The notes under the pieces: model-generated
The model's input: the letters and a program-made list of their open reading frames with translations, nothing else
Database searches by the model: none
What the model was told of the DNA's origin: nothing
Source: a virus
Lineage: Duplodnaviria; Caudoviricetes
IMG/VR virus record: IMGVR_UViG_3300015606_001334
Span: 32,001-96,000 of that record
Direction: 5' to 3' (one strand)
DNA: 64,000 nt
Translations under genes and position numbers: made by a program
In this document: piece by piece, positions 1-64,000 of the stretch
How positions within the stretch are numbered: the first letter of the stretch is position 1
Layout of the letters: each line of letters begins with the position of its first letter

Positions 1-131
1 GTACCGTTTTCGTAAAGACGTTGCATCGAGCCAGAAATGTCCAGCGCGAACTTGACTTCACAGGTTACCTGGGGCAGCTTGCGCTTTTCCAGAACGATAC
101 CAACTTTTTTCTTCAACAGATCAATTGCCAT
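1..131 (-). CDS. vWA (TerF-associated type) domain protein, 5' part only; runs off window edge
   Basis: Manual translation MAIDLLKKKVGIVLEKRKLPQVTCEVKFALDISGSMQRLYENG with DxSGS MIDAS motif; SD AAGGAG upstream; next to TelA genes. Confidence 0.7.
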   Translation of the reverse strand, partial: MAIDLLKKKVGIVLEKRKLPQVTCEVKFALDISGSMQRLYENG

Positions 132-426
132 GAGTCATCTCCTTAAAAGTAATGGCGAAATCATTCAAATAAACATGCAGACGATTATCCCAACTTACCG
201 GAATTCCCTTCGTCCAGAGAGTATTCCATAGTGCCAAATATCCGTGGGTATCCAAGTATTTTTCGGCTTCATTCTTACTTAGGAAGTTTTGAGCGATACA
301 ATTAGAACCGAACAAAACTTTCCAACGACGTTCTTTGTGCGACTTTTCAGGTGGACCTTTATGATCAATCACCTTGATTTCGTACTCTTCAACGACGAAC
401 TTTCTTTCTAGCAGGAGGTTGTTCAC
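121..426 (-). CDS. hypothetical protein
   Basis: ORF track; packs into minus-strand operon. Confidence 0.55.
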   Translation of the reverse strand: MNNLLLERKFVVEEYEIKVIDHKGPPEKSHKERRWKVLFGSNCIAQNFLSKNEAEKYLDTHGYLALWNTLWTKGIPVSWDNRLHVYLNDFAITFKEMTHGN

Positions 427-682
427 TGTCGAGAGCTTCCTTACACGATTGCCAAAAACGTTGCTGCCAATTTTTAAGGTAGGTGTCCTTTGAAATTTTC
501 AACAACATACCAAGTCTAGATCTTTTTGCTGCACCTTCGGTGAAGAAAGCTGAAGAACCTATCAACTTCCTTTTTCCATTCACCAGAATCGCCCAAGACT
601 GTTTGTTAGTCCTAATTTCGGCATCAACTAGCTGAATTGGTCGCCAAGGGCGCAGCAAGTCGTATATGAAAACCCTGGTCAT
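389..682 (-). CDS. hypothetical protein
   Basis: ORF track; TAATG coupling to upstream telA. Confidence 0.65.
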   Translation of the reverse strand: MTRVFIYDLLRPWRPIQLVDAEIRTNKQSWAILVNGKRKLIGSSAFFTEGAAKRSRLGMLLKISKDTYLKNWQQRFWQSCKEALDSEQPPARKKVRR

Positions 683-1863
683 TACTTCGACTGAACAACC
701 AGCTTCTGATAGAGTTCTTTCTTCATCGTGCCGATCTGGGCAGACATTTGCTTGCGGTGTGCTTCACCTTCAGATTCGATCTTCTTCATTTCTTCGAAGG
801 TCGAAATTAGGGTATTCTGCATGTGCTGCAAAGATTCGATATCGATAATGCTGCGCTGATTTGCCTTCGCCACTTGTACGGAGGTTTGACCAAGTTGATC
901 AGCATTTGCCTTGTAGAAATCGTTGGTTGCATTGTCCATAAAATCTGCCAGATTGGCGGCCTTTTTGCTTTCGTCGAGAGAAACAGCCAAAACGAATTGC
1001 TTCTTCCAGGCAGGAATTGTGAGGCCCTTGGCGTTAATGAACTTCTCAATCAACATCTGGTTGTTGGACTGGATCATCCGAATTTCAGGCATAGATTGAA
1101 CCGCCATCATTTGAACTGCTTCAAGATCGGAAATCCGCTTAGAGAAGCGAGCGATTGACGACTGCCAGTCAGCATAACTTTGCGCGACGAGAGGATCGCT
1201 GATTTTGCCAGTGATCACTGCCTCATTACGTTGAGATTCAAATTGGGCCTGCTGATCTTCAAGAAACACTTTACCGTCCTTGATCAGTTTATCAAGCTCC
1301 TGATATTCTGCCATGTTGTGATCGTACAACTGATCAAGCAGACGAATTCTCTTCGACAGAGCCTCATTGGTCGAATCAAGCTCGACAACAACCTTGTCGA
1401 TCTGATCCTTCAAAGAGTTGAATTTCGCAACGAACTTGTCACGACGTTTGTTGAACGAATCAATCAAACCGCCGATTAGCGGAATCTTGGAAGCAGTGCC
1501 GTTGAGTTCCGAAACATTCAGTTCCTTGGCAATCGAAACGATCGAAACCAGCTTATCACCGACTTGACCAGTCGCCGAAGTCTTCACATACTCGAGAACC
1601 TCATCAGCAAACTTGGCGACGTTATCTTGGGCAGAAGCACCGTAGTTAGAAACTGCAGTAGGATTCTTGATATCGAAATTTGCCAAAGCCGTTGAAGTAG
1701 AACGTTGGCCTCGACCGATAGATTGAGCCGGAGTAATTTGGCCAACAGACTGTTGAACTTGGATATTTTGCTGAACAGCGGAAGCCATTTCGGCTACTTG
1801 AGCAGGCTTCACTGAAGAAATTTCAGCTTGGATCGGCTTCGGAGAAAAGAGAGGTTTCGTCAT
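682..1863 (-). CDS. telA: toxic anion resistance protein TelA/KlaA family
   Basis: Coiled-coil protein with YGA..Q, 'IRMIQSNNQMLIEK' and 'TIPAWKKQ' TelA signatures. Confidence 0.85.
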   Translation of the reverse strand: MTKPLFSPKPIQAEISSVKPAQVAEMASAVQQNIQVQQSVGQITPAQSIGRGQRSTSTALANFDIKNPTAVSNYGASAQDNVAKFADEVLEYVKTSATGQVGDKLVSIVSIAKELNVSELNGTASKIPLIGGLIDSFNKRRDKFVAKFNSLKDQIDKVVVELDSTNEALSKRIRLLDQLYDHNMAEYQELDKLIKDGKVFLEDQQAQFESQRNEAVITGKISDPLVAQSYADWQSSIARFSKRISDLEAVQMMAVQSMPEIRMIQSNNQMLIEKFINAKGLTIPAWKKQFVLAVSLDESKKAANLADFMDNATNDFYKANADQLGQTSVQVAKANQRSIIDIESLQHMQNTLISTFEEMKKIESEGEAHRKQMSAQIGTMKKELYQKLVVQSK

Positions 1864-1882
1864 GAATAAGCATCCTTAAAAG

Positions 1883-2986
1883 TTAAGCAGAGACTACTGC
1901 TTTGTCCGTCATTATATCACAAATACTCTGAGAAAGTAAATCTTTATTTTTCTGAACGCCATCAAAGTTGTTACCAGCGATTGCTGAAATCAAGCTTTGC
2001 TTCCACAATGGAATAAGGCTGGTCACCATGTTGTTCAAATTCTCAACCATCTTCACATTCGTCGTTTGAGTCATTCGAATTTGAGCGAGAGTCAATTCGT
2101 TCTGACCAACCGTCATTTCAAGGGTGTCGATTCGCTTAATGAAGCTATTGAAGATGTCAATTTCATCTCGAGCATTCTGTGAAACCATCATGTTGGTGCC
2201 GTTCAGCTGTTCTTCCAGCTTGGGCAGCTTGCGACGCTTGAACACCGAAATTCTGTCACGTCCAGCAGCAATCGCAAGGATTAGTTCTGAATGGTAACGT
2301 TTGCTACGATCCAGCAAATTATCCAACTTTGGGATCAAGTCAAGGAAGAACTTCACGTTAGCGTCGATTGATTTCGAAACCTTTTCGACTTCATCAATCG
2401 TCTCTCCAATCCGCTCAGACAGCGTCTTCTTCTTTTTGAAGACAGCAAAGAATCCTTCGTCAGGATCTTGAGCAGGATTGAAGTTGATGAGGAGCTTCAG
2501 CTTCGAAACATCAACAGAAACTCTCGCGTCAAATGTGTTTTCCTTGGCAAAATTCAGGATATCGTCGACGGCTTGAGCAAGCTTCTTGTTTAGCTCTTTA
2601 CCGTAATCGAGAACCGCAACCCGATCAGTGAGGTCAATTTCCTCAGAAAGATCTTTAATCTTCGCAATCTCAAAAGCAGAGAAATTAGGATAACGAGCAC
2701 GATCTTCCATGGTAATCTCAGCTTCCGAAGTATGTTTCGGTTTAAAAAGAGGTGCAGGAGTTTCGACCTTCTTCTTTTCAGCCGGCTTTTCTGTAACTAC
2801 CGGCGGAGTAAACACGCCCGGGGTTTTCTTTGCTGGCTGAAGATTGGATTCAAACAAAGCTTTGCCGCTCTTCGAATCAGAAACCGTAAACTTACCAACG
2901 AATTCTTTCGTAGCAGGTTGAGTTTTCGGCTCTTCTTTCTTAGGTGGCAAACTGTTTTGGTCGAATAGCGCTTTAGGCACGTACAT
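1883..2986 (-). CDS. TelA-like paralogue with low-complexity N-terminus
   Basis: 'LAQIRMTQTTN...LIPLWKQSL' matches the same TelA C-terminal motif. Confidence 0.7.
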   Translation of the reverse strand: MYVPKALFDQNSLPPKKEEPKTQPATKEFVGKFTVSDSKSGKALFESNLQPAKKTPGVFTPPVVTEKPAEKKKVETPAPLFKPKHTSEAEITMEDRARYPNFSAFEIAKIKDLSEEIDLTDRVAVLDYGKELNKKLAQAVDDILNFAKENTFDARVSVDVSKLKLLINFNPAQDPDEGFFAVFKKKKTLSERIGETIDEVEKVSKSIDANVKFFLDLIPKLDNLLDRSKRYHSELILAIAAGRDRISVFKRRKLPKLEEQLNGTNMMVSQNARDEIDIFNSFIKRIDTLEMTVGQNELTLAQIRMTQTTNVKMVENLNNMVTSLIPLWKQSLISAIAGNNFDGVQKNKDLLSQSICDIMTDKAVVSA

Positions 2987-3023
2987 CTCTCATAGCATCT
3001 TAAAAGTTGGTGCTATTATATCT

Positions 3024-3635
3024 TCATTTTCTGATCATGTAAACCATTACTTTGTTATTGATGAAATGAGAAGCAGATTCTTCTTTAGAATCAATCACAT
3101 AGTCATACTGATCTTTGTAACTGTCCCAATTCCCTTCCTTCAAAACCATATCCTTGACCCGAAGAAGGCTATTTTTCAAGACGTCAATTTCATTCAAAGA
3201 ACCCCAAGCCAAATCTTTTTTGGTTCGCTCTGCAAGACGGGTAAAGATCACTTCGTCTGGGCAGTCTAGATAAAACGAAAGGACTGAGATACCCCTCTTT
3301 GCTAGCATTTCCTTGTATGGCTGAAGACCATTCGGCGTAAGGATTACGCAGGGAATTTTACCTTCCTTCAATTTTCCATCTAGCTCAAACCTAGTTAGAC
3401 CATAAACTTGCCCACCATGAACGTTGTATTCAAGGAAAATGTCGTTGTTGATATAGTGCTCAGCTAAGCTTGACTGGATAAAATGATAGTCTTGACCTTC
3501 AGATTCTCCATCTCGTGGAGCTCTAGTTGTGGTGGTAACAAGCTTTGTGTAATTTTCGTTTTGAAGCATCTTGTTCAATGCATATGTTTTGCCTGAACAA
3601 GTTTTACCACTAATGACTACTACGAAGTTACTCAC
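3024..3635 (-). CDS. gmk: guanylate kinase-like NMP kinase
   Basis: P-loop GKTCSGKT; 'TTTTRAPRDGESEGQDYHF' guanylate kinase signature; YG motif. Confidence 0.85.
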   Translation of the reverse strand: MSNFVVVISGKTCSGKTYALNKMLQNENYTKLVTTTTRAPRDGESEGQDYHFIQSSLAEHYINNDIFLEYNVHGGQVYGLTRFELDGKLKEGKIPCVILTPNGLQPYKEMLAKRGISVLSFYLDCPDEVIFTRLAERTKKDLAWGSLNEIDVLKNSLLRVKDMVLKEGNWDSYKDQYDYVIDSKEESASHFINNKVMVYMIRK

Positions 3636-4075
3636 AATGGACTTCCTTTTCTTTGTTTTGTTTTGAATAGGTTCATTGCTTCAACATCTTCATCGCTAAG
3701 AACATCTCCAAGCTCTTTCTTGATCATCACCTTCATGAAGGCAATCGCCAGATTTGGGTGAGTGACTTCAATTTCAGGGAATGCCTGGAAGTAAAGGACG
3801 TAGTTGGAATCCTGATCCCACTTCAAGCCGATATTCTCAGAACGAAGCTCCCTTAGAATGGTGGTATCACTAAAGTCCTTATTGTATGCTCTATTACGGA
3901 AGCTACCATTTGAGTCATTTACTATAGAGACAGCAGTAAGTCCAACCTTACTCAACTTTAGTTCCGCTCGCCAGCAACAATATTCTGGAAAATAGTCGAA
4001 CCCAGAATATCCAGTAGCGTAATGGAAAGCTAGTTGGAGCTCAAAATCTTTTAAGAGCTCAACGGAAACTTTCAT
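3632..4075 (-). CDS. hypothetical protein
   Basis: ORF track, overlapping stop/start coupling. Confidence 0.65.
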   Translation of the reverse strand: MKVSVELLKDFELQLAFHYATGYSGFDYFPEYCCWRAELKLSKVGLTAVSIVNDSNGSFRNRAYNKDFSDTTILRELRSENIGLKWDQDSNYVLYFQAFPEIEVTHPNLAIAFMKVMIKKELGDVLSDEDVEAMNLFKTKQRKGSPL

Positions 4076-4647
4076 GCCATAGCTTCCTGAAAAATCTGAT
4101 CTGGAGTCTTGAAACCACCATTACCATTGCACACGTCAATCATGACTTTGTTAGGCATGGTAGACCGTTCGAAAGCTGCGATGAAGTCTTCTTGCTCTGA
4201 CTCTTTTGCAGAGAAATCGAAACTTAGACCATCATCTTGAATGAACGAAAAATCTGAGGTTGTAAGCAAGATCAGCTTGACATTTCTTGAATAACCTTTA
4301 GCCCAAGAATCCATACTACTAGTGAATTGGTTTTCCAGCTCAAACACATAATCGCCGCTATAGCCACGATATCGAGGTGCATAGAGCACTTCGCCAAGGT
4401 GGAACCGATCGAAGATCAAGCCGTCACAACAACGGAGCATATCAAAGCCTCGGGAAAACGAAATGTACTGATACTTACCAAGGGGCGGCAAGGTATGCAT
4501 AATTCCACCAAAGGTCGGATCATTGTAGTACTCGAGAGCCTTTGGCTTTTCGTAGTGAATTACTGTATGATACCCAAACTTTTCCTGAATGAGGCCGATT
4601 AAGGTACCTTTTCCAAGGCGGTCAACGCCTTCAATGATAAAATTCAT
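4072..4647 (-). CDS. thymidylate-kinase-like dNMP kinase
   Basis: IIEGVDRLGKGT P-loop and 'FDRFHLGEVLY' DR motif. Confidence 0.8.
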   Translation of the reverse strand: MNFIIEGVDRLGKGTLIGLIQEKFGYHTVIHYEKPKALEYYNDPTFGGIMHTLPPLGKYQYISFSRGFDMLRCCDGLIFDRFHLGEVLYAPRYRGYSGDYVFELENQFTSSMDSWAKGYSRNVKLILLTTSDFSFIQDDGLSFDFSAKESEQEDFIAAFERSTMPNKVMIDVCNGNGGFKTPDQIFQEAMA

Positions 4648-4677
4648 AAGTGCTTTCCTGAAAAGAGAATTATAACA

Positions 4678-6390
4678 TCATTCTCTGTTACTTGAAACTT
4701 CAAATTCGTCTCGCCAAACATTGAGCGGATTATTGAAGAGGCGTTGAGCATTGGCGTCTAGGATGTACGTAACTGCATAATCGTCAGCACTACGAACTGA
4801 ACGACCACCGCCTTGAACGATCTTCTGGATAGTGAGAAGATTGTAAATGTTTGGGTGCTTATCGAGAATGTACTTCATTCTCTTTTCAGCCAATGAAGGA
4901 TAAGGAGCCTTCACAATGATTTGATAACGACTGTGATCACCTGGAAGGTCAACACCCTCATAAATAGAAGGAGACAACATGATCTTCGGACCCTTGGACT
5001 TCTTGAACCGCTCGATCAACTCATCAGCCTTCATACCACGAGTATGTTCAAACACCTCAAGATTTTTCAGACCAATGGAGCGAACAGTCTTTGCCATTCT
5101 TTCAGTAACAACGAATGACGGTGTTAGAATGATCCCGTTCTCGGAGAATTCGCTCACATGAGTATTAACAATCAGTTTAACACTTTCACACAAGTTATTG
5201 ATTGTCTTTTCTTCTTGCATCGACTTATGGTTAAGACTTTGCGTGTTGAAGAACATAATGTGCTTATGCTCTTTCGGGAACGACGGAGCTACCTTGATGA
5301 ACTCTACCTTACTTGGGTCAAGCTTCAAAGTTTCAGTGATGTAGTCCTTTGAAATCGTGGCAGACATGAACAGGTTGTAATCCGAATGGACCAAAGTCTG
5401 CTCAAACATGGTACCAATAAAGATTGGCTTTACTGTGGCCTCAAGGGTATCCTTGTTGAATTCGAAAATATGCTCATAGTTGTAGACGAGTAGGTCATCA
5501 ACTTTGCACCCAAGACCGAAATACTTCTTAGCGAGCTTGGAATACTTGGTGTAGCGATTGATGTCATAGCCGGATTCGTCACAAAGTCGTTGAGCTTCGT
5601 CGAAGGCAGTGTGGTAGATAAAATTTAGAGTCTTAAGGTATTCCTTGTAGTTGGACTCATTGATCTTACCTGCTTCGAGATCTTGCTGGACAGCTTTGAG
5701 CTTCTTGAACATGTCAAGGTCACCGAGCTTTAGATTTTCAGCAAGCTCTTCGTAGAACTTCTTCAACCGCTCTTTCGAGAAGTAAATCGCATTGTGTTCG
5801 CAGAAGGCGTCATTGATAGTGTGAGCTTCATCCCAAATTACGATGTCACGCGATTCGAATACGTCAGCAAATTGACGATCAACAAAGTAGTAGCTGAAGT
5901 TGGTAATCACATTCTTTGAGTCATTCTTCATTCTCTTCAGAATTTGATACTCACACTTGTTGCAGTACTTCGACGTGATTTCAGTCAGTCCTTCCTTTCG
6001 GAATTTTTGGATTGCGCAATTCTCAGCAGAGACTTTGCCATCTTGCTCATCAGTCGACAGTGCAGCGCAAGTGTAATTGTTGGCGCCCTTCAATTGAAGG
6101 AAGCAATGATTGCCAAACTTTGAGAAAGTCTGGTAGTATTGCTTTGTCAAAGCATTGTTATGCATCAGAATTAGGGAAGCAAGTTTAGTTCCCTTCAACG
6201 CATTGATCACATCAGCAATCACTGCGCCAATGATCGATTTACCGGTACCTGTCGGTGCATTCAACACGACGTAAGGTTTCTGCTTATCGACAAATGCTAC
6301 GATTACGTCGTTGATGTAGGTTACTTGATTTTCTCTAGGAGTCATTTGAAGTTTTTCAAATGACTCCAAGATTTGTTTCTCATACTTCAT
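4678..6390 (-). CDS. DinG/Rad3-like SF2 helicase
   Basis: APTGTGKS, Cys cluster, [25 protein letters not shown] motifs. Confidence 0.85.
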
Positions 6391-7612
6391 TCACTGCTTC
6401 CTTTTGGTTACGGACTAGCTTAGGTTTTGCACCCTTAGTCACGACCTTTTCGGAAACAATTACCTTTTCAACATCTTCCTCGTCGGGAATGCTAAACATC
6501 GTATCACGCAAACAGCGTTCAATAATTGCTCGTAGGCCTCGTGCGCCAGTCTTATTTTCGTATGCAAGCTTTGCGACTGCAGCGATCGCCTTCTCGTCGA
6601 ATTCGAGTTCGACACCATCAAGTTCGAGAAGAGCTTGGTATTGTTTCAGGATGGAATTTTTCGGTTCAGTCAAAACTTGGCTGAGGGCATGCTCGTCAAG
6701 TTCATCAAGGTGACAGATGACTGGGAAACGGCCAATGAATTCAGGGATAAGGCCAAATTCTTGAAGATCGTCAGGAGAGATGTCCTTCTTTTTCGCCTTA
6801 ACAGGTTTCTTCTTTTCAACATTGCTAGTGAAACCCATGGAAGGAGCAGAATCCTTTTCCACGATATCGTCAAGGCCTACAAAGGCACCTGCTGCAATAA
6901 ACAGGATGTTGGTTGTGTCGAGGAATTCTGCGGATGCGCCTGGAGTTTTACGACCTCCAGTCATTTGAACTCGAGCATTGGTGCCTTCAACGATTTTCAG
7001 TAGAGCTTGCTGAACGCCTTCACCAGATACGTCACGAGTAATCGATGGGCCTGAACCCTTCTTAGCGATCTTATCGATTTCGTCGATGAAGATGATACCA
7101 TGCTTTGCTTTTTCATGATCGCCATCTGCAGCAAGTAGCAAACGTTGAAGGATAGTTTCGACGTCATCACCCACATAACCAGCTTCAGTCAATGAAGTTG
7201 CGTCAGCAATCGTGAACGGAACATCCAAAAACTTGGCAATAGTTTGGGCAAGGAGGGTTTTACCTGTGCCGGTAGGACCTGCCAAAAGGATGTTCGCCTT
7301 TTGGATTTCTACTGGAGACTTCAAAACATTCTTCTTGTTGATTCGCTTGTAGTGGTTGTAGACCGCAAGAGCAAGAACTTTTTTGGCATCCGCCTGCCCA
7401 ACGATGAACTGGTCAAGATGGGCAACAAGTTCGCTTGGGGAGAATTTGCGATCGGTTTTCACATTCTTTTTATTCTCTTCACGTTCTTCTTCGTGAAGTA
7501 GAGAATGAGTCAATTCGACGCACTCGTTACAAATGAAGAAGTCTCCAGCTTTTAGGAGTTTTTTGACCTGTTCTTTGGTCTTCTCACACACAGAGCATTG
7601 TTGATGTGCCAT
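6380..7612 (-). CDS. clpX: ClpX ATP-dependent protease ATPase subunit
   Basis: N-terminal C4 zinc domain, [43 protein letters not shown] loop, TGARGLR. Confidence 0.95.
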
Positions 7613-7642
7613 CTTAGTCCTTCGTTTAACGTTTGGGATTTG

Positions 7643-8545
7643 TTACTTCTTGTTGCCAAAGAAAATCAGAATATTGGTCTTCCAATAGTTATTTAATTTT
7701 TGGAAGAATTCATTTTCTTCGATCTTTGCAGGATCCATATCCTGCATAATGCGCCAAGATTTTTCAAATTGGATAAGGTTTTCGACAGAATCCTTATCAA
7801 TTTCCATTGGCGGCATGTAGAACTCTTGAACGCAAGGATCCGCAATAACCTTCTTTGCTGCTTCGAAATGCAATTCATAAATGTGCATAGAAGCTGCGTT
7901 ATGGTAGTACTTGCCGAGCTCGAGTTCAGGATAGAATTCACGAAGCTCAAGCATTAGGAGTTCTTGAAGCATAGTGAATTGGAATTGATCGTTGCAATAT
8001 CCGCGCCAAATATCATTGGAACGCATGTTGACAATCAAATGGAGCTGATTTTTGCGAATGAAAAATTGGAGAGTCAGGGTGCACGGGACATCGTGATTTT
8101 GGTAGGTGTAGTCATCAGCATGGTTGATGCGAATGATTGCCTGGCGAGAATCCTTGTCTTTCTGGAGCAACTCCTTGACTTTGTTCCATTGATTGAACGG
8201 GTAAAGTTTGGAATGACCAAAAATTCGAGTACCATAGTTGGAATTTACCGTGCCATCTTCTTTGGCAATAGCTTCCCAAAACTTGGAGTACATGTTGATG
8301 TCTTGAACATTGGGCGAACCAGAAAGATACCAAATAAATTCGCCTAGGAGGTACTTCATACTGGTCTTGCGATCAGCGAAGGTGATTACACGGTTTCTCG
8401 GATTTTCAACCACGATTGAATAGTTGATGATTTCCTTGACCTTCTCCCCTCTTGGCTGTGTTTCCACTCCATACTCAAGAAGTTCTTTGACACATTCTTG
8501 AAATGAAGCGTTTAGCGTGGATACTGCTACCTGCGATTTTGCCAT
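7643..8545 (-). CDS. thymidylate synthase family; probably dCMP hydroxymethylase (T4 gp42-like)
   Basis: Catalytic PC; 'MRSNDIWRGYCND' has Asp at the position of ThyA Asn177; SMHIY. Confidence 0.75.
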   Translation of the reverse strand: MAKSQVAVSTLNASFQECVKELLEYGVETQPRGEKVKEIINYSIVVENPRNRVITFADRKTSMKYLLGEFIWYLSGSPNVQDINMYSKFWEAIAKEDGTVNSNYGTRIFGHSKLYPFNQWNKVKELLQKDKDSRQAIIRINHADDYTYQNHDVPCTLTLQFFIRKNQLHLIVNMRSNDIWRGYCNDQFQFTMLQELLMLELREFYPELELGKYYHNAASMHIYELHFEAAKKVIADPCVQEFYMPPMEIDKDSVENLIQFEKSWRIMQDMDPAKIEENEFFQKLNNYWKTNILIFFGNKK

Positions 8546-8592
8546 TTCTGAGCCTTTTTAGTTGTTTTGAGTGAAACACGGACGACTCATGA

Positions 8593-8622
8593 ATTGTATC
8601 ACACTTGGCAAAATTTGTAAAC
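8593..8622 (-). promoter_or_regulatory. T4-type early promoter (GTTTAC...TGnTACAAT)
   Basis: One of about 16 copies of the motif, found upstream of minus-strand operons. Confidence 0.75.
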
Positions 8623-8627
8623 TGTTT

Positions 8628-9524
8628 TCACAACTCCTTTGGCACTTCAAAGTTTGATTTTTTCAATTGTTCTTCTATTGCAGCCCGTACCTCTGAGAGC
8701 TTTTCTCCACTGTACTTTTTATGGATCTGTTTGGCAACATCTTCCGCAGTCATAATGTCTTCTGCGGATACCTTTGGTCCAAAGAAGAAGTGAGCAATCT
8801 CATCAGGTTTGTTGATAATATTTGGAGATTTTTCAAACTTACCAATTAGGTCAGCATTTATGTCCTTTAGCTCATGCTCAAGCTCGTCAGGAGAAACCTT
8901 CTCGAGCCCCTTGACTCTTCCTTCGCCATCCTTTCGCATCTTAGCTACCTTGAAGAGACGCTCAAGGCCTACATCAAGTTTCAGGCTTCTGGAAGCGCGA
9001 GCAATAATCTCATCATCAGAGTTCTTGAAGACGAAGTCCTTACCATCCTCTAGGATAAAGGTAGCTAGTGTCATGAGCATGATGTTTCTTACCGCTCCAG
9101 GGTACTTTGAGTCTTCGCCTTCAGTCGAGTAGTAAGTAAACTTCGCTAGATCCTCCGAGCTGACATACATCAAATCCACCTGGACCCTTTTGCCGCCAAC
9201 ATCTACAGCATAAGATCCGACTTTCGTGCCCGTATTATATAGCGCGCGGCCCTCTGTTAGCTGCTGCATGGCTTTATGGTAGTCCGGGAAAAATTTCTGA
9301 TTGATAGCGATATCGATATCTCCGGAAGAAGACTTCTTATTGTGATAAGTAAGTCGTGAAGTCCCGAGAAGATTCTTAGCTATTTCGGATTCTTTGACAC
9401 CAACTGCTTTAGCAACTAGTGACACAGCCATTTTCACGTCCTTTGGATAGGCACGAACGGTATCCCATTCAGCGGTAGCCTTACCGCCTTCTTTGATCAG
9501 AAATCGTTTGAATGATAGCTTCAT
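8628..9524 (-). CDS. Pol-beta-superfamily nucleotidyltransferase-like protein, probably virion-associated
   Basis: LG...SSGDIDIA and QVDLM catalytic-Asp motifs; N-terminus MKLSFKRFLIKE; late-promoter-like ATAAATA upstream. Confidence 0.6.
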   Translation of the reverse strand: MKLSFKRFLIKEGGKATAEWDTVRAYPKDVKMAVSLVAKAVGVKESEIAKNLLGTSRLTYHNKKSSSGDIDIAINQKFFPDYHKAMQQLTEGRALYNTGTKVGSYAVDVGGKRVQVDLMYVSSEDLAKFTYYSTEGEDSKYPGAVRNIMLMTLATFILEDGKDFVFKNSDDEIIARASRSLKLDVGLERLFKVAKMRKDGEGRVKGLEKVSPDELEHELKDINADLIGKFEKSPNIINKPDEIAHFFFGPKVSAEDIMTAEDVAKQIHKKYSGEKLSEVRAAIEEQLKKSNFEVPKEL

Positions 9525-9561
9525 TTATGAACTCGCTTTTTATTTGTTTATTTATCATCCC

Positions 9562-9569
9562 TATAAATA
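9562..9569 (+). promoter_or_regulatory. T4-type late promoter TATAAATA
   Basis: Exact consensus upstream of tail fibre gene; another copy at about 12309 upstream of the next structural gene. Confidence 0.75.
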
Positions 9570-9651
9570 TTATCAGATTTCTTACATAAGAAAAACTCTC
9601 GCTATATAGTGAATTCCAAGCACACAATCAAATTCTTTCGAAAGGATAACT

Positions 9652-12252
9652 ATGTATTTTGACGGCATAAATCTAGCGGATGGTTCAGTTGTTTCCAACT
9701 TGACCGTCCAATACGGTGGTACTCTGCCAAATAGTGGCCAAAACGTCGGCGAACTTTACTACGTTGATGGCACTGGTGCAGACCAACAAGGTCTTTACCT
9801 TTACAATGGCTCCACCTGGCAAGATCTAGCTTCTGACTCTGAAGTTAAGGCTCTAGAACAAGTTGCTTATATCATCAAGACTGCAAACTCCGCAGTTCCA
9901 AACGCTTTTGTTCTCGCAGGCAATGGCGCAGGTTTTGTTAAGACTGCAAACGACGGTTCAATCTCCGTTGAAGGCGCAATCAGCCTAGCAGGTGGCGAAG
10001 TTGTTGGTATCCTACCAGCTTCTCATTTGCCAGCTCTATCTGGTGACGTTAGCTCTTCAGCAGGTTCTTCAATCGTCACTCTAGCAAACACTGGCGTCAC
10101 AGCAGGAACCTATAATAAGGTTACTGTTGATGCTAAAGGTCGTGTAACCTCAGCTGTTGCTGCAACCACCCTAGCACAACTCGGTATTACTGATGGCGCA
10201 ACCCTAACCGGTTCTTCCTCTCAGGATTTCGTCGCTAAGTCTATGACTTTGTCTGGCGATCTACTACCATCTGCAAACGGCGTTTACAATATCGGTTCTA
10301 CCGGTATGCGTTGGTCAACCATCTTCGTTAATGAAGCAAAACTAAGCACCAACACCCTATACATCGGCGATACCCCAGTTATGGGTACTTCTGGTGACAC
10401 CATCAACATTAAGGCTGACCCAAATCAGTCTATCAACATGCAGACCTCCGGTACTGGCTCAACATTGGTTACTTCTACTAACCAAGTCCAGATCTCTACC
10501 TCTGGTTTGAATGCTGACGTTGTCATTCAGGCAACCGGTGCAGGTTCTGACGTTCGCTTCGGTTCTGGTTCTACCATCCAATTTACCGCTCCAACTTCTC
10601 AGTTCACTGGCGACGCAACTATCTCTGGTAACCAAACTGTTGGTGGCAACCTAACCATCACTGGTAACCTAACTGTTAACGGCACCAACACTGTCGTAAA
10701 CTCAACCACTGTTACAACCAAGGACAACATCCTTCTAGTCAACTACGGCGAAACCGGTTCTGGTGTTACTTCTGGTAAGGCAGGTATTCAAGTTGACCGT
10801 GGCGATCTAGCAGATTACCAAATCGTTTTCGACGAAACTGATGACATGTTCAAGGTTGGTCAAGTTGGTAACCTAGAAACCATCGCTTCACAAAACTACG
10901 TCATCGCTGGTTTTGCTCCACTATCTCACGTTGGCTCTTCTGGCTCTGCTCACGCTAATGCTACTGGTTCTGTTGCAGGTTTCATGTCCGCAGCTGACAA
11001 GAGCAAGCTAGATGGTATCGCAGCTTCTGCAAACAACTACACCCACCCAACTTCTGGCGTTACTGCAGGCACCTACACCAAGGTTACTGTTGACGCTAAC
11101 GGCCACGTAACTACCGGTGCTTCCCTAGTTGCCGCTGACGTTCCATCTCTAGATTGGAGCAAGATCACTACCGGCAAGCCATCGACCGTCGCAGGCTATG
11201 GTATCACTGATGCATACACTAAGACTGAAACTGATTCCCGTATCCAAGCAGTCGTTGGTGCAGCTCCAGCAGCTCTTGACACTCTTGCAGAAATCGCAAC
11301 TCAACTCGCAAACGACGAATCTGCAGTTTCCGCTCTAACCACTACAGTTTCTGGTAAGTTGGATTCTTCTGAAGTTGTTTCTACCGCAACTGCAAGCAAG
11401 GTTCTACGTCTTGACTCTACTGGCAAGCTACCAGCATCTATCACTGGTAATGCAGCAACCGCAACCAACGTAGCATGGACTGGTGTAACTGGTACTCCAA
11501 CTACCCTATCCGGTTATGGCATCACCGATGCATACACTAAGACCGCAACTGATTCCGCAATCAGCACTGCAATCGCTGGTGTTCAATCTGGTAACGTTTC
11601 AACTGCAACTTCCGCTGGTAAGCTAACCACTGCACGCACCATCGCAATGTCTGGTGACGTTACTTGGTCCGTTTCCTTCGACGGTTCTGCAAACGTAACC
11701 GCGGCTGGTACTCTAGCAGCTTCTGGCGTTACCGCAGGAACTTATCCAAAGGTCACTGTTAACGCTAAGGGTCTAGTCACTGGTGGCGCTTCTCTAGTTG
11801 CTGCTGATATCCCAGCACTTGACTGGAGCAAGATCACTACTGGCAAGCCAACTACTATCGCTGGTTATGGCATCACCGATGCATACACCAAGACTGAAGT
11901 TGATACCGCTCTAACTGCAAAGATCAACACTACAGCAGTCGGCGCAGCAAACGGTGTTGCAAGCCTAGATGGTGGCGGCAAGGTTCCAGCTTCTCAATTG
12001 CCTTCTTACGTTGACGACGTTGTAGAGTACGCATCCTTTGCTAACCTACCAGGTATTGGTGAAGCAGGAAAAATCTACGTCACGACCGACACCAACAAGG
12101 TCTATCGATTCACTGGTACGATCTATGTTGAAATCTCTGCAGCACCAGGTTCTACCGATGCAGTTGTTGAAGGTACTACCAACCTTTACTTCACTGCAGC
12201 AAGAGCACAAGCAGCAGTAGCAAACATCACAATCGATGGTGGCTCATTCTAA
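9652..12252 (+). CDS. tail fibre protein
   Basis: G/T/A/S-rich; repeats GVTAGTYTKVTVDAKG, LDWSKITTGKPTT.AGYGITDA; APAALDTLAEIA; LDGGGKVPASQLP; ends IDGGSF. Confidence 0.9.
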   Translation: MYFDGINLADGSVVSNLTVQYGGTLPNSGQNVGELYYVDGTGADQQGLYLYNGSTWQDLASDSEVKALEQVAYIIKTANSAVPNAFVLAGNGAGFVKTANDGSISVEGAISLAGGEVVGILPASHLPALSGDVSSSAGSSIVTLANTGVTAGTYNKVTVDAKGRVTSAVAATTLAQLGITDGATLTGSSSQDFVAKSMTLSGDLLPSANGVYNIGSTGMRWSTIFVNEAKLSTNTLYIGDTPVMGTSGDTINIKADPNQSINMQTSGTGSTLVTSTNQVQISTSGLNADVVIQATGAGSDVRFGSGSTIQFTAPTSQFTGDATISGNQTVGGNLTITGNLTVNGTNTVVNSTTVTTKDNILLVNYGETGSGVTSGKAGIQVDRGDLADYQIVFDETDDMFKVGQVGNLETIASQNYVIAGFAPLSHVGSSGSAHANATGSVAGFMSAADKSKLDGIAASANNYTHPTSGVTAGTYTKVTVDANGHVTTGASLVAADVPSLDWSKITTGKPSTVAGYGITDAYTKTETDSRIQAVVGAAPAALDTLAEIATQLANDESAVSALTTTVSGKLDSSEVVSTATASKVLRLDSTGKLPASITGNAATATNVAWTGVTGTPTTLSGYGITDAYTKTATDSAISTAIAGVQSGNVSTATSAGKLTTARTIAMSGDVTWSVSFDGSANVTAAGTLAASGVTAGTYPKVTVNAKGLVTGGASLVAADIPALDWSKITTGKPTTIAGYGITDAYTKTEVDTALTAKINTTAVGAANGVASLDGGGKVPASQLPSYVDDVVEYASFANLPGIGEAGKIYVTTDTNKVYRFTGTIYVEISAAPGSTDAVVEGTTNLYFTAARAQAAVANITIDGGSF

Positions 12253-12271
12253 TACAATGAGTTGAATAATG

Positions 12272-12304
12272 GAAAATGGCGCATCATGCGCCATTTTCTT
12301 TTTG
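12272..12304 (+). terminator. intrinsic terminator
   Basis: GAAAATGGCGCA-TCA-TGCGCCATTTTC followed by T run. Confidence 0.85.
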
Positions 12305-12358
12305 TTGCTATAAATAGATTCATGAATTCTTAACAAAACTTCTATATAGGAGAAAACC

Positions 12359-13129
12359 ATGTCTCAGACAATTCTTATCAAACGTTCATCAGTTTCTGGT
12401 AAGGCACCAACTACTGCTCAGCTTTCCCTCGGCGAACTAGCTCTAAACACTTACGATGGTAAGGTTTATCTAAAGAAGAACGTTCTTGGCACTGAATCTG
12501 TTGTTGAAGTAGGTGCAACTACCCTAACTGGCGACGCTACTGGTTCAGGTAATGATTCAATTGCCGTAACTTTGGCAGCAACCGGTGTTACTGCAGGCAC
12601 CTACACTAAGATCACCGTTGACTCAAAAGGTAGAGCAACCTCTGGTTCTTCACTAGTAGCTTCTGATATTCCAGCTCTTGACTGGTCTAAGATCACTTCC
12701 GGTAAGCCAACCACTCTAGCTGGTTATGGTATTACCGATGCAGCTACATCTACCCATGCTCACAATATCATTAGCACTAATGATACCCGTTCATCTAACT
12801 CAAGCCCATGGACTTATCCAGGCCTTTCTCTACATTTGAAGTCTAACACGACTGATAGCCTAGTGGATGGCGGCACCTATCACGCAGTTCTAAACATTGC
12901 TCAGTGGGCAGATTCTTCCGGCGGAGCAAGTCACCAGCTCGGCATGGTCGACAACAACCAAGTTTATCACCGTTCTACTATCAACGGTACCACCTTTACT
13001 GCTTGGGAACGTATCACCAAGGTCAATCCATCAACTCCAAAGGATGGTGACGTTAAGGTCGTTGGTTCGGTTGTTAGCGTTTACGCAGGCGGTGCATGGA
13101 GACAAATCTTCCCAGCAGTGTACGCTTAA
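12359..13129 (+). CDS. tail fibre-related protein
   Basis: N-terminal 'ILIKRSSVSGKAP...LGELALNTYDGKVY' phage fibre module plus one copy of the fibre repeat. Confidence 0.85.
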   Translation: MSQTILIKRSSVSGKAPTTAQLSLGELALNTYDGKVYLKKNVLGTESVVEVGATTLTGDATGSGNDSIAVTLAATGVTAGTYTKITVDSKGRATSGSSLVASDIPALDWSKITSGKPTTLAGYGITDAATSTHAHNIISTNDTRSSNSSPWTYPGLSLHLKSNTTDSLVDGGTYHAVLNIAQWADSSGGASHQLGMVDNNQVYHRSTINGTTFTAWERITKVNPSTPKDGDVKVVGSVVSVYAGGAWRQIFPAVYA

Positions 13130-13166
13130 TTTTGATTTTCTAAACCTAATAACGGAGAATTAAAAT

Positions 13167-14141
13167 ATGTCATACGCTCAAGGACAAAGCATCGCAGCTA
13201 GCGATTACAACACTTTCACCGGTGGTCAAGATCTTGGCGTAGCATTTGCATCCGCAGCAGCTGCGACTTCTAAAGTTTCAGCTCTTCTAGGTGTAGGTTA
13301 CGGCGATCGTGGTTATGGTCAAGCAACACCTTCACTTCCAGCAAAAGCAGCAGGTAACAGCATTGCTGCAGCTGATTGGCTAAACCTAAGAAACGCAATT
13401 GCTACTCTAGCTTCACATCAAGGCACTGCAACTACCCTTTTGCCTCCAACTACTGAATTTGTAGCCGGAGCATCTGTAAAGGCAGAAGCATCTGCAACTA
13501 CTGCTTACGACTTTGCAACTATGATTGCAAACGTTGACTCTAACCGTTTCAACACCAACTCTGGTGCTTCAATGACTTTGACCTCAAATGCATTGACCAT
13601 CTCTAGAGTTGGAACTTGGGGTGCTGGCTCTGCTGGTATTACAGCAATCGCAACTGCAACATTTGCTTCTGAAGATGCAGCTCGCTACTTCTTCAACTCA
13701 GGTGGCGAAATTCGTTTCATAGTTTCGCATCCAACTGGCTCTACTCAGGATAATAACTGGAATGCGGCATTGGCAGCAGTTGGAACAATCGCTTTCAAGG
13801 CAAATGCAACTACTAGATCTGGTACATCTGGAACTCCAGCAGCAATTGGTTACTACCAATTGACAACCACTAACCAATCCATCGTTTCTGGTGTAATTGG
13901 AACTGGTGCGTACTCAACCAACACCATTACTGTTTCAGCAAGAGCCGCAGCAATTACTGGGGCAAATGGCGCAAAGGGTTCTCAGATCATCTTCACTATC
14001 AACGTGCTTGATGCTCACACTAACGCCTTCTCAGACGTTTGTGCGGCCGGTACCGCAGTAGCTTTCTCATACACTAAAGCTACCGCAGTTCTAACTGGTA
14101 TTGCATCACCAACTATGGCCCAATCTCAAGCCTGGGCTTAA
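13167..14141 (+). CDS. virion structural protein
   Basis: A/T/G-rich; 'GYGQ' and 'ARYFFNSGGEIRF' motifs typical of large-phage structural proteins; in late operon. Confidence 0.7.
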   Translation: MSYAQGQSIAASDYNTFTGGQDLGVAFASAAAATSKVSALLGVGYGDRGYGQATPSLPAKAAGNSIAAADWLNLRNAIATLASHQGTATTLLPPTTEFVAGASVKAEASATTAYDFATMIANVDSNRFNTNSGASMTLTSNALTISRVGTWGAGSAGITAIATATFASEDAARYFFNSGGEIRFIVSHPTGSTQDNNWNAALAAVGTIAFKANATTRSGTSGTPAAIGYYQLTTTNQSIVSGVIGTGAYSTNTITVSARAAAITGANGAKGSQIIFTINVLDAHTNAFSDVCAAGTAVAFSYTKATAVLTGIASPTMAQSQAWA

Positions 14142-14704
14142 AGAATGTAGTGAAAGAAAAAGGGAGCCATTTGGCTCCCTTTTTCTTTGGTCTTCACGAC
14201 CTCAATGGCCGCTCGAAATTTTCGTTTCGCCCAATGTTCTTTTCGCCGCTTAAGGGTCTCAATCATCTCTTTTGCCCGTTGATATGCAGGCTGAGCTTGA
14301 ATCCAATTATGCGCCCATGTTCGGATTTTCAGGATCGTATCGCGAATCCAACAAACCCAAACAAACTTGGTAATTTGTGGAGATGTTACTTCCCACATCC
14401 AAGCAAATAGAGCGGTGCCTGTGATTTTAGCAGCGATGAACAGGATCACACCAAAAAATGCATGATTGTTGCCTATCAGCCACACCACAGCAAGTTTAAC
14501 CGGGATGAACGATAATTCAGGGATCACAAATGCCGCAAGAGATACCCATTTGTTTTGATTGCGAAGAACTGCTTCGATAGTTCTGAAGATCGGTAAAGCT
14601 GCAACCGCCTTCATGAACTTCAACAAACGGAACCAAAGCCATTCTTCGAAGAAAATGAATAGCGTCGCGCCGAAGACGAACGTGCTACTAAGAATTCGTT
14701 TCAT
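14138..14704 (-). CDS. membrane protein
   Basis: Several hydrophobic helices; FFEEWLW motif. Confidence 0.7.
   Translation of the reverse strand: MKRILSSTFVFGATLFIFFEEWLWFRLLKFMKAVAALPIFRTIEAVLRNQNKWVSLAAFVIPELSFIPVKLAVVWLIGNNHAFFGVILFIAAKITGTALFAWMWEVTSPQITKFVWVCWIRDTILKIRTWAHNWIQAQPAYQRAKEMIETLKRRKEHWAKRKFRAAIEVVKTKEKGSQMAPFFFHYIL
14153..14188. terminator. bidirectional intrinsic terminator at convergence point
   Basis: 17-bp inverted repeat AAAGAAAAAGGGAGCCA / TGGCTCCCTTTTTCTTT. Confidence 0.85.
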
Positions 14705-15099
14705 TACTCGGTAGTATCCGTGTCAGTGATTTTGGACAGCTTTCCATTAATGACTACGGAATCGTCTGAAGTAATGGTGCCATAGAAGATTTCTTCTGCC
14801 TTGACTTGTCCACCTGAAATAATGATAAGGGACTCGTGAGCAACAATCTTGTTCACCGAAACGCTACCGGTTACAACCACATGATCTGCCTCAATAGTTC
14901 CACCATTCACCGTTCCTTCAACGATTACAGTGCAAGCGCCATCATGGGCACCTGAGGCTCGGAACACATCACCCTTGACAGCACCTGAAATTTTCATGGT
15001 TCCTTTGAAGGTGATACAACCTTCAACGTCCATACCAACGGCAACAATAGAATTGACAGCATTCAGATTGGGCTTCTTCGACTTGCAAATACCAAACAT
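14704..15099 (-). CDS. bactofilin (polymer-forming cytoskeletal, CcmA-like)
   Basis: Beta-helix repeats 'SIVAVGMDVEGCITFKGTMKISGAVKGDV...VEGTVNGGTIEADHVVVTGSV...INGKL'. Confidence 0.8.
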   Translation of the reverse strand: MFGICKSKKPNLNAVNSIVAVGMDVEGCITFKGTMKISGAVKGDVFRASGAHDGACTVIVEGTVNGGTIEADHVVVTGSVSVNKIVAHESLIIISGGQVKAEEIFYGTITSDDSVVINGKLSKITDTDTTE

Positions 15100-15100
15100 C

Positions 15101-15631
15101 TTATTTTCTCCTTATGTCCATGAAAACGGACTTAAATTGATTACTCTCATCAGCGTCTATCGATTCTAGAAGCTCATGTTCCCAAATACCCAAGTCAGAA
15201 AAGTCTGGAAAATTCACGATTGCGTCACCATTGATTTTAGTTTTTACAACAGTGATGTGATACTTTCCAACCATGTCCTTTTGGATTGCTTCATTATACA
15301 CCATTCCGCCACCGATTAAAAATGGTTTTTTCTCGGGGAAAATTGTGTATGCCATTGCGCAAGCATCTTCTAATGAATTCGCAACGACAACATCACCACG
15401 TTTCAGCATTTCATATTTTGATTTGCTTGTAATGACGATATTGACCCGATTAGGGAGAGGTTTTCCGAGTGATTCAAAAGTATTTCGGCCCATAATGACT
15501 ACATTTCCAGTCGTCAAACCTCTGAAACGAATCATGTCGGTCTTTTGTTTCCAGACCAAAGGTTCAGGTCCAGATTTTCCAATGCAACCATTCATATCAG
15601 TTGCAACAATTAGATTTAGGAATCTTTTCAT
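15101..15631 (-). CDS. folA: dihydrofolate reductase
   Basis: LIVATDMNGCIG, VIMGRNTFESLGKPLPNRVNIVIT, LIGGGMVY; start reassigned to MKRFLNL. Confidence 0.9.
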   Translation of the reverse strand: MKRFLNLIVATDMNGCIGKSGPEPLVWKQKTDMIRFRGLTTGNVVIMGRNTFESLGKPLPNRVNIVITSKSKYEMLKRGDVVVANSLEDACAMAYTIFPEKKPFLIGGGMVYNEAIQKDMVGKYHITVVKTKINGDAIVNFPDFSDLGIWEHELLESIDADESNQFKSVFMDIRRK

Positions 15632-15642
15632 AATGATAGATA

Positions 15643-15678
15643 CAAAAATGGCGCAAAGTCCGAAAACCTTGCGCCATT
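15643..15678 (-). terminator. intrinsic terminator after Ro60 gene
   Basis: AATGGCGCAAGGTT-TTCG-GACTTTGCGCCATT followed by TTTG. Confidence 0.85.
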
Positions 15679-15684
15679 CAGTTC

Positions 15685-17292
15685 TTAGAACTGACTGATC
15701 AGCTGCGGAGTTGCAGAGTCGAAACCAACAACGTCCAACATACCAGCATCCTTCGGATCGGCGATGGAGAAGTTGGTAACGGAAGTGCCGCAAACGATCA
15801 ACTTACCCTTACCGTACTGATCACGATATTGCTTCAGAGCCTGAGTCGGATGGATACGACCAGCCCAAGTTTCGTTGTCAGTGTAAACGCAGAACTTGTC
15901 CACGTTCATCTTGTGCTTCATCGCATACAACATCGGTTGGGCGCAGTCAGTGCCGCCCCAGTTGAAGTTGCGCATGGTGCTCAAGACGGTGTCAAGACGC
16001 ATGTTCGGAGAGATCTTCAGTTCAGACATGGTAGTGTCGAAACCACCGATCCAGTAGTTGGATTCAACCTTTGCAGTTGCAAGCGCCATAACAGCAGCAG
16101 CTTCAGCAGCAGTAAGGTTGTTGATACCCATACAACGAGCACCAAACATGGAGCCAGAGCAGTCGATGCCAAGCAGGTAGTTCTCGCCGGACGGTTCGAT
16201 GTTCTTGAAGGAAGCGTAGAAGGCATCGTTCAGAGCGTCAACCACACGCTGAGAGACATTCCAAGTCATGGAGCCCTTGTCACCGCGACCTTGTTGGTAG
16301 GTCTTCATTGCGGACAACAGAGTGATCGGGTGAACACGACCATTCTTCAGAGCTTCAGCATCGCTCAAGCGGGCAACAGCCAGCTTTTCGCCGTCAGACA
16401 GACCACGGATCACGCCATTTGCAGACATACGACCCAAGTTGCGGATCAGCGCAGAGATACCCATGGAAGGGAGCAGAGCTTCCCAAACCTTGGAATCGGC
16501 GAGCACCTGAGTAGGCAACATTTCCCAAGTCAAACCGTAGTCGCGAACTGCCTTGACAGCGTTGGCAACGGTCGGGTTCTTGTGGAGTTCTTCGAAAACA
16601 CCGAAGAGTTGCGGCAACTTAGCGTTGTCGAGATGCTTGCGATCATTGGTCATCCAATGGAACATCGCGTTGTGGGATTCAGTGGTCGGCTTGACGTGAG
16701 CCAAACGAAGAACGTCACGATGAGACCAGCCGTTACGTTGCTGGTACTTCAGCAACTGCATAGCGAGCTTGTCTTCTTGGCGTGCGTACCACTTGGCAAC
16801 ACCACGCTTTGCGTAGCCACGCCACTTACCGAACTTGTTGTAAGCCTCCATGAAGGAGAACAAGTGGGTACCGATACGGCAGACCTTGCCAAGGTTGGCG
16901 AAAGCATGTTCCGCAACTTCCTTGTTATCAGAAGCAGCAGCCAGAGCCAACACGAAGATGGCAGGATCGTTCTTGAAAGCGCGACCTTGGTCGGAGATTT
17001 CAACAACACGGTCAATTGCACGCTTACCGTTTTCCTTGATGCAGGCGATAACGTTCTTTGCGTTATCCAGAGTTACGTTCTTTTCAGAAGCGTAGTAGTG
17101 GCCGCCTTCAGAGCCCATGATGATGAAGCGGTCGAACTGACCCCACTTATCCATCACGAAGGAGAAGCCTCCTGCGTTGTTCTTAGCCATGTCAGCTTCG
17201 CGACCAGGGATCGCCTTGCTCTGAGCAGTAGCCTTTGGGTTGAGTTCGCCATCGAGGATGTCGGAATAACGAGCGGTTGCATTCTTAGCCAT
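15685..17292 (-). CDS. rsr: Ro60/TROVE RNA-binding protein
   Basis: NNAGGFSF, RFIIMGSEGG, KYQQRNGWSHRDVLRLAH, ALIRNLGRM, vWA DCSGSM, GGTDC, TDNETW, LDVVGFD. Confidence 0.95.
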   Translation of the reverse strand: MAKNATARYSDILDGELNPKATAQSKAIPGREADMAKNNAGGFSFVMDKWGQFDRFIIMGSEGGHYYASEKNVTLDNAKNVIACIKENGKRAIDRVVEISDQGRAFKNDPAIFVLALAAASDNKEVAEHAFANLGKVCRIGTHLFSFMEAYNKFGKWRGYAKRGVAKWYARQEDKLAMQLLKYQQRNGWSHRDVLRLAHVKPTTESHNAMFHWMTNDRKHLDNAKLPQLFGVFEELHKNPTVANAVKAVRDYGLTWEMLPTQVLADSKVWEALLPSMGISALIRNLGRMSANGVIRGLSDGEKLAVARLSDAEALKNGRVHPITLLSAMKTYQQGRGDKGSMTWNVSQRVVDALNDAFYASFKNIEPSGENYLLGIDCSGSMFGARCMGINNLTAAEAAAVMALATAKVESNYWIGGFDTTMSELKISPNMRLDTVLSTMRNFNWGGTDCAQPMLYAMKHKMNVDKFCVYTDNETWAGRIHPTQALKQYRDQYGKGKLIVCGTSVTNFSIADPKDAGMLDVVGFDSATPQLISQF

Positions 17293-17366
17293 GTTGTTTC
17301 TCCTTGTGAAAGTGTGTACGGATTAAGTTGATTGTTGCTTAATCAAAATTAGCTAACAGAATTTGA

Positions 17367-17396
17367 ATTGTAATCAAATTCTGATAAGTTGTAAAC
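17367..17396 (-). promoter_or_regulatory. early promoter for Ro60 operon
   Basis: GTTTAC-N18-TACAAT. Confidence 0.7.
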
Positions 17397-17414
17397 TGCT
17401 GTGGGTGAAATTAT

Positions 17415-17873
17415 TTATTTGATCGGAACGTAAACTATACCAGGTTCCAGAATCAGTGAGCCAGGTGTAAGTCCAGAGACGTCAAGTTTATCAGGATTGT
17501 CGTACTTAATGGTGTTATCGAAACGATAGAACGTCTCAAAACCATTGTTGAAGATGACTTTTACCTGCTCATGGATGTCTTTACCACCGAATTTACCAAC
17601 GACCTTTTGGCCTTCTGTGATAATTTCTTTGATATCGAAACCTTGTTCATCTTCGAGTTGCTTGGGAGTAATTTCGGCTTTTGGCTGAATAAAACCTGAA
17701 GAGGTTCCAACTACATACGCTATACCACCAACTACGGCAAGAAACGCCTGGTAGATAATTGCTATAACGATTGCGTTGAGATAGCTTGTATCAACATTAT
17801 TGATTTCATTTGAAAAAGCTATTGCCCCAAAAATGCACACGCTACTTAAGCCCAGCCTTGTTGCTATTTTCAT
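17415..17873 (-). CDS. hypothetical membrane protein
   Basis: Two N-terminal hydrophobic segments. Confidence 0.65.
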   Translation of the reverse strand: MKIATRLGLSSVCIFGAIAFSNEINNVDTSYLNAIVIAIIYQAFLAVVGGIAYVVGTSSGFIQPKAEITPKQLEDEQGFDIKEIITEGQKVVGKFGGKDIHEQVKVIFNNGFETFYRFDNTIKYDNPDKLDVSGLTPGSLILEPGIVYVPIK

Positions 17874-17973
17874 TCTTCTTATCCCGAGGTATTGTTATTA
17901 TTCGAAAGCAAACCGCTACCGAATGATGTATTATAACACAATCCAGTAGCGGTGTATACTGAGTGAATGCAGA

Positions 17974-18540
17974 TTAATTCAGGTGCAATCTTGAATTTTC
18001 AGGAACAAACTGCATCAAGAAGTCCATTTGATCAGCCAGGATGTTTCGGTTCATCAAGATCAAATGTTCTGCTTTAGTTGGGACGTAAGGAACGTAGAGC
18101 AATTGCATGTGAGCTTGCTCAGGAGTTCTGCAGTCTTTATGTTGATTACACTTTTGGCAGGCCGCAACAACGTTCATCCATAAGTCCTTACCACCCTGGG
18201 CCTTAGGCTTGATGTGATCGCGAGTCAGGTCGTCTGCATGGAAGTGCTTTCCACAATACGCACAGATCTGACGGTCACGTCTGAACAAAGCTTTGTTGGT
18301 CAAGGTAGGTGTCTTATGATTGAATTTAGACTTTCCATTTTCGCTACGAACTGCGATAATTGAAGGAGTAACAATTTCAGACACTTCACCTGTTAGACGA
18401 GATACCCCACCGTGGAAGGTGAAATAGTTTTCACCCAGTGACCATGCAACCTGACCTTTCGCTTGTTTAGTAACAGCTTCTTGCCAAGTAACCCACTCTT
18501 GTGGAGTGCCATATATGTCTAGAGATAGAATTTGTGCCAT
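17974..18540 (-). CDS. HNH endonuclease
   Basis: LFRRDRQICAYCG...LTRDHIKPKAQGG..W.NVVAACQKCNQHK. Confidence 0.9.
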   Translation of the reverse strand: MAQILSLDIYGTPQEWVTWQEAVTKQAKGQVAWSLGENYFTFHGGVSRLTGEVSEIVTPSIIAVRSENGKSKFNHKTPTLTNKALFRRDRQICAYCGKHFHADDLTRDHIKPKAQGGKDLWMNVVAACQKCNQHKDCRTPEQAHMQLLYVPYVPTKAEHLILMNRNILADQMDFLMQFVPENSRLHLN

Positions 18541-18580
18541 GTTTTTACCTTTTTCAATTTGAATCTACATTTAGATTGTC

Positions 18581-19009
18581 CTATGAGAGTTTTTGTTTTT
18601 GCAAAGTCTCCTCAAGCTTAGTAACAAAGGCTTGATGATCTTTGCGCCCGAATTTAACGAATTCTTCAGCAGTCATCCAGACCGTATAAGCTGTCTCATA
18701 GCAAGGAGCGACGAACTTTGAAACATCCTCAATCTCACCTGCGAAAACGGATAGCTTATAGTTCTTGTATGAACTTCTGCCTACATCAAAGCAGTTTTTC
18801 AAGTTTGAGCGAATCAAACCAAGTTCTTCTTCTGCTTCTCTCAAAGCAGTTTCTTGATCAGTTTCGCCAGGGTCTTGACCACCCTTGGAAATCATTGGCA
18901 GCGAGCCGCCATAGGCAGCATCTGATGAGACCATCATCAGGTATTTAAACTTTCCGATCGTCTCATTAAAAATATACGGGATAAATCCCGCTTTTACTTT
19001 CTTTGCCAT
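18581..19009 (-). CDS. Nudix hydrolase
   Basis: KGGQDPGETDQETALREAEEELG Nudix box. Confidence 0.9.
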   Translation of the reverse strand: MAKKVKAGFIPYIFNETIGKFKYLMMVSSDAAYGGSLPMISKGGQDPGETDQETALREAEEELGLIRSNLKNCFDVGRSSYKNYKLSVFAGEIEDVSKFVAPCYETAYTVWMTAEEFVKFGRKDHQAFVTKLEETLQKQKLS

Positions 19010-19275
19010 GATTTCCTCTACTTGTTCATTTTGTCATCTCCAATGTCAAGATCCATATCGATTTCAGAATACGCGAAAAGATCCGGGCGATAGGAAGAAA
19101 TACCCAACAGGTACTTCACCCAATCGATCAAATAGCGGAAGTATCCGATCCAACCAAGGTTGGTCACTTCCCACCAATCGATCTTTACCTTTTCGATAAA
19201 TCGATCTAGCATCTTTTTACCTTTGATGTTTGACAAATGCAATTATATCAAACTTCAGAAAAAGAGTAAATCTTT

Positions 19276-19833
19276 TTATGCAGTCACAGGTTTTGCTGGG
19301 TTAATTAATTGTTGTGATTGTTGTGATAGGTGAGCTTTTAACTTGCCACGAATCTGTTCAAAGAAGCTTCGCATCTTATTGATGTCACGAAGAAGAGTCT
19401 CTCTCGACTGATCATCTTCGTTGTCTTCTTCTAGATTCTTCAGAAGTTGCTCATACTGCTCGATGAATGAAGGAGCAGCCTCGCCAATCTCTTTAAGTCT
19501 GTCATCCGCAATAACCATGCGATGTTCATCTTCACCGTAAACTTTTTCTTGACCGGCTTCAGCGATGTCGTTCAACAGACGTAGGAGTTGTTTAGGCTTC
19601 GCGATATCAGCAAAGGATCCGCGTAGGTCTGACTTACCAAGCACACGGAAACCTGCTAGCGACTTTGCTAGCTCGGAGACGTCGATGTCTTGTTGCTTGA
19701 TAGTGCGATGACGATTGTTAAGCTTCGCATAAATTTGACCAAGAAATTTATCCGCGCTCTCTACGATCATCGCAGAAGTTTGAATTTCTCGTTCTTCTGC
19801 AAGAACTTGAAGGTCTTTGATCAATTGTAGCAT
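19276..19833 (-). CDS. hypothetical protein (late, possibly virion internal)
   Basis: TATAAATA directly upstream (about 19867-19874). Confidence 0.65.
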   Translation of the reverse strand: MLQLIKDLQVLAEEREIQTSAMIVESADKFLGQIYAKLNNRHRTIKQQDIDVSELAKSLAGFRVLGKSDLRGSFADIAKPKQLLRLLNDIAEAGQEKVYGEDEHRMVIADDRLKEIGEAAPSFIEQYEQLLKNLEEDNEDDQSRETLLRDINKMRSFFEQIRGKLKAHLSQQSQQLINPAKPVTA

Positions 19834-19865
19834 GTTAACGGCCTAAAAGAGGATTGTACATAATC

Positions 19866-20483
19866 CTATTTATAGTCTGTTATTCCGAAAACTTCAAATC
19901 CGTCAAAAAACTGACGCCAACCTATGCCATTATAGAAGTCAACAAGAATCGCTCGTTTCTGATCCAGATGTGGATGATTGATAATTGAGATGTCATCATC
20001 CAACATGAGATAGCCCGAAATCTCTCCTCGATGGTTAGACATCCAATACGAGATCTCGTCTGCTCGGCTCCATTGCTTGTGCTTTACTGTTTTCCAGTCT
20101 TCGTGGATCGCAGTGTATGCTCCTTCTAGACCGTTGACGGAGAGAATCTCTTGGAGTTCTTCCATTGTAGCATACTTTGTCCAATTAGTGGACAGCACAA
20201 ACTTGGCTTCGGCCTTTTCGAGCCAACGGTTAAGCATGGATATCGCGACTGGATCAAATTTGATTTGCTTCTTCAGCGCGTGATTATCTTGCCAAGAGCA
20301 TTCCTCATCAACTAGGATTTGTCTATTAGGTTCTACCAAATGCATTCGCGCAGGCAAAAGGGGACCGTCAAAATCAATGAAGATTACGTTGGTCCCATCA
20401 AGAGAAAGCCTATACATCATCTCGTCCGATTGTAATGTGGAAAGGGTAATTTTCCCGCAGCCCCAATTCTCGACGAATTTCAA
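19866..20483 (-). CDS. HAD phosphatase, 'Swiss-army-knife' RNA-repair type (start uncertain)
   Basis: IFIDFDGPL, VLSTNW, RADEI, YLMLDDD. Confidence 0.75.
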   Translation of the reverse strand: MKFVENWGCGKITLSTLQSDEMMYRLSLDGTNVIFIDFDGPLLPARMHLVEPNRQILVDEECSWQDNHALKKQIKFDPVAISMLNRWLEKAEAKFVLSTNWTKYATMEELQEILSVNGLEGAYTAIHEDWKTVKHKQWSRADEISYWMSNHRGEISGYLMLDDDISIINHPHLDQKRAILVDFYNGIGWRQFFDGFEVFGITDYK

Positions 20484-20844
20484 CCATTTCTTTTGTTGGC
20501 TTTACCATCAAAACCCAAAATTGCCATTGTTTCTTCAGTTCGACTTCGTGAGAAAGCTGGATGATTTTTCCATCAAAACGCTTCTCGAGATCCTTCAACT
20601 TGTTGACGTCTTTAACTTTGTCCTTGTCATTTACTACTGTTACATGGGCACCCCATGCGGGCAAAGAAACTTTGATGCCGTATTTTCGCCACAGCCACCA
20701 AGAATAGTATTCAACGATACCGTTGTCAACCTTTAGAATTACGCCACGGTCAAATGATCGATGTGACTTTTTCAGACCAGGACGGACTGGACTAAAGATA
20801 AATTTTCCATTACAACGAGCTTCCTGACTGATCATCGTATTCAA
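20410..20844 (-). CDS. 2H phosphoesterase-like protein
   Basis: Two HxT motifs: AHVTVV and FHITIG. Confidence 0.7.
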   Translation of the reverse strand: MNTMISQEARCNGKFIFSPVRPGLKKSHRSFDRGVILKVDNGIVEYYSWWLWRKYGIKVSLPAWGAHVTVVNDKDKVKDVNKLKDLEKRFDGKIIQLSHEVELKKQWQFWVLMVKPTKEMVEIRRELGLRENYPFHITIGRDDV

Positions 20845-21154
20845 ATCCTAATTGTTCGCAGAAATCAACAATCGTACTCAGCTTTTCGGCTGAAATGATG
20901 TAAAATTCTGGGTTTTCATCGACAACTAAATTGTATAACGGATCTGTCGCCGTGTAAACATGAGAATCAACTAGGCATTCCATTAAAAACGGATCAGTGA
21001 GTTTGAGAATCCGCAGCTTAAGCTTTTCCTCAAACACGATCGCCGCGTAGTACTTATCTTCCTCCATAAACATGGAAGTAAAGTCAGCTGTTTCCTGAAG
21101 ACGCACTGATAGGTGCGGAATTTTTCCGCAAAAGAAAGGGACAGATTTTTCCAT
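20810..21154 (-). CDS. hypothetical protein
   Basis: ORF track; coupled to smpB. Confidence 0.6.
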   Translation of the reverse strand: MEKSVPFFCGKIPHLSVRLQETADFTSMFMEEDKYYAAIVFEEKLKLRILKLTDPFLMECLVDSHVYTATDPLYNLVVDENPEFYIISAEKLSTIVDFCEQLGFEYDDQSGSSL

Positions 21155-21606
21155 TAATGACCGGTGAGTTTAACGGTTCTTCTTATTTCGCGATCGACCT
21201 CGCGGTTCTTTTTGTCTTCACGCTTGTCGTAAAGCTTCTTACCCTTAGCTAGGGCAATCTCAAGCTTAACACGACGGTTCTTATAGTACATCTTCACTGG
21301 TACCAAAGTGAGACCAGAGATTTGAGTCTTACCAATCAGTTTGTCGATTTGGTGCTTATGAAGAAGCAGCTTACGAGTACGCGTTGGATCAAGAGACGTA
21401 AATTTGGTGTTGTTGCCGATAGGGGTAATGTTGCAACCAATCAGGAAAACTTCCTCATTGAGGACACGAACATAGGCTTCATTCAAAGAAACCTTCCCTG
21501 CAAGAATCCCCTTTACTTCCCATCCCTCAAGGACGAGACCACACTCGTAAAAGTCTTGAAGGAAGTACTCATGAGAGGCCTTCTTGTTATTCGCAATCGT
21601 CTTCAT
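21154..21606 (-). CDS. smpB: SsrA-binding protein SmpB
   Basis: NKKASHEYF, GLVLEGWEVK, DPTRTRKLLLHK, LAKGKKLYDKRE. Confidence 0.95.
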   Translation of the reverse strand: MKTIANNKKASHEYFLQDFYECGLVLEGWEVKGILAGKVSLNEAYVRVLNEEVFLIGCNITPIGNNTKFTSLDPTRTRKLLLHKHQIDKLIGKTQISGLTLVPVKMYYKNRRVKLEIALAKGKKLYDKREDKKNREVDREIRRTVKLTGH

Positions 21607-21811
21607 TTTCCCATTCTTTCAGAGCGGATTCAACCTCGTCATTAAACTGTTGACGCTGAATAGCCCGCTTGGCATGTTGGCCGCCTTTTTCATCGTGAGC
21701 GCCGCCTCGCTTTGACATTTCCCAAAATTGAACTTGAGGCCGATTACGAGGACGGTTTACTCGGCTTTGTTTTTGGAAATCTTCTTTGTAACCCATTTCG
21801 GTTTGATTCAC
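21587..21811 (-). CDS. hypothetical protein
   Basis: ORF track. Confidence 0.5.
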   Translation of the reverse strand: MNQTEMGYKEDFQKQSRVNRPRNRPQVQFWEMSKRGGAHDEKGGQHAKRAIQRQQFNDEVESALKEWENEDDCE

Positions 21812-21814
21812 CCT

Positions 21815-22315
21815 TTAGTGATTACTAATTCGCATGTTGGGAACATTATCAAAAATCCCACCATGTTCCATAGTACAGTAAAAATTACCGTCATTGTCAG
21901 AATATTCGAATGTGTAAACATCCATTCCGGCAAATTCGGCCTTGATCTTTTCAGCCATCTTGGCACGGTGGGCAGATCTTGCTTTTTCGTAAGCATCCCA
22001 ATCGTAGTCGTAACCCTTGCCGTCAGCAGCACGCTTACGGAAGTTATCGAAATTTGGAGAACCAGGGAGATGACCACCAAGAGCTCCAGAGATAGCCTCA
22101 TCGTTGTTTGGCGTCTGGGCGCGCATATCGCGGGTTACCTGATCGGCGATTTCTTTTGTGGTAAACGTACCGATCCAGTCGTAGGCCGTGATATTTTCCT
22201 GACCTGCGAAGAGATAACTCTGCACGTTATCACTTGAAATCTCCATGTCCTTCGGGAATGCTACGATGAAGGAAGAGCTGGAGCTGTTACTAACGAATCC
22301 ACCACGAATTTTCAT
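21815..22315 (-). CDS. conserved phage protein (GFVSNSSSSSF family)
   Basis: MKIRGGFVSNSSSSSF N-terminal motif. Confidence 0.75.
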   Translation of the reverse strand: MKIRGGFVSNSSSSSFIVAFPKDMEISSDNVQSYLFAGQENITAYDWIGTFTTKEIADQVTRDMRAQTPNNDEAISGALGGHLPGSPNFDNFRKRAADGKGYDYDWDAYEKARSAHRAKMAEKIKAEFAGMDVYTFEYSDNDGNFYCTMEHGGIFDNVPNMRISNH

Positions 22316-22554
22316 TTGATCACCTTTTCATCTTGGAACGCCAGAATAAAGTTCGACATTCCGAATGCAATATTTTCTACCGTTTTAGCCCTTTCGATCA
22401 TTGAATGCGCTTTTGCTACATTCACCTTTCGAACCTTTTCACCACAAGACTTCAACGATTCCTTTGCCAACTTCTTTGCTTCTTCAACAGAATTCAAAGC
22501 CAAAATTTGATGGACAAGATCCATCGAAAAAACCCCTGTCTTTTCAGATTCCAT
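22312..22554 (-). CDS. hypothetical protein
   Basis: ORF track, ATGA coupling. Confidence 0.65.
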   Translation of the reverse strand: MESEKTGVFSMDLVHQILALNSVEEAKKLAKESLKSCGEKVRKVNVAKAHSMIERAKTVENIAFGMSNFILAFQDEKVIK

Positions 22555-22612
22555 ATTTTTCTTTTAAATTGATTTTGTTATTTTATACTACGGTACTGCG
22601 AAAGTAAACTGC

Positions 22613-23362
22613 TTATTCGTACTTTTCAGACTTCGTATTCAAAATTCCAAACGGAGTAACTACCGTCTTACCATCCTCTGAGATGGTGTACTCAACACCA
22701 GCACTCTTAACTGGAGGGAACACTACGAACAGCTTCACCAGGTAGTTCAGAGTTTCGAGGCTGGCGGGCTTACGATAGAGAAATTGGCGAACGTCAAAGT
22801 TGGAGAGAAGGTCCGCAGCTTGAGACTTAGTGTAGACTTCAACATTTTGCAGAAGACCAAGATATTGGGCAATCTGGAAGCAAAGAAACTTGTAGACTTC
22901 AGTTGCTTCTTCTTTACCAAAATCGTCAATCTTGGTAAAGTCGATTTCGAGAATAGCTTTGAGCTTATCGTAAACATTCTCGGCTCGAAGCGCTTCCTTC
23001 ACCATTGCTCGATACTGAGTGCGAGAACAATGGGAAAGAATCCCACGAATGACACGAACCCATTTCAAGCAGATGTCTCGTTCGACTTTGGCGATAATTG
23101 GGTTTGGGAACTTTTGATCATGAAGATGGTAGGTTGCAAGGATGCTGTTGTTTACTTCATCCACTGTACCTTTGTAGACCTCGGTAACCTTACCGTCTTT
23201 TACCACGATCAAATTGCCGTTTACGCCAAGCGCATGAGACCACTCATCACACTTTTTCTTGGCTTCGTTGAAGGTACCAAGTTCATCAACCAAAAAGTAA
23301 ACGTCAACATCCAAGGAATCTTCTGATCCATGGATAAGATAAGGTACAGGACAATCAACCAT
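22613..23362 (-). CDS. nucleotidyltransferase-like protein
   Basis: HGSEDSLDVDVYF (GS..DxD); strong SD; own early promoter at 23382-23411. Confidence 0.55.
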   Translation of the reverse strand: MVDCPVPYLIHGSEDSLDVDVYFLVDELGTFNEAKKKCDEWSHALGVNGNLIVVKDGKVTEVYKGTVDEVNNSILATYHLHDQKFPNPIIAKVERDICLKWVRVIRGILSHCSRTQYRAMVKEALRAENVYDKLKAILEIDFTKIDDFGKEEATEVYKFLCFQIAQYLGLLQNVEVYTKSQAADLLSNFDVRQFLYRKPASLETLNYLVKLFVVFPPVKSAGVEYTISEDGKTVVTPFGILNTKSEKYE

Positions 23363-23475
23363 CGTTTTCTCCTTTTTCGAAATTATAACATCAAGATTCG
23401 AAAAAGTAAATTAATGAAGCACCAACCAGAACAGACAACCGAAAATGAAGATCAGCGCAGCGACTTCAGATTTTT

Positions 23476-23688
23476 TCATTCTTTCCATTCGATATCTCCC
23501 TTTTTGAAATTGAATCCCATGGCTTGCGAAAACTCGTAGGCCGAAAGGCTTTTATCCGCAACGATTTCCGAGTTGAACTTATAGATGTGCCCTTCAATAC
23601 GAACAGGAGGGGCAGAAGTATCAACCGATTTTACGATGACTCGAATCTTTGAGCCATCCTTTACAACTTTCATTTCATTCTTCAGCAT
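23476..23688 (-). CDS. hypothetical protein
   Basis: ORF track. Confidence 0.5.
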   Translation of the reverse strand: MLKNEMKVVKDGSKIRVIVKSVDTSAPPVRIEGHIYKFNSEIVADKSLSAYEFSQAMGFNFKKGDIEWKE

Positions 23689-23723
23689 GCTGGTCTCAAT
23701 AAATAATACTTTAGGAGGTTCTC

Positions 23724-23978
23724 ATGAAGACAGATGAACTAATGGCCGGCCATAATATTCCATCTTTGAACTATCAACAGTTCATGGATAAGATGATGGC
23801 CAACTACGAAAAATATCCAAAGAACAGTCTATCTCAACGAGAGGTAGTTCAGTCCGTTGACCTTGGTAATATGAGCTATGAAGAAGCCCAGAAGATTGCT
23901 GATAAACTCAATGATGAAGTAACCAACACTATCCTAGGCTTCCAGGAAAAGCTCTTCAAAAAGTCAAAGAAGAACTAA
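23724..23978 (+). CDS. hypothetical late protein
   Basis: ATAAATA and SD AGGAGG upstream. Confidence 0.7.
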   Translation: MKTDELMAGHNIPSLNYQQFMDKMMANYEKYPKNSLSQREVVQSVDLGNMSYEEAQKIADKLNDEVTNTILGFQEKLFKKSKKN

Positions 23979-24208
23979 GAACTTCGTCCGTTCAGAAACG
24001 CTGTCTGGACGATTATCCCATTTCACAAGAACGGCGACCTCACCGTCAATACGTGTAAAGCCGGTAATATGGCCAAACGTATTGACGATCTTGAGAGTTT
24101 CTCCTTCGCCTTCGGTCTTTTGAACGACCTTGCCGATAGTGACATGCTTAATGTCGATCGGCTGAAAGCCTTTACCGTAAGCTGAAGGCAGAACGAAGGT
24201 CAGCAACA

Positions 24209-24724
24209 TTACTTGGCCAACCCGTACTGGTTCAGGCGTTGCATCAACGCGAATTCCCAAGGAGTAATGTCCTTGATGATATCGGTCATAGCCCAACCGT
24301 CAACACCGCTCCTGACGTCGCGAATGTGAATTTCGCATTTGTCTGCAACATGTGAATGATCGCGACACGAACGAATACGTGCAGCAGTATCGTAGATCTT
24401 CGGAGGAAGAATCATACCGACGTAGGTCAACGCACCATTCAGAGAAACTTCATCTTCGTGGAACTTGACGAACGGGTACGGATTTTCTTCACAGTACAGG
24501 AATGCATACAGCTCAGCCAAATCAGCTGAGTTTCCGCCGTTCAGCAGGACCATGGTCTTGTGATTTTCAGCCCAGTCGTTGTACATGTTCTGACAAGGCG
24601 CGATATCGAAATGACCTTGCTCATGAATGTTGTACTTCACATGCAGATCAACTGCAGCATGACCAGCTTGCAGCCCTTGCTGCAGCGACGAAAGGTAGTA
24701 GTTACCAAAGCCGTAAAAACGCAT
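24209..24724 (-). CDS. peptidyl-tRNA hydrolase type 2-like protein
   Basis: 'QQGLQAGHAA...W..HKTMVLL' Pth2-fold motif. Confidence 0.6.
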   Translation of the reverse strand: MRFYGFGNYYLSSLQQGLQAGHAAVDLHVKYNIHEQGHFDIAPCQNMYNDWAENHKTMVLLNGGNSADLAELYAFLYCEENPYPFVKFHEDEVSLNGALTYVGMILPPKIYDTAARIRSCRDHSHVADKCEIHIRDVRSGVDGWAMTDIIKDITPWEFALMQRLNQYGLAK

Positions 24725-24725
24725 C

Positions 24726-24959
24726 TTATTTCTCCAGTTGTTTCAAAAGGCCAAAAATCAGGGAACGACAAGCAAACTTGTCATTTTCAATACGATCGAC
24801 AACAAAGAATGTGTCAAACCGCGGATTTATTTTGATTCGCTCTTGGTAGAAAAGAGCAGCTTCAGCTTGTGAAGCAAAGTCTGAACCAAACTGGGATTCG
24901 TGTCCGGTTCCGAGGTTACGGCGGATGAGGCGATATACAGTTGACATTTTTCTTCCCAC
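24726..24959 (-). CDS. hypothetical protein
   Basis: ORF track; partly overlaps MazG-like 3' end. Confidence 0.45.
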   Translation of the reverse strand: MGRKMSTVYRLIRRNLGTGHESQFGSDFASQAEAALFYQERIKINPRFDTFFVVDRIENDKFACRSLIFGLLKQLEK

Positions 24960-25246
24960 TTGTCGAGTTTCTTGCGAGCGATTGCCATCAGCATTTCTTC
25001 AGAGATGTCGATGCCATTCTTTTCAGCATGGATGTAGATCATATCGACCAAGCAGAGAATTGCGTCTATCGATTCGCCGATGATGCCGTCAGGGCCTTGC
25101 TGCTTATAAGACTTGCCGCCACAGGAGATAGAGATTTCCTGAGCTAGTTCGCCGACTTCTTCCATTACGTGTGCGAGAATGGTGTATTCGTCGCGATCTA
25201 CAGGAATGCGATCACTAACATCCAGGATTTGATTTACAAGGCTCAT
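24827..25246 (-). CDS. MazG-like NTP pyrophosphohydrolase
   Basis: EEVGELAQE...ESIDAILCLVD. Confidence 0.75.
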   Translation of the reverse strand: MSLVNQILDVSDRIPVDRDEYTILAHVMEEVGELAQEISISCGGKSYKQQGPDGIIGESIDAILCLVDMIYIHAEKNGIDISEEMLMAIARKKLDKWEEKCQLYIASSAVTSEPDTNPSLVQTLLHKLKLLFSTKSESK

Positions 25247-25307
25247 ATCACAATGACAGAAAGATAACAAAGAGAATTATATCATAAAATTCCCTTTGCG
25301 TAAACTC

Positions 25308-25715
25308 TTATTTGAACTGAGCAGATGAAGATTTGCGTTGATCGTAATGGTGATCACAGCATGGTTCGCCTTGGTTGAACTTCACACGAACCGCGCGATC
25401 ATCCCAAAGCTGAACCATGCCGTAGTCTTTGACGTTGGTTACTTCAAGACGAACACCAATATGCTTTTCGACCCATTCTTCAACGTAGATGATATGGTCT
25501 TGAACACACGCACGAGCAGTAAAGATCTTGACAGTTTTTCCTTCGGCAAGCCATTGCTTGATTCGTTCTACCATTTCTGGGATAGGTTCGCCAATATGAT
25601 CGGGACCCTTGAAACCGGAATATTGAGCTAGAGTTCCATCTAGATCTACACCGATCCAGGCAGACTTTAGACTTTTTAGCGAAGAATCGCCAGGTAGAAG
25701 AATGATACTTGACAT
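25308..25715 (-). CDS. HAD-family phosphatase (PNK 3'-phosphatase-like)
   Basis: IGVDLDGTLA, IFTAR, VTNVK, WDDRAV. Confidence 0.8.
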   Translation of the reverse strand: MSSIILLPGDSSLKSLKSAWIGVDLDGTLAQYSGFKGPDHIGEPIPEMVERIKQWLAEGKTVKIFTARACVQDHIIYVEEWVEKHIGVRLEVTNVKDYGMVQLWDDRAVRVKFNQGEPCCDHHYDQRKSSSAQFK

Positions 25716-25744
25716 GATAAATACCTTTTTAAGGAGTTAATGAG

Positions 25745-26122
25745 ATGTTTCTCGAAGAGTTAAAACCGAATATGCTAATAGAAGAAGCAATTGCTATCTT
25801 TGAGCGAGAAGAACAAATGCCAGCACAATCCATTCAGAAAATGGCATCAGCTTTGCCAACTTTTCCTGGCACTCAATTGCGAAAAGAAATCGATTCGCTG
25901 ATAAAGTCCTCAGCTATTCTTCTGAAAGACTTTGCGAGTAAGGCAAAACCCTTTGCCCAGGAACGTGGATATCGTACACAAATTTTTGATGTGATATTAG
26001 ACAATCCTGAAAAGGTCGCAAAGACTCTAATCAAGAAATATACTTCGGCTTATAAAGCGGATAGATTTACTTTCAATCTGAGAGATATTCTCAGCACTAT
26101 TGATTTGAACTTATCTAAATAA
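25745..26122 (+). CDS. hypothetical late protein
   Basis: ATAAATA and AAGGAG upstream. Confidence 0.65.
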   Translation: MFLEELKPNMLIEEAIAIFEREEQMPAQSIQKMASALPTFPGTQLRKEIDSLIKSSAILLKDFASKAKPFAQERGYRTQIFDVILDNPEKVAKTLIKKYTSAYKADRFTFNLRDILSTIDLNLSK

Positions 26123-26413
26123 GTCCCAGAACCAAACCTCACGGTTGAAATCGTCGAAACGATCATCTTCGCAAATTTCCTCATAGTCAAGGAACGCGTC
26201 ATCACTATGGCCAGTAAACTCAGCAAATAGTTTTGCGATATGCATTTGGAATTTGGTTTTGTCAGTGAAGACTAGGATTGCTTCGACTTCATCGTAGTCG
26301 ATACGATCTGAGGAAGGATTATCAAGAATCAGTCCGTAAGATGTTAGATTGCCAGCGCTTTTTGGAGGTGGTGGCATCTCAGTGAGAATTTTGGAGAGTG
26401 ATTCTAGTTTCAT
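26111..26413 (-). CDS. hypothetical acidic protein
   Basis: SD abuts tRNA-Gly CCA. Confidence 0.7.
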   Translation of the reverse strand: MKLESLSKILTEMPPPPKSAGNLTSYGLILDNPSSDRIDYDEVEAILVFTDKTKFQMHIAKLFAEFTGHSDDAFLDYEEICEDDRFDDFNREVWFWDLFR

Positions 26414-26426
26414 GATGAACTCCTTT

Positions 26427-26502
26427 TGGAGCGGGCGAGGAGATTCGAACTCCCGACATCTTCCTTGGCAAGGAAGTGCTCTACCAGCTGAGCTACGCCC
26501 GC
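26427..26502 (-). tRNA. tRNA-Gly(GCC)
   Basis: Canonical cloverleaf, TTGCCAA loop, encoded CCA. Confidence 0.95.
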
Positions 26503-26508
26503 ATTAAA

Positions 26509-26886
26509 TTAAGATCCAACGGATCTTTTTAGTCTAGCGAAGTACTTCTTAATATCGCCTTCTTCATCGAAGCTGTGGATTGGCATTCCACCATATTGAC
26601 AGTCTATTTTTCCATTCTTAGGAATGTCGATATAGACTTCAATTACTACCCACTGCTCTTCTTCATCGTCAAGCCATGCATATTGATACCCATGGGATTT
26701 TGATTTCTCATAGAAACCAGCATAAGCAAAATAGCCTAGCTTTTCAGCTTGAAGGATTGAATGAACTTCAGTTCCTTCGTCATACCCAGAATTTTTTAGA
26801 AGCTCGGCAATGTCAGAAGCTGTCAACTTAGTTGCGTTGAAGTCTTGAACTCTGCCTAATGATTCAAAAAGCTCTCTTAATTCCAT
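26509..26886 (-). CDS. hypothetical acidic protein
   Basis: SD abuts tRNA-Thr CCA; MELRELFES N-terminus. Confidence 0.7.
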   Translation of the reverse strand: MELRELFESLGRVQDFNATKLTASDIAELLKNSGYDEGTEVHSILQAEKLGYFAYAGFYEKSKSHGYQYAWLDDEEEQWVVIEVYIDIPKNGKIDCQYGGMPIHSFDEEGDIKKYFARLKRSVGS

Positions 26887-26896
26887 GGTTTCCTTT

Positions 26897-26972
26897 TGGT
26901 GCTACTGATCGGGATTGAACCGATGACCTCTTCCTTACCAAGAAAGTGCTCTACCAACTGAGCTACAGCAGC
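26897..26972 (-). tRNA. tRNA-Thr(GGT)
   Basis: Canonical cloverleaf, TTGGTAA loop, CCA; TATAAATA about 25 nt upstream. Confidence 0.95.
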
Positions 26973-27021
26973 ATACCCTCACTGTAATAGTAAGGGTATT
27001 TATACAAAACCGACGTATTTT

Positions 27022-27516
27022 TTATCGGCGCTTTGCACTTACTGCCGAAGGCTTAAAGGAAGACGAGGAAGAAGGCGCACTGAAGCTGGTCTTCGGAGCA
27101 GTAACGGTTTGCATCGACTTGGCCGCCACAGGGTTAAACGTCTGCTTTGGTGCAGGAGCCGGGGCAGCTTGGGCGACTGGAGCTTGGATTACCGGACGAG
27201 CAGGAGCAGGAGCCGAAACTGTCGTAGTAGGACGGTACACGTTGGTAGTGGTGGTTGCCGGCTTGTCTGCGTTCGCCTTGCCTGCAAGGTAAGCTGCGGT
27301 ACCAATGGCTGCTGCGCCAACCAACGCGGTGCCAGTGCCGATACCATCATGCTGTTGAACAACTACCGGAGCTTGCTGCGGGTATTGTCCTTGCGGATAC
27401 TGGGAGTACTGAGGAGCAGGTTGCTGAACGTACTGGGTTTGCGGAGCTGGGTGATTGTCACAAGCAGACAGAGTAGCAGCGAGGGCCAGAGCAACCAAGA
27501 GAGACTTTTTCATCAT
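27022..27516 (-). CDS. putative lipoprotein, P/Q/A-rich
   Basis: Signal peptide with lipobox LSAC. Confidence 0.75.
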   Translation of the reverse strand: MMKKSLLVALALAATLSACDNHPAPQTQYVQQPAPQYSQYPQGQYPQQAPVVVQQHDGIGTGTALVGAAAIGTAAYLAGKANADKPATTTTNVYRPTTTVSAPAPARPVIQAPVAQAAPAPAPKQTFNPVAAKSMQTVTAPKTSFSAPSSSSSFKPSAVSAKRR

Positions 27517-27704
27517 TTTTCCTTTGAGTTAAACATTTGGTTAAAAAGGGTTTCAACAGCTTGTTCGGCTTCTGTAAAGCCAGGAAGTGACCGATTACGA
27601 ATCCACATATTGTATTTCAGCCACTTCACATTCTGTTTCTGCGAGATGTCCTTACGAAGAACAGGAACATCAGCCATTTCCAGAAATTTTTCGAGGGTTG
27701 TCAT
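27513..27704 (-). CDS. hypothetical protein
   Basis: ORF track, coupled. Confidence 0.6.
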   Translation of the reverse strand: MTTLEKFLEMADVPVLRKDISQKQNVKWLKYNMWIRNRSLPGFTEAEQAVETLFNQMFNSKEK

Positions 27705-28066
27705 TGTGCACCTTCTTGGATCATTTCGATTTCGCGCTGGAGACGCTCAATTTGTTCGCGTCGCTCAGCAATTTCTCGAGCCTTCTTCTGATCCTTGAAG
27801 GTGCTACGCAACAGAACTGTGTGCTCAGAGAGAATGAATTTGCCGACAACGCAGGTATCAACTTTATCAAAATTGCTATACGGAAAGTTGAAGGAATCTT
27901 CTGCAGTTTTGATTGCCTTGGCTTCAGTCATTACTTCAGCTTGCCGCGTAGAAGTTGCAATGTACGGATAACCACCAGAATGGGAGTCTTCTGCGTAATA
28001 ACCCAGAAAATTACCCTCTTTGTCGTAGTATTCGATACTGAATTCGCGACCTTGACCATCTGACAT
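27701..28066 (-). CDS. hypothetical protein
   Basis: SD GGAGG; early promoter at 28099-28128. Confidence 0.7.
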   Translation of the reverse strand: MSDGQGREFSIEYYDKEGNFLGYYAEDSHSGGYPYIATSTRQAEVMTEAKAIKTAEDSFNFPYSNFDKVDTCVVGKFILSEHTVLLRSTFKDQKKAREIAERREQIERLQREIEMIQEGAQ

Positions 28067-28127
28067 CTTGTAACCTCCATCGAGAGTAGTTGAAAAGAAT
28101 TATATCAACTACTCTCGAAAAAGTAAA

Positions 28128-28382
28128 CTAGTTTTGCAACGTTTGACGATACTCAGCAACCGTCAAAAAGAGCGATTCATCTCTTGGCCGTTGGTATCCC
28201 AAATCCCTTTCCCAATCACTATGATATTTGGAATGATGCCAAATGTACCAGCAATTCACATTGCCAGGTTTATCTTCAGAATAATACCACTTAGCCCATC
28301 TCATGAAAGTAGGACGTTGACAATAGTCCAAAGGATTGGCAAGCTGCACGTGAGTACAGCCCCAAGGAATTTCAATAGTCAT
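28128..28382 (-). CDS. hypothetical protein
   Basis: ORF track. Confidence 0.55.
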   Translation of the reverse strand: MTIEIPWGCTHVQLANPLDYCQRPTFMRWAKWYYSEDKPGNVNCWYIWHHSKYHSDWERDLGYQRPRDESLFLTVAEYRQTLQN

Positions 28383-28767
28383 CTGGAAGTGTCACCGCAT
28401 ATCGACCATTCATATAGGTATCACCCCGCTTTTTCCCTTCTACCCCGATCAAGCTAGTATTCTCAACTGCCATATTCACTGAATCGTAGCAGATGACACC
28501 CTTCACTTTTATACCTTGTCGCTTTGCGATAAAAGTGAAATGATCAGGGAACATTGGGTTATCTTGATACCCTCGGTAAGTGCAAATCATACTAGCTTCT
28601 TGTACGACAGCACCACCTCTAACAAATTTGACATCTGTCCAGCCAGATGCTGTCAGTAGGGTTAGGGCTTTTGACTGTGCTTTTGCTCTTTCCTCGCCGG
28701 AAAAATCGCATGCTGACATCAAAATCAGCAAAAGCCCTACGAAGATGTAATGACTAAACTTTTTCAT
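28372..28767 (-). CDS. putative lipoprotein
   Basis: MKKF...LMSAC lipobox-like. Confidence 0.6.
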   Translation of the reverse strand: MKKFSHYIFVGLLLILMSACDFSGEERAKAQSKALTLLTASGWTDVKFVRGGAVVQEASMICTYRGYQDNPMFPDHFTFIAKRQGIKVKGVICYDSVNMAVENTSLIGVEGKKRGDTYMNGRYAVTLPDDY

Positions 28768-29366
28768 TCTGCATATCCTTCCCATTCATCAGTGTAAACC
28801 TTTTTCAACCTATCCAAATATTCAAGGGTCTTAATCTTGACCATGAAGTCTTCACCTTTGCAGATAACTCCTTCATAGACTGGATATTTCCCTTCACGAA
28901 CATCCTGAATGAACTGAGTGTTCAAATTTCCTTCATAGACAACTTCAGCTCCCCAATCTTGATGACTGAATAGCTTTGCGAAAGGACGAGGAGGAATGAA
29001 TCCTTGTTTGAAAACAAAAACATCAAGCAATCTCAACTCTTTAGGTTCGTCATGATCATGAGAACCTGCAAAGCTAGATTTACCGAAGAACTCCGTGAAA
29101 GCTGTAATTCTTTCGGGTTTTCTTCCACAGAAATGTTTGGTTGCGTCAACTACCGCAGGACCAACAACGTCCATGAAAGGTTCGATTGCTTGATTGTAAA
29201 GCGGAGTATTTGCGTCAAATAGCTGACGACGAGTTCCGTATTTTACCCAACCTCTTTTGGGATTCCATTCCCAACGGAGATTTGAGCCGTCATACTTGTA
29301 GAACGCGATGCATTTTTTACCGAGAGGAGCGTCCTTGCTCCCAATGATAGATGGGTACTGTAACAT
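28764..29366 (-). CDS. RNA ligase-like (Rnl2-type nucleotidyltransferase domain)
   Basis: KYDGSN (motif I), EFFG, LDV, EGVICK, KIKT. Confidence 0.75.
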   Translation of the reverse strand: MLQYPSIIGSKDAPLGKKCIAFYKYDGSNLRWEWNPKRGWVKYGTRRQLFDANTPLYNQAIEPFMDVVGPAVVDATKHFCGRKPERITAFTEFFGKSSFAGSHDHDEPKELRLLDVFVFKQGFIPPRPFAKLFSHQDWGAEVVYEGNLNTQFIQDVREGKYPVYEGVICKGEDFMVKIKTLEYLDRLKKVYTDEWEGYAE

Positions 29367-29420
29367 AAAAAGCCTTATTTGAAATTGTAGAAATGGTTAC
29401 TTGATTGGCTTTACAGACCT

Positions 29421-29780
29421 TCATGATACAGTACCTCCTTCATCCGGTAGTTTTGGTGGATCAGTACGAATGCACTCATCCAAATTTATTTCGTGATTGA
29501 TACCTGGGAAAACCCATTTCATGAAATCGCAACCATATTTGATTGCGTCTTCCATTTTATCAAATTGTTGTCGCCCAAAAGGACGACCTGATCGAACGCT
29601 CGGCAGATCAATCATCAATTCGTAGTACGTAGAAAAGAAAAATTTTCTACGGCGTACGGTAAAGGCTAAGACATAGACGTTAAGTGTGCAATATGCCACA
29701 ATCTCAGGGATAAAACCTCCTCGGTCAGCAGGCATATTCTTGCCTTCTTCATAGAGATTTAATATCGCCAAACGGTCCAT
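29421..29780 (-). CDS. hypothetical protein
   Basis: ORF track. Confidence 0.6.
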   Translation of the reverse strand: MDRLAILNLYEEGKNMPADRGGFIPEIVAYCTLNVYVLAFTVRRRKFFFSTYYELMIDLPSVRSGRPFGRQQFDKMEDAIKYGCDFMKWVFPGINHEINLDECIRTDPPKLPDEGGTVS

Positions 29781-29792
29781 GTCTTATCCTAT

Positions 29793-29978
29793 TTACTTAT
29801 GTCGATTCTTGATCTTCTTCATCACTTCTTCGCCGATGCGCTGGGTAAGTTGTCGCTCGGTCATATGAGCACCTACACCAGCATCCATGATCGGTTCCAA
29901 AGGAATTGAGATTGTCATCGTCAGTTCAGGGGCAAACGTTGTCGGGTTTACCTCAAGTGTTGGATCAGAGATCCGCAT
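29793..29978 (-). CDS. hypothetical protein
   Basis: ORF track, TAATG coupling. Confidence 0.55.
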   Translation of the reverse strand: MRISDPTLEVNPTTFAPELTMTISIPLEPIMDAGVGAHMTERQLTQRIGEEVMKKIKNRHK

Positions 29979-30559
29979 TACAGTTCCAGCAAAGCGTAAC
30001 GCTTGCCAGAGATTTCCACGATGCCGTAGCTTTCGCCAGTCTTCGGATGTTCACTGAAACCTTGGAACTTCAGGTTCGGCACGAACTTGGCAGATTGGTC
30101 GAGAGCACGTTTGATCGTGTTCTTGGTCGGGACATCCCAACCTTTGGGTTTATTTACAACTACCGGCTGAGCAGTCAAACGCTGAGCATCAGACATCGCA
30201 GCAGTAGTCGCTGGCTTCGGATCGGGAGTCTTCGTCAAAGCAGACTTTTCAGCCTTACGAGCAGCCCGGAACTTTTCGCTGGTGTTGAAGTACTGGTCGT
30301 ACCAAACGGCGAACGGCATTTCTTCAGTATTGCCGACACCAGATTCAGGAATCATGACAACGACAGTGTCACCATACAACTTGAACAGAGACAGAGGTTT
30401 ACGCTCCATCTTCTCATGATGCTTCGTCTGCAAAGCCAAATGGCTCGCGAACGCGGAAAGAGACGACCAAATTTTGCCATTGGCTTTCCAACCAACAGTC
30501 TCGCCGCCAGTGGAATACAATTGGACACCAGTTCCATTTTTACGGATTCGATACAGCAT
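29978..30559 (-). CDS. hypothetical protein
   Basis: Start reassigned to MLYRIRK with AAAGGA SD. Confidence 0.65.
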   Translation of the reverse strand: MLYRIRKNGTGVQLYSTGGETVGWKANGKIWSSLSAFASHLALQTKHHEKMERKPLSLFKLYGDTVVVMIPESGVGNTEEMPFAVWYDQYFNTSEKFRAARKAEKSALTKTPDPKPATTAAMSDAQRLTAQPVVVNKPKGWDVPTKNTIKRALDQSAKFVPNLKFQGFSEHPKTGESYGIVEISGKRYALLEL

Positions 30560-30788
30560 TTTGTTTCCTTTCTTTTCGTTCACGTCGAATTTCTTTTGCG
30601 GTTTCAGTTGCTGCCACTTCACCGTATCCGTGCCATCTGCACGAATCTTGAATTTCTTCAGGCGAAAAGTCTTCGTAAGACTCGCAATCTCCTGATGCAA
30701 GATTCGGACACAGATAACCACAATTACCTGCAATCCCATAAGAATCGCAAATACTCATACCAACGGGGTAATGATCAGCTAGGCTCAT
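30540..30788 (-). CDS. small Cys-rich hypothetical protein
   Basis: ORF track. Confidence 0.5.
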   Translation of the reverse strand: MSLADHYPVGMSICDSYGIAGNCGYLCPNLASGDCESYEDFSPEEIQDSCRWHGYGEVAATETAKEIRRERKERKQNAVSNP

Positions 30789-30801
30789 GTAAGAATTATA
30801 A

Positions 30802-31329
30802 TCAGTAATTCTTGTATTGTAAACTGCCCTTTAGTTTTTTCTTCATTTCCAGCAAACCACCTTCAAAGCTATGTGTGAAATACACGTTATGGCTTTTGAA
30901 CGACTTATGCGCCAACGTCACCTTAACGTTTTGAGCTCTCGTGTATTTCGGATCGCAAGCAACAACTATCTGCTTTGATGACATTGGATTCCCTTGCAAA
31001 AGACCCAATTCGTACAAAGAGATTGGCGAAATCGTATCTGCTGCCAAGTGCATAAAGATGAAATGACATTTCGTGATTGAGTTCAATTCCCAATTGATTT
31101 GCTCAGCAATCAGAGCTTCATCGGGTGCAACTACTCTCCGTGGATTGTAGATACTAATGTCGAGGTCACGAAGTCGCCGAATAGCTTTTGCTTGCCAGTC
31201 TGGTGAATTGCCCATCTCAATCGTTCCAGCCAAGAAAATTGAAATGTCATCTTCTGAACCAATGTTTTCTGATTCAGGGGTAAACACCTTGGCTGGAAAT
31301 TTCGACTCAAGCAAAGCGTTGTATTTCAT
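30802..31329 (-). CDS. nucleoside 2-deoxyribosyltransferase-like protein
   Basis: IFLAGTIEMG..DWQ, YNPRR, QINWE, ISLYELG. Confidence 0.8.
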   Translation of the reverse strand: MKYNALLESKFPAKVFTPESENIGSEDDISIFLAGTIEMGNSPDWQAKAIRRLRDLDISIYNPRRVVAPDEALIAEQINWELNSITKCHFIFMHLAADTISPISLYELGLLQGNPMSSKQIVVACDPKYTRAQNVKVTLAHKSFKSHNVYFTHSFEGGLLEMKKKLKGSLQYKNY

Positions 31330-31727
31330 AGCAGCTTCAATTCTTTCGTGAATGGGTCGATTCTTTCAGGATAGTCCGGCCCGATACCAATGCAGGTGAG
31401 AGTAGGAACTCCACCAAACTCGGTCAAACCGCTATCAATGATCTTTGACACTGGAATTCCAAAAGCCAAGACATCTTCGTAAAGGGCTTCAAGAGCCGCC
31501 TCAGAATCGATACCAACGCAGATCTTCTTGAATGGACCATTCAGCCAAGCGTCAAGAGCGGAACCGACTGGAATGGTCAGCTTACGACGCTCATAGAGCT
31601 CGGTATATTCGGACTCCATCATGTTGAGAATGACGGCCATCGAAGCATGAGATGCTTGGGCTGCCATTTTACCTTTGCGCATGTTCAGATCGGTGCGCAT
31701 CACGATTACTTGTTTTGGTTGGCTCAT
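31326..31727 (-). CDS. pth2: peptidyl-tRNA hydrolase Pth2
   Basis: KQVIVMRTDLNMRKGKMAAQASHAS, KKICV, DSGLTEF, TCIGIGP. Confidence 0.92.
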   Translation of the reverse strand: MSQPKQVIVMRTDLNMRKGKMAAQASHASMAVILNMMESEYTELYERRKLTIPVGSALDAWLNGPFKKICVGIDSEAALEALYEDVLAFGIPVSKIIDSGLTEFGGVPTLTCIGIGPDYPERIDPFTKELKLL

Positions 31728-31909
31728 CCTATTTCTACTCCTTGTTCTTCGAGGGCTTGTTCAAATGCAAATTTTGCGTCAATGAAGCGTTGTGCGGCCA
31801 AAACTAGGTCATCACAGTCTTCGACATCAATTGCACCTTCTGCGAACTCGTGGAGCTCATATGGAGCCCCTGAAAATTCTTCAACAAATTCTTCGATACT
31901 GTCTGCCAT
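31724..31909 (-). CDS. small acidic protein
   Basis: ORF track, SD AGGAG. Confidence 0.65.
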   Translation of the reverse strand: MADSIEEFVEEFSGAPYELHEFAEGAIDVEDCDDLVLAAQRFIDAKFAFEQALEEQGVEIG

Positions 31910-31920
31910 TTTTATTCTCC

Positions 31921-32376
31921 TTATATTTGGAAGTACTGGGGTTGAAATTTTGGTTCTTCGTAAATGATTGGTACTGAGAAAGTGGTAAGCGAAAATGCGT
32001 TCACATCCTTCTGTGATTCCAATAGGGTCTTCTCAATAAAGTCTCTTACACCTTTGATGTGTATCACTTCATCCAAAGTGTAATCTTCGATGTCATAACC
32101 TAGCATGGTAGTCAAAGAGTAAAACAGGTTTTGCGCAACTGATTCGATATCTCCATAGGTTTTTCCACCTAATTGGAAGATGATCTTTTTGAATTTTCGG
32201 TCGTTAACCCGCTCAACAATCTTAATTTCGTATTGAGAAACCTTCATACCATGGACAGGCTTGCAAGATTGCTGCGTGATAAAGAAATCGTAAATCCACC
32301 CAGTGTTATTCACAATGGTGTCTTGATCTAGATTCTCAATCTCATCATCAATCTTCGTTCTTGGTGCAGAAATCAT
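31921..32376 (-). CDS. hypothetical protein
   Basis: ORF track. Confidence 0.6.
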   Translation of the reverse strand: MISAPRTKIDDEIENLDQDTIVNNTGWIYDFFITQQSCKPVHGMKVSQYEIKIVERVNDRKFKKIIFQLGGKTYGDIESVAQNLFYSLTTMLGYDIEDYTLDEVIHIKGVRDFIEKTLLESQKDVNAFSLTTFSVPIIYEEPKFQPQYFQI

Positions 32377-32693
32377 GTATGCTCAATAATCTTGATAGGT
32401 GTAGCCTTTATGCCGTCAAAGCAAATTACGCAAGGTTCCGCTGGAAGTGGTTCACCATTTGCTCCATATCTGAAAATTACCATTTTGTAGGCCTTTGAAA
32501 TATCTCGGCATTTATTGATTGCATCAATTTCTGCGTGGAGAAATATTCCCTTTTCTTTGCCTACTCGCTTAGCGTGATGAGCCTGCCTTGGATGGGTCTT
32601 TACGTAGGAGTTCTTTCCTATACTGAGAATTCTTCCACGTTTATCGTAGATGATTGCGGTGAGGTCGTATTGTTTTCTTGTTTTTCTGCACAT
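32373..32693 (-). CDS. zinc-dependent cytidine/adenosine deaminase-fold protein
   Basis: HAE...PCxxC (HAEIDAI; PCVIC). Confidence 0.8.
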   Translation of the reverse strand: MCRKTRKQYDLTAIIYDKRGRILSIGKNSYVKTHPRQAHHAKRVGKEKGIFLHAEIDAINKCRDISKAYKMVIFRYGANGEPLPAEPCVICFDGIKATPIKIIEHT

Positions 32694-33127
32694 TCAAAGT
32701 CTAGCTTTGCTTCTTCTAATAGTTTTAGACCTGCTTTGAGGTTGAAGTTTTCGTCAATCGTAAGATCATCAATTCGTTCAATTAACACCTCAATAGCTTT
32801 CTCAATGAAGCTATTGGCTTGGGTGTCAGTAAAGTCATCAATGTTGACCATCATCTGACCGATGTCAAATTCTTCTCCAGGAACTTCCTTAAGGAAATAC
32901 CAAACCTTTATCCCTAGGATCTGGACAACTCCATCTTTTCCTATGATTGGATGGAACTTGAATCGTACTCCGTCGGAGTTAATGACAGTTCTCTTAAATA
33001 CTAGCATAGATGAAGAAAGGATTGCTAAGTCTTTAGGCAAAGTCATTGGTTGAACGCCAACAATCTCTTGCGCAATAATACCTGGCAAGATTCTCCGAAT
33101 CTTCGGTATCAAAATCGACGGATTCAC
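32618..33127 (-). CDS. hypothetical protein with gp23 (major capsid)-like N-terminal segment
   Basis: IRRILPGIIAQEIVGVQPM. Confidence 0.55.
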   Translation of the reverse strand: MNPSILIPKIRRILPGIIAQEIVGVQPMTLPKDLAILSSSMLVFKRTVINSDGVRFKFHPIIGKDGVVQILGIKVWYFLKEVPGEEFDIGQMMVNIDDFTDTQANSFIEKAIEVLIERIDDLTIDENFNLKAGLKLLEEAKLDFECAEKQENNTTSPQSSTINVEEFSV

Positions 33128-33348
33128 CGACGCTTCTTCCAATCGTAGTCAGGACCGGTCACATCAAACCCCTGCTTACCGACGCAGTCAGGATGTTCCA
33201 CCGACATTACGATGAAACCCACATTTTCTCCTGTGTACTTGCGTTGGCGAAGCGCTTCGGAAAACTTCAACGCGTCGGTCATTTTGTCAGTGTCAAACAA
33301 CTCGCTCTTTGGAACAGACTCTTCTGTCCAATAAATCATGTACATCAA
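33124..33348 (-). CDS. hypothetical protein
   Basis: ORF track, coupled. Confidence 0.65.
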   Translation of the reverse strand: MMYMIYWTEESVPKSELFDTDKMTDALKFSEALRQRKYTGENVGFIVMSVEHPDCVGKQGFDVTGPDYDWKKRR

Positions 33349-33851
33349 ATTTCCTCAACTTCTTCAATTTCGTATTGGTGATCGGTCATACTATACAAAT
33401 CGTACGCGATCGAATAGGTGTTACCAAGTTCTTCAGGATTGATCACGTCAAAAGCGTTAATGCTGACCAAGAATTGCTTCTCAGCTTGGATTTTCTTTTC
33501 GTGGTATGCGATGTGTCTGGCTGCGTTACGAGCGTTAACTTCTGCATTGAACTTCTTGATTGTTTCTCGTTCTACCCGCATCTCTTTGGTGATTAGCCGT
33601 TGATCGATACCAGCAGGCCACTTTGGGATGTCGACAGTCTTTTCTTGCGTGGAATTATCGAATGGATTTTCAGCATTCCACTTGGCCTCAAAAGCCTCGA
33701 GCTTACCACGAATTTCGTCAATGGCTTTCTGTTTTAGCTCTTTTTCTTCCTTCAGCAATTCGATCTTATGAAGATCCCTAGACACAACAACGTTAGAACG
33801 CCACGTATCTTCATAAGAGCCACCAAAAGCAACAAGAATAAAAGCCATCAC
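33345..33851 (-). CDS. hypothetical protein
   Basis: ORF track, SD GGAG. Confidence 0.7.
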   Translation of the reverse strand: MMAFILVAFGGSYEDTWRSNVVVSRDLHKIELLKEEKELKQKAIDEIRGKLEAFEAKWNAENPFDNSTQEKTVDIPKWPAGIDQRLITKEMRVERETIKKFNAEVNARNAARHIAYHEKKIQAEKQFLVSINAFDVINPEELGNTYSIAYDLYSMTDHQYEIEEVEEI

Positions 33852-33895
33852 ATCATCTCCAGAAGTTTGTGAAATTATATCATAGCTTCATGAAA

Positions 33896-33926
33896 AAGAA
33901 AATAGGGAGAAACAAATCTCCCTATT
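33896..33926 (-). terminator. intrinsic terminator after release factor gene
   Basis: AATAGGGAGA-loop-TCTCCCTATT followed by TTCTTTTT on the minus strand. Confidence 0.8.
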
Positions 33927-33930
33927 AATC

Positions 33931-34617
33931 TTACCAAAGTAAATCAAAGTTTCCTGCGAGGACCTTTGACGTCAAATGCTTCTTTCCTGTCTGATGATCT
34001 TGAACCACGTCATCTTGGAAACGATACGTTCTGATCTTATCTCCTCTCATTCCTGAACCAACTTGACCTTTACGATCAGCCATTGTGATTGAGTAATGCT
34101 CACTTTGGGCTGATGAGTCCAATCTCTTGTTGAGTTGGCTCATTGCTTCAGCTAAGGAGTTTTCACGGCTTCTACATTGGGCGGTCTCTACCAATCCTGT
34201 AGGAAGATGGGTAATTCTTGCTGAGTTCTGGTGCTTATTACGGTGTTGTCCACCGGCTCCAGTACCAGAGTACCATTCAATTTTGAAGTCTGATTCAGAC
34301 CGTTTGTGGAATTTCTCAGAACTCTTGTCGTTGCAATCAATGACTGCGACAGTTACGGTTGAGGTATGAACTCGACCTTTACGTTCTGTTGGTGGAACTC
34401 TCTGGATTCGATGTCCACCTGATTCATTTTTGAGTTGGTTGAAGAACTCTTTGCTACACTCTATTTCTAGAGTTGTTACGCCGGGTACCTCAACCTTTTT
34501 AGGATTGAGTCAACCGACGCGATTAAGGAACTTAGAGTAAGCTTGAGCAAGGTCCTTAACGAACAACTTGCTATCGTCACCGCCTTCAGCGGCTCTAATT
34601 TCGATCTTAATACGCAT
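33931..34617 (-). CDS. class I peptide chain release factor, RF1-like, lacking domain 1, with in-frame TGA at codon 36
   Basis: SD TAAGGAG; MRIKIEIRAAEGGDDSKLF...NRVG*LNP...ESGGHRIQRVPPTERKGRVHTSTVTV...GAGGQHRNK..SARITHLPTG...KIRTY; 229 codons in one frame. Confidence 0.85.
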
Positions 34618-34627
34618 GATTTTCTCC

Positions 34628-35236
34628 TTAAAACGTATTTAGTTTATCAAAGCTATCTGCAAACATTTCTAAGCAGATTAAGTTACTACCTTTTGGCTGA
34701 CCTGGTAATGAGTTATCGTACATTCCATAGAAATCATCAAGTTGTTCTATCAAAAATCCTGTAAAACTCTGGCCATCAAAAAACTTGGAAAGATCAAATT
34801 TAAATTTCTCTTTCGACCTAATGTTGAATCCTGCAATGTCATCCTTAAATCGAGGGTCGGCAACGATAGACCTTATGAAGTTTTGTCCATCTTTAAATAC
34901 CGCTCCACCAACGAAGACTGACTTCTTCATTGACATCTTAAACCAGTACAAGAAAATTTTTGCGATCTTTTGGTTTCTAAATTTTGGAGTAATTAAAATT
35001 TTCTCTAACGAAAGAATTTCGTCAACTTCTTTAAACTGCAAGAACCCCACAAATTCATCATCGATTGTAAACATTCCAACATTTGTCTTATCCGCTAGTA
35101 GAAGCTTAAATTTATTTCCTTCGATTTCTTGAATGAGCTTCCCATTAGATCGAAAATATTCTTCCACACCATCAAGTTCTTTTTGTGAATGATTTATTTC
35201 TGTATCAACTTTTAGGGCGAGCTCAGTTAGCTTCAT
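34628..35236 (-). CDS. GNAT-like protein
   Basis: 'ILITPKFRNQKIA' resembles acetyl-CoA-binding motif A. Confidence 0.5.
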   Translation of the reverse strand: MKLTELALKVDTEINHSQKELDGVEEYFRSNGKLIQEIEGNKFKLLLADKTNVGMFTIDDEFVGFLQFKEVDEILSLEKILITPKFRNQKIAKIFLYWFKMSMKKSVFVGGAVFKDGQNFIRSIVADPRFKDDIAGFNIRSKEKFKFDLSKFFDGQSFTGFLIEQLDDFYGMYDNSLPGQPKGSNLICLEMFADSFDKLNTF

Positions 35237-35637
35237 TTCTTGCTTCCTTCGAACCTGTTCAGATCGTACAAAGACGGTGAATGACCATGCTTGTCGACGT
35301 AAGGCATTATATCATCCAGAGAGAACTCTGAAACTGATACGTAGCCGTGCTGCTTTACTGGATCGAGTGTTACATCGTAGTAGGTGTCACCCTCTTTAAT
35401 CCAGGCGTGTTCAATCGGAATGCTATGAAGGAACACATATCCTAAGACGTACTTAGAATCCGGGTGTCCTGTCAGTGCTTTGAAGGCATTGTTGAAGCAT
35501 TGCTTCTTCTGAGCACCAGCCATCTTCTTGAACTTTACTTCTACTTCTTTTGGGTCGGTCTTGACGTGACGAATACCTTGTGTCACCATCTTGACCATAC
35601 CCAATTGATCATTCTCAAGTAGCTCGCTGGTTTTCAT
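35233..35637 (-). CDS. hypothetical protein (Cys-His, transglutaminase-like?)
   Basis: CFNNA...IEHAW...YDVT. Confidence 0.5.
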   Translation of the reverse strand: MKTSELLENDQLGMVKMVTQGIRHVKTDPKEVEVKFKKMAGAQKKQCFNNAFKALTGHPDSKYVLGYVFLHSIPIEHAWIKEGDTYYDVTLDPVKQHGYVSVSEFSLDDIMPYVDKHGHSPSLYDLNRFEGSKK

Positions 35638-35972
35638 GCGAATTCCTGGTGGTCTAACTTAGCACGCAACGAAACTTGCTTGTTCTTGTTTGCTGGTTGT
35701 CCTGTACCGCTCTCATCATGAGAGAATACTCCGTAAAGGTAGACGATGTTCTTTTCTACCTTGTAGATGACGCTCACGTCAAACGAAAGTTTAGCATGCC
35801 AAAAGCCGGAAAAGTTGCCTGATCCGGTAAATGGATAATCGCTCGAACCGAACTTTTCAGTTGGATGATCTTTCTTCCAATTGACAAATTCTTTGAACTT
35901 CGCCTGTACTTGCTTGGTAGCTTTTCCGAATGTTTTGTCGAATAGCTTACATTTTTTAAACAGTGCTGTCAC
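35634..35972 (-). CDS. RelE/YafQ-like mRNA interferase
   Basis: GTG start; 'DYPFTGSGNFSGFWHAKLSFDVSVIYKVEKNIVYLYGVFSHDE' follows the YafQ pattern. Confidence 0.65.
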   Translation of the reverse strand: MTALFKKCKLFDKTFGKATKQVQAKFKEFVNWKKDHPTEKFGSSDYPFTGSGNFSGFWHAKLSFDVSVIYKVEKNIVYLYGVFSHDESGTGQPANKNKQVSLRAKLDHQEFA

Positions 35973-36126
35973 TTTCAAGAGCCTCAAAGAGCTCATCGGC
36001 AGTAAGAGCATTGGACCATTCACCGCTCTGATCTTGCTGAGCAAGTTCTTCCTTGAGGCCAGAAGCGTCAATACCAGCAACAAGCGTTTGCTCTTGCAGG
36101 AACTGATTGAGTGTAGTGTTAGCCAT
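35956..36126 (-). CDS. small acidic putative antitoxin (56 aa, not in ORF track)
   Basis: SD AAAGGAG; MANTTLNQFLQEQ...LTADELFEALESDSTV; overlaps toxin start; early promoter at 36157-36186. Confidence 0.6.
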   Translation of the reverse strand: MANTTLNQFLQEQTLVAGIDASGLKEELAQQDQSGEWSNALTADELFEALESDSTV

Positions 36127-36189
36127 GATGGACTCCTTTAGTTTACCGATAAGACGATTGTATAACAGAAATCGAATTAAGTAAACTAT

Positions 36190-36378
36190 TTATTCAGAGT
36201 CTGGATCAAATGCCTTCTGAAGATCCCTCTTTTCTTGGTTTCTTCGATGCCTGTTGCGATCTTTCTTGATCGCTCGTTTAGCCTCTCTCACGAGAAACTT
36301 AACATTAGATGGGATCGGCCCATCAAGTTCGTCTAGCTTTTCTTGGAAGTAGACATCATCCTTATTCTTCGGTTTCAT
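36190..36378 (-). CDS. hypothetical protein
   Basis: ORF track. Confidence 0.55.
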   Translation of the reverse strand: MKPKNKDDVYFQEKLDELDGPIPSNVKFLVREAKRAIKKDRNRHRRNQEKRDLQKAFDPDSE

Positions 36379-36503
36379 TTCCTTGACAATCGTTCTTCAT
36401 TTCTTGCCGAGCAGTCTTGCGATTGGCTCGGTCGACGGTTTTACGAGCGTTCCGCTTGGGATGAGACTTACCTGCGCAGCACCCAAAGCGGCATTCCAAT
36501 TTG

Positions 36504-36746
36504 TCACGACGACTGTGACCGTATGCTTTCATAATCTTCTCCCTTTCTTACTATTCGTGCGATAATCCGCGGATCGACCATGGTACATTTTGCTTCAATT
36601 TCGGCTACTCGACGTTTAGGAATGTCGTAGTGGTCATTGTGGAACCAACAACGCTTTATCCCGAGCTGCTGCGCCATTTCATGCAAGTTCTCTATCGAGT
36701 AGGGAACGCAAATCAGGTGGCGCATACCGTCAGTGAGAAACTCCAT
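36504..36746 (-). CDS. DUF4031-like protein
   Basis: LHEMAQQLGIKRCWF..DHYDI. Confidence 0.7.
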   Translation of the reverse strand: MEFLTDGMRHLICVPYSIENLHEMAQQLGIKRCWFHNDHYDIPKRRVAEIEAKCTMVDPRIIARIVRKGEDYESIRSQSS

Positions 36747-37108
36747 TAGTGGAGAACTCGACCTGCAGGAGCAGCGGTTTCTTCTTCACCAGTAAGAGCA
36801 GCAATGACTCCGCCTAAGGCGTTGGAAAGTTCTTGACGCTCCGCGACGAGGCGCTTTTCAACATCTTCCTTTGCGACGATGTCAACACGCTCCATATTAT
36901 GCGGTTCGCTAGTGAACTTCAAACCTTGAAAATCGGTTTCCTTGATGTCGAAGAACACCAAAGCAATCAGAGTATCGCCAAACTTTTCCTTCAGGAATTC
37001 GATACCCTTTTCACCGCGTGCAGGAACTTCAACAACATCAGCTTGGGTAAAGGGACCAACCAGAAGGGCGACTTCAGCGTAGGTACGGGTCTTCATCATG
37101 ATATGCAT
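36746..37108 (-). CDS. hypothetical protein
   Basis: SD AAGGAG; early promoter at 37131-37159. Confidence 0.7.
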   Translation of the reverse strand: MHIMMKTRTYAEVALLVGPFTQADVVEVPARGEKGIEFLKEKFGDTLIALVFFDIKETDFQGLKFTSEPHNMERVDIVAKEDVEKRLVAERQELSNALGGVIAALTGEEETAAPAGRVLH

Positions 37109-37176
37109 CTCCTTCGTTTGCTTGAAGAGAATTATATCATGATGACCAAAAAAGTAAACAACTTCGAAGTTACTTT

Positions 37177-37401
37177 TTAAACACCCTGTTCAACTTTCGC
37201 AGATTGGATAGCTTGCATGTGTTTGCGAATCCAACGCATGAACAACATTGCTTTGTCAGAGGAACAGAACTCTGCTTCACCAGTATCTGAGATTGGGACC
37301 GGGAAATCAAATCCACAGTCGGTAATATACCAAAGTTCACCATTCTTGTAATAGTTGAAGTGAACCATGCGGCCAGGTTTGACCATATCCTTAATGCTCA
37401 T
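37177..37401 (-). CDS. conserved small phage protein
   Basis: ELWY...FPVPISDTG...DKAMLFMRWIRK. Confidence 0.7.
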   Translation of the reverse strand: MSIKDMVKPGRMVHFNYYKNGELWYITDCGFDFPVPISDTGEAEFCSSDKAMLFMRWIRKHMQAIQSAKVEQGV

Positions 37402-37467
37402 TTTGAGACTCCTTAAGTTGGGCTTAGCTCTATCGAAATCAATCCACAGAGTAAGCGGTTAGAAAAA

Positions 37468-37542
37468 TGGAGACCGTAGAGGGAATCGAACCCTCGTTAT
37501 CGGATTTGCAATCCGGTGCACTAACCACTCTGCCATACGGTC
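37468..37542 (-). tRNA. tRNA-Cys(GCA)
   Basis: Cloverleaf, TTGCAAA loop, U73-CCA. Confidence 0.95.
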
Positions 37543-37585
37543 TGGCGTTCTTATTTAGAATCAACCAAATAGGAACAAAATTTAT

Positions 37586-37692
37586 TGGATAGCTTTATGA
37601 AGCTAATACGGTGCTTGAATCCGCGGTAACCCTACTCTTCCTGGGCCTTCATGACATCTGCCGGCTAGCATGTCACTCTTATCGGTTATCCA
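37586..37692 (-). ncRNA. candidate Y-RNA-like structured RNA
   Basis: Closing stem TGGATA/TATCCA; internal TGACAT/ATGTCA and TGAAG/CTTCA helices; T-loop-like GCGG-ATTCAAGCA-CCGT. Confidence 0.4.
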
Positions 37693-37710
37693 GTGTAGTT
37701 ACTATTAGCT

Positions 37711-37784
37711 TGGCAAGGGTGGAAGGTAATGCTCCTTCTTCCTCTGGTTCAAAGCCAGATACTTTACTTTTAAGCTACACCCCA
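37711..37784 (-). tRNA. tRNA-Gln(TTG), atypical D- and T-loops
   Basis: Anticodon loop CTTTGAA; D-loop lacks GG; T-loop AGCATTA; CCA. Confidence 0.8.
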
Positions 37785-37793
37785 ATTGTTCGC

Positions 37794-37920
37794 GGAGTTT
37801 TTGCAATCCTCATAGTTCGATAAGCTCAGAGGAAGACTGTAAATTCGTAAACCCAAACTCCCTAAGGCTTGTCGATCAATCATTCCGGCTTATCGTCCAG
37901 AACAAAGGACCTATACGAAT
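37794..37920 (-). ncRNA. candidate structured ncRNA with kissing loops
   Basis: Multiple complementary segments (see findings). Confidence 0.45.
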
Positions 37921-37974
37921 ATTCGACGGAATTATTTTTCGGTTCAATGCGCATTGACCGAGTTTGGTTCCGCC

Positions 37975-38051
37975 TGGTCTCGCTGGTAGGATTCGAACCT
38001 ACGAAATCCTGTTCCCAAAACAGGTGGTATAGACCACTAACCGACAGCGAG
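37975..38051 (-). tRNA. tRNA-Pro(TGG)
   Basis: Cloverleaf, TTTGGGA loop, CCA. Confidence 0.92.
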
Positions 38052-38086
38052 ATATTTTGCCATCTTTCGACAGCAAATTGTAAAAC

Positions 38087-38383
38087 TTAGCCTTCGAGAC
38101 CTAGCTCGTCGACATAAACTTCATCATTTTCTTTGTGGAAGATCTGATGAGTGTTGCGCTGATCATTGAGAATTGTTTCTCCTCTTCCACTCATTTCGAT
38201 CGAAATCACTTCACCAGTAAATTCGATGATTTCAGCAAATTGAGAAGCGTTTTCAACGTACTCGTATGCTTGCTTTGGATCATTGAAAACACGGTAAGTT
38301 GGACCATCGCCATCGTTGTTGATGCCAAGATAACGCTTACCAGCTGATTCGCTGATCTTGATCATTTCTTGTAGAAATTTCAT
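38087..38383 (-). CDS. hypothetical late protein
   Basis: True start MKFLQEMIKISES after TATAAATA; the ORF-track extension runs through tRNA-Arg. Confidence 0.7.
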   Translation of the reverse strand: MKFLQEMIKISESAGKRYLGINNDGDGPTYRVFNDPKQAYEYVENASQFAEIIEFTGEVISIEMSGRGETILNDQRNTHQIFHKENDEVYVDELGLEG

Positions 38384-38415
38384 TTTGGAACCTTTCAGAA
38401 AAAGGTATTTATATT

Positions 38416-38493
38416 TGGCGCCCTCGGAGAGATTCGAACTCCCGACTTCTTGTTTCGAAGACAAGCACTCTAGTCCAACTGAGTTACGAAGGC
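38416..38493 (-). tRNA. tRNA-Arg(TCG)
   Basis: Cloverleaf, CTTCGAA loop, CCA. Confidence 0.92.
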
Positions 38494-39014
38494 ATGTTTA
38501 ATATTTCATCAGTCATATGTCGCGAGATAAATCTTTTGACTTGAGTATGACTAATTCCTAATTCTTTACTACATCGAGTAACCCAACCCCAGCCAGTAGC
38601 AGAGTGCCTTCTTACTGCATCCTTATAGGAGTTTAGTTTCTCTTTTGAATATTGTCTACCAGCAGATGGTTTGCCCTTTCTTCTAGAAGCTATCATCTCC
38701 TTTGCCTTCTCTTCACCGTATTTCATTTTCATACGGTCGTTGAATGACAAGTACGTTCCAGCTTCTTTTTGATCGAGGTGATTATCTGTTGGAGTTCCCC
38801 AATACAAATGATTGGGGTTACTGCACTTTTCATTATTGCATGCATGACACAAATAAATTTTTGATCCTCTAGGGATTGTTGTATCTAAGAAATCAGCTAG
38901 TAATCCCCTGAATTCTTTTGAGTAACCTCCTCGTTCGATACAATTTTCTTCTAGACTGAGATGGGAACGTCTTTCTTCTCTACTTAGATTGATGTACTCA
39001 TTTATGTCTTGCAT
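38484..39014 (-). CDS. HNH-type homing endonuclease
   Basis: LCHACNNEKCSNPNHLYWGTPTDN plus C-terminal HTH-like segment; free-standing inside tRNA array. Confidence 0.8.
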   Translation of the reverse strand: MQDINEYINLSREERRSHLSLEENCIERGGYSKEFRGLLADFLDTTIPRGSKIYLCHACNNEKCSNPNHLYWGTPTDNHLDQKEAGTYLSFNDRMKMKYGEEKAKEMIASRRKGKPSAGRQYSKEKLNSYKDAVRRHSATGWGWVTRCSKELGISHTQVKRFISRHMTDEILNMPS

Positions 39015-39061
39015 TTTGAACCTTTAACTAAGAATGTATTTCCTATTTATAGGTTCAGATT

Positions 39062-39139
39062 TGGCACCGCTAGGGGGACTTGAACCCCACCCCTCGAGAG
39101 TGACAGTCTCGCATGCTCAACCATTAACACTATAGCGGT
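39062..39139 (-). tRNA. tRNA-Asp(GTC)
   Basis: Cloverleaf, CTGTCAC loop, G73-CCA. Confidence 0.92.
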
Positions 39140-39229
39140 GTAGAGGAACGTTTTAGGCCTTTCAAACGTTCAGAGAATATTTAGCCGGACCTGACTTGCA
39201 GGTAAACCTTCCCTTGACTGATTTCAGGC

Positions 39230-39550
39230 TCAGTGAACCTTAATTTTCGGCAAGGCCGCAATAAGCGCCTTTTTCAAATTCTTGTATTTCGGCTTATCAG
39301 ACATGAGTTGAATCACTTCGTCAAGATCAACACCGTGTTCTGATAGATGTTTTCTGAAATTGCTACGACGATTGTACTCACTAGCCTGTTTTACACAAGC
39401 ATAGCATTGAGTGCGGTTCTTAAGACGAACTGCGCCACAAGTAATGCATAGATCCTGTGCTTTCCGGAAAGCACGAAGTTTACGATTGCTTACTGCTTGC
39501 GGAGTATCGGAGTTTTTGCCTTCTGAACGAAGATCTTGAGTTTCAGCCAT
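39230..39550 (-). CDS. zinc-ribbon hypothetical protein
   Basis: CxxC...CxxC; early promoter at 39579-39608. Confidence 0.65.
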   Translation of the reverse strand: MAETQDLRSEGKNSDTPQAVSNRKLRAFRKAQDLCITCGAVRLKNRTQCYACVKQASEYNRRSNFRKHLSEHGVDLDEVIQLMSDKPKYKNLKKALIAALPKIKVH

Positions 39551-39613
39551 TTTGTTCTTCTCGCTTTGAAAAAGTTAAATTATAACTTCAAAACGAGAAG
39601 ATGTAAACTGTTT

Positions 39614-40015
39614 TTATATCTTGAAATACTGGAATTCTACATAAGACTCAATTTCAGGAGGTTCCTTCAACATGATTTGAGTCTCAGTGATTTCAACATA
39701 AGCTTGTCTTGGTAGTTTTCGTCCATTGACAAAAACGAGGACTGAGTCAGTATGCATCACGTATGGAACATCAAGAGTAAACATCTGTTTGTCTTTGACA
39801 TCAATGTAAAATTCTTGACAGATCATTTTCCAAGCTGGCAGATCACCTAATGCTTTGTTCCAAATACCGTTTGCTTGAATGTAAAGTCCCTTCTTAACAG
39901 GATCCTTGCAATAAATGATTTGACCTTCTTCGAAGATGCCGTACTCAGGAACTTCATCATAGACTGGAATCTTAACCAGGTTTCTGATGACCTCTTCATT
40001 CGCATAAACTCTCAT
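39614..40015 (-). CDS. hypothetical late/structural protein
   Basis: VLVFVNGRKL motif; ATAAATA upstream. Confidence 0.65.
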   Translation of the reverse strand: MRVYANEEVIRNLVKIPVYDEVPEYGIFEEGQIIYCKDPVKKGLYIQANGIWNKALGDLPAWKMICQEFYIDVKDKQMFTLDVPYVMHTDSVLVFVNGRKLPRQAYVEITETQIMLKEPPEIESYVEFQYFKI

Positions 40016-40055
40016 TTGTTTCTTCCTTATAGTTATGGATGAGATATTTATTGAT

Positions 40056-40129
40056 TGGCAGAGCGTGAGGGAATCGAACCCCCATCTGCGGACTTGGAAA
40101 CCGTTATGTTACCACTACACCAACGCTCT
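40056..40129 (-). tRNA. tRNA-Trp(CCA) with destabilised anticodon stem
   Basis: AGAGCGT TG GTGT AGTGGTA ACAT A ACGGT TTCCAAG TCCGC AGAT GGGGG TTCGATT CCCTC ACGCTCT G CCA. Confidence 0.88.
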
Positions 40130-40135
40130 ATATTT

Positions 40136-40210
40136 TGGTACTCCATACGGGATTTGAACCCGTCCGCCTACCTTGAAAGGGTAGTGACCTAACCGCTAGT
40201 CTAATGGAGT
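40136..40210 (-). tRNA. tRNA-Glu(TTC)
   Basis: Cloverleaf, CTTTCAA loop, CCA. Confidence 0.92.
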
Positions 40211-40213
40211 ATA

Positions 40214-40285
40214 TGGCCCGCGGAAGAGGAGTCGAACCTCCAAGGCCAAGATTCGTAGTCTTAGCTCCATCCATTTGGCCCGCGG
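40214..40285 (-). tRNA. tRNA-Arg(ACG), reduced D-arm
   Basis: CTACGAA loop, canonical T-arm, CCA; short D region without U8. Confidence 0.75.
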
Positions 40286-40293
40286 ATTTTTGT

Positions 40294-40371
40294 TGGGGCG
40301 ATCGACGGGACTTGAACCCGCAAGTACCTGATTCACAGTCAGGTGTGTCTACCAATTCCACCACGATCGCC
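40294..40371 (-). tRNA. tRNA-His(GTG)
   Basis: G-1:C73 pair, CTGTGAA loop, CCA. Confidence 0.95.
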
Positions 40372-40388
40372 ATAGTGAAAAATAAATC

Positions 40389-40475
40389 TGGCTAGGGAGG
40401 AAGGAGTCGAACCTTCACAAAGGCTTGCGCCGACAGAGTCAAAGTCTGTTGCTCTACCAGTTAAGCTACTCCCCA
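40389..40475 (-). tRNA. tRNA-Gln(TTG) with long variable arm
   Basis: CTTTGAC loop; variable hairpin GGC-GCAA-GCC; CCA. Confidence 0.88.
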
Positions 40476-40481
40476 ATTATT

Positions 40482-40585
40482 TGGCGGCGGATCAATTAAC
40501 CCAAACCTAGTCTAACCAACCGGCCGATTGGACTCGTCTATTGTGAGGGAAATTAGAAGAAGCTAGCATTCTAACTTAACCCGCC
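40482..40585 (-). ncRNA. CCA-terminated non-tRNA stable RNA candidate
   Basis: GGCGGGTTAA / TTGATCCGCC terminal stem + GCCA; starts directly after tRNA-Phe CCA. Confidence 0.55.
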
Positions 40586-40660
40586 TGGTGCCAGCGATTG
40601 GTAACGATCCAACCTCTCAAGATTTTCAGTCTCGCGCTAATCCATCTCAGCTACACTGGC
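40586..40660 (-). tRNA. tRNA-Phe(GAA), T-loop ATCGTTA
   Basis: CTGAAAA loop, CCA. Confidence 0.88.
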
Positions 40661-40669
40661 ATTAAAATT

Positions 40670-40745
40670 TGGTGCACCCAGTCGGAATCGAACCGACGCT
40701 ACCATGCTCTTCAGGCATGTGCTCTACCAACTGAGCTACAGGTGC
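40670..40745 (-). tRNA. tRNA-Phe(GAA), G37
   Basis: CTGAAGA loop, canonical arms, CCA. Confidence 0.92.
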
Positions 40746-40750
40746 ATATT

Positions 40751-40826
40751 TGGCACTGCGTACGGGTTTCGATCCCGTTGCCTCTACCGTGACAGGGTAG
40801 CGCTCTCCCAATTGAGCTAACGCAGT
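40751..40826 (-). tRNA. tRNA-Asp(GTC)
   Basis: CTGTCAC loop, T-loop ATCGAAA, G73-CCA. Confidence 0.92.
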
Positions 40827-40833
40827 ATTGATT

Positions 40834-40917
40834 TGGTACAGCGTGGGGGAATCGAACCCCAGCCCGAAGGCGGTACCTTGAAAGGGTACTGACCGTTACC
40901 AGCAGTCGACACGCTGT
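40834..40917 (-). tRNA. tRNA with TTC (Glu) anticodon, 8/4 fold and variable hairpin
   Basis: ACAGCGTG/CACGCTGT 8-bp acceptor, 4-bp T-stem, GCC-TTCG-GGC V-arm. Confidence 0.8.
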
Positions 40918-40934
40918 ATTAAAGATTGCTTAGG

Positions 40935-41009
40935 TCGGAGTGAGAGGATTTGAACCTCCGTCCTCCTCCTTCCAAGGGAGGCCGTCTACCAGGCTGACAT
41001 TACACTCCG
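40935..41009 (-). tRNA. tRNA-Pro(TGG), no encoded CCA, A37
   Basis: CTTGGAA loop; ends CCG-A-CCT; flanked by 12-bp inverted repeat. Confidence 0.88.
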
Positions 41010-41030
41010 CCTAAGCAATCTCTTTACTTC

Positions 41031-41438
41031 TTAAACTTCTTTGATTCTTCGAGCTAAGCTTCGATAACCATATCCAGCAGGGTGGATCTTGTCCTGGCTT
41101 AATTCTTGAACCTTTATCTCAATAGTCTTATCACCGTTTTTACTGGCGAGTTCCTCAACTATCTTTCTCTGTACAGGCTTGATACTCTTGCTTGGTAAAA
41201 TCCAAACAACCTGACCTGTAATGGAGCTTCTCAGCTTTTCTAGTGCTTCAAGAGTTTTGATCTGTTTGGTATCGTTTGTCCCAAGGCTGATAATCGTCAT
41301 TGGCAACTTCATGTTGAAGTCATGACGTTTAACGAAATCCTCAGAATTTATACCAGACTTTGCGTTTGCTTTGCATTCATGCATTACATTCGAAAGACCA
41401 TAAGCAATTGAGTCACCAATAATTAAACATTCAAGCAT
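41031..41438 (-). CDS. SGNH/GDSL hydrolase
   Basis: IIGDSIA, SG, LGTND, DKIHP blocks. Confidence 0.8.
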   Translation of the reverse strand: MLECLIIGDSIAYGLSNVMHECKANAKSGINSEDFVKRHDFNMKLPMTIISLGTNDTKQIKTLEALEKLRSSITGQVVWILPSKSIKPVQRKIVEELASKNGDKTIEIKVQELSQDKIHPAGYGYRSLARRIKEV

Positions 41439-41461
41439 ATTTTCCTTTTCAGTTTAAGTAA

Positions 41462-41536
41462 TGGTGGTGATGGCGGGAGTCGAACCCACTTGGTACTCCT
41501 TATGAGGGAGGCGCATAACCGTTCTGCCACATCACC
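41462..41536 (-). tRNA. tRNA(CAT): elongator Met or Ile2
   Basis: CTCATAA loop, G1-C72, CCA. Confidence 0.88.
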
Positions 41537-41551
41537 AAAAGCTATCCAATT

Positions 41552-41563
41552 TGTTAAAGAGCG
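41552..41563 (-). promoter_or_regulatory. boxA antitermination element
   Basis: CGCTCTTTAACA vs rrn boxA TGCTCTTTAACA, 15 nt before first tRNA. Confidence 0.75.
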
Positions 41564-41586
41564 TACTACTAAAAATCTGTGTTACT

Positions 41587-41624
41587 AAAACAATTAAGGG
41601 AAACCAATTTCTTGATTTCCCTTA
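41587..41624 (-). terminator. attenuator terminator hairpin
   Basis: UAAGGGAAAUCAA-GAAA-UUGGUUUCCCUUA followed by AUUGUUUU. Confidence 0.8.
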
Positions 41625-41684
41625 GTATTTTTACTTCTTAGAGATTTGTTACTTAAGCGTAACCATCTCCTTCAATACTAAGGG
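41619..41684 (-). promoter_or_regulatory. antiterminator hairpin overlapping terminator 5' arm
   Basis: CCCUUAGUAUU (41684-41674) pairs with AAUACUAAGGG (41629-41619); inner GAGAU/AUCUC and GUUAC/GUAAC helices with leader stop in the loop. Confidence 0.75.
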
Positions 41685-41796
41685 CCTTACAAGGTTCATC
41701 ATCATGCATAAACTCTGGGCGGCGATCGCACTGCTCAGTGCGCTGCCACTGGCAGAAATCCTGATCAAATTGTTGTGCGAAAGTTGCGAAGTTCAT
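41653..41796 (-). CDS. tRNA-array leader (attenuator) peptide, 47 aa
   Basis: MNFATFAQQFDQDFCQWQRTEQCDRRPEFMHDDEPCKALSIEGDGYA*; AAGGA SD 12 nt upstream. Confidence 0.8.
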   Translation of the reverse strand: MNFATFAQQFDQDFCQWQRTEQCDRRPEFMHDDEPCKALSIEGDGYA

Positions 41797-41896
41797 GATG
41801 TTGCTAAGTCCTTGTAAAAAGTTAATGTTGCATATTACTATATATTAGATTCGGCAGAATTTTTGTTTTTCTGCTGTTATCCAACCGTTAGATGAA

Positions 41897-42523
41897 TTAT
41901 ATCATTTCTACCGGATTTGTAAACAGTTTTGTTGAAAAAAGTTGAAGCATCAGAGAGTTGAACCTGATCCAAAACACCGACTCCACTGGGTAGGCCGTAT
42001 GTTTGAAGTACCGTACTGCTTCAACATGTAGAGAATTATAAATCGTTTTTCTGAAGTTGTAAACTGTTTTCAATAATTTTTTAATGATGTTGTTGATACC
42101 ACCAAATGAAATCATCGATTTGCGCCCTGAAGATTTCCAAACATCCACCCAACCTGGAGGATATGGAAGCACAAATTCTCCTGCAGTGTATGCAGTCGTC
42201 ATCATTTCTAGAACTATGCTGGCTGCGTCAATTTTGGCAACGCTATGTTTGGTGTACAAATCCGACAGTTTATGTTCAAGTTTGAATTCTTTGCGCAACA
42301 GATTGGCAATAATTGTAGCACCAGCCCTGGCAAACATGTCATCGTCTGTCATTCCAAGATGGTAACCACGATGGGATGCCCAAGCCCTTCTAACTGAGCG
42401 AGTTCGCTCTAACAAACTCTGTGTTTCATCAGTCTTTTTATTGATGCGCTTTAAGGCTTTGTATTCTTTCGTGTTCTTGAACGCTGTCGAGATCAGAAGT
42501 TCTTGTGTGGTCAAAGTGCTCAT
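41897..42523 (-). CDS. hypothetical protein
   Basis: ORF track, start reassigned to MSTLTT. Confidence 0.6.
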   Translation of the reverse strand: MSTLTTQELLISTAFKNTKEYKALKRINKKTDETQSLLERTRSVRRAWASHRGYHLGMTDDDMFARAGATIIANLLRKEFKLEHKLSDLYTKHSVAKIDAASIVLEMMTTAYTAGEFVLPYPPGWVDVWKSSGRKSMISFGGINNIIKKLLKTVYNFRKTIYNSLHVEAVRYFKHTAYPVESVFWIRFNSLMLQLFSTKLFTNPVEMI

Positions 42524-42638
42524 TACGCATATCCACCGTGGTTGACTTTGTGCGCAATTTCGGCTTTGCAATATTCGATTGCCGATTGAGCATCACCTTC
42601 AGCGCCCTTCTTGCAAAGGTCCCAATAGTTGCGCATTT

Positions 42639-43196
42639 TTACACCTTCTTGTAGAGACGTGTAATTGCGAGATGGAAACCTTCGCGGACGTATTCGATGT
42701 CGGTGTTCAGGTCTTCAGCCGTCTGAGGTACCCGAATAATTTCGAAACCGTACGTTTGTTGGATGAGATTACCAGGGATTTGAGCCAGAACTTCAGCAAC
42801 TGACGGCTTGAAGAAACCGTAATAGCCATAGCCATGGTAAGTACGAATGTCGCAAAGTGTTTCGAGCTGAGGAAGCTCTTCTTCCTTGAACTTCGGATCC
42901 CACGTGTAAGCAGTGCTGACCAAATCAGCGATATCGACGATCTTTCCTTTGATGATCGGCTTGATGCGAGAAGCGCGAAGCTCGATTTCTTCGAGTGGCA
43001 TGAGCGGAATCAGCTCAACAAAGTCTGCAACGGTGCAGAGCTCGTCAGAAAAAGCCCACTCTTTCCACAACACATCGTTCTTGATAGACCACGCAGTACC
43101 AAAATCGGTTTTCTTGAAGCGCTCTCCACCTTCGTAGAAGTGAGCGCCAATTTCGAGTTCAGAAAACGGTTTCTTGATTTGGGTAGGGTAGGCCAT
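42639..43196 (-). CDS. hypothetical protein
   Basis: 'TYHGYGYYGFFKPSVAEVLAQIP' motif; early promoter at 43224-43252. Confidence 0.7.
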   Translation of the reverse strand: MAYPTQIKKPFSELEIGAHFYEGGERFKKTDFGTAWSIKNDVLWKEWAFSDELCTVADFVELIPLMPLEEIELRASRIKPIIKGKIVDIADLVSTAYTWDPKFKEEELPQLETLCDIRTYHGYGYYGFFKPSVAEVLAQIPGNLIQQTYGFEIIRVPQTAEDLNTDIEYVREGFHLAITRLYKKV

Positions 43197-43256
43197 CGAG
43201 AATCTCCATCAAAATGTATGACAATTATATCAACATGACTGGAGAAGTAAACGATC

Positions 43257-43925
43257 TTATCCTTCTTTTGATAGCTCTAGCAGATACTTGGAGTGATACT
43301 CATTGAAGAAGTTCATGAACTCATGGTAAGAGTCAAGAGCTTTCTTTGGTGCTTCAAACTTCTGTAGCTTCTCTAGCGAAATGTGAGGCATGTTTGGCCA
43401 GTGATTGCCACGAGATTGCATAAATGCATGAGCCTCAATCTTCTGAGCAATCTTGTCAGCGTGCTTGATGATCTTCTCTTGAGTTTCAGTCGGTTCTGGT
43501 AGGCTGAATGCTTGATAGATCGCAGACATTAGGTTATGCTCAACCTTCTTTACGATTACTCGAAGTTCTGGGATCTGCTTAACTGGAGAAGGAATGTCAC
43601 CAGTGTAGATTTCTGAAGCATCATGCAAAGCTGCCATAATAATGGTTTGATATGGCTCTGCTCCTGAAATATGGAGATCACCAATTTCCTTTTGCATGAA
43701 CTTCAGCTCAGGATAATTGATCAAGTCGACATCGTTGAAGATGTTTCGTACTTCTCTAGCTACAAACAACGAGTGTTGAGCTACGTTGTATGGGACTTCT
43801 GTGATAGTATGACCGCAGAATCTTGGCATACGAGACAAACCCCAACCGATATCGTCAATACAGATTTGATCGGGAGAGGGCTCAATAACATTTACAACCT
43901 TACCGGTTACAGTCTCAAGATACAT
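43257..43925 (-). CDS. HD-domain 5'-deoxynucleotidase-like (YfbR/YfdR type)
   Basis: RFCGH..YNVAQHS, ALHDASEIYTGDIPSPVK, KHAD. Confidence 0.85.
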   Translation of the reverse strand: MYLETVTGKVVNVIEPSPDQICIDDIGWGLSRMPRFCGHTITEVPYNVAQHSLFVAREVRNIFNDVDLINYPELKFMQKEIGDLHISGAEPYQTIIMAALHDASEIYTGDIPSPVKQIPELRVIVKKVEHNLMSAIYQAFSLPEPTETQEKIIKHADKIAQKIEAHAFMQSRGNHWPNMPHISLEKLQKFEAPKKALDSYHEFMNFFNEYHSKYLLELSKEG

Positions 43926-43937
43926 TGTCTTTCCTTT

Positions 43938-44987
43938 TTAGTCGTAGAACGCTAGTTCTCTTAGTCGTCTTCCATCATCGAAGATGGATTCAATTTTAAG
44001 CATATTCACTAAGCCAGATCTTGACATGACTTCTTGGAATGAGTCAAGAAACTTCTTCTTGTCATCATGCAATTGACCATGGCGTGGCAACTGATAGAAC
44101 CAAGCAAAAATATCTTTTGCCACATGGTTTGTGTTCTCAAGCAAAGCAATCAAATCACCAAGAGCGCTGAAAAATTCTGGGGCAGCAGTACGTTCAGTAA
44201 AGAGTCTATACTCGTCTTTGTACAAATCCGCCTCAGTAATGACCGTCATTTTCTTAATGGCATTCTGAAGAGTTCTGGAAAAACCTCGATAGGCCTTTGA
44301 ATGAACTACCACATCCTTCGCTTCACTATCACCAGAATATTCATCTAGCATGTAGGCGATAAGGGCTGCACGGTACAATCTTGGAACGAATTTCTTTTCA
44401 GAAACCTTTATAGCATTTCTGCCGTCATGAAGGAATGATCGTTTTCCGTCCAAGCTAAAGTCAAATGTGACAGTTGCTGCAGGTATTGCGTCAACAATTT
44501 GCTTCAAGTATCCCAAAATCATGTCATAATCTTCTTCGATTAGCATGCTTAGGATTGTGTCGTGATGAGGATGGTTCTTAATTTCCTCGTGGTCAAATGA
44601 CAAAATTCCGTCGGTCAAGGTAAGATGATCAAAGAAGAATTTCGCAAACTCTTTACGCTTTCTTTGGATCATGATATTGAAAATCGGCGATCCAGTAAAT
44701 TCCTTTAAGAAGGGGATGAAAGCATCTTCGCTAGCCAGAAGTTCATCAAACTTTCCAACAACGAGATTCTTGATTTCAGGATTCTCTTTGAAAATATCCG
44801 ATACTTCAGGATGATGCCAACGATCTTCCGAATCTTTAACGTTAAAGTTGCCCCAACGAATTACAGATTTAGCTTTCTCTACAGAGTCAATTGACTCAAC
44901 GGCAGATACAATTGCGTCATTGATACGCTTGTTGTATTCTTCTTTCCAATTATCGGATTCAAAAATTCTTAGGTCGGCGATTTTCAT
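43938..44987 (-). CDS. hypothetical late protein (possibly virion internal)
   Basis: MKIADLRIFES; ATAAATA upstream. Confidence 0.7.
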   Translation of the reverse strand: MKIADLRIFESDNWKEEYNKRINDAIVSAVESIDSVEKAKSVIRWGNFNVKDSEDRWHHPEVSDIFKENPEIKNLVVGKFDELLASEDAFIPFLKEFTGSPIFNIMIQRKRKEFAKFFFDHLTLTDGILSFDHEEIKNHPHHDTILSMLIEEDYDMILGYLKQIVDAIPAATVTFDFSLDGKRSFLHDGRNAIKVSEKKFVPRLYRAALIAYMLDEYSGDSEAKDVVVHSKAYRGFSRTLQNAIKKMTVITEADLYKDEYRLFTERTAAPEFFSALGDLIALLENTNHVAKDIFAWFYQLPRHGQLHDDKKKFLDSFQEVMSRSGLVNMLKIESIFDDGRRLRELAFYD

Positions 44988-45019
44988 AAAAATAGCTCAG
45001 TGGTTGACTGAGCTATTTA

Positions 45020-45574
45020 TTAAAGTAAGCGATTGATGAGGACCTTCGCACGATCAATCAAGACCTTTTGGAAATCCGATCCTTCATACTGACCGTACAT
45101 CTTTTCCAATCCTTCGATGAACATTCTCTTTTCTCTAACCCACCGAGGTCTAAAATCGTCCGGAAGAGAGTGCCCTTCTTCAAGATTCGCAACTACATCG
45201 GCGGCCTTCACATTATGATTTTGGAAGTTGCCAGTCATGTAGTGATGAAAATCAATTTTGACACGAACAGATCGATTACCGTCTTCCTTCTTGCTGATCT
45301 TCATTGAATGTTGAATGATAGAGAGAACTGCGGATCCAAATCTAAGATCAATTTCTATTTCAAGAAGTTTTTTGGCGTCATCACCCTCTGTATCTTCGAT
45401 AGTATCATGGAGCAGCCCTGCAATTACTTCTTCGATAGGACGGCCTAGCTCGATTAGGATGTCAGCAACACGGATTGGGTGATTGATGTAAGGAGTTCCA
45501 TCGGCTCGAACCTGATGACGATGGATTTCAGTCGCAAGTGCTAGAGCATCTTGGTAGTCTTTAGTGTCTTTCAT
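45020..45574 (-). CDS. small alarmone hydrolase-like HD protein (SpoT-HD/Mesh1 type)
   Basis: HRHQVRADGTPYINHP, GLLHDTIEDT, VKAADVVAN. Confidence 0.85.
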   Translation of the reverse strand: MKDTKDYQDALALATEIHRHQVRADGTPYINHPIRVADILIELGRPIEEVIAGLLHDTIEDTEGDDAKKLLEIEIDLRFGSAVLSIIQHSMKISKKEDGNRSVRVKIDFHHYMTGNFQNHNVKAADVVANLEEGHSLPDDFRPRWVREKRMFIEGLEKMYGQYEGSDFQKVLIDRAKVLINRLL

Positions 45575-45879
45575 CTTCTTCTTTTCTTCTTTCGATCTTG
45601 GGTTTCATCAGTGCCCGAATAGTAGTCGATAGGTTTCTTTCGAACCCATGGGATAAACTTCTGAAATTCAGAGTGTTCTTTGATTCTATCCCAGGTATGA
45701 TAGAAGTTCAGTAGTTCCCGCTCAGTGAACGTCGCATGGATCTTGCGATGGCAGATCTTGTGGACAGTGAACGTTTCCTTCCCACCGAAGGTCTTCGGAA
45801 TTAGATGATGTTCATCTACCAGAACCTCACCCAAAGGTCTTGAACAAATTGGACACAACTTTTCTTGCATGTTTCTCAC
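45571..45879 (-). CDS. small HNH protein
   Basis: CPICSR...HHLIPKTFGG...CHRKIH. Confidence 0.8.
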   Translation of the reverse strand: MRNMQEKLCPICSRPLGEVLVDEHHLIPKTFGGKETFTVHKICHRKIHATFTERELLNFYHTWDRIKEHSEFQKFIPWVRKKPIDYYSGTDETQDRKKKRRR

Positions 45880-45906
45880 CTGACGTTTTGCAACATTATA
45901 TCACAA

Positions 45907-46518
45907 TTACTGAGGTAAGGAAACTCTTGTTTGAAAAATTAGTGGCTTAGTTGAGTCGATCATCGTTGGAAAGATGACTTGAGTGTTGTGTCCAGTCAAA
46001 GTTGTTACTTGCTTAGCTATGTCTTGCATCATCTCTCTTCGCGTAGTTCTGAAGTGATCGAACAAAACGTAAATCGGATGAACTTCGAAAATTATTTGAC
46101 CGCCTGGTTCAACGAATGTAGACATCCATTCTACGTCTTTAGCGATCTGCTCGGGAGTTTTGTACTTCAGCCAATATCCAGTTAATGCGATTGCGTTTTG
46201 ACATTGCATCTTTTTGAGGACATCAAGAGACGGATCCAAATAATGGATTACTCTAGGATCAATTTTAGTGTCATAGTCACGGAATCCTACGACATAAAGT
46301 TGGTTGATTAGGTCCTTCATATGGAGACCGCTAACACCAAAACTTATGGTAGAACCTTTATCCAAAAGATCTGCAATGTCTTTATGTCGTTGACTTATTT
46401 TGGCTACTCCATGTCTGCTTTGAATGTATGAGCGGACATTTTGGAAATTGCTTCTCAGATAGAGCTTGAATTTTGATAGCTCAGATTTATACGGATGATC
46501 GTACGATTCGATGCTCAT
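45907..46518 (-). CDS. hypothetical protein (degenerate methyltransferase-like?)
   Basis: ORF track; 'VEPGGQIIF'. Confidence 0.55.
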   Translation of the reverse strand: MSIESYDHPYKSELSKFKLYLRSNFQNVRSYIQSRHGVAKISQRHKDIADLLDKGSTISFGVSGLHMKDLINQLYVVGFRDYDTKIDPRVIHYLDPSLDVLKKMQCQNAIALTGYWLKYKTPEQIAKDVEWMSTFVEPGGQIIFEVHPIYVLFDHFRTTRREMMQDIAKQVTTLTGHNTQVIFPTMIDSTKPLIFQTRVSLPQ

Positions 46519-47750
46519 TTCTTGAATACCATATAAGTTGTTGGGTGAACGAAGTTGAAATATCTACCATCGTCGTTTGCATTGAATCCGAATGCTAGCA
46601 TTTCTCCACCAACTAATGAAGAAACCCAGGATATGATTGACTCATCATATCCTTCAGGTAATGTCTTCACATTTACCGATCCGTCATGAATGATAAAGTA
46701 CTTGTTGATCGCAAAATAGAGGATACCGCCTGGCCGGGTATTCGTCACTGCACGTTCTATCCTATTTGCTATGGTTCGCAATGACGTATCTGAATTTATT
46801 ATAGTGATTGACATGTCGTGAAGAACGTCATTGCTATCAAAATTGAAGAATTTTCTGAAGTATTCAACGTCACCTTGAGCAAAAATAGTCGATGGCTTTG
46901 CTGAATTAACAAGGTCGATCAAGAGTTGATCTTGTGCGAACTCTAATTTATCACCATCTATGAATGCGTTCTTTTGAAGATCCCACCAAGATTTTGTTGA
47001 CCTACTACCCGCATATCCATTTCCATTCCTTGAAACCTCTACAGGTCGTGTGCCAGCTTCGTTGATTTGATACTTTTTAAGGAACTCAATAAAAGGAGGT
47101 TTTGCTCGTGGAGTTAACTCAAGAGTTTTTCTGCGCCATTCATTGATGAACTCTCTGTCGAAGTTTTCTCTTGGATAGCCTGAAACATTTGATAGCACTG
47201 AAACGAATTCTTCAATATCACCATTCAACATCAAATTAAACGGAATATTCGTATTACCTTCTGCTTCTTCGTTGAAGTGTGAATGGTATTTGATCATGAT
47301 TTTAGTCCAAAACTCCATGGACTTATCAAGATCGTGTGATTTCATAGCGGTGTCTTGAGTGTACTTGTAGATGATCACGTCACTCAATGTTTCATAATCA
47401 TCGATCGTATAAGAAATCGTCAAGACCTTCGGAAATTGACTAAGAGTTTTCTTGAGGTCGGTAATATGAGTGTGAACAAAATATGGTGGTTCGCCGAAAG
47501 CGAAAGCCATAGAGTTCAACGCATTCATTTTTATGTCGTCGTCATGAATAGGACCCAATCCATGACTTGGATGAATGTAGTGTGAGAAGTCTTGCTCTCT
47601 ACTATGGCAATTTCCATAGCGACTCAGCTTAATTGCTATCTTCTCGTTATATTTAGCCCCAGTTAGGACGGTGGTTAGAAAAACCCCGCCAGTCCCAACC
47701 ATGTATCTAACAGGAATCGTATCCGCTGCTACAAAATTGGTTCTTATCAT
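46515..47750 (-). CDS. hypothetical two-domain protein
   Basis: ORF track; GTGG.FL N-terminus, 'RPGGILY' C-terminal domain. Confidence 0.6.
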   Translation of the reverse strand: MIRTNFVAADTIPVRYMVGTGGVFLTTVLTGAKYNEKIAIKLSRYGNCHSREQDFSHYIHPSHGLGPIHDDDIKMNALNSMAFAFGEPPYFVHTHITDLKKTLSQFPKVLTISYTIDDYETLSDVIIYKYTQDTAMKSHDLDKSMEFWTKIMIKYHSHFNEEAEGNTNIPFNLMLNGDIEEFVSVLSNVSGYPRENFDREFINEWRRKTLELTPRAKPPFIEFLKKYQINEAGTRPVEVSRNGNGYAGSRSTKSWWDLQKNAFIDGDKLEFAQDQLLIDLVNSAKPSTIFAQGDVEYFRKFFNFDSNDVLHDMSITIINSDTSLRTIANRIERAVTNTRPGGILYFAINKYFIIHDGSVNVKTLPEGYDESIISWVSSLVGGEMLAFGFNANDDGRYFNFVHPTTYMVFKK

Positions 47751-48799
47751 TTTGCCTTAGCTGCGATGTTGTCTTTGTAGAAAGCTTCTTGACCAAAGAC
47801 GATAGTCGACCACCAAACTAGGTTCTTAAGTGCTTGCTTAGTGGTGATGTTCTCGAGCTGCTTAGTCGCCTTATTGACGTCATCGCCAACAATCCATTCA
47901 TATTTGCCTGTTTCTTTTTCAATGGCAGCAACAGACGCAGGATCGGCAAGCATTTCATTTAGAGACTTACGTAGAACTTGTGCATTTGGATTAGTCTTGT
48001 CGACCCACAAGCTCTTTTGTAGAGTGTCACGATATTGCTTCACTAGAAGATAAGCATTGTAGAATTCACCAGAAGGTTGAACACCCCACTTCTTTTTGAA
48101 CACTTCTTGGAAGGTCAAGCCTGGGAAGTTTGGATCAAGAGCGACCTTTCCAGTCTTGATGTCCATAGTACCGTGGCTAAACCAATCGGTGTTGTCTGCC
48201 ATAGTCTTGTAGTACTTGTTGTAAGCTGCGGTCGTTTCACGAGTAGCAGTTAGCTCACCACGAATATAAGCAAGACGGCGTTCGCTACCCTTCATGCCAG
48301 GAACGTACTTCATTTTCTGTTTGTAGCAATCGGCGTATTCAGTCATAGACTTATTTGGGCCACACATAAGCATGGTCATAGCCATCGCATCAGGATTCAT
48401 ACCAGAACCTGCTGCAAATTTAACGCCTGCTGAATAAGGGTCAACTTCTTTACGGTGACCGACCATAATTGTCAAATTCTGAAGACCAATTGGAGTATAA
48501 TTGGCATAATTGTAGTCGACCTTATGGATCAAGTAGCTTTCAGCATTACCACCGTGGGCAACCATGATTACCTTTGGATCTTTACGAAGTTCATTGTGGA
48601 ACTTGTTAAAACCTGGAATGTCGTTTGCGCCTGGAATATGCTCAAGTACGATCTTCTCGCCTAGTTTCTTTTCCCATTCTCTTGCTACAACAGAAGCCCA
48701 AACGGAAGTTCCATCTCCTGGATTTTGAGGGATGATTAGTCGATAGTCAGCCATCGCTGAAGTAGTGATCAGAGATAGAACGAGTAGTAGTTTCTTCAT
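47747..48799 (-). CDS. tctC: tripartite tricarboxylate transporter substrate-binding protein (TctC/Bug-like)
   Basis: Signal peptide; 'LIIPQNPGDGTSVWA...IVLEHIPGA'; in operon with TctA. Confidence 0.7.
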   Translation of the reverse strand: MKKLLLVLSLITTSAMADYRLIIPQNPGDGTSVWASVVAREWEKKLGEKIVLEHIPGANDIPGFNKFHNELRKDPKVIMVAHGGNAESYLIHKVDYNYANYTPIGLQNLTIMVGHRKEVDPYSAGVKFAAGSGMNPDAMAMTMLMCGPNKSMTEYADCYKQKMKYVPGMKGSERRLAYIRGELTATRETTAAYNKYYKTMADNTDWFSHGTMDIKTGKVALDPNFPGLTFQEVFKKKWGVQPSGEFYNAYLLVKQYRDTLQKSLWVDKTNPNAQVLRKSLNEMLADPASVAAIEKETGKYEWIVGDDVNKATKQLENITTKQALKNLVWWSTIVFGQEAFYKDNIAAKAK

Positions 48800-48808
48800 G
48801 ATTTTCCT

Positions 48809-49525
48809 TTATAGCTGTACGATTTGGTTGGTTGATGCTTTTTCCAGAACTTCTTTAGTCCGTTCAGACGTAAGTCCTGTTAATTGTAGGATAGGTCTAT
48901 CCCAAAAACCCATATTACAGGTGGAATGGGGTAAATCAAACCATTCCCACGTAATGCAATCTCCCTTTTTCCAATTGGTAAAGGTTGCATTTCCGATTTG
49001 CCAGATTTGACCGTGTTTCCAGTCGTCAAGAAAGACGATGAAACGTCTGGCAGAATCTGGATTTATGTCCATTTCGGTCTGTTGAAATGTATTTTCGCGG
49101 GTAAAATGACCTGCAAAATTATCAATATGCCATGGGACCATTTGCCCCATTCTTTGATTGTGAAACTTTATTCCGGAACCGTCAAGGCCAAGATAGTCAT
49201 TGATTGCCTTGAAGATAGGAAAGTCATCAGCAAGGGTACGCTCAAAGATCTTCATTTTAGGATCTGCACCATGCTTGATAAGGTCAGCTTCTTCAGCCTC
49301 AGCAGAGTAAAGGTTGTCGACACCCGGAACTCTATCTGCAAAGGTATTTGGTTTAACACGGGTCAAACACTCTTTAACGGCGTCAGTAAAATCGCCGATA
49401 AATCGACAAACAAAAGTGAAGCTGTCTTTACCAGGTTCTGCTGGAATTGATGGATCAAAATGCCATCTACTTCGATTCTTGGTAAATTCCCATTTTGATC
49501 CATTCCAATTTTCTATTTTTGTCAT
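48809..49525 (-). CDS. 2OG-Fe(II) dioxygenase-like protein
   Basis: PWHID...RRFIVFLDDW..G...W..G...PHST.N.G...R..LQ. Confidence 0.7.
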   Translation of the reverse strand: MTKIENWNGSKWEFTKNRSRWHFDPSIPAEPGKDSFTFVCRFIGDFTDAVKECLTRVKPNTFADRVPGVDNLYSAEAEEADLIKHGADPKMKIFERTLADDFPIFKAINDYLGLDGSGIKFHNQRMGQMVPWHIDNFAGHFTRENTFQQTEMDINPDSARRFIVFLDDWKHGQIWQIGNATFTNWKKGDCITWEWFDLPHSTCNMGFWDRPILQLTGLTSERTKEVLEKASTNQIVQL

Positions 49526-50970
49526 ACGTATTTCACTTGCGATTTGTTGAAGAATAACCCATAAATGATTGCCGCTAGGGTTACGAATAGTAGTGTTGCA
49601 CTGATTGGTCTGGCAAAAATATCATTCCACTCATAGAGTATATTGTACTGGCGAAGAGTAGCTTCCAATCTATCGCTTAACACGAAACCAATGATGATTG
49701 CTGCTCGACTAAATTTGAATCTTTTAGCTAGAATGCCAGCTCCGCAACATAGAGCAAACATCGCGTAATCTTCCCAATATCCTGTATATTGAACTGAAGA
49801 CCAAAGCACTAATACGAGAAGTAGCCAGAAATAATAGTTGAATGGGACATTCATCAACTTTACCGCAAATCTGATAAACACTATGCTAATTACAAACGTC
49901 AGCAACATGCTCCACATGTAGGCGTTTGAAAGATTGTTGAAGAACGTCAAATCATTCAGCAAAGCTGGAGAACCAAGTTCCAACCCAACTAGAATGAAGA
50001 GACTCATAATGATCGCTTCAAACGGAGCGGCAGGAATACCAAACAAAACTGTTGGAACATAAGCAGTTGCCTTTTGGGCGTTATTCGCCCCTTCGCAACC
50101 AATTACCCCTTTAATGTTCCCTTCACCAAACGGAATCTTCTCATTCTTATTTAACGCTACCGTTTGGCCATATGCGAGCCAATCGCAAATATTTCCACCA
50201 ACTCCAGGGAGAATGCCAACGAATGCACCAATGAATCCGCCTCGTAGTCCATCCCAACGGTGTTGCCAACTATCCTTCATACCTTGCCAAATCTGACGCC
50301 AAATCCCTGCTGTGTCTATCCTTGTGATTTGCCCCTTTGAGTTGTAAGCTTCAATTAGCTCAGGTACCGCAAGGAAGCCAGCCATCACTGGCATAATCTG
50401 AATGCCGTTCTGAAGATAGTACCAACCGCCAGTAAACCGTGCTGCTCCAGATACTGGATCCTGACCTATAAGGCCAAGGAAAACTCCCAAAATAAGAGCA
50501 ATAATCCCTCTTACCCAGTACTCACTATTGAGGAATACTACTCCACTGAAGGCCAGTAGCAAGAACGCCAGCATTTCAGGCAATCCAAATTTAAGAACGA
50601 ATTGACCGTAGTATGGAAGGAATAGGAACACTAAGGCTCCCCAGATAAATCCATTGACTGTGGAGGTGGTAATTGCGGCACTTAACGCTCGTGCTCCCTC
50701 TCCCCGTTGAGCCATTGGGAATCCATCTACCATTGTGGCAGCCGATCCAGAAGCTCCTGGAATATTCATCATTACGCTGGCGAATGAATCTCCAACTGTC
50801 GACGAAACGACAATAGCAGTCGTGAATACGACAAGTAGATAAGGATCTGCTAGGAAATAGTTGAGGAATGGAAAAATCGTGATTAGTGCGGTTGCAGCAC
50901 CAGCGACGGGTATAATCCCAAACACAAACCCATAAATGGTTCCTGCGATAATAGCGATTGGGTATTCCAT
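49522..50970 (-). CDS. tctA: tripartite tricarboxylate transporter permease TctA
   Basis: NIPG..SAATMVDGFPMAQRG, GILPGVG, EGANNA, PTVLFGIP; many TM helices; start reassigned to MEYPI. Confidence 0.9.
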   Translation of the reverse strand: MEYPIAIIAGTIYGFVFGIIPVAGAATALITIFPFLNYFLADPYLLVVFTTAIVVSSTVGDSFASVMMNIPGASGSAATMVDGFPMAQRGEGARALSAAITTSTVNGFIWGALVFLFLPYYGQFVLKFGLPEMLAFLLLAFSGVVFLNSEYWVRGIIALILGVFLGLIGQDPVSGAARFTGGWYYLQNGIQIMPVMAGFLAVPELIEAYNSKGQITRIDTAGIWRQIWQGMKDSWQHRWDGLRGGFIGAFVGILPGVGGNICDWLAYGQTVALNKNEKIPFGEGNIKGVIGCEGANNAQKATAYVPTVLFGIPAAPFEAIIMSLFILVGLELGSPALLNDLTFFNNLSNAYMWSMLLTFVISIVFIRFAVKLMNVPFNYYFWLLLVLVLWSSVQYTGYWEDYAMFALCCGAGILAKRFKFSRAAIIIGFVLSDRLEATLRQYNILYEWNDIFARPISATLLFVTLAAIIYGLFFNKSQVKYV

Positions 50971-51200
50971 TATTTGACGAAGTACATGTAGATTAGACCT
51001 GGAATAATGATGGCAAATTGCGGTAGAAAGTTCATCATCAACGCCTTCTCTTTCCAACGATAGCCCACATAAACCCAACCGCTTGCACCAATCATTTGGA
51101 CAAGGCTATTCCAAGGTGTCATGCCTAGAACATGTAAAACCATTGCGCAAAGAATAGTGAAAGCTGATGCCCACTTGATGTACCAAACGTGGTCTCTCAT
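50970..51200 (-). CDS. small membrane protein
   Basis: WYIKWAS...PWN...GW.YVG..W; three short TM segments. Confidence 0.7.
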   Translation of the reverse strand: MRDHVWYIKWASAFTILCAMVLHVLGMTPWNSLVQMIGASGWVYVGYRWKEKALMMNFLPQFAIIIPGLIYMYFVK

Positions 51201-51793
51201 TTGATCACCGTCACTAGAACATCTTTCCATACGTTATCAACTTCTACCTCTTGACCGAAGTTTCTCTTTATCCATCCTTTAGTCAAGTAACTCCACTGAG
51301 CGTCATGACTGCAGGCAAAATCGAGAATGTGGTTATTCTGTTCACAGATCGCTGCGTGCATTTTCGCAGAGTTTTCATATGCTTGATAGTTTGGGTACGA
51401 GATCTGGAAGCCACCAGCTTCATGCCACCACGTGTATGAAGCCATGTCAGGTCTGTAGACAAGCATGATCCAATCTTCGTGGAAAACATCCTTAATGTCA
51501 TGAAGAACATAAGCCCATTCATGGCTCTTTACGATTTTCATTCCTTCTTGAGTTTTCCAAGCAGAATCGACGTAAGCTGCAGGATCTGGTCGATCAAAGA
51601 TGAAAGAATCAAATTCCATCCCTGTACCGAAATAAGCGCCTTTATGACCTGAATAAGAGGTGTGACGATACTCGCGATCTGGGGTACAATCAGAATTGTT
51701 TACTCCTTGCATTTTGGAAAGGAGTTGTGAAATTCCTGACCATCTAGATCCTGGTACACCAGTGAAAAACAATCGGTTTGGAAGTTTTGCCAT
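51197..51793 (-). CDS. sulfotransferase-like/P-loop hypothetical protein
   Basis: FFTGVPGSRWSG, IVKSHEW, LVYR. Confidence 0.55.
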   Translation of the reverse strand: MAKLPNRLFFTGVPGSRWSGISQLLSKMQGVNNSDCTPDREYRHTSYSGHKGAYFGTGMEFDSFIFDRPDPAAYVDSAWKTQEGMKIVKSHEWAYVLHDIKDVFHEDWIMLVYRPDMASYTWWHEAGGFQISYPNYQAYENSAKMHAAICEQNNHILDFACSHDAQWSYLTKGWIKRNFGQEVEVDNVWKDVLVTVIK

Positions 51794-51829
51794 AAATACT
51801 ATCTCTGAATTTTACTTCCGTTATTTATC

Positions 51830-52363
51830 ATGTCACAGAACACCATTAACGACTACTTCTTGAACCATTGGCTACCTAAGAGCAGTCTGTCAAGATTTGA
51901 AACGTATGAGTTCAGCGGCCTTAAAATCCTTGAAAAGATTGGTGCTGATGATAAAGTGTTGGATGTTGGTTGTGGAAAGAACTTCTTTAAAGGGAAAATA
52001 AAGAATCTTTACGGGATTGACCCTGTCAGTCATTATGCTGATGAAGTTGTCTCAATAGAAGACTTCGTTACAAGAAAGAAGTTTGACGTTGCTTTATGTT
52101 TAGGCAGCATCAATTTCGGATCAAGGAACAACATCATTTCCCAAATTGCAAAAGTAACAGGACTACTCAACCAAAAAGCAAAGATATTTTGGCGTTGTAA
52201 TCCTGGCGCTCATGATCATGGTTCAGATGAATTTAAGAGTATTGAGGTCTATAATTGGACTTTTGATGATCACTATGAATTCGCTGAAATGTTTGGATTC
52301 ATGGTGACTGATATGAAGCCTGACTCAAATAACCGAATTTACGCTGAGTGGTTCAGAACTTAA
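51830..52363 (+). CDS. class I SAM-dependent methyltransferase
   Basis: VLDVGCGKN, GIDP, FDVALCLGSINF. Confidence 0.85.
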   Translation: MSQNTINDYFLNHWLPKSSLSRFETYEFSGLKILEKIGADDKVLDVGCGKNFFKGKIKNLYGIDPVSHYADEVVSIEDFVTRKKFDVALCLGSINFGSRNNIISQIAKVTGLLNQKAKIFWRCNPGAHDHGSDEFKSIEVYNWTFDDHYEFAEMFGFMVTDMKPDSNNRIYAEWFRT

Positions 52364-52987
52364 CAGAAGTTCTTTCAATGTTCTGAAATACACATTTGCT
52401 TCAGCTAATGCAAGATCTACTTCTAAGATTCGATCTTCAGGCAAAGAGCTGATCATACGATGGACATGGAAGCAGGGTCTAGCAAAGTTTGCATCCATCC
52501 AGCGTCTAGCCAAAAAGGTATTTAGCTCACGATGAGTTACCTCTTGAGTATCGGCTTTTGCTCTTACCCCATCATCAACGTGGCTAAATTTACCAGGCGG
52601 AAGTAGGATAGCGACGTCATAATGCTTCATCGCAGCAAAACATTCGCTATGATACTCAATCAACCATTCATCGTACTCTCGACTGTTGAATAGTGGTTGC
52701 CAAGTTTTAGCGAAAGCATAAAAATCAGCAGGACACCGCTCAACGAAAGTCCATTCAACTTCATGGTCATCTTTCAATGATTCGTCATTTGTGATTTTCC
52801 AGTCTAGAATCAGATCTTGGAATTCCATTGTCTTGACGGGATCTTTAAGAATGTCATAAAGATCCATTTTCATTTTTCTGAGAATGGCTCGAGCAACTCT
52901 AAATTTATCTACCCTATATCTCAATCCCTCAAGAAGCGTAGATTTTCCGGTACCAGCAGCACCGGAAACCGAGACTAACTTGCTCAT
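52325..52987 (-). CDS. P-loop kinase/ATPase (AAA_28-like)
   Basis: SGAAGTGKST; VERCPAD; DDGVR. Confidence 0.75.
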   Translation of the reverse strand: MSKLVSVSGAAGTGKSTLLEGLRYRVDKFRVARAILRKMKMDLYDILKDPVKTMEFQDLILDWKITNDESLKDDHEVEWTFVERCPADFYAFAKTWQPLFNSREYDEWLIEYHSECFAAMKHYDVAILLPPGKFSHVDDGVRAKADTQEVTHRELNTFLARRWMDANFARPCFHVHRMISSLPEDRILEVDLALAEANVYFRTLKELLLSSEPLSVNSVI

Positions 52988-52988
52988 C

Positions 52989-53504
52989 TTACCAATCCTT
53001 GAAAGGATGATCAGCTAGACGAACATTGGTGTACTTTGGATCATGAGTAACTTCTTCACCAATGAAGGAAGGAAGCTCGAATTCTTCATCCTCAGAAGAT
53101 AGTTCGATTTCAGCAACCCATAGACCTTCATTGACTCCATGGAACTGATCAATTTCCCAAGTATGATTACCAACCTTTATCTTGTAACGAGTCTTGTCGA
53201 CAAGATTACCGCAAAAGTTTTCAAGAAGCTGGGTAGCAATATCTTTTCGAATCGCAGCTTCTATTTCAACGCGTGAAATGCCTTCAACTCCTTCAGCCTT
53301 TCCTTTGACGGTCAAATAACCGCCTGGACCAAAATCCAGCGGATTGTCGGTAATTCTGATACGAATTACTTTTTCTGCATCACGGGAAAGATACCCTTGC
53401 GTGATTCGTTCACGATTGCCCCAACCTTGTAGTAGTTCAGGGGTAAGACGCTCTTTTAGTAGGAACTTTCGTTCAATTTCCTTCGGAAGCTCTTGCTCGC
53501 TCAT
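52989..53504 (-). CDS. CYTH-domain triphosphatase
   Basis: EIERKFL, QGYL, RIR, LTVKG, WEIDQF, AEIEL, EVT.DPKY. Confidence 0.92.
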   Translation of the reverse strand: MSEQELPKEIERKFLLKERLTPELLQGWGNRERITQGYLSRDAEKVIRIRITDNPLDFGPGGYLTVKGKAEGVEGISRVEIEAAIRKDIATQLLENFCGNLVDKTRYKIKVGNHTWEIDQFHGVNEGLWVAEIELSSEDEEFELPSFIGEEVTHDPKYTNVRLADHPFKDW

Positions 53505-53952
53505 TTATGCTCTCCTGTATTTTTGTTTTTGCTGTTTGAATTGCTTGGACGTAATCATCAATTGCTGCATCGTTTCTAAAGATGAATTGGTTTTCAACTT
53601 GAATGTACCCTTTGAACCAGATGTCACGGGTGAAACGAATTCTTGCAGCAATATGTTCAATCAATAGCTTAGCCTTGTAGTAAGCCATCTTAAAGTAATC
53701 ACCATTCTGCATTGCTTCTGAGTACTCGTAGCGAGAATCCCAGGTAGTAAACTGACTGGTGATTACCTTGGAATAGATTTGCAAGTTGACTTGACCACCA
53801 ACATCTTCATCTGCTTCTACGATCAAGCTTTGGTTGTGGTTATCCGCCATGCAAGAGCAGATGGCCTCGTAGAAAACTGCATCCTTAAACTCGGCCACTT
53901 TACAAATATTGTTTGTCGTCATTAATTTCTCATTAGTTTGGAGACATCGCAA
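53473..53952 (-). CDS. hypothetical protein
   Basis: ORF track. Confidence 0.6.
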   Translation of the reverse strand: MRCLQTNEKLMTTNNICKVAEFKDAVFYEAICSCMADNHNQSLIVEADEDVGGQVNLQIYSKVITSQFTTWDSRYEYSEAMQNGDYFKMAYYKAKLLIEHIAARIRFTRDIWFKGYIQVENQFIFRNDAAIDDYVQAIQTAKTKIQESINERARASEGN

Positions 53953-54359
53953 ATGATTGTTCCAGGCGGAAAATCATTTGGACTAAATTCGAAACGGTTT
54001 GGTTGATATGGTGGACAATAAGGGAAGTGATCATGAGGTTGTTTTACCTCGTCTTCCTTACGAATTCTGATGAGTTCTTCAAGTAGGTCTTTAGGAGTTG
54101 GCTTTGGTGCAGGTTTTTGTTGTTCTGCTTGCGGACAAACAAATACCGAATCCACCGATCTAATTGGAAAAATTTCGTAGAAAGCTCCATCTACCGCTAA
54201 GGCGATGTCATATAGAACCTTGTCAAGAGTGAATTGTACCTGAACAACCTTCGCCCGAACTGCAGATGCAGGATCGGTGGTTGTCATGGTTTTGAAATCG
54301 ATTTTATCAACGTTGGGTTGAAAGAGGACGATGTCCCCAATTTTGAATCTGCTATCCAT
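53922..54359 (-). CDS. hypothetical protein
   Basis: ORF track. Confidence 0.6.
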   Translation of the reverse strand: MDSRFKIGDIVLFQPNVDKIDFKTMTTTDPASAVRAKVVQVQFTLDKVLYDIALAVDGAFYEIFPIRSVDSVFVCPQAEQQKPAPKPTPKDLLEELIRIRKEDEVKQPHDHFPYCPPYQPNRFEFSPNDFPPGTIICDVSKLMRN

Positions 54360-54450
54360 ATTGTTCTTCTTTTTGAATAGATAATGGTTAGATTAAGTGT
54401 TGATTAAGTGTTTGATTTGAAACTACTATTCATCAATCTAACCTTAAAAT

Positions 54451-54484
54451 GAATAGATTCGTGAATAGATTCGTGAATAGATTC
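54451..54484. repeat. 12-bp tandem repeat GAATAGATTCGT x about 2.8
   Basis: Direct reading; adjoins terminator hairpin CAGGAGG/CCTCCTG. Confidence 0.85.
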
Positions 54485-54519
54485 AGGAGGAATGAAATCC
54501 CTCCTGATCTATTTAACGA

Positions 54520-55716
54520 TTAGTTGAACTCAGTTGCATTGCCCTTACGGAGCAGGTAATCTTCATTGATGCTCTTGAGGATGACGCGACCACCCATAGT
54601 CGGGATAGACGGATCCTTACGTTCCTTAGTCGGTTTCACGACACCGCCTTCGGAAATCTGAGTCGGGCAAACCACAGACTTGGTGTGATGAGTCAGCTCG
54701 AGAATCTTTTCCTTGCTGTATGGGCCCTTGTAGAGGACTGGACAACGATCGATTTCCATGATGTCGATGGCCCATGCGAAGGCATCTTCATCAAGGTAAC
54801 GACGAGCAGAACGTTCGCCAATGCAAATGTCGAAAGCACGGAAGAAGATTTCGCCTTGCTTAGCGCCGTAAGTCAAATCTTGTACCGCACCAAACACTTC
54901 ACCTTGAAGGATGAGCGGCTCAATGCTCTTGATTTCGCTAGTACCGAGCAAATGAACACGTAGCTTCAGTAGCTTTTCAAACAGATTGAACTGACGAGCA
55001 GCACGAACATAGACGTTGTTCTTGTTGGCTTCATTGTCCTTGAAGCACAGACCCTGCGCACCAAGACCCTTGGAAGCGATGAAGAAGTAAGCATCACCGT
55101 TACGGCTTTCTTCAGGACCAACGTAGAAATGATCGTCATTGTCGTACTTGTCCATACATGGGAGCAAGCCGATCTGGAAAGAAGTGCCATGCAGCTTTTC
55201 AGTGAAGATGACTTCTTCGCCTTCAACCAAAACGTCAGGATACTTCTTCAGATTTTCGATGTCGTAATCAACAGTCACACTCTGACCTGCGTTGTACACC
55301 TCGCCAGCCATGCCAACCGGAATCGGAGGTTCCCACTTGGTAATGCCAAGAAGCTCAGCAACGTCATCGCCGACGTTGAATTCACGGTCCAGTTGGCCGA
55401 GATACATGGCGATCTTGTTGACAGGGAAAACCAAACCTTGAGAAACTTCACCACGAAGCTTCACCGCCTTTACACGATCTCCCTTAGAACCAGCAAGAAG
55501 ACCCTTTCCTTCTGCTTCGCTCCAGTAACCAAAGAACTGAAGTTGATCTTCAGGGATAACTGCGGCTTCAGGGATGTAGGCGACCAGGTCACCAGTCTTG
55601 TAGAGGTCCTTGCCAACTACGCAACGGTAATCAGCGACTTGGGCAAGCTCCAACTTTTCAGCATTTGGGTGCGGAAGAATGGTAATAGGAACAACTTTAC
55701 ATTCAAAAGTACTCAT
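54520..55716 (-). CDS. RNA ligase, DRB0094 family
   Basis: N-terminal OB (HPNAEKLELA...LRGEVSQG); TEKLHGTS, GEVFG, FDI, EGGVVK, LKSINEDYL. Confidence 0.9.
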   Translation of the reverse strand: MSTFECKVVPITILPHPNAEKLELAQVADYRCVVGKDLYKTGDLVAYIPEAAVIPEDQLQFFGYWSEAEGKGLLAGSKGDRVKAVKLRGEVSQGLVFPVNKIAMYLGQLDREFNVGDDVAELLGITKWEPPIPVGMAGEVYNAGQSVTVDYDIENLKKYPDVLVEGEEVIFTEKLHGTSFQIGLLPCMDKYDNDDHFYVGPEESRNGDAYFFIASKGLGAQGLCFKDNEANKNNVYVRAARQFNLFEKLLKLRVHLLGTSEIKSIEPLILQGEVFGAVQDLTYGAKQGEIFFRAFDICIGERSARRYLDEDAFAWAIDIMEIDRCPVLYKGPYSKEKILELTHHTKSVVCPTQISEGGVVKPTKERKDPSIPTMGGRVILKSINEDYLLRKGNATEFN

Positions 55717-55773
55717 CGGAATTTCTCCACATAAAAGACAAATTATACACTTTGTCTACAATTTTGTAAACTG

Positions 55774-56790
55774 TCAGAGGATTTCTTTTAGGACAGAGAT
55801 GAATCGGTCCGCAGTCAAGAATTTGCTGCAATTTGCATGACCGTGATAGCAATTCTCAAAGTTCCAATAATTGGAGCGCCAGCGAGATTCGCAACCAATG
55901 CATTCAATTTCAGCAGTCAATGCGTATGTTTTACCCTCTTTTCGAATTGGGATTCGATGTTCAGGGGCAACTGAAGTGTAGCCACAGACGATAGGAACAT
56001 TTGTCGTTCCAGCCAAATGAATCGGCCCACTATCAACACCGCAAACCGCCTTACATTCCTTAAAGATTGCAGCAAGAGCTAGAAGAGTTGTCTTATTACG
56101 AAGGTCAACTCCAAACTCTGAAAGATCATTTGGGAGAGAAGTTTTCGGCTTTTGAGCATCAGATAGATTTTGATCCATGTCCGTTTTACCAACAAACACT
56201 GGAATTAGACCTTGAGATTTGATCCACTTAGCGGTCTCAAGAATCGATTCGTTTCTCCATGAGCGAGTTTCATCTCGATACGACGAAACCAAAACTACAG
56301 CCTTAGAGAAATCAACATTGAACTTCGAAAGATCAATTCTGCTAGTGTCAAGTGGAACGTAGCTCAGACGATCATGAGGAATTAGTCGATCAGCGAAGAT
56401 CAAGCTCGCATAATCGGTAAGGTGCATGCTCTTTGGCGTAATTCGAACGAGTCGTGGCTCGACTTTTCGATTGAGAGTACCTACAGCATATTGCGGCGGA
56501 ATTCCCCAAAAGTTGTCCTTCTTGTCAAAGTCAAGATAGTTCTCATCAGGAACGAATTGGAACAAGTCTCGGAACGACATTTTACCGACCACAAGATAGC
56601 TCTTAGGATCGGTATAGTGGTTGTCAATCATATACTTAACAACTGCAGTGGCGGCGATCACGTCACCCATTGCGAAGGTGTTAAGCATAAAGCAGAAAGA
56701 ATCGAGAGTCCTCATCTCTCTAATTCTTCCTGCTTCGGTTATCTCTGATGGAGTTTTAAGGTGTATGAATGGAGTTAGTTGCTGTGTCAT
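55774..56790 (-). CDS. glycosyltransferase, GT9 (heptosyltransferase-like)
   Basis: MGDVI, DLRNKTTL..LAA, GVDSGPIHLAG. Confidence 0.85.
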   Translation of the reverse strand: MTQQLTPFIHLKTPSEITEAGRIREMRTLDSFCFMLNTFAMGDVIAATAVVKYMIDNHYTDPKSYLVVGKMSFRDLFQFVPDENYLDFDKKDNFWGIPPQYAVGTLNRKVEPRLVRITPKSMHLTDYASLIFADRLIPHDRLSYVPLDTSRIDLSKFNVDFSKAVVLVSSYRDETRSWRNESILETAKWIKSQGLIPVFVGKTDMDQNLSDAQKPKTSLPNDLSEFGVDLRNKTTLLALAAIFKECKAVCGVDSGPIHLAGTTNVPIVCGYTSVAPEHRIPIRKEGKTYALTAEIECIGCESRWRSNYWNFENCYHGHANCSKFLTADRFISVLKEIL

Positions 56791-57248
56791 TATTCTGCGA
56801 TGGTAGGCGTCATCTTGATCGGGATAGTCCTACCTTGAGGGAAAGTTTGGGAGCGAACTGCATACTGCTCACCATCAAGTTCATAAACTACTTCGAAACC
56901 GCCATAAGTGGGTTCGTAAGTCTCAATTGCACGACAGTTAGGTTGGATGCTTTGATCGTTGTCATAAGCATTACCAACAGCCACACCAATTGCGGTTCCA
57001 CCAATTTGTGCTGCCGTACGGCCCTTACCCTTACCTACGTTGCTACCAATGAAGAGGCCAGTGAGGCCGCCGACGATCTTTCCAACAAAGGAATTTTCTT
57101 CGTGATACCCAGCGGAACCACCACATTGTTGCTTGATCACCTTGACATTGTCGGTCAACGGAGTAACCGAAACAACATTGGCATAACGAACTTCTTGGGC
57201 AGAAGCGTTGAAAGAAATCAATGCAACGAGGATAAGCAGCTTTTTCAT
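56790..57248 (-). CDS. glycine-zipper 2TM protein (YcfJ-like)
   Basis: Signal peptide; GKIVGGLTGLFIGSNVGKGKGR..A..GG. Confidence 0.85.
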   Translation of the reverse strand: MKKLLILVALISFNASAQEVRYANVVSVTPLTDNVKVIKQQCGGSAGYHEENSFVGKIVGGLTGLFIGSNVGKGKGRTAAQIGGTAIGVAVGNAYDNDQSIQPNCRAIETYEPTYGGFEVVYELDGEQYAVRSQTFPQGRTIPIKMTPTIAE

Positions 57249-57312
57249 GATTACTCTCCAATAAATTAGGTTAATTTGGATTATAACCTAATTTCTGGGA
57301 AAGTAAACAAGT

Positions 57313-57990
57313 TTATTTTGGCGTAAAGAACGAATTTGCGAAGGTGTTCTTGGCCATGGTCTCGAAGGCGCGATACTGCTCTAGAAGAGTAGTCACATAA
57401 CGCTCGGACATTCGATCGAAAATCATCAGGTTTTCGGTGGTAGCGAACTCTACCAAGTTGTTGACGATTTCAACACTGCTTCGAGGTTCAAGGGCAAGCT
57501 CACCAGTCACGTCACCATACTCGAGCATGACTTTCAATTCATTCTTTCGAGCAAGGTGCTGCATTGCCTTGTTTTCGCTTAGACAGTAAGTGTAGATTCG
57601 CTTTGCACCCAATGCCTTAGCATGGGCAATCGCCTTTTTGAACAGCTTGTCAGCATATCCATTTTTGCGATGATCTTCGCGGACACTCAGACCGAATTCG
57701 TATGCGCTCTTGTCCTTACCATGAGTTGCCATATGAAGCACTGCAACGATGTCGCCATGATCGTCAAAGACCGCAAATACACAGTCACCATCCTTGATTT
57801 GGTCTTTGACGTAATGGAAGATTCGCTCATCTGGAAGATTTGCACCGAATCGTAGACGACGATCATCATCGTTCAAGCTAAGGAAGTGGTCCATGAGTTT
57901 GAACTCATAAACTCTCTTGTCAATAAGATGCACTTTGCCTGCCTTTAGCGAATTAACAGCTGTAGCAAGTGCTTCACCTGGATTATACAT
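57313..57990 (-). CDS. GNAT acetyltransferase
   Basis: DRRLRFG, EFGLSVREDHRKNGYA, CLSENKAMQHLARK. Confidence 0.85.
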   Translation of the reverse strand: MYNPGEALATAVNSLKAGKVHLIDKRVYEFKLMDHFLSLNDDDRRLRFGANLPDERIFHYVKDQIKDGDCVFAVFDDHGDIVAVLHMATHGKDKSAYEFGLSVREDHRKNGYADKLFKKAIAHAKALGAKRIYTYCLSENKAMQHLARKNELKVMLEYGDVTGELALEPRSSVEIVNNLVEFATTENLMIFDRMSERYVTTLLEQYRAFETMAKNTFANSFFTPK

Positions 57991-58226
57991 TACTTCACTA
58001 CCTCTTTCATTGCGTTTTGAACAGCAAATTGAACTATCTTTGCCCCTTCAAGTTTGCCACCTTGATAAACTGATTGGATGAACTTGTCTAGCAGAAAAGC
58101 TGTCGTAAAATCTGGAAGTTCAAATGAGATTTCTTGTCCATCATTAGGATAGAAAAACGTCACCTTACCGGATTTTTGGTCAGGGTCCGAAGACCCCAAC
58201 CATTGCATACTCGGCGCAATAGACAT
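57990..58226 (-). CDS. hypothetical protein
   Basis: ORF track, coupled. Confidence 0.6.
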   Translation of the reverse strand: MSIAPSMQWLGSSDPDQKSGKVTFFYPNDGQEISFELPDFTTAFLLDKFIQSVYQGGKLEGAKIVQFAVQNAMKEVVK

Positions 58227-59389
58227 TATTCCAAGTTTCCTGCGTGGATGCGAAGAGTGTCAACTTCAACACCAACCCAAGGGATCGCGATACCCATGTA
58301 CTGACGGATAACGGCATCATCAGGAACATTCTTGTCAGTACGTGAATGCTGACGAGAAAGGATCTGATCCTTGGAAGCAGGGAACATGACAGCTTCAACA
58401 CGATAGCCGCGCTTCTTCGCTTCTACGACGAACTTAGTACGAGCCTTACGAGACGTGTTGGTGTTATCCACAACGATAGAATCGTAGTTCTTGATGTGCT
58501 TAATGAACTCAACATCAGCGTAATGACCAAACTCGCTACGATGACCGTCGCAGTAGGTCCAAGCCTTGTGGTACTCATCAGCAGGAGACTTCGCCTTCGC
58601 CATGATTTCAGGGGCCTTCTTCTTCGTGAGTTCGATACGAATATCATCGAAGGAGTAATGCTTGAAACCAGCCAGGGTCAAAGCGCCAACTGAAGAAGAC
58701 TTGCCAGAACCAGAAGCACCAACCAAGATCGACAAAGTCGGAGCGTTGTCTTCAACTTGACGAGGCGGGTTGACATTGGCAGAGTTCATCATTTCGACGA
58801 AAGACTCGGTCTTGGCACGCTTAGTTTCGGAATCATCCGAAATACGACCATAAGTATCGCCGAGCAAATGATAACCAAAGCCAATTGCCGACTTACCAAG
58901 GTTGAACTCCATCGCAGTACGAAGGTAGTCCATCTTCTTGTCGTTGCCCATGTAGTCGTAAGGCAGATGGTTTTCAATCATCCACATGACCTTGTAAGCT
59001 TCTTCGACAGACAGCCAGTCCTTGAACAACTTGTAGTTGGTCACATAGTAGTCTTCCCACAGACGGGCAGAATACTGCTCATGGCCGTGGAAGGCGTCGT
59101 AATGGCCACGTTCAGGCTTGAACTTCACAACCTTGCAAGGCGGCTTGCCGGTGTCGTGGAAAAGCAGGGACAGGTAGGTGATAACGTAAGTGTCATCATC
59201 AATCAAAAACTGACCATGGAATTCGCCAACACGCTTGTTGAATTCGTAGCAAACCATTTCAGTATGGATCGCAACGGATTCTTCACGGTGCCAAGGAGAA
59301 TCTTCCTTGGTCTTAGCCATGGCGGCCCACAGAGGAGAGGTCTTCTTGAAGTGTTCAACGAATGAGGTGAGTGCAAGAATTTTTTGCAT
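58226..59389 (-). CDS. HD phosphohydrolase fused to P-loop polynucleotide-kinase-like domain
   Basis: SPWHRE..V.IHT, LLFHDTGKP, FHGHE; GASGSGKS, D, VVDNTN..R. Confidence 0.85.
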   Translation of the reverse strand: MQKILALTSFVEHFKKTSPLWAAMAKTKEDSPWHREESVAIHTEMVCYEFNKRVGEFHGQFLIDDDTYVITYLSLLFHDTGKPPCKVVKFKPERGHYDAFHGHEQYSARLWEDYYVTNYKLFKDWLSVEEAYKVMWMIENHLPYDYMGNDKKMDYLRTAMEFNLGKSAIGFGYHLLGDTYGRISDDSETKRAKTESFVEMMNSANVNPPRQVEDNAPTLSILVGASGSGKSSSVGALTLAGFKHYSFDDIRIELTKKKAPEIMAKAKSPADEYHKAWTYCDGHRSEFGHYADVEFIKHIKNYDSIVVDNTNTSRKARTKFVVEAKKRGYRVEAVMFPASKDQILSRQHSRTDKNVPDDAVIRQYMGIAIPWVGVEVDTLRIHAGNLE

Positions 59390-59537
59390 CTTGTTATTCC
59401 TTAAAAGTTAGCGCAATTATATCATGTCTTCTTTTGCGCGTAAACGTTTTTGTTTTCGGTTGGAATAAACTCTGAATCCTGCAAAACATGAAATCAAGTT
59501 GACGATTGGCAAAATGACAAAGACAAAAATTGCTACA

Positions 59538-60101
59538 TCAGTATCCATGAGAGTTTATCCATTGCAAGGCCTTGAAATATCCTTGTCTGTTTGCTTTCAC
59601 ATCAGCTAAAGCGTGGTGTTGTTTTGGTGAAGGATTCCTCAAGAAATATTCAAGGAATCCTTCATTGTACTGCTTCTTTGCGGTCTCAAAGAACCATTTA
59701 TAATCGGGTGTTTGCAACTCTGCGGCTTTATCTACAATTTGCTTATTGAGATAGGTGTGAAGCATTACTGGAGAAGTTGCAATATTCCCAGGAAGATCTT
59801 CAAGAAGATCCACTATGAGTTTCCAATCACCAGAAAAATCTGGGCAAAGAGCATACTCATCACCCAACTCCTCAAGCCAGCAGAAAAATCTTGCAGAAGC
59901 TTCTGACCTTGCCATACCGAATTTATCCAAATCGATCAATGGCTCTACGACATTTCGCACGAATTCACTTGAAGCTTTTCGATTGTAATCATTTAGCTCG
60001 CAGTAGAATTCATGCTTACCATCTTCAGTGATAGCACCAACTGAAATTAGGTCGGAGCCAATAAAGTCGGTAAACTCAGTGTCGACAAAACAGAGTTTCA
60101 T
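59538..60101 (-). CDS. DEDDh 3'-5' exoribonuclease-like
   Basis: FVDTEFTD, LISVG, DW, HHALADV. Confidence 0.85.
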   Translation of the reverse strand: MKLCFVDTEFTDFIGSDLISVGAITEDGKHEFYCELNDYNRKASSEFVRNVVEPLIDLDKFGMARSEASARFFCWLEELGDEYALCPDFSGDWKLIVDLLEDLPGNIATSPVMLHTYLNKQIVDKAAELQTPDYKWFFETAKKQYNEGFLEYFLRNPSPKQHHALADVKANRQGYFKALQWINSHGY

Positions 60102-60553
60102 TATGCTCTTAGAATATTTAACCCACTAGCGTTGATCACATTGCCAACCATTGTCGAGTACATCTTGTCGATCAAATTGGTATTACCATTCCCGTCGATT
60201 TCTTGGCATCCGTCATTGTCACCATTGACAATCAAACAACTCCCGTTTGGTGTACATTGAATGATATACACAGATTGGGTTTTGATTGTGACCTTCTCAA
60301 GGTTCGGACAGAAATGACCAAGGCGTTGGAAGAGGATGCGTTGTTCGATGATGTTCGTCCAGTTTTCTGGGAACGAAAGGAAAACTTCCTTCACATCAGG
60401 ACGCATCTCCATTTTGTCGAAGATCGAACGGAGAATGTGAGTTCCCATGTGAAGCTCATACTCGAGACTTTCATCGCGCATATGAGGACGACGATAGACA
60501 TAGACCTTCAAGTCTACTTTACGACCAAGGCCGAATACTTCATTGCACGACAT
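60101..60553 (-). CDS. hypothetical protein
   Basis: ORF track. Confidence 0.65.
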   Translation of the reverse strand: MSCNEVFGLGRKVDLKVYVYRRPHMRDESLEYELHMGTHILRSIFDKMEMRPDVKEVFLSFPENWTNIIEQRILFQRLGHFCPNLEKVTIKTQSVYIIQCTPNGSCLIVNGDNDGCQEIDGNGNTNLIDKMYSTMVGNVINASGLNILRA

Positions 60554-60712
60554 TTTTCTTTCCTTTCAACGGAATTCCAGCATCACAAAGAGGGCAATCA
60601 TGAATAGGCTCAGCCATTCGCTTGGCTTCTTCCAACGAGGTAATCATTGGCCAACCATAGTTCTCAGTCGGAAGAAAGCGAATCTTTGCGTTAGGAGGAA
60701 CGTCCCAGAATT

Positions 60713-61048
60713 TCATTTTTGTCCCTTTGGTTTGTCCCAATTGAACAGGTCCTTCGTCCTCTTTGTGATGTTCCATGCGAATCTTCCGTTTAAATGTGAA
60801 TGATCGTGAGTAGCCCATTGGCTTACTCGGAATTCGACGCCTTCGTATTTCTTACAGAGAACGCCTCGAATCGGACACAAAAATACCTCTCCATCAAGGT
60901 CATCGAGAAATTCTAGACAAACACCAACCCAAGCAATATCCTCTTCAGGGATAAACCCTCGAGCTATAAGACTATTAAACAAATCATTTGCTACTTTATT
61001 CGCATCCATTATCGGATCATCAACCAAAAGATAGAAGAAATGGTGCAA
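60713..61048 (-). CDS. hypothetical protein
   Basis: ORF track. Confidence 0.5.
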   Translation of the reverse strand: MHHFFYLLVDDPIMDANKVANDLFNSLIARGFIPEEDIAWVGVCLEFLDDLDGEVFLCPIRGVLCKKYEGVEFRVSQWATHDHSHLNGRFAWNITKRTKDLFNWDKPKGQK

Positions 61049-61248
61049 CCAGCGATGAAAAAGATGGTAGCAACAACAGCGTTAGTAACAAGCAGCTGCT
61101 TCTTCACAAATCCGTAGGCAAACTGATGGGCTTCATCTCGAGCCGCGGAAATGACTTTGTCCTTATGCTCATGAATCAGCGCGACTGGACTAAATCGCTT
61201 GGTCAACGTTCCTTTAAAAGCATCTGCAATCTTACCCATTTGTAACAC
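61009..61248 (-). CDS. small membrane protein
   Basis: C-terminal TM helix. Confidence 0.5.
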   Translation of the reverse strand: MLQMGKIADAFKGTLTKRFSPVALIHEHKDKVISAARDEAHQFAYGFVKKQLLVTNAVVATIFFIAGCTISSIFWLMIR

Positions 61249-61438
61249 CTTTGCTGTAAATTTCTTCTCCCAGTTTCGTCACTGAGAACATTTTGTTGCC
61301 GATAGATTGGATGAGCCCGCGTTGTTCCAATTTCTTGGCTCGAGTGAGCTCTTCTTGAAGAAAACGATACTTCGGTTCTTGACGAATGGTACAAATAATT
61401 GCCCACTCATCATTAGTCAAAGATTGGTCTTTAGGCAT
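61232..61438 (-). CDS. small wHTH-like hypothetical protein
   Basis: LEQRGLI...VTKLG. Confidence 0.55.
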
Positions 61439-62567
61439 TTGCGACCTTCAGAAAGTTTTCGATTGCAGCCACACGCGCTGCGCGGATTTTTGCGGCGATT
61501 TCCTTACCATTCTTCATACCCGCCGAGAGCGTAGTGCAGTCAACGGACAAAGCAGCTTCTCCGGCCTGGCGAATATGCGACATGCAGCGGAAAGCCATGG
61601 CAGCGTCGAAGTGAGAAGTCAAAGACCAGATTAGAGCACCCATAACCAGGCCGAAAGCCTTAGAATTCCGGATGAGACCCGCATCTTCCAAGAACTCCAT
61701 GACCTTTTCAGCTGGAGCAGTATCGATCGTGAAGATGCGACCACTCAACGCCCTGTAAGTTTTATGTGCGACTTGGAAATCCTTCGGGAACTTCATGTTC
61801 TGCATCGTATCGTCAGACCATTGACCGAAGAACGAGAACACTGCGAACTTGGAGGTAACGTCGAGCGCTTCGAAGCCAGAGATAAACTTGTCACTGCACT
61901 TCGAGATCGTTTCGATGTGCTTGCCAATTTCCCAACCAAACAGTCGGTCCAAAGCACCAGTCACATGAAGCGCGAGGATACCGCCGATGGAGTTCTTCTT
62001 TTCCATCAACAGTTTTTCGATTTCTACCCAGATACGTTCGCGAGTCAGGTGGTCCAGTTCACCAGAATCCACCAGCTGTTTCATCAGATCGAAGGTGGTG
62101 TGGTGAATCTCAAAGCCGTAGCGGGCTTTGAACCGAGCAACGCGCAGTACGCGCAGTGGGTCTTCTGCAAAAGCTTCGCTTACATGACGAAGTACTCCGT
62201 TCTTCAGGTCTTCTTGACCACCAAAGGGATCGATGATTTCGCCAGTTTCAGGGTCCATTGCCATCGCATTGATGGTCAAATCTCGACGACGAAGATCGTC
62301 TTCGATCGTCAAATCTGGAGAGGTGTAAGCCTCGAAGCCGTTGTAACCTGCGCCAACTTTGCGTTCGATACGAGCCAGGGCGTATTCGTCGCCAGTTTCA
62401 GGATGAAGGAACACAGGAAAGTCGGCACCAACACGTTGGTAGCCTTGAGCAATCAGACTTTCAACATCCTCAGCAGTAGCACCGACGATGACGTAGTCCT
62501 TGTCCTTTGGAACAAGACCAAGCAGGGTATCGCGAACGGCGCCGCCAACCAGGTAAGTTTTCATCAT
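61431..62567 (-). CDS. cca: tRNA nucleotidyltransferase (CCA-adding enzyme)
   Basis: [62 protein letters not shown]. Confidence 0.95.
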
Positions 62568-62713
62568 TTGAAAAATACCTCATTTATGATCAAACCGACG
62601 ATGATGATCATAGACATTGCGATAGATCCAAACGCAACCATAATCCGGCGGCCATATTGTTGTGGGGTAAGAAGTTTCATCGTCAGTTCTCCATCGAGTA
62701 TGTGATAATTATA

Positions 62714-63058
62714 TCACGTTTCTTCGGTTTGTAAACTGTTCTTGATCTTCTCAAGATGGTAGATTTGACGTTCGTAAATAGCCGTCAACAATCCGGAAAC
62801 CATTTTGTGTAGGGTTTCAAGACCTTCAAGATCAGTCGTGATGGTGATCGGAGTTACCGACTTGTCAACACTATCGACATCAGGATCGTAATGAGGGTTG
62901 TCCAATTGCGAGAAACGGATCTGTGCCGTCGGTTCTGTCGTAATTCCTTTGACATGACCGGAAAGCAGCACATCTCCGAATCCCATTACTACGTTGGTAC
63001 CGATAATTGCCATGCTTATCCTTCCAATTTGTTTTCTTTTGGAGCTTGGAACATCCAA
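62714..63058 (-). CDS. hypothetical protein
   Basis: ORF track. Confidence 0.55.
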   Translation of the reverse strand: MDVPSSKRKQIGRISMAIIGTNVVMGFGDVLLSGHVKGITTEPTAQIRFSQLDNPHYDPDVDSVDKSVTPITITTDLEGLETLHKMVSGLLTAIYERQIYHLEKIKNSLQTEET

Positions 63059-63714
63059 TGCTCGGTTGTCGTTACATGATTTGCTCGAACATACTTTGCG
63101 ACCGAGGTGCCATAGTCGTCGTAATGAAACTCTCCAGCTAGCCGCATTACCATGCCTTCTTGTACGCCACCGAGTTTACCAACTCCAGTGTAGAGGTCAA
63201 GTAGTTTTACCGAAGTCCCGTCTGCTTGCAGGATCGTTCCATCCTTTTGATAAATGCCTCGTGCAAGCAGTGGCACTAGGCTTAATCCAAGCTCAGCACA
63301 TAGTATTTCCATATCATCCCAGCTGTAGCAAACATTCCTGCGATCCCAGATAGCAAAACACAGGAAATATGCGGGAAGCTTATGATAGGCAATCGAGTGT
63401 TGAGCCACCATGTTCTCACCACAGATACGATGGATGTCTGCAAACTGAGGTTGATCAAGCTTCCACTTCAGCTCTTGTTGAAGTGCCCGCATCCGATCAC
63501 GAGACCAATGTGCTTTGGAATCGACTGAACGAGCATGGGTCTTCGTACGAGTATGAGTGGTGTTTTCACCATCAGCCTTCTCGGTTATCACGACTTCCTT
63601 GCCAATGAAATGATCCAAAGACTTCAGGACCTTATCATCCGAGGTTACACCGGGTGATTCTGGCATATGGAAGGTTCTGGAGAACTTTACCAAATCGTCA
63701 TCGTTAAGATACAT
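63016..63714 (-). CDS. RNA ligase-like (Rnl2-type domain)
   Basis: SRTFHMP.SPG..DD, TEKADGEN, CGEN, EGMVMR, AKYVR; early promoter at 63745-63774. Confidence 0.85.
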   Translation of the reverse strand: MYLNDDDLVKFSRTFHMPESPGVTSDDKVLKSLDHFIGKEVVITEKADGENTTHTRTKTHARSVDSKAHWSRDRMRALQQELKWKLDQPQFADIHRICGENMVAQHSIAYHKLPAYFLCFAIWDRRNVCYSWDDMEILCAELGLSLVPLLARGIYQKDGTILQADGTSVKLLDLYTGVGKLGGVQEGMVMRLAGEFHYDDYGTSVAKYVRANHVTTTEHWMFQAPKENKLEG

Positions 63715-63830
63715 GATTCCACCTGCTCATCTAAAATTTTGAGCATTATAAATCACTTTTCTGATTACGTAAACGAGTTTCGTGCCCGTATTATATAGCG
63801 GCGCCCCTGTAACGGAACGGGGAGAAAATT

Positions 63831-64000
63831 TTAGGTAAGGACTTTGTCTTTGACGTCGTCGAATTGATGGAGGGGAATTATAAAGATATGCTTCACGATC
63901 GACTGAAGATCTTCTTGAGTTAGTCTTTGCTGAAGCATGATGACACGCATCGCTGCATTCAGAAGATTGGTGATCGCGTTTTTAGTATCTACGCGGTAGA
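63831..64000 (-). CDS. 3' end of a gene entering from the right edge
   Basis: Open frame ...YRVDTKNAITNLLNAAMRVIMLQQRL...KVLT*. Confidence 0.5.
   Translation of the reverse strand, partial: YRVDTKNAITNLLNAAMRVIMLQQRLTQEDLQSIVKHIFIIPLHQFDDVKDKVLT

Follow-up and report, generated by a model that had tools for sequence, protein, structure and literature searches.

A Shortened RF1-Type Release Factor Gene in a Large Wastewater Phage Carries a Conserved In-Frame UGA at a Site of Probable Recoding

Introduction

Among the genes of a large wastewater phage is one for a release factor whose reading frame meets a UGA at codon 36, and the question raised by this locus is whether that codon marks a damaged gene or a point at which synthesis of the factor is controlled. 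In prfB, encoding RF2, a premature stop is bypassed by a frameshift that competes with RF2-mediated termination and rises at low RF2 (PMC5009743, PMC12421855). An early in-frame UGA passed by read-through was once expected for RF2 genes and was not found, and an RF1/UAG counterpart of such an in-frame-stop design was unknown, according to a review of recoding published in 2016 (PMC5009743). A survey of prfB from 2025 detected no programmed frameshifting in prfA and saw no prfB cassette with TAG (PMC12421855). RF1 and RF2 genes also figure in surveys of huge and of recoded phages, which leave internal stops unmentioned (PMC7162821; 10.1101/2021.08.26.457843), and our full-text searches of the literature found no description of a short, recoding-gated RF1 family.

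The locus lies in a 64,000-nt stretch of DNA (hereafter the window, whose positions are used unless stated otherwise) that is part of a 359,550-bp virus record (G000), the genome of a wastewater phage of about 360 kb. A first-pass annotation had suggested that the UGA is read through by design, which would make the factor dependent on low RF2 activity or on a UGA-reading tRNA-Trp and turn it into a termination-sensing switch or a ribosome-rescue factor. The evidence presented below indicates a working gene that encodes a class-I release factor of the RF1 type, shortened to domains 2–4; how its internal stop is passed remains a matter of inference.

An RF1 Frame Interrupted at Codon 36

On the minus strand, the gene forms one 228-codon frame that runs from the ATG at 34617 to the TAA at 33933-33931 and is interrupted once. 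Its parts are as follows.

34624..34629, minus strand: Shine-Dalgarno (SD) sequence AAGGAG, 6 nt before the ATG
34617-34615, minus strand: start codon ATG
34513..34617, minus strand: codons 1-35 (sense), domain 2 strand and helix α5, including the EIRAAEGGDD tip
34510..34512, minus strand: in-frame TGA (codon 36), the putative recoding gate at the RF1 Trp position; next base C
33934..34509, minus strand: codons 37-228 (192 sense codons), the rest of domain 2/4 and the GGQ domain 3
34398-34387, minus strand: VPPT motif
34254-34246, minus strand: GGQ motif
33931..33933, minus strand: true terminator TAA
33901..33926, minus strand: intrinsic-terminator-like hairpin with a 10-bp stem and a T tract, directly 3′ of the gene

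The product likewise contains HTS and KIRTY motifs, and the layout given in the first-pass annotation, from the SD through the 35 codons, the TGA and the 192 further codons with their motifs, was confirmed on this strand. The AAGGAG overlaps the TAA (34630-34628) of a 202-aa ORF upstream. Around the gate the sequence reads GTC GGT TGA CTC and continues in frame 0, with no +1 CUU-stop cassette. A mechanical ORF list shows only an 87-aa TTG ORF (33931-34194) at the locus, because no ATG, GTG or TTG occurs within 105 codons after the TGA. In the Logan contigs that span the gate site, which come from three independent wastewater studies, no variant is listed. Contigs from RNA libraries cover 34495-34629 only and could stem from relatives or from DNA; being partial, they provide no evidence that the whole gene is expressed. 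Rfam gave no match in 33700-34800.

The Product as an RF1 Without Domain 1

With Trp placed at the stop, the 228-residue product matches the Pfam families PCRF (8.8e-24, positions 102-194 of 194) and RF-1 (5.9e-19). The best NCBIfam model is RF1 (NF001859 / TIGR00019), with 198.7 bits over model positions 106-333 of 347, and the RF2 model reaches 112.5 bits on the same product. The RF1 score lies below the equivalog cut-off of 400, and the full-length criterion, with N-terminal domain 1, is not met. Aligned to solved RF1 chains, the product corresponds to E. coli RF1 residues 113-340, and the TGA codon falls opposite the Trp of the T. maritima "..KGW" and the E. coli "..RRW". The alignment and the model ranking bear out the earlier proposals that the product is RF1-like without domain 1 and that the stop takes the place of an RF1 Trp. 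Domain 1 is absent because the open frame reaches just ~7 codons upstream of the ATG; no release factor domain was found in the upstream ORF, and the gene is the sole RF-1-domain gene of the whole genome.

An AlphaFold2 model (36 sequences, pLDDT 88.4) agrees with ribosome-bound RF1 (TM 0.82-0.85) and fits the closed crystal forms of RF1 poorly (TM ~0.53). In the modelled fold, a strand (residues 2-11) and helix α5 (residues 14-34) belong to domain 2, with codon 36 following directly. The 35-residue peptide and the 192-residue remainder would therefore belong to one domain. In published structures of RF1 on the ribosome, the tip of helix α5 (EGGDD here) reads the first stop-codon base. The RF1-type reading elements are all retained, namely Q-R-V-P-x-T (here Q-R-V-P-P-T) and H-T-S, and the conserved PPT tripeptide and the Asp at the α5 tip are slight departures from cellular RF1. 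Judged from these motifs, and without release data, the product should read UAA and UAG and not UGA.

PrfH (RF-H), which is paired with RtcB2, also has GGQ and lacks domain 1. The likeness to PrfH drawn in the first-pass annotation goes no further than the missing domain. The PrfH model (TIGR03072) gives 39.9 bits against a cut-off of 166.65 and matches the GGQ domain only, no match to RtcB was found anywhere in the genome, and here the stop-codon-reading motifs are intact. PrfH-like repair is thus unlikely on account of the low score and the absence of RtcB; a codon-independent role in ribosome rescue, the second function that had been suggested, is unlikely because the stop-codon-reading motifs are intact.

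Conservation of the In-Frame TGA

A first scan of viral contigs yielded 80 related loci. The codon alignment comprised 71 distinct sequences, which fall into 26 clusters when grouped at 80% identity and share as little as 53% identity in pairs. Codon 36 is TGA in 71/71 of these and never TGG. The other two invariant Trp columns, W115 and W228, are TGG in 71/71. Since the three columns are unmixed, TGA and TGG are not equivalent in this gene, and the pattern is far beyond chance. Synonymous sites are saturated (pS 0.77-0.81), and across the 26 clusters codons 2-35 have a pN/pS of 0.29 and codons 37-228 one of 0.33. The in-frame TGA is still found in genes down to 47% identity. The first-pass annotation had held that TGG in all close homologues would refute its reading; TGA proved to be conserved, with purifying selection on both sides and TGG absent, and this attempt at refutation failed.

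The start region is equally constant, with an ATG at the equivalent position behind a comparable strong purine-rich SD in 81/81 homologues. The terminal stops of the same 81 genes are TAA in 79 and TAG in two, with no TGA, and those of a wider TGA-gated set (n=106) are TAA in 97, TGA in six and TAG in three. In the DNA records of cultured phages no match to the gene was found, and at the protein level identity to cultured phage records did not exceed 39%.

One Site, Several Recoding Signals

More distant short RF1-like proteins were also found, some of which show Leu, Ile, Ala or His where the gate would be. The first scan and three further viral scans together provided 152 distinct viral short-RF1 genes, which were classified by the state of the site.

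In-frame TGA, single: 106 distinct viral genes
In-frame TGA, two: 2 distinct viral genes
In-frame TAG (L176): 1 distinct viral gene
+1 frameshift, CTT TGA: 20 distinct viral genes
+1 frameshift, CTT TAG: 9 distinct viral genes
+1 frameshift, CTT TAA: 1 distinct viral gene
Ungated (TTT/TTC, CTC, TGG and others; Phe, Leu or Trp codons): 11 distinct viral genes
Undetermined: 2 distinct viral genes

The share of viral genes with a recoding signal at this one position is thus ~92% (108 with in-frame TGA, 30 with +1 cassettes and one with TAG). The +1 cassette consists of GGAGG, a 3-nt spacer and CUU, followed by UGA, UAG or UAA, after which the release factor sequence resumes in the +1 frame. Examples are CGG AGG GGT CTT TGA CCT (L199) and CGG AGG TCT CTT TGA GTT (L247), from lineages that are just 57% identical. 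A FastTree phylogeny of the C-terminal parts shows strong clustering of the in-frame TGA, with 6 changes over 106 rows, and frequent switches between UGA and UAG within the frameshift clade. No difference in the tripeptide separates UGA-gated from UAG-gated genes. What is new here is the occurrence of an in-frame TGA and of a prfB-type cassette at the same site across 152 viral short RF1 genes.

The family also occurs on contigs from bacterial genomes. These hold 56 cassettes (45 CTT TGA and 11 CTT TAG), 11 genes with in-frame TGA (one of them with two) and four ungated genes; a further nine were either left without a class or assigned to a -1 class. Among isolates, examples of the frameshift form are Nannocystis, Minicystis (Minicystis rosea), Thiobacillus denitrificans, Achromobacter anxifer and Novimethylophilus, and examples of in-frame TGA are Jiella and Rhodovibrio. 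Genes with a GGAGG-like sequence and CTT TGA (L324, L327, L329, L343, L372-L375) are especially common in Myxococcota assemblies. Two phage contigs have their stop one codon past the aromatic position: TAG at L176:1600-1602, on a 466-kb contig (GGA TAT TAG ATG), and TGA at L177:1600-1602, on a 182-kb contig (GGG CTA TGA CTG).

A broader proposal can be made, for and against which we find the case about evenly balanced. The phage and bacterial short RF1 paralogues would belong together in a large class not described before, in which the gate has one fixed position and is passed by UGA read-through in some genes and by a prfB-like +1 shift at UGA, UAG or UAA in others. Programmed recoding would thereby be seen for the first time in RF1-type genes, including the in-frame-stop design once predicted and never found in bacteria, and the paralogues would act as sensors that top up termination when host release factors fall short during infection; in the phage studied here, its own tRNA-Trp(CCA) may also open the gate.

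Proposed Operation of the Gate

For the gene in the window, the explanation that we favor, with somewhat better than even confidence, is that programmed UGA-to-Trp read-through couples the yield of the factor to the efficiency of UGA termination, with RF2 and tRNA-Trp in competition. The dependence of yield on this competition would follow from the need to decode UGA in order to make the full factor. Translation would start at the ATG at 34617 and, for most ribosomes, end at the UGA of codon 36 with a peptide of 35 residues. A smaller number would decode the UGA with near-cognate tRNA-Trp, which would insert the residue that RF1 has there, and would complete the 228-residue factor. Its level would then be expected to rise whenever UGA termination is slow, whether RF2 is scarce or overloaded or tRNA-Trp is abundant. 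UAA and UAG end ~2/3 of this genome's genes, and the product may close a loop by taking UAA and UAG sites, which would free host RF2 for UGA and shut the gate. The loop through UAA is a conjecture, coherent but unproven. Read-through itself, with its rate and its response to RF2, and the codon specificity of the factor are likewise inferred, without protein or ribosome-profiling data.

The prfB-type cassette that relatives carry at the position of the TGA argues that the site is a gate on termination efficiency throughout the family. The in-frame form needs near-cognate decoding, which would account for an in-frame clade fixed on TGA and a frameshift clade that tolerates any stop. The idea of a termination-sensing switch thereby gains strong indirect support from the cassettes of sister genes, although a response to the level of RF2 has not been shown experimentally. 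As the stop in the frameshift clade switches (UGA in 20 genes, UAG in nine and UAA in one), the family as a whole is not bound to RF2 only; the name "RF2 sensor" may be too restrictive, and "termination-capacity gate" is the safer description. Two points count against this account. A factor that is RF1-type by its motifs would be gated by the one stop it is predicted not to read, which is not classical autoregulation, and 6/106 TGA-gated relatives themselves end in TGA.

The sequence around the gate fits weak termination. The preceding codon is Gly (GGC or GGT) in 70/71 genes, and the +4 base is A, then G, then C in order of frequency, and never T. The C that follows the UGA here had been read as a leaky UGA-C context, and it is not the conserved +4 base. 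At natural stops of this genome, a Gly codon precedes 0/140 TGA and 11/265 TAA, and +4 T follows 38/140 TGA. A U at +4 is the strong signal for termination in bacteria (PMC5289835). For Gly at -1 as a signal of weak termination, the literature search found only an apidaecin-specific effect. Separately, Gly makes up 6.2% of residues, and true stops seem to avoid Gly-UGA.

A conserved RNA structure 3′ of the UGA was sought with RNAalifold on 26 representatives and none was found, and in RNA folding the post-gate segment, ranked against windows of the same genes, comes out at a median of 0.33-0.37. Read-through without such a structure may perhaps reach only a few per cent. Two hairpins were considered and rejected: CUCAAU/GUUGAG in this window (-7.8 kcal/mol), which is broken in the nearest relative, and CCCGCC..GGCG, which is confined to one subclade.

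Alternative Explanations

The lack of a conserved stimulatory structure, together with the interchangeable stop of the frameshift clade, is what would be expected if the UGA were a fixed attenuator that sets a constant low yield of a factor harmful in excess, with nothing being sensed. Release factors are indeed toxic when overexpressed in B. subtilis (PMC12421855). However, a weak ribosome-binding site would suffice for this purpose, and a strong SD is present in 81/81 genes. That a full prfB-type cassette occupies this site in 30 viral genes and in 56 bacterial ones points instead to a regulated device, and a stop-codon gate of any kind must vary in output with release factor activity. We regard a fixed attenuator as unlikely.

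A second possibility is that the phage itself times the opening of the gate, in that its own tRNA-Trp(CCA) mainly opens the UGA and the factor appears only after the tRNA array is expressed. The tRNA in question lies close by.

40056..40129, minus strand: tRNA-Trp(CCA), candidate UGA reader, 5.5 kb from the release factor gene

It has a U11:A24 pair, unpaired A27/C43 atop the anticodon stem and a U31.U39 mismatch. Its A24 is the base found in the Hirsh UGA suppressor. In E. coli tRNA-Trp(CCA), the C27A change leaves the same top pair unpaired and raises UGA read-through ~2.5-fold (PMC13092985, 2026), a precedent for the unpaired 27/43 seen here. The release factor gene also stands beside tRNA arrays, both in this genome and in relatives. 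Against this, the tRNA-Trp recovered from eight relatives has a normal five-pair anticodon stem in 6/8, and all eight keep the TGA gate; the nearest relative (L082) has the same tRNA-Trp as here, and L073 has unpaired G27/A43. With most relatives' tRNA-Trp normal, an unusual tRNA-Trp cannot be the general mechanism, and such a tRNA would also weaken the ~155 natural TGA stops of this genome. By inference from its structure, the phage tRNA-Trp remains a real candidate for a gate opener in this phage, but that it should be the main one is quite improbable.

Direct autoregulation as in prfB, in which the factor itself would read UGA, or all three stops, and terminate at its own gate, has in its favor that the cassette of the sister genes follows prfB, a design with autoregulatory logic (PMC12421855), and that UAG and UAA gates exist. 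The PPT tripeptide and the α5-tip Asp could also be cited, as they differ slightly from cellular RF1. Yet the RF1-type reading elements are all kept, the RF1 model outscores that of RF2 (198.7 vs 112.5 bits), and the tripeptide is the same whether the gate is UGA or UAG, all of which make this explanation very unlikely.

The remaining explanations concern the integrity of the gene and of the code. Greedy ORF cover of the genome is 0.898 under code 11 and falls to 0.878 when TGA is counted as sense, and ~155 of the chosen ORFs terminate in TGA. ARAGORN found 45 tRNAs and a tmRNA in the whole genome, including a tRNA(CUA), and no credible tRNA(UCA); low-threshold "tRNA-SeC(tca)" calls had poor structures or were not reproduced. 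In a 524-kb relative, no tRNA(UCA) was present in the 60 kb examined, the rest of that genome being outside the search. The cover, the TGA-terminated ORFs and the missing tRNA(UCA) uphold the earlier statement that the genome is not globally recoded. With TAG as sense the cover is 0.907 vs 0.898, and the in-frame TAGs resemble N-terminal over-extensions. TAG ends only ~6% of this genome's ORFs, and the amber suppressor tRNA(CUA) (G000 119950-120023, minus strand, outside the window) also occurs in a 350-kb relative (L091:1149-1221).

In databases the gene appears on long contigs in two fragments, one of 35 aa that bears the name "release factor A" and one of 136 to 190 aa. Full-length forms with W come mainly from short contigs, most likely through the gene caller's choice of code 4. 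Such split and W-containing records might seem to point to a gene that is broken or wrongly sequenced, to a genome recoded for TGA throughout, or to a protein made in two pieces. These explanations are hardly credible given a TGA that is invariant at saturated divergence with both flanks selected, a standard code with no tRNA(UCA) found, no start codon after the stop, and first 35 residues that are integral to domain 2. The practical consequence is that gene callers fragment these release factor genes or apply code 4, which leaves them misannotated in public databases.

Relation to Known Recoding Systems

In phage Qβ, the A1 protein arises when UGA is read at low efficiency by near-cognate tRNA-Trp, which adds a C-terminal extension to a complete coat protein. 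The phage release factor gene differs in that its 35-residue short product would be useless and the read-through product alone could fold.

Like the short RF1 gene, prfB is a class-I release factor gene with an early premature stop whose bypass competes with termination, and sister genes of the short RF1 family carry the same GGAGG-NNN-CUU-UGA cassette. Unlike prfB, the gene described here is unshifted and would rely on read-through rather than slippage, its gate lies at the α5 end of domain 2 and not in domain 1, and its product, RF1-type by its motifs, should not read UGA. The short RF1 family supplies the in-frame-stop case that was once expected for release factor genes (PMC5009743), and read-through and frameshift solutions at the same codon of homologous genes offer a natural comparison of the two mechanisms.

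A viral termination factor that requires stop-codon recoding is also known from Mimivirus and Megavirus, giant viruses in which the class-I release factor gene uses read-through and frameshift (PMC5009743; Jeudy et al. 2012, PMC3521657). That gene encodes an eRF1 homologue in a eukaryotic virus and combines both events in one gene, whereas the phage gene encodes a bacterial RF1 homologue without domain 1 and has a single read-through site, the frameshift being found in other members of its family. Class-I release factors next to tRNA genes occur likewise in the recoded Jade, Lak and Agate phages (10.1101/2021.08.26.457843). There, TGA or TAG is reassigned genome-wide and the code-change genes are in standard code without internal stops, whereas the present genome is not TGA-recoded and the stop is inside the release factor gene itself.

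Genomic Setting

The phage has other translation genes as well. SmpB (184.7 bits) is encoded at 21169-21597 on the minus strand of the window and, with the tmRNA at 156013-156450 of G000 (minus strand, tag ANDESYRVAA), makes a complete trans-translation pair. A PTH2 peptidyl-tRNA hydrolase (PF01981, 100.7 bits) is encoded 2.2 kb downstream of the release factor gene (31326-31727, minus strand). A PTH2 homologue lies within 3 kb of the release factor gene in 5/80 related loci, and conservation of the gene's neighbors was not found beyond the nearest relative. Given the tmRNA, SmpB, PTH2 and 45 tRNAs, the factor fits a kit for the maintenance of translation during infection. This suggests that large phages monitor and supplement the termination capacity of their hosts, alongside their own tRNAs, tmRNA, SmpB and peptidyl-tRNA hydrolase.

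A 174-aa ORF (32618-33142, minus strand) matches only the first ~30 residues of T4 Gp23 (PF07068, residues 10-38); it is probably not a capsid protein and may carry a capsid-targeting or prohead-protease leader.

Follow-up and report, generated by a model that had tools for sequence, protein, structure and literature searches.

An array-borne phage tRNA-Trp with an unusual anticodon arm and its relation to a UGA-interrupted release factor gene

Can a tRNA-Trp with the ordinary CCA anticodon serve as a dedicated reader of UGA? The question is raised by a phage genome in which a tRNA-Trp(CCA) whose anticodon stem is poorly paired is encoded in a tRNA array upstream of a gene for an RF1-like release factor that is itself interrupted by an in-frame TGA. 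The original prediction held that this tRNA bears several hallmarks of UGA read-through and may supply the read-through on which the release factor gene depends. The window considered here, i.e. the whole stretch of DNA that was analysed, comprises 64,000 nucleotides (bases 32001-96000) of an IMG/VR phage record that is 359,550 bp long and was judged complete. DNA comparison with GenBank phages recovered no close cultured relative, and every match of the release factor protein in GenBank phages fell below 40% identity. The phage and its relatives are seen in sequencing runs of wastewater metagenomes from several studies; one metatranscriptome run has contigs of relatives that extend over the tRNA-Trp and over the release factor gene's 5' end, and contigs of this kind are no evidence of expression, ends or read-through for either gene.

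The gated release factor gene and the tRNA array upstream

The RF1-like gene, which is preceded by a strong Shine-Dalgarno sequence and begins 3 kb downstream of the tRNA array (Table 1), encodes a protein without domain 1 in which the PxT (PPT) and GGQ motifs are present. Between its internal TGA and a point beyond the GGQ motif the gene has no in-frame ATG, GTG or TTG, and the TGA occupies the position of a conserved tryptophan of RF1; hence, a full-length RF1-like protein is possible only if UGA is read as tryptophan. The codon (hereafter the gate) is TGA in 78 of the 78 related viral loci where it could be located, and its flanking codons vary synonymously, which implies that the stop is programmed. 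With the conserved tryptophan position, the 78 loci and the missing restart all in agreement, the claim that this gene requires UGA read-through is upheld. The base that follows the gate (site 34507-34512 in the window and the same site in L003-L082) is A in 43, G in 20, C in five and T in none of 68 distinct genes; of the genome's 118 ordinary TGA stops, 39 have T as the next base. Contigs of a relative from a wastewater metatranscriptome run and a DNA run connect 34629 to 35264 (region 34628-35264), with 26 other bases in place of a 202-codon ORF upstream of the release factor gene, suggesting that this ORF is dispensable.

The phage genome otherwise uses the standard code. Genome-wide recoding was rejected, as ORFs of at least 100 aa called with table 11 cover 91% of the genome and loci carrying the tRNA-Trp subtype described below show no gain specific to TGA. 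TGA terminates 118 of the 343 long ORFs (34%) and TAG 14, and with a third of the long ORFs ending in this manner a strong UGA suppressor would be costly. A crude same-frame screen of the genome returned no other convincing gene with an in-frame TGA or TAG, the release factor gene being far ahead; two further candidates were discarded because their translations are low-complexity antisense noise. The tRNA complement of 44-45 genes and one tmRNA is a near-full set with a single tRNA-Trp by ARAGORN, which calls no tRNA(UCA); nor does the genome encode a TrpRS. Outside the window, at G000:C1:119950-120023, this TAG-poor genome also encodes a tRNA with the anticodon CUA (an amber reader), with which the RF1-like factor would compete at UAG.

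The array itself encodes, in order, tRNAs for Met, Pro, Glu, Asp, Phe, Phe, Gln, His, Glu, Trp, Asp, Arg, Pro and Cys. An additional stretch at 37714-37784 on the minus strand matches the Rfam tRNA model with 47 bits and has no ARAGORN call. Most of the leader ORF in the region upstream of the array codes for Phe, Gln, Asp, Cys, Trp, Arg, Glu, Pro, His and Met, all of them amino acids of the downstream array. The promoter-like site, the leader ORF and the terminator-like hairpin together would fit the idea of an attenuator controlling the array.

Table 1. Positions in the window of the tRNA-Trp, the release factor gene and associated elements
Feature	Position	Strand	Basis
tRNA-Trp(CCA), 74 nt, CCA encoded	40056-40129	-	ARAGORN; Rfam RF00005; six-sequence pair count
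Anticodon arm, positions 27-43	40088-40104	-	sequence and ARAGORN bracket
Anticodon CCA	40095-40097	-	sequence
RF1-like release factor gene, 228 codons	33931-34617	-	Pfam RF-1 and PCRF; NCBIfam prfA best match; PDB RF1 alignments
In-frame TGA, codon 36, next base C	34510-34512	-	at conserved Trp of RF1 (PDB alignments)
tRNA array, 14 genes (ARAGORN) and interspersed small ORFs	37468-41536	-	ARAGORN, Rfam
Putative upstream control region of array	41595-41923	-	seen in sequence
Promoter-like TTTACA-16-TATAAT	41896-41923	-	sequence
47-codon leader ORF, one UGG	41653-41796	-	sequence
Terminator-like 13-bp hairpin, directly before first tRNA	41595-41624	-	sequence

The anticodon arm of the tRNA-Trp

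The tRNA-Trp is recovered by the Rfam tRNA model RF00005 with 56 bits (E 6.5e-10). Its anticodon arm, bracketed by ARAGORN as.(((.ccAAAcc.)))., opens with an A27.C43 mismatch and closes on a U31.U39 mismatch, leaving the three G:C pairs C28:G42, G29:C41 and G30:C40 beneath a loop of U32 U33 C34 C35 A36 A37 G38. The D stem consists of G10:U25, U11:A24, G12:C23 and U13:A22, and position 9 is a G. All the structural features on which the prediction was built, namely the two mismatches, the three remaining pairs, G38 and U11:A24, are therefore confirmed by the sequence and the ARAGORN bracket. The acceptor end (A1:U72, G73 and the encoded CCA) fits a bacterial-type tRNA-Trp, and G73 is found in 24 of 24 aligned family members. 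Anticodon CCA, G73 and A1:U72 make up the identity set for E. coli TrpRS, and all three are present; the tRNA would thus be charged by the host TrpRS and decode UGG during infection.

Within its own genome this arm stands apart. Among the 44 tRNAs the tRNA-Trp is the sole regular case with two anticodon-stem mismatches, G38 is unique to it, and A38 is retained in all others that have A36 and A37; at least two anticodon-stem mismatches occur in just six of 790 other tRNAs from related arrays. The arm alone has a folding energy of only -1.3 kcal/mol and the minimum-free-energy fold of the whole tRNA is not a cloverleaf, as might be expected of a decaying or non-decoding tRNA-like gene; the latter property is, however, common for tRNAs and is no argument against function. 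We regard decay as very improbable, since the nucleotides of the tertiary interactions (U8, A14, G18 G19, A21, U33, G53 T54 T55 C56, A58 and C61) are all intact alongside the TrpRS identity elements, two of the stems show compensatory changes among relatives (see below), and no other tRNA-Trp is encoded in this genome, whose tRNA set is near-full. By these sequence features the tRNA is very probably functional.

As to what it might decode, the anticodon is CCA and not the UCA of an opal suppressor. The motif A36-A37-A38 is necessary for isopentenylation of A37 (i6A37) by MiaA, and tRNA-Trp without i6A37 is less efficient and shows reduced near-cognate misreading (PMC5699536). With A36 A37 G38 this motif is broken, so that i6A37 should be prevented and G38 should work against the reading of UGA. 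Its proposal as a hallmark of read-through is accordingly not borne out: G38 removes the i6A37 determinant and is no established mark of this kind.

Two of the remaining features have a better pedigree, as A24 and an unpaired 27:43 have each been linked to UGA reading by tRNA-Trp(CCA), and the C27A change alone raises UGA read-through by E. coli tRNA-Trp about 2.5-fold in vivo (PMC13092985). They are the core of a reading in which the loosened arm and A24 were tuned to raise UGA reading, such that expression of the array opens the gate of the release factor gene. This is conceivable, though we consider it unlikely. It draws on the requirement of the gate for tryptophan at a conserved position across all 78 loci, on the status of the tRNA as the only tRNA-Trp of a phage lacking a tRNA(UCA), and on the precedents of an unpaired 27:43 raising UGA reading in E. 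coli and Blastocrithidia and of G24A as the Hirsh suppressor (PMC13092985). Against it stand the predicted loss of i6A37, with its lowering of near-cognate misreading, the use of TGA as the stop of a third of the long ORFs, and the comparisons described below.

tRNA-Trp genes of gate-bearing phages and of control genomes

We compared 29 distinct tRNA-Trp(CCA) genes, taken from gate-bearing records either close to the gate or at other places, with an unselected control sample of 94 viral tRNA-Trp. Among the former 27:43 is unpaired in nine and paired in 20, and about two thirds have ordinary 5-bp stems; both G38 and the 3-bp stem with its two open ends are confined to the lineage of the window. 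The expected co-occurrence of this tRNA type with UGA-interrupted release factor genes thus fails, as the gate is universal and most of the accompanying tRNA-Trp are paired at 27:43, a result that argues against tuning for read-through. U11:A24 is present in 20 of the first 25 tRNA-Trp of gate-bearing phages, and in the controls, where 27:43 is unpaired in 12 and 31:39 in five, it is again the majority state with about 54. The resemblance to the Hirsh UGA suppressor (E. coli tRNA-Trp G24A), which shares U11:A24 and the CCA anticodon, is for this reason no sign of suppression: unlike in the Hirsh tRNA, A24 here is native and simply the commonest state of viral tRNA-Trp, and it has to be dropped as a hallmark of read-through.

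The open 27:43 pair fares differently. Its frequency in gate-bearing phages amounts to a roughly threefold excess over the viral controls (9/29 versus 12/94, p=0.044) and also exceeds that in other tRNAs of the same arrays (97/790, p=0.008); with lineages collapsed the excess drops to p=0.13. In the same arrays other isoacceptors are equally loose at this pair (20 of 39 for Lys), and in one related clade U43 is fixed and position 27 opposite it has drifted among A, G, C and U. As a mark of UGA reading, the unpaired 27:43 therefore retains its published link and the threefold excess, but not significance across independent lineages.

Complete genomes offer a further comparison, in which an atypical decoder of Trp codons is found in three of six gate-bearing phages and in none of six control phages without a release factor gene, all six of which have a paired 27:43; this difference would favor tuned read-through, but the numbers are too small for weight. 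In a 350-kb complete relative the best tRNA-Trp(CCA) (L225:1501-1602; G001:C1:4837-4938) has C27.U43 and, between C35 and A36, an inserted 28-nt hairpin with a 10-bp stem; there is a second Trp-like gene at about L218:1472-1545, degenerate and with its D arm collapsed. In a 524-kb complete gate-bearing relative, which appears to be standard-coded in the 20 kb looked at, the best match to the tRNA-Trp model is a Trp-like tRNA(UCA) (L224:1501-1577; G002:C1:190515-190591) with G73 and a Trp-like anticodon arm containing C27.A43; the best-scoring and pattern matches in this genome included no CCA tRNA-Trp. This tRNA(UCA) with its open 27:43 is a further point in favor of a tuned decoder.

The share of TGA among stops is the same at gate-bearing loci with a mismatched tRNA-Trp (0.28) and at those with a paired one (0.27), which speaks against the mismatch raising UGA reading. 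TGA use is thus not depleted where the phage tRNA-Trp is loosened, and this would sit well with the converse reading, that the arm raises accuracy through the absence of ms2i6A37 and weaker A-site binding, thereby sparing the many TGA stops of the phage (118 of 343 long ORFs). The loss of the i6A37 determinant through G38, with the attendant reduction in near-cognate misreading (PMC5699536), points the same way. Nevertheless, in E. coli the open 27:43 and A24 have the opposite effect (PMC13092985), and a gain in accuracy leaves unexplained why such tRNAs ride in arrays, so that we consider this reading improbable.

A recurrent accessory subtype of tRNA-Trp

A degenerate search uncovered five more tRNAs with the arm of the window's tRNA-Trp (at L003, L333, L346, L258 and L267). 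In these six, pairing of the acceptor and T stems is complete (100%), and eight of their pairs changed on both sides; the acceptor stems differ at five of seven pairs, whereas no base varies from position 28 to 42 and all six have U.U at 31:39. The 27:43 position is A27.C43 in three (the window, L003 and L333) and A27:U43 in the other three. A wider search added seven viral members in which U31.U39, U32 and G38 are kept and 27:43 is paired, with both 27:43 and 28:42 covarying, bringing the phage and metagenome copies to 13 distinct sequences with covarying stems. We define the subtype by the loop and flanks U-UUCCAAG-U together with a covarying upper stem, acceptor stem and T stem, all of which the window's tRNA-Trp displays. 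A27.C43 is in this comparison confined to the window's lineage, as a mild mismatch added there. Relative to the canonical tRNA-Trp at L019, the one at L267 has identical acceptor and T stems; the differences lie at positions 27, 32, 38 and 39 and have the look of a coordinated switch. In the pattern scan of metagenomes most matches were due to chance and four were new true tRNAs; matches to 'TTCCAAG' in relatives proved to be tRNA-Gly(UCC) and not tRNA-Trp.

The subtype is also found in bacterial assemblies, where a pattern tighter than the first, chance-dominated one recovered 23 copies in Myxococcota, Actinomycetota, Hyphomicrobiaceae, Sphingobacterium and others. All but two of these (21/23) reside in arrays of 3-25 tRNA genes, and a canonical tRNA-Trp with a CUCCAAA loop and a 5-bp stem is additionally present in the four bacterial genomes checked (4/4). 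Arrays of Myxococcota (L611, L635, L649 and other bacterial loci) contain odd-loop tRNA-Trp, sometimes in two copies, and an 8-bp acceptor stem or a shortened D arm is seen in several copies. Furthermore, the subtype occurs in two near-complete jumbo phage genomes (411 kb, 98% complete; 427 kb, 100% complete) in which no release factor homolog was detected by a search that did find a release factor with one TGA in one control record. TGA recoding was seen at none of the subtype loci.

The persistence of an invariant arm amid paired and covarying acceptor and T stems implies that the subtype is maintained by selection, and its distribution in phages and bacterial assemblies marks it as an accessory, array-borne form of tRNA-Trp. 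Its presence in jumbo phages without a release factor gene and in bacterial arrays shows its independence from the gated release factor, a further strike against tuned read-through. The same invariance bears on a neutral explanation, namely that relaxed constraint on accessory tRNAs has let mismatches accumulate that have no function of their own. Such looseness is certainly available: an anticodon-stem mismatch occurs in 172 (22%) of the 790 other tRNAs of related arrays, 4-bp stems are present in 8.9% of bacterial tRNA-Trp (PMC13092985), position 27 is free to vary in the clade noted above, and A27.C43 is a single step from the A27:U43 of its three sister tRNAs. However, drift would not maintain three coordinated changes, U31.U39, U32 and G38, in all 13 phage or metagenome and 23 bacterial-assembly tRNAs as their other stems covary, and neutral looseness thus suits A27.C43 only; for the arm as a whole we find it rather improbable.

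Based on these observations we propose, at about even odds, that the window's gene is a functional tRNA-Trp of a recurrent accessory subtype and no dedicated suppressor. The subtype keeps the anticodon and the TrpRS identity elements and, next to the anticodon, departs at positions 32, 38 and 39 from housekeeping tRNA-Trp, the most likely rationale being that it may no longer be treated as a host tRNA by host enzymes that target the anticodon loop, among them anticodon nucleases and enzymes of MiaA-type modification. We infer this escape motive from a general pattern proposed for phage tRNAs, whose anticodon-loop changes are thought to evade host tRNases (van den Berg et al. 2023, PMC10264068). 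There too the anticodon is kept and the loop flanks differ from the bacterial consensus, although that study treats neither tRNA-Trp nor the 31:39 pair; the likeness extends to the variant being specific to accessory, array-borne copies.

Under the proposed accessory-subtype reading, the tRNA would probably help at the gate in the manner of any tRNA-Trp, by shifting the balance between Trp-tRNA and host RF2 towards the former, with A24 and the open 27:43 perhaps giving modest extra read-through. The idea that this tRNA supplies the read-through of the gate thus stands insofar as it is the only tRNA-Trp of a phage whose gate needs tryptophan, and is weakened by the occurrence of its subtype without a release factor and in bacterial arrays. 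The excess of unpaired 27:43, the tRNA(UCA) of the 524-kb relative and the effect of C27A in E. coli leave room for a tuned role, which is possible and unproven; the comparisons do not show a tRNA-Trp specialized for the UGA of the release factor gene.

Several known systems help to place this locus. Blastocrithidia, Condylostoma, Ca. Zinderia and other bacteria possess tRNA-Trp(CCA) whose anticodon stems have 4 bp (Kachale et al. 2023; Fakih et al. 2026, PMC13092985), which share the anticodon and the unpaired 27:43 with the phage tRNA; there the open top pair raises UGA reading. In contrast to their 4-bp stem and 7-nt loop, 31:39 is also open here, leaving three pairs and an effective 9-nt loop; U32, G38 and A24 are present, whereas that class is delimited as being without A9C and G24A; and the phage uses TGA as an ordinary stop. 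The phages recoded at TGA carry a code-change module of tRNA(UCA), RF1 and TrpRS (Borges et al., 10.1101/2021.08.26.457843), and like them this phage encodes an RF1 and needs UGA as Trp, but with the standard code, one gated gene by the crude screen, a CCA anticodon and no TrpRS; the 524-kb relative, with its Trp-like tRNA(UCA), comes nearer to that module. The autoregulatory in-frame UGA of prfB (RF2) likewise makes the synthesis of a release factor depend on what happens at an in-frame UGA early in its gene; here, however, the gate calls for in-frame read-through at a Trp position instead of a +1 frameshift, and the RF1-like factor cannot itself read UGA.

Work from 2023-2026 established that unpairing one anticodon-stem pair of tRNA-Trp can change the meaning of a stop codon, and was concerned with the top pair and with cellular genomes only; 267 bottom-unpinned bacterial tRNA-Trp were set aside unstudied and phages went unmentioned (PMC13092985). 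What is added here is a conserved bottom-unpaired variant with U32 and G38 that travels with phage and bacterial tRNA arrays, in bacteria as a second copy beside a normal tRNA-Trp and in this phage near a release factor gene that needs UGA as Trp. A corollary is that A24 and single stem mismatches should not count as hallmarks of read-through in phage tRNA-Trp. A tentative and less probable possibility is that the U31.U39/U32/G38 arm defines a distinct mobile class of functional tRNA-Trp that behaves differently on the ribosome or with host enzymes, which might read UGA as Trp at a useful rate or resist a tRNA-Trp-specific defence nuclease, and which, with A27.C43 added, this phage might employ to open its release factor gate and so couple expression of the array to changed termination. 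Whichever explanation holds, the variant provides a natural scaffold for how the anticodon arm tunes near-cognate reading.

Follow-up and report, generated by a model that had tools for sequence, protein, structure and literature searches.

We analyzed a 64,000-nucleotide stretch of phage DNA (the window), which corresponds to bases 32001-96000 of a 359,550-bp IMG/VR jumbo-phage record, and on its minus strand a short open reading frame (ORF) and an intrinsic terminator lie directly upstream of an array of tRNA genes. By its major capsid protein, the nearest cultured relative of this phage is Ralstonia phage RsoM2USA (66.5% identity), and Xanthomonas phages XacN1 and Xoo-sp13 and Stenotrophomonas phages are other near cultured relatives. 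The genome has a G+C content of 43%, and we found 45 tRNA genes in it with ARAGORN at default settings and 52 Infernal matches. Fourteen of the default ARAGORN calls fall within 41536-37468 of the window (array 1). Two further tRNAs are missed by the default settings: tRNA-Gln(UUG) at 37784-37711 (minus strand), which has an atypical T arm and T loop and is matched by Rfam over 37784-37714, and tRNA-Arg(ACG) at 40287-40215 (minus strand), which has a reduced D arm and requires relaxed ARAGORN settings. With these two, array 1 comprises the 16 tRNAs of ten specificities that an earlier note on this DNA had claimed. The specificities are Met (CAU), Pro, Glu, Asp, Phe, Gln, His, Arg, Trp and Cys, with two copies each for Asp, Glu, Phe, Pro, Gln and Arg; the CAU tRNA is counted as Met, Met and Ile2 both being possible. 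The elements of the locus are, in the direction of transcription (window coordinates):

41896..41923, minus strand: sigma-70-like promoter (TTTACA, 16 nt, TATAAT) with 11 of 12 matches, kept in several relatives
41838..41863, minus strand: conserved promoter-like block that ends in an A/T-rich TATA-type octamer; putative promoter function
41797..41837, minus strand: 5' untranslated leader, with AAGGA at 41813-41809, 12 nt before the AUG
41653..41796, minus strand: leader ORF (leader 1), 47 codons including the start, UAA stop at 41655-41653
41689..41775, minus strand: putative sensing tract, codons 8-36, in which 28 of 29 codons specify array 1 amino acids
41674..41684, minus strand: predicted antiterminator 5' strand (CCCUUAGUAUU), codons 38-41
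41630..41673, minus strand: apical two-tier hairpin of the antiterminator, stop codon in the loop
41619..41629, minus strand: antiterminator 3' strand (AAUACUAAGGG), whose last 6 nt double as the base of the terminator 5' arm
41595..41624, minus strand: intrinsic terminator hairpin, 13 bp, GAAA loop
41585..41594, minus strand: U-rich tail of the terminator, a cleaner T run in relatives
41551..41563, minus strand: boxA-like element between the terminator and tRNA(CAU), partly conserved in relatives
37468..41536, minus strand: putatively regulated tRNA array of 16 genes, the first being tRNA(CAU) at 41536-41462, with small ORFs and internal promoters between the genes

The promoter-like block at 41838..41863 takes the form TATATATAG or TATAAATAG in relatives. 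It has only three sites in the genome, being shared by leader 2 (described below) and the promoter region of one tRNA-Ala, and its TATA-type octamer was rejected as a genome-wide promoter motif. Farther upstream, a sigma-70-like promoter (42063-42035) precedes a candidate small RNA at 42030-41928 (minus strand), which is cloverleaf-like, with an 8-bp acceptor-like stem, a T-arm-like hairpin and a T-run end. Neither ARAGORN nor Rfam calls a tRNA in this candidate, and T-arm-like sequences are present at its place in some relatives. Elsewhere in the window, at 51078-49522 (minus strand), there is a gene for a TctA-family tricarboxylate transporter subunit (Pfam E 5.9e-92), which is unusual for a phage.

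The ORF of leader 1 and its peptide are exactly as the earlier note gave them (47 codons, 41796-41653, minus strand), and its count also holds: 28 of the 29 residues from 8 to 36 belong to the array 1 set, and all ten amino acids occur. When we scored every 29-residue window in six frames of the whole 359,550-bp genome for residues of this set, the tract was the sole top window with a score of 28, and the next score was 24. The ten residues make up 36% of residues in the long ORFs of the genome, and the tract lies directly upstream of the array that defines its set. Nearly all relatives have Pro in place of the odd residue, Thr20 (ACT), and one has His, which brings their score to 29 of 29. 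The Arg CGC codons of the leader match tRNA-Arg(ACG), the gene with the reduced D arm. The leader 1 peptide has no Pfam family. An Rfam cmscan of 36000-43000 at E values up to 1 returned only tRNAs and chance matches, with no match to the His, Trp, Thr, Leu and Phe leaders or to the T-box. INPHARED blastn and tblastn searches with the leader region and neighboring genes gave nothing close, and scans of IMG/VR with neighboring proteins, the back-translated tract and the invariant 31-mer described below gave no matches.

The ORF is conserved, a point that the earlier note had put forward for checking: we collected about 65 metagenomic variants of the leader 1 peptide, in six clusters, from ENA, Logan, JGI and NCBI assemblies, and their indels preserve the frame. 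For leader 1 we analyzed 17 loci from relatives, 14 of which have enough downstream sequence, and in 14/14 of these tRNA(CAU) follows the leader after 100-132 nt. At default thresholds, the order and copy number of tRNAs vary among the relatives' arrays while their specificities stay inside these ten, and the sole addition is Arg(UCU) at the far end of two arrays. Core residues 15-36 are nearly invariant; every one of the ten amino acids is present there and no other. Within the core, indel lengths are always divisible by three, whereas after codon 42 any length occurs. In the ungapped columns of codons 16-36, all five variable sites outside codon 20 are synonymous third-position changes, and the protein variants of the core carry a few replacements, for example Arg to His. 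The in-frame indels and synonymous changes argue that leader 1 is translated. At the end of the core, a 31-nt stretch has zero nucleotide changes in relatives, which points to constraint at the RNA level too. The C-terminal tail varies freely in sequence and length. RF-1/PCRF-domain fragments, a PTH2 peptidyl-tRNA hydrolase and a lysidine-synthase-like ATP_bind_3 protein are encoded near relatives' arrays (locus L008, 15982-16668 and 18414-18815; locus L027, 1-595); these genes are a wider translation toolkit.

Downstream of the core, the RNA can adopt two structures. The earlier note had described an 11-bp helix between 41684-41674 and 41629-41619 with the UAA in its apical loop, and a terminator at 41624-41595 with a U-rich tail that the 3' strand of this helix overlaps; we found both. 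Another pairing that it proposed, between the Shine-Dalgarno region (41817-41810) and 41694-41687, a candidate for the upstream pause or anti-antiterminator (1:2) hairpin of an attenuator, is present in the minimum-energy fold and is not kept in relatives L003 and L011. The compensatory changes that the note had suggested looking for are seen in the apical stems, which in 11 variants are unrelated in sequence and still self-complementary. The same three-tier hairpin folds in 11/11 of these distinct variants with the stop codon always in its apical part, and at the top of the closing helix there is a compensatory exchange of U-A to C-G. Elsewhere the closing helix, like the terminator, hardly varies in the clade, so formal covariation is thin there, and this lack of variation neither supports nor contradicts the pairing.

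To model the ribosome, we used a 28-nt mask and cut the RNA just before the 3' arm of the terminator. In folds of this cut RNA, the probability of the antiterminator is about 1 without a ribosome or with a ribosome at codons 1-34, and it is 0 with a ribosome at codons 35-44. In the full RNA at equilibrium, the probability of the terminator is about 0.98 wherever the ribosome is placed. Because the equilibrium ribosome-mask model always predicts the terminator, we set it aside as a test of the mechanism. The terminator being favored at equilibrium in every case, any control must be kinetic; in the trp attenuator, the terminator is likewise more stable than the alternative structure and control is kinetic. 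A ribosome at the stop codon sits inside the hairpin, a steric clash to which the folding program is blind.

A second module is found in the same genome, outside the window. Array 2 (genome 149.2-128.2 kb, minus strand) contains tRNAs for Gly, Ile, Ala, Lys, Leu, Val, Asn, Thr, Tyr and Ser, and also Arg(UCU), Pro and Cys. The ten specificities of array 1 and these ten thus divide the twenty amino acids ten and ten. The leader 2 ORF lies 370 nt upstream of the first tRNA of array 2:

genome 149680-149570 (781-671 of locus L020), minus strand: leader 2 ORF, 36 codons
L020 637-610: leader 2 terminator

Residues 2-29 of leader 2 are a 28-residue run drawn from the ten amino acids of array 2 alone, with all ten present. 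In six frames of the genome, this run is the third longest for its set, and no longer run contains all ten. Codons 2-32 sample 18 of the 20 anticodon species of array 2, including AGA for Arg(UCU), a count that only 10 of 213,560 stop-free 31-codon windows in six frames reach. The two species that have no codon in leader 2 are Pro and Cys, both of which duplicate array 1. The ATA and TTA codons of leader 2 may be served by CAU and Leu(UAA) tRNAs, which score low in this genome (within 136.5-148.1 kb, minus strand) and are present in relatives at default thresholds. The same interval (136.5-148.1 kb, minus strand) contains several long Infernal tRNA matches of 115-127 nt, and ARAGORN calls there require insertions of 40-80 nt in the anticodon arm. 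At genome 119950-120023 (minus strand) there is a tRNA of amber-suppressor type, with anticodon CUA (Infernal, 74.8 bits), and RsoM2USA, XacN1 and RAS14 also have such a tRNA.

Leader 2 shares with leader 1 the upstream block, a similar 5' UTR and start context, and the same style of terminator and tail, a resemblance indicating that its module is a paralogue of that of leader 1. Here the antiterminator has the stop codon within its own 5' strand. Relatives in which identity of the flanking protein is down to 68-78% show hardly any change in leader 2 or its switch, and the replacements that occur keep within the set, except for one Val to Met. Within the coding region, there is a hairpin (L020 737-719, minus strand) with a 7-bp stem and an AAUAA loop, in which relatives L022 and L027 carry a compensatory change of G-C to A-U; this hairpin is possibly a polymerase pause signal. 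A scan of JGI metagenomes with the leader 2 anchor protein gave no match, an exact-sequence search for leader 2 did not find it, and in the representative library the only match was an unrelated repeat protein.

In RsoM2USA, the tRNA genes are partitioned differently from those of the jumbo phage studied here. Cluster 1 of RsoM2USA serves Pro, Cys, Glu, Tyr, Leu, Trp, Ser, His and Val, and cluster 2 serves Met, Ile, Asn, Gln, Lys, Arg, Phe, Ala, Val, Pro, Asp and Thr. We found an ORF of the same kind upstream of each:

MG752970.1 112124-112047, minus strand: leader A, 216 nt upstream of cluster 1
MG752970.1 87361-87248, minus strand: leader B, 69 nt upstream of cluster 2

In leader A, 21 of 21 consecutive residues come from the nine-residue set of cluster 1 and all nine are present; its codons use 13 of the 15 anticodon species of the cluster, including three Leu and three Ser isoacceptors. 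In leader B, 30 of 30 consecutive residues after the start codon come from the twelve-residue set of cluster 2. Over the 72 kb examined, the runs in leaders A and B are by a wide margin the longest for their own sets (21 versus 15 and 33 versus 22). Leader B shares motifs of the 5' UTR, helix and terminator with leader 1 and has a completely different peptide, which argues that the scaffold is conserved while the coding content follows the array. Both RsoM2USA leaders have the same switch geometry as leaders 1 and 2. Neither is annotated in the RsoM2USA GenBank record, where a spurious-looking CDS on the opposite strand (RsoM2USA_176) overlaps tRNA genes and part of the leader A ORF. In the RsoM2USA genome paper, ORF calling was restricted to those above 50 aa, and attenuation is not mentioned. 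We saw no leader with an ATG start in front of the third tRNA cluster of RsoM2USA, and BLAST searches with the scaffold against Xoo-sp13 and RAS14 gave chance matches only.

Taken together, the four leaders have a common RNA scaffold and no peptide similarity, and each is the top or a near-top composition outlier for the set of its own array, directly upstream of that array. The co-variation of leader codons with array tRNAs that the earlier note had asked about in related phages is thus found in the leader 2 module and in the two RsoM2USA modules. Each of the four leaders has its stop codon in the apex of the antiterminator, or in or next to its 5' strand, at a point 41-51 nt before the 3' arm of the terminator, so that a terminating ribosome can reach the antiterminator and not the terminator. 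The features of a leader-peptide attenuator are present: a short ORF under coding constraint with a start signal (with the caveat that the AAGGA is 12 nt from the AUG), codons that match the putatively regulated genes in four leaders, an intrinsic terminator that separates the leader ORF from those genes, an antiterminator that is mutually exclusive with the terminator (the overlap in leader 1 being only 6 nt), and a stop codon placed to act on the antiterminator, as judged from the masking model, the four leaders and the 11 variants.

We propose that the element is a ribosome-mediated leader-peptide transcription attenuator that controls the phage tRNA array, with the leader ORF serving as a roster of its tRNAs; from the sequence evidence, we give this reading a probability of roughly 0.8. 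How the element is built, how far it is conserved and how its codons co-vary with the tRNAs of the array can be read directly from the genomes, and the comparative evidence strongly supports the attenuator interpretation; we infer that the ORF is translated, which way control runs and that the coupling is kinetic. In the proposed mechanism, a ribosome would translate the leader while RNA polymerase transcribes it. If any rostered tRNA were scarce, the ribosome would stall inside codons 8 to about 34, leaving 41684-41674 free to pair with 41629-41619 and hold back the base of the terminator 5' arm. With the antiterminator intact, the polymerase would read through into tRNA(CAU) and the array. 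When decoding is fast, the ribosome would cover 41684-41674, reach the stop codon in the apex of the hairpin and melt the antiterminator, the 13-bp terminator would form, and transcription would end at about 41590. The net effect would be negative feedback on tRNA supply, tripped by a shortage of any one species, and transcription of the array probably rises when any rostered tRNA runs short. The same design would be reused in this genome for the other ten amino acids, and in RsoM2USA with a different partition.

Some observations count against the attenuator reading, among them the equilibrium preference for the terminator and the thin covariation noted above. In three of the four leaders, AAGGA and AUG are 12 nt apart, a long spacing for a Shine-Dalgarno sequence, and the antiterminator of leader 1 holds only 6 of the 13 nt of the terminator 5' arm. 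Trp, His and Met are sampled by one codon each. The Cys tRNA was not detected in one lineage, relatives L003 and L017, though their leaders keep Cys codons. Quick scans of XacN1 and RAS14 revealed no roster leaders, and XacN1 instead has consensus sigma-70 promoters throughout its tRNA region. Finally, there are internal sigma-70-like promoters inside or after the modules, so each switch would govern a limited part of its array.

We weighed three other explanations. An unlikely one is that the ORFs are translated sensors of the rostered tRNAs whose output or polarity differs from the one proposed: fast translation could lead to read-through, the element could act on the stability or processing of the leader-tRNA precursor, or the terminated leader RNA could act in trans. 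This would be in keeping with equilibrium folds that do not separate ribosome positions, with pairing between the 5' UTR and the end of the ORF in the full-length folds of leader 1 and leader 2, and with the boxA-like element that follows leader 1 (by eye, we saw none after leader 2 or the RsoM2USA leaders). It is harder to reconcile with terminators that are canonical and with the placement of the stop codon, which in all four leaders is in or next to the 5' strand of the antiterminator at a distance of 41-51 nt from the terminator 3' arm. We consider it very improbable that the frames are untranslated and that their composition is a by-product of RNA-structure constraint in a conserved 5' leader and terminator. 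Such an RNA-only element fails to explain why each of four unrelated sequences encodes the amino acids served by its own array (and, for leader 2, the isoacceptors), and it fails to explain in-frame core indels and core changes that are synonymous outside codon 20, although it would accommodate the 31 nt of the leader 1 core that are invariant at the nucleotide level, the near invariance of leader 2, the compensatory change in its internal hairpin, the long AAGGA-AUG spacing, and the finding that both full leaders (1 and 2) fold far better than shuffled sequences (z about –5). That these are ordinary small phage protein genes followed by ordinary terminators, matching their tRNA arrays by chance, is hardly credible, since despite the amino-acid-level conservation of the leader 1 core (with three Cys and one His) and the frequency of small ORFs among phage tRNA genes, leader 1 has no Pfam family, C-terminal tails vary freely, the four leaders share an RNA scaffold without peptide similarity, and each is a top or near-top composition outlier directly upstream of its own array.

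The proposed attenuator resembles known systems in its parts. The ilvGMEDA and thr attenuators (and those of trp, his, leu and pheA) likewise have a translated leader, a terminator, an overlapping antiterminator and a stop codon that blocks the antiterminator, and two of them, ilv and thr, sense more than one amino acid. In the known enterobacterial leaders, the repeated codons stand for one to three amino acids, and the genes under control encode biosynthetic enzymes. In contrast, the phage leaders sample 10 to 18 tRNA species, each about once to three times, the genes they would regulate are the tRNAs themselves, and the element is in a phage. In the pheST attenuator of E. coli, leader-peptide attenuation likewise acts on part of the translation machinery; Phe codons alone are sensed there and the target is a synthetase, whereas the phage element has many codons and tRNA genes as its putative targets. 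None of the ilv, thr and pheST leaders is known to control tRNA genes or to sample more than three amino acids. T-box riboswitches also read the state of a specific tRNA by transcription attenuation, but there a single uncharged tRNA is bound directly and no ribosome is needed, whereas the phage element would read many tRNAs through decoding. The boxA-like sequence after the leader 1 terminator recalls the boxA-Nus antitermination of rrn and tRNA operons, although that signal is separate and confers processivity unconditionally. In logic, the closest systems appear to be the pheST leader and the multivalent leaders of ilv and thr. A full-text literature search found no description of such attenuation of tRNA genes, which is no proof that none exists.

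It is likely that jumbo phages possess a family of modular roster leaders, each enumerating nearly every tRNA species of its array and co-evolving with it, which together with the RNA switch would give feedback on tRNA supply in the manner of an any-of-N alarm. A loop whose output is tRNA would be homeostatic, and it would suit a phage of 43% G+C if the composition of its host is very different, as is the case for RsoM2USA (41% G+C and a host of 67%, according to the RsoM2USA genome paper). The counter-defence OR gate that the earlier note envisaged is possible as one use, or special case, of feedback on tRNA supply, and is not separately supported.

If the attenuator reading is true, these would be the first known leader-peptide attenuators to act on tRNA genes, and no earlier one would read as many as 10-18 tRNA species simultaneously. 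Classical attenuation repeats one codon many times; here the principle would be extended to many codons used once each. The system is testable at once because RsoM2USA, with two such leaders, is cultured, and biosensors of tRNA availability could naturally be modeled on a roster leader. Discussions of phage tRNA genes usually treat them as passive aids to codon usage or as spares against tRNA-cleaving defences. A built-in sensor would mean that the phage measures decoding capacity and adjusts its tRNA output, and roster leaders would explain why tRNA genes are sorted into modules.
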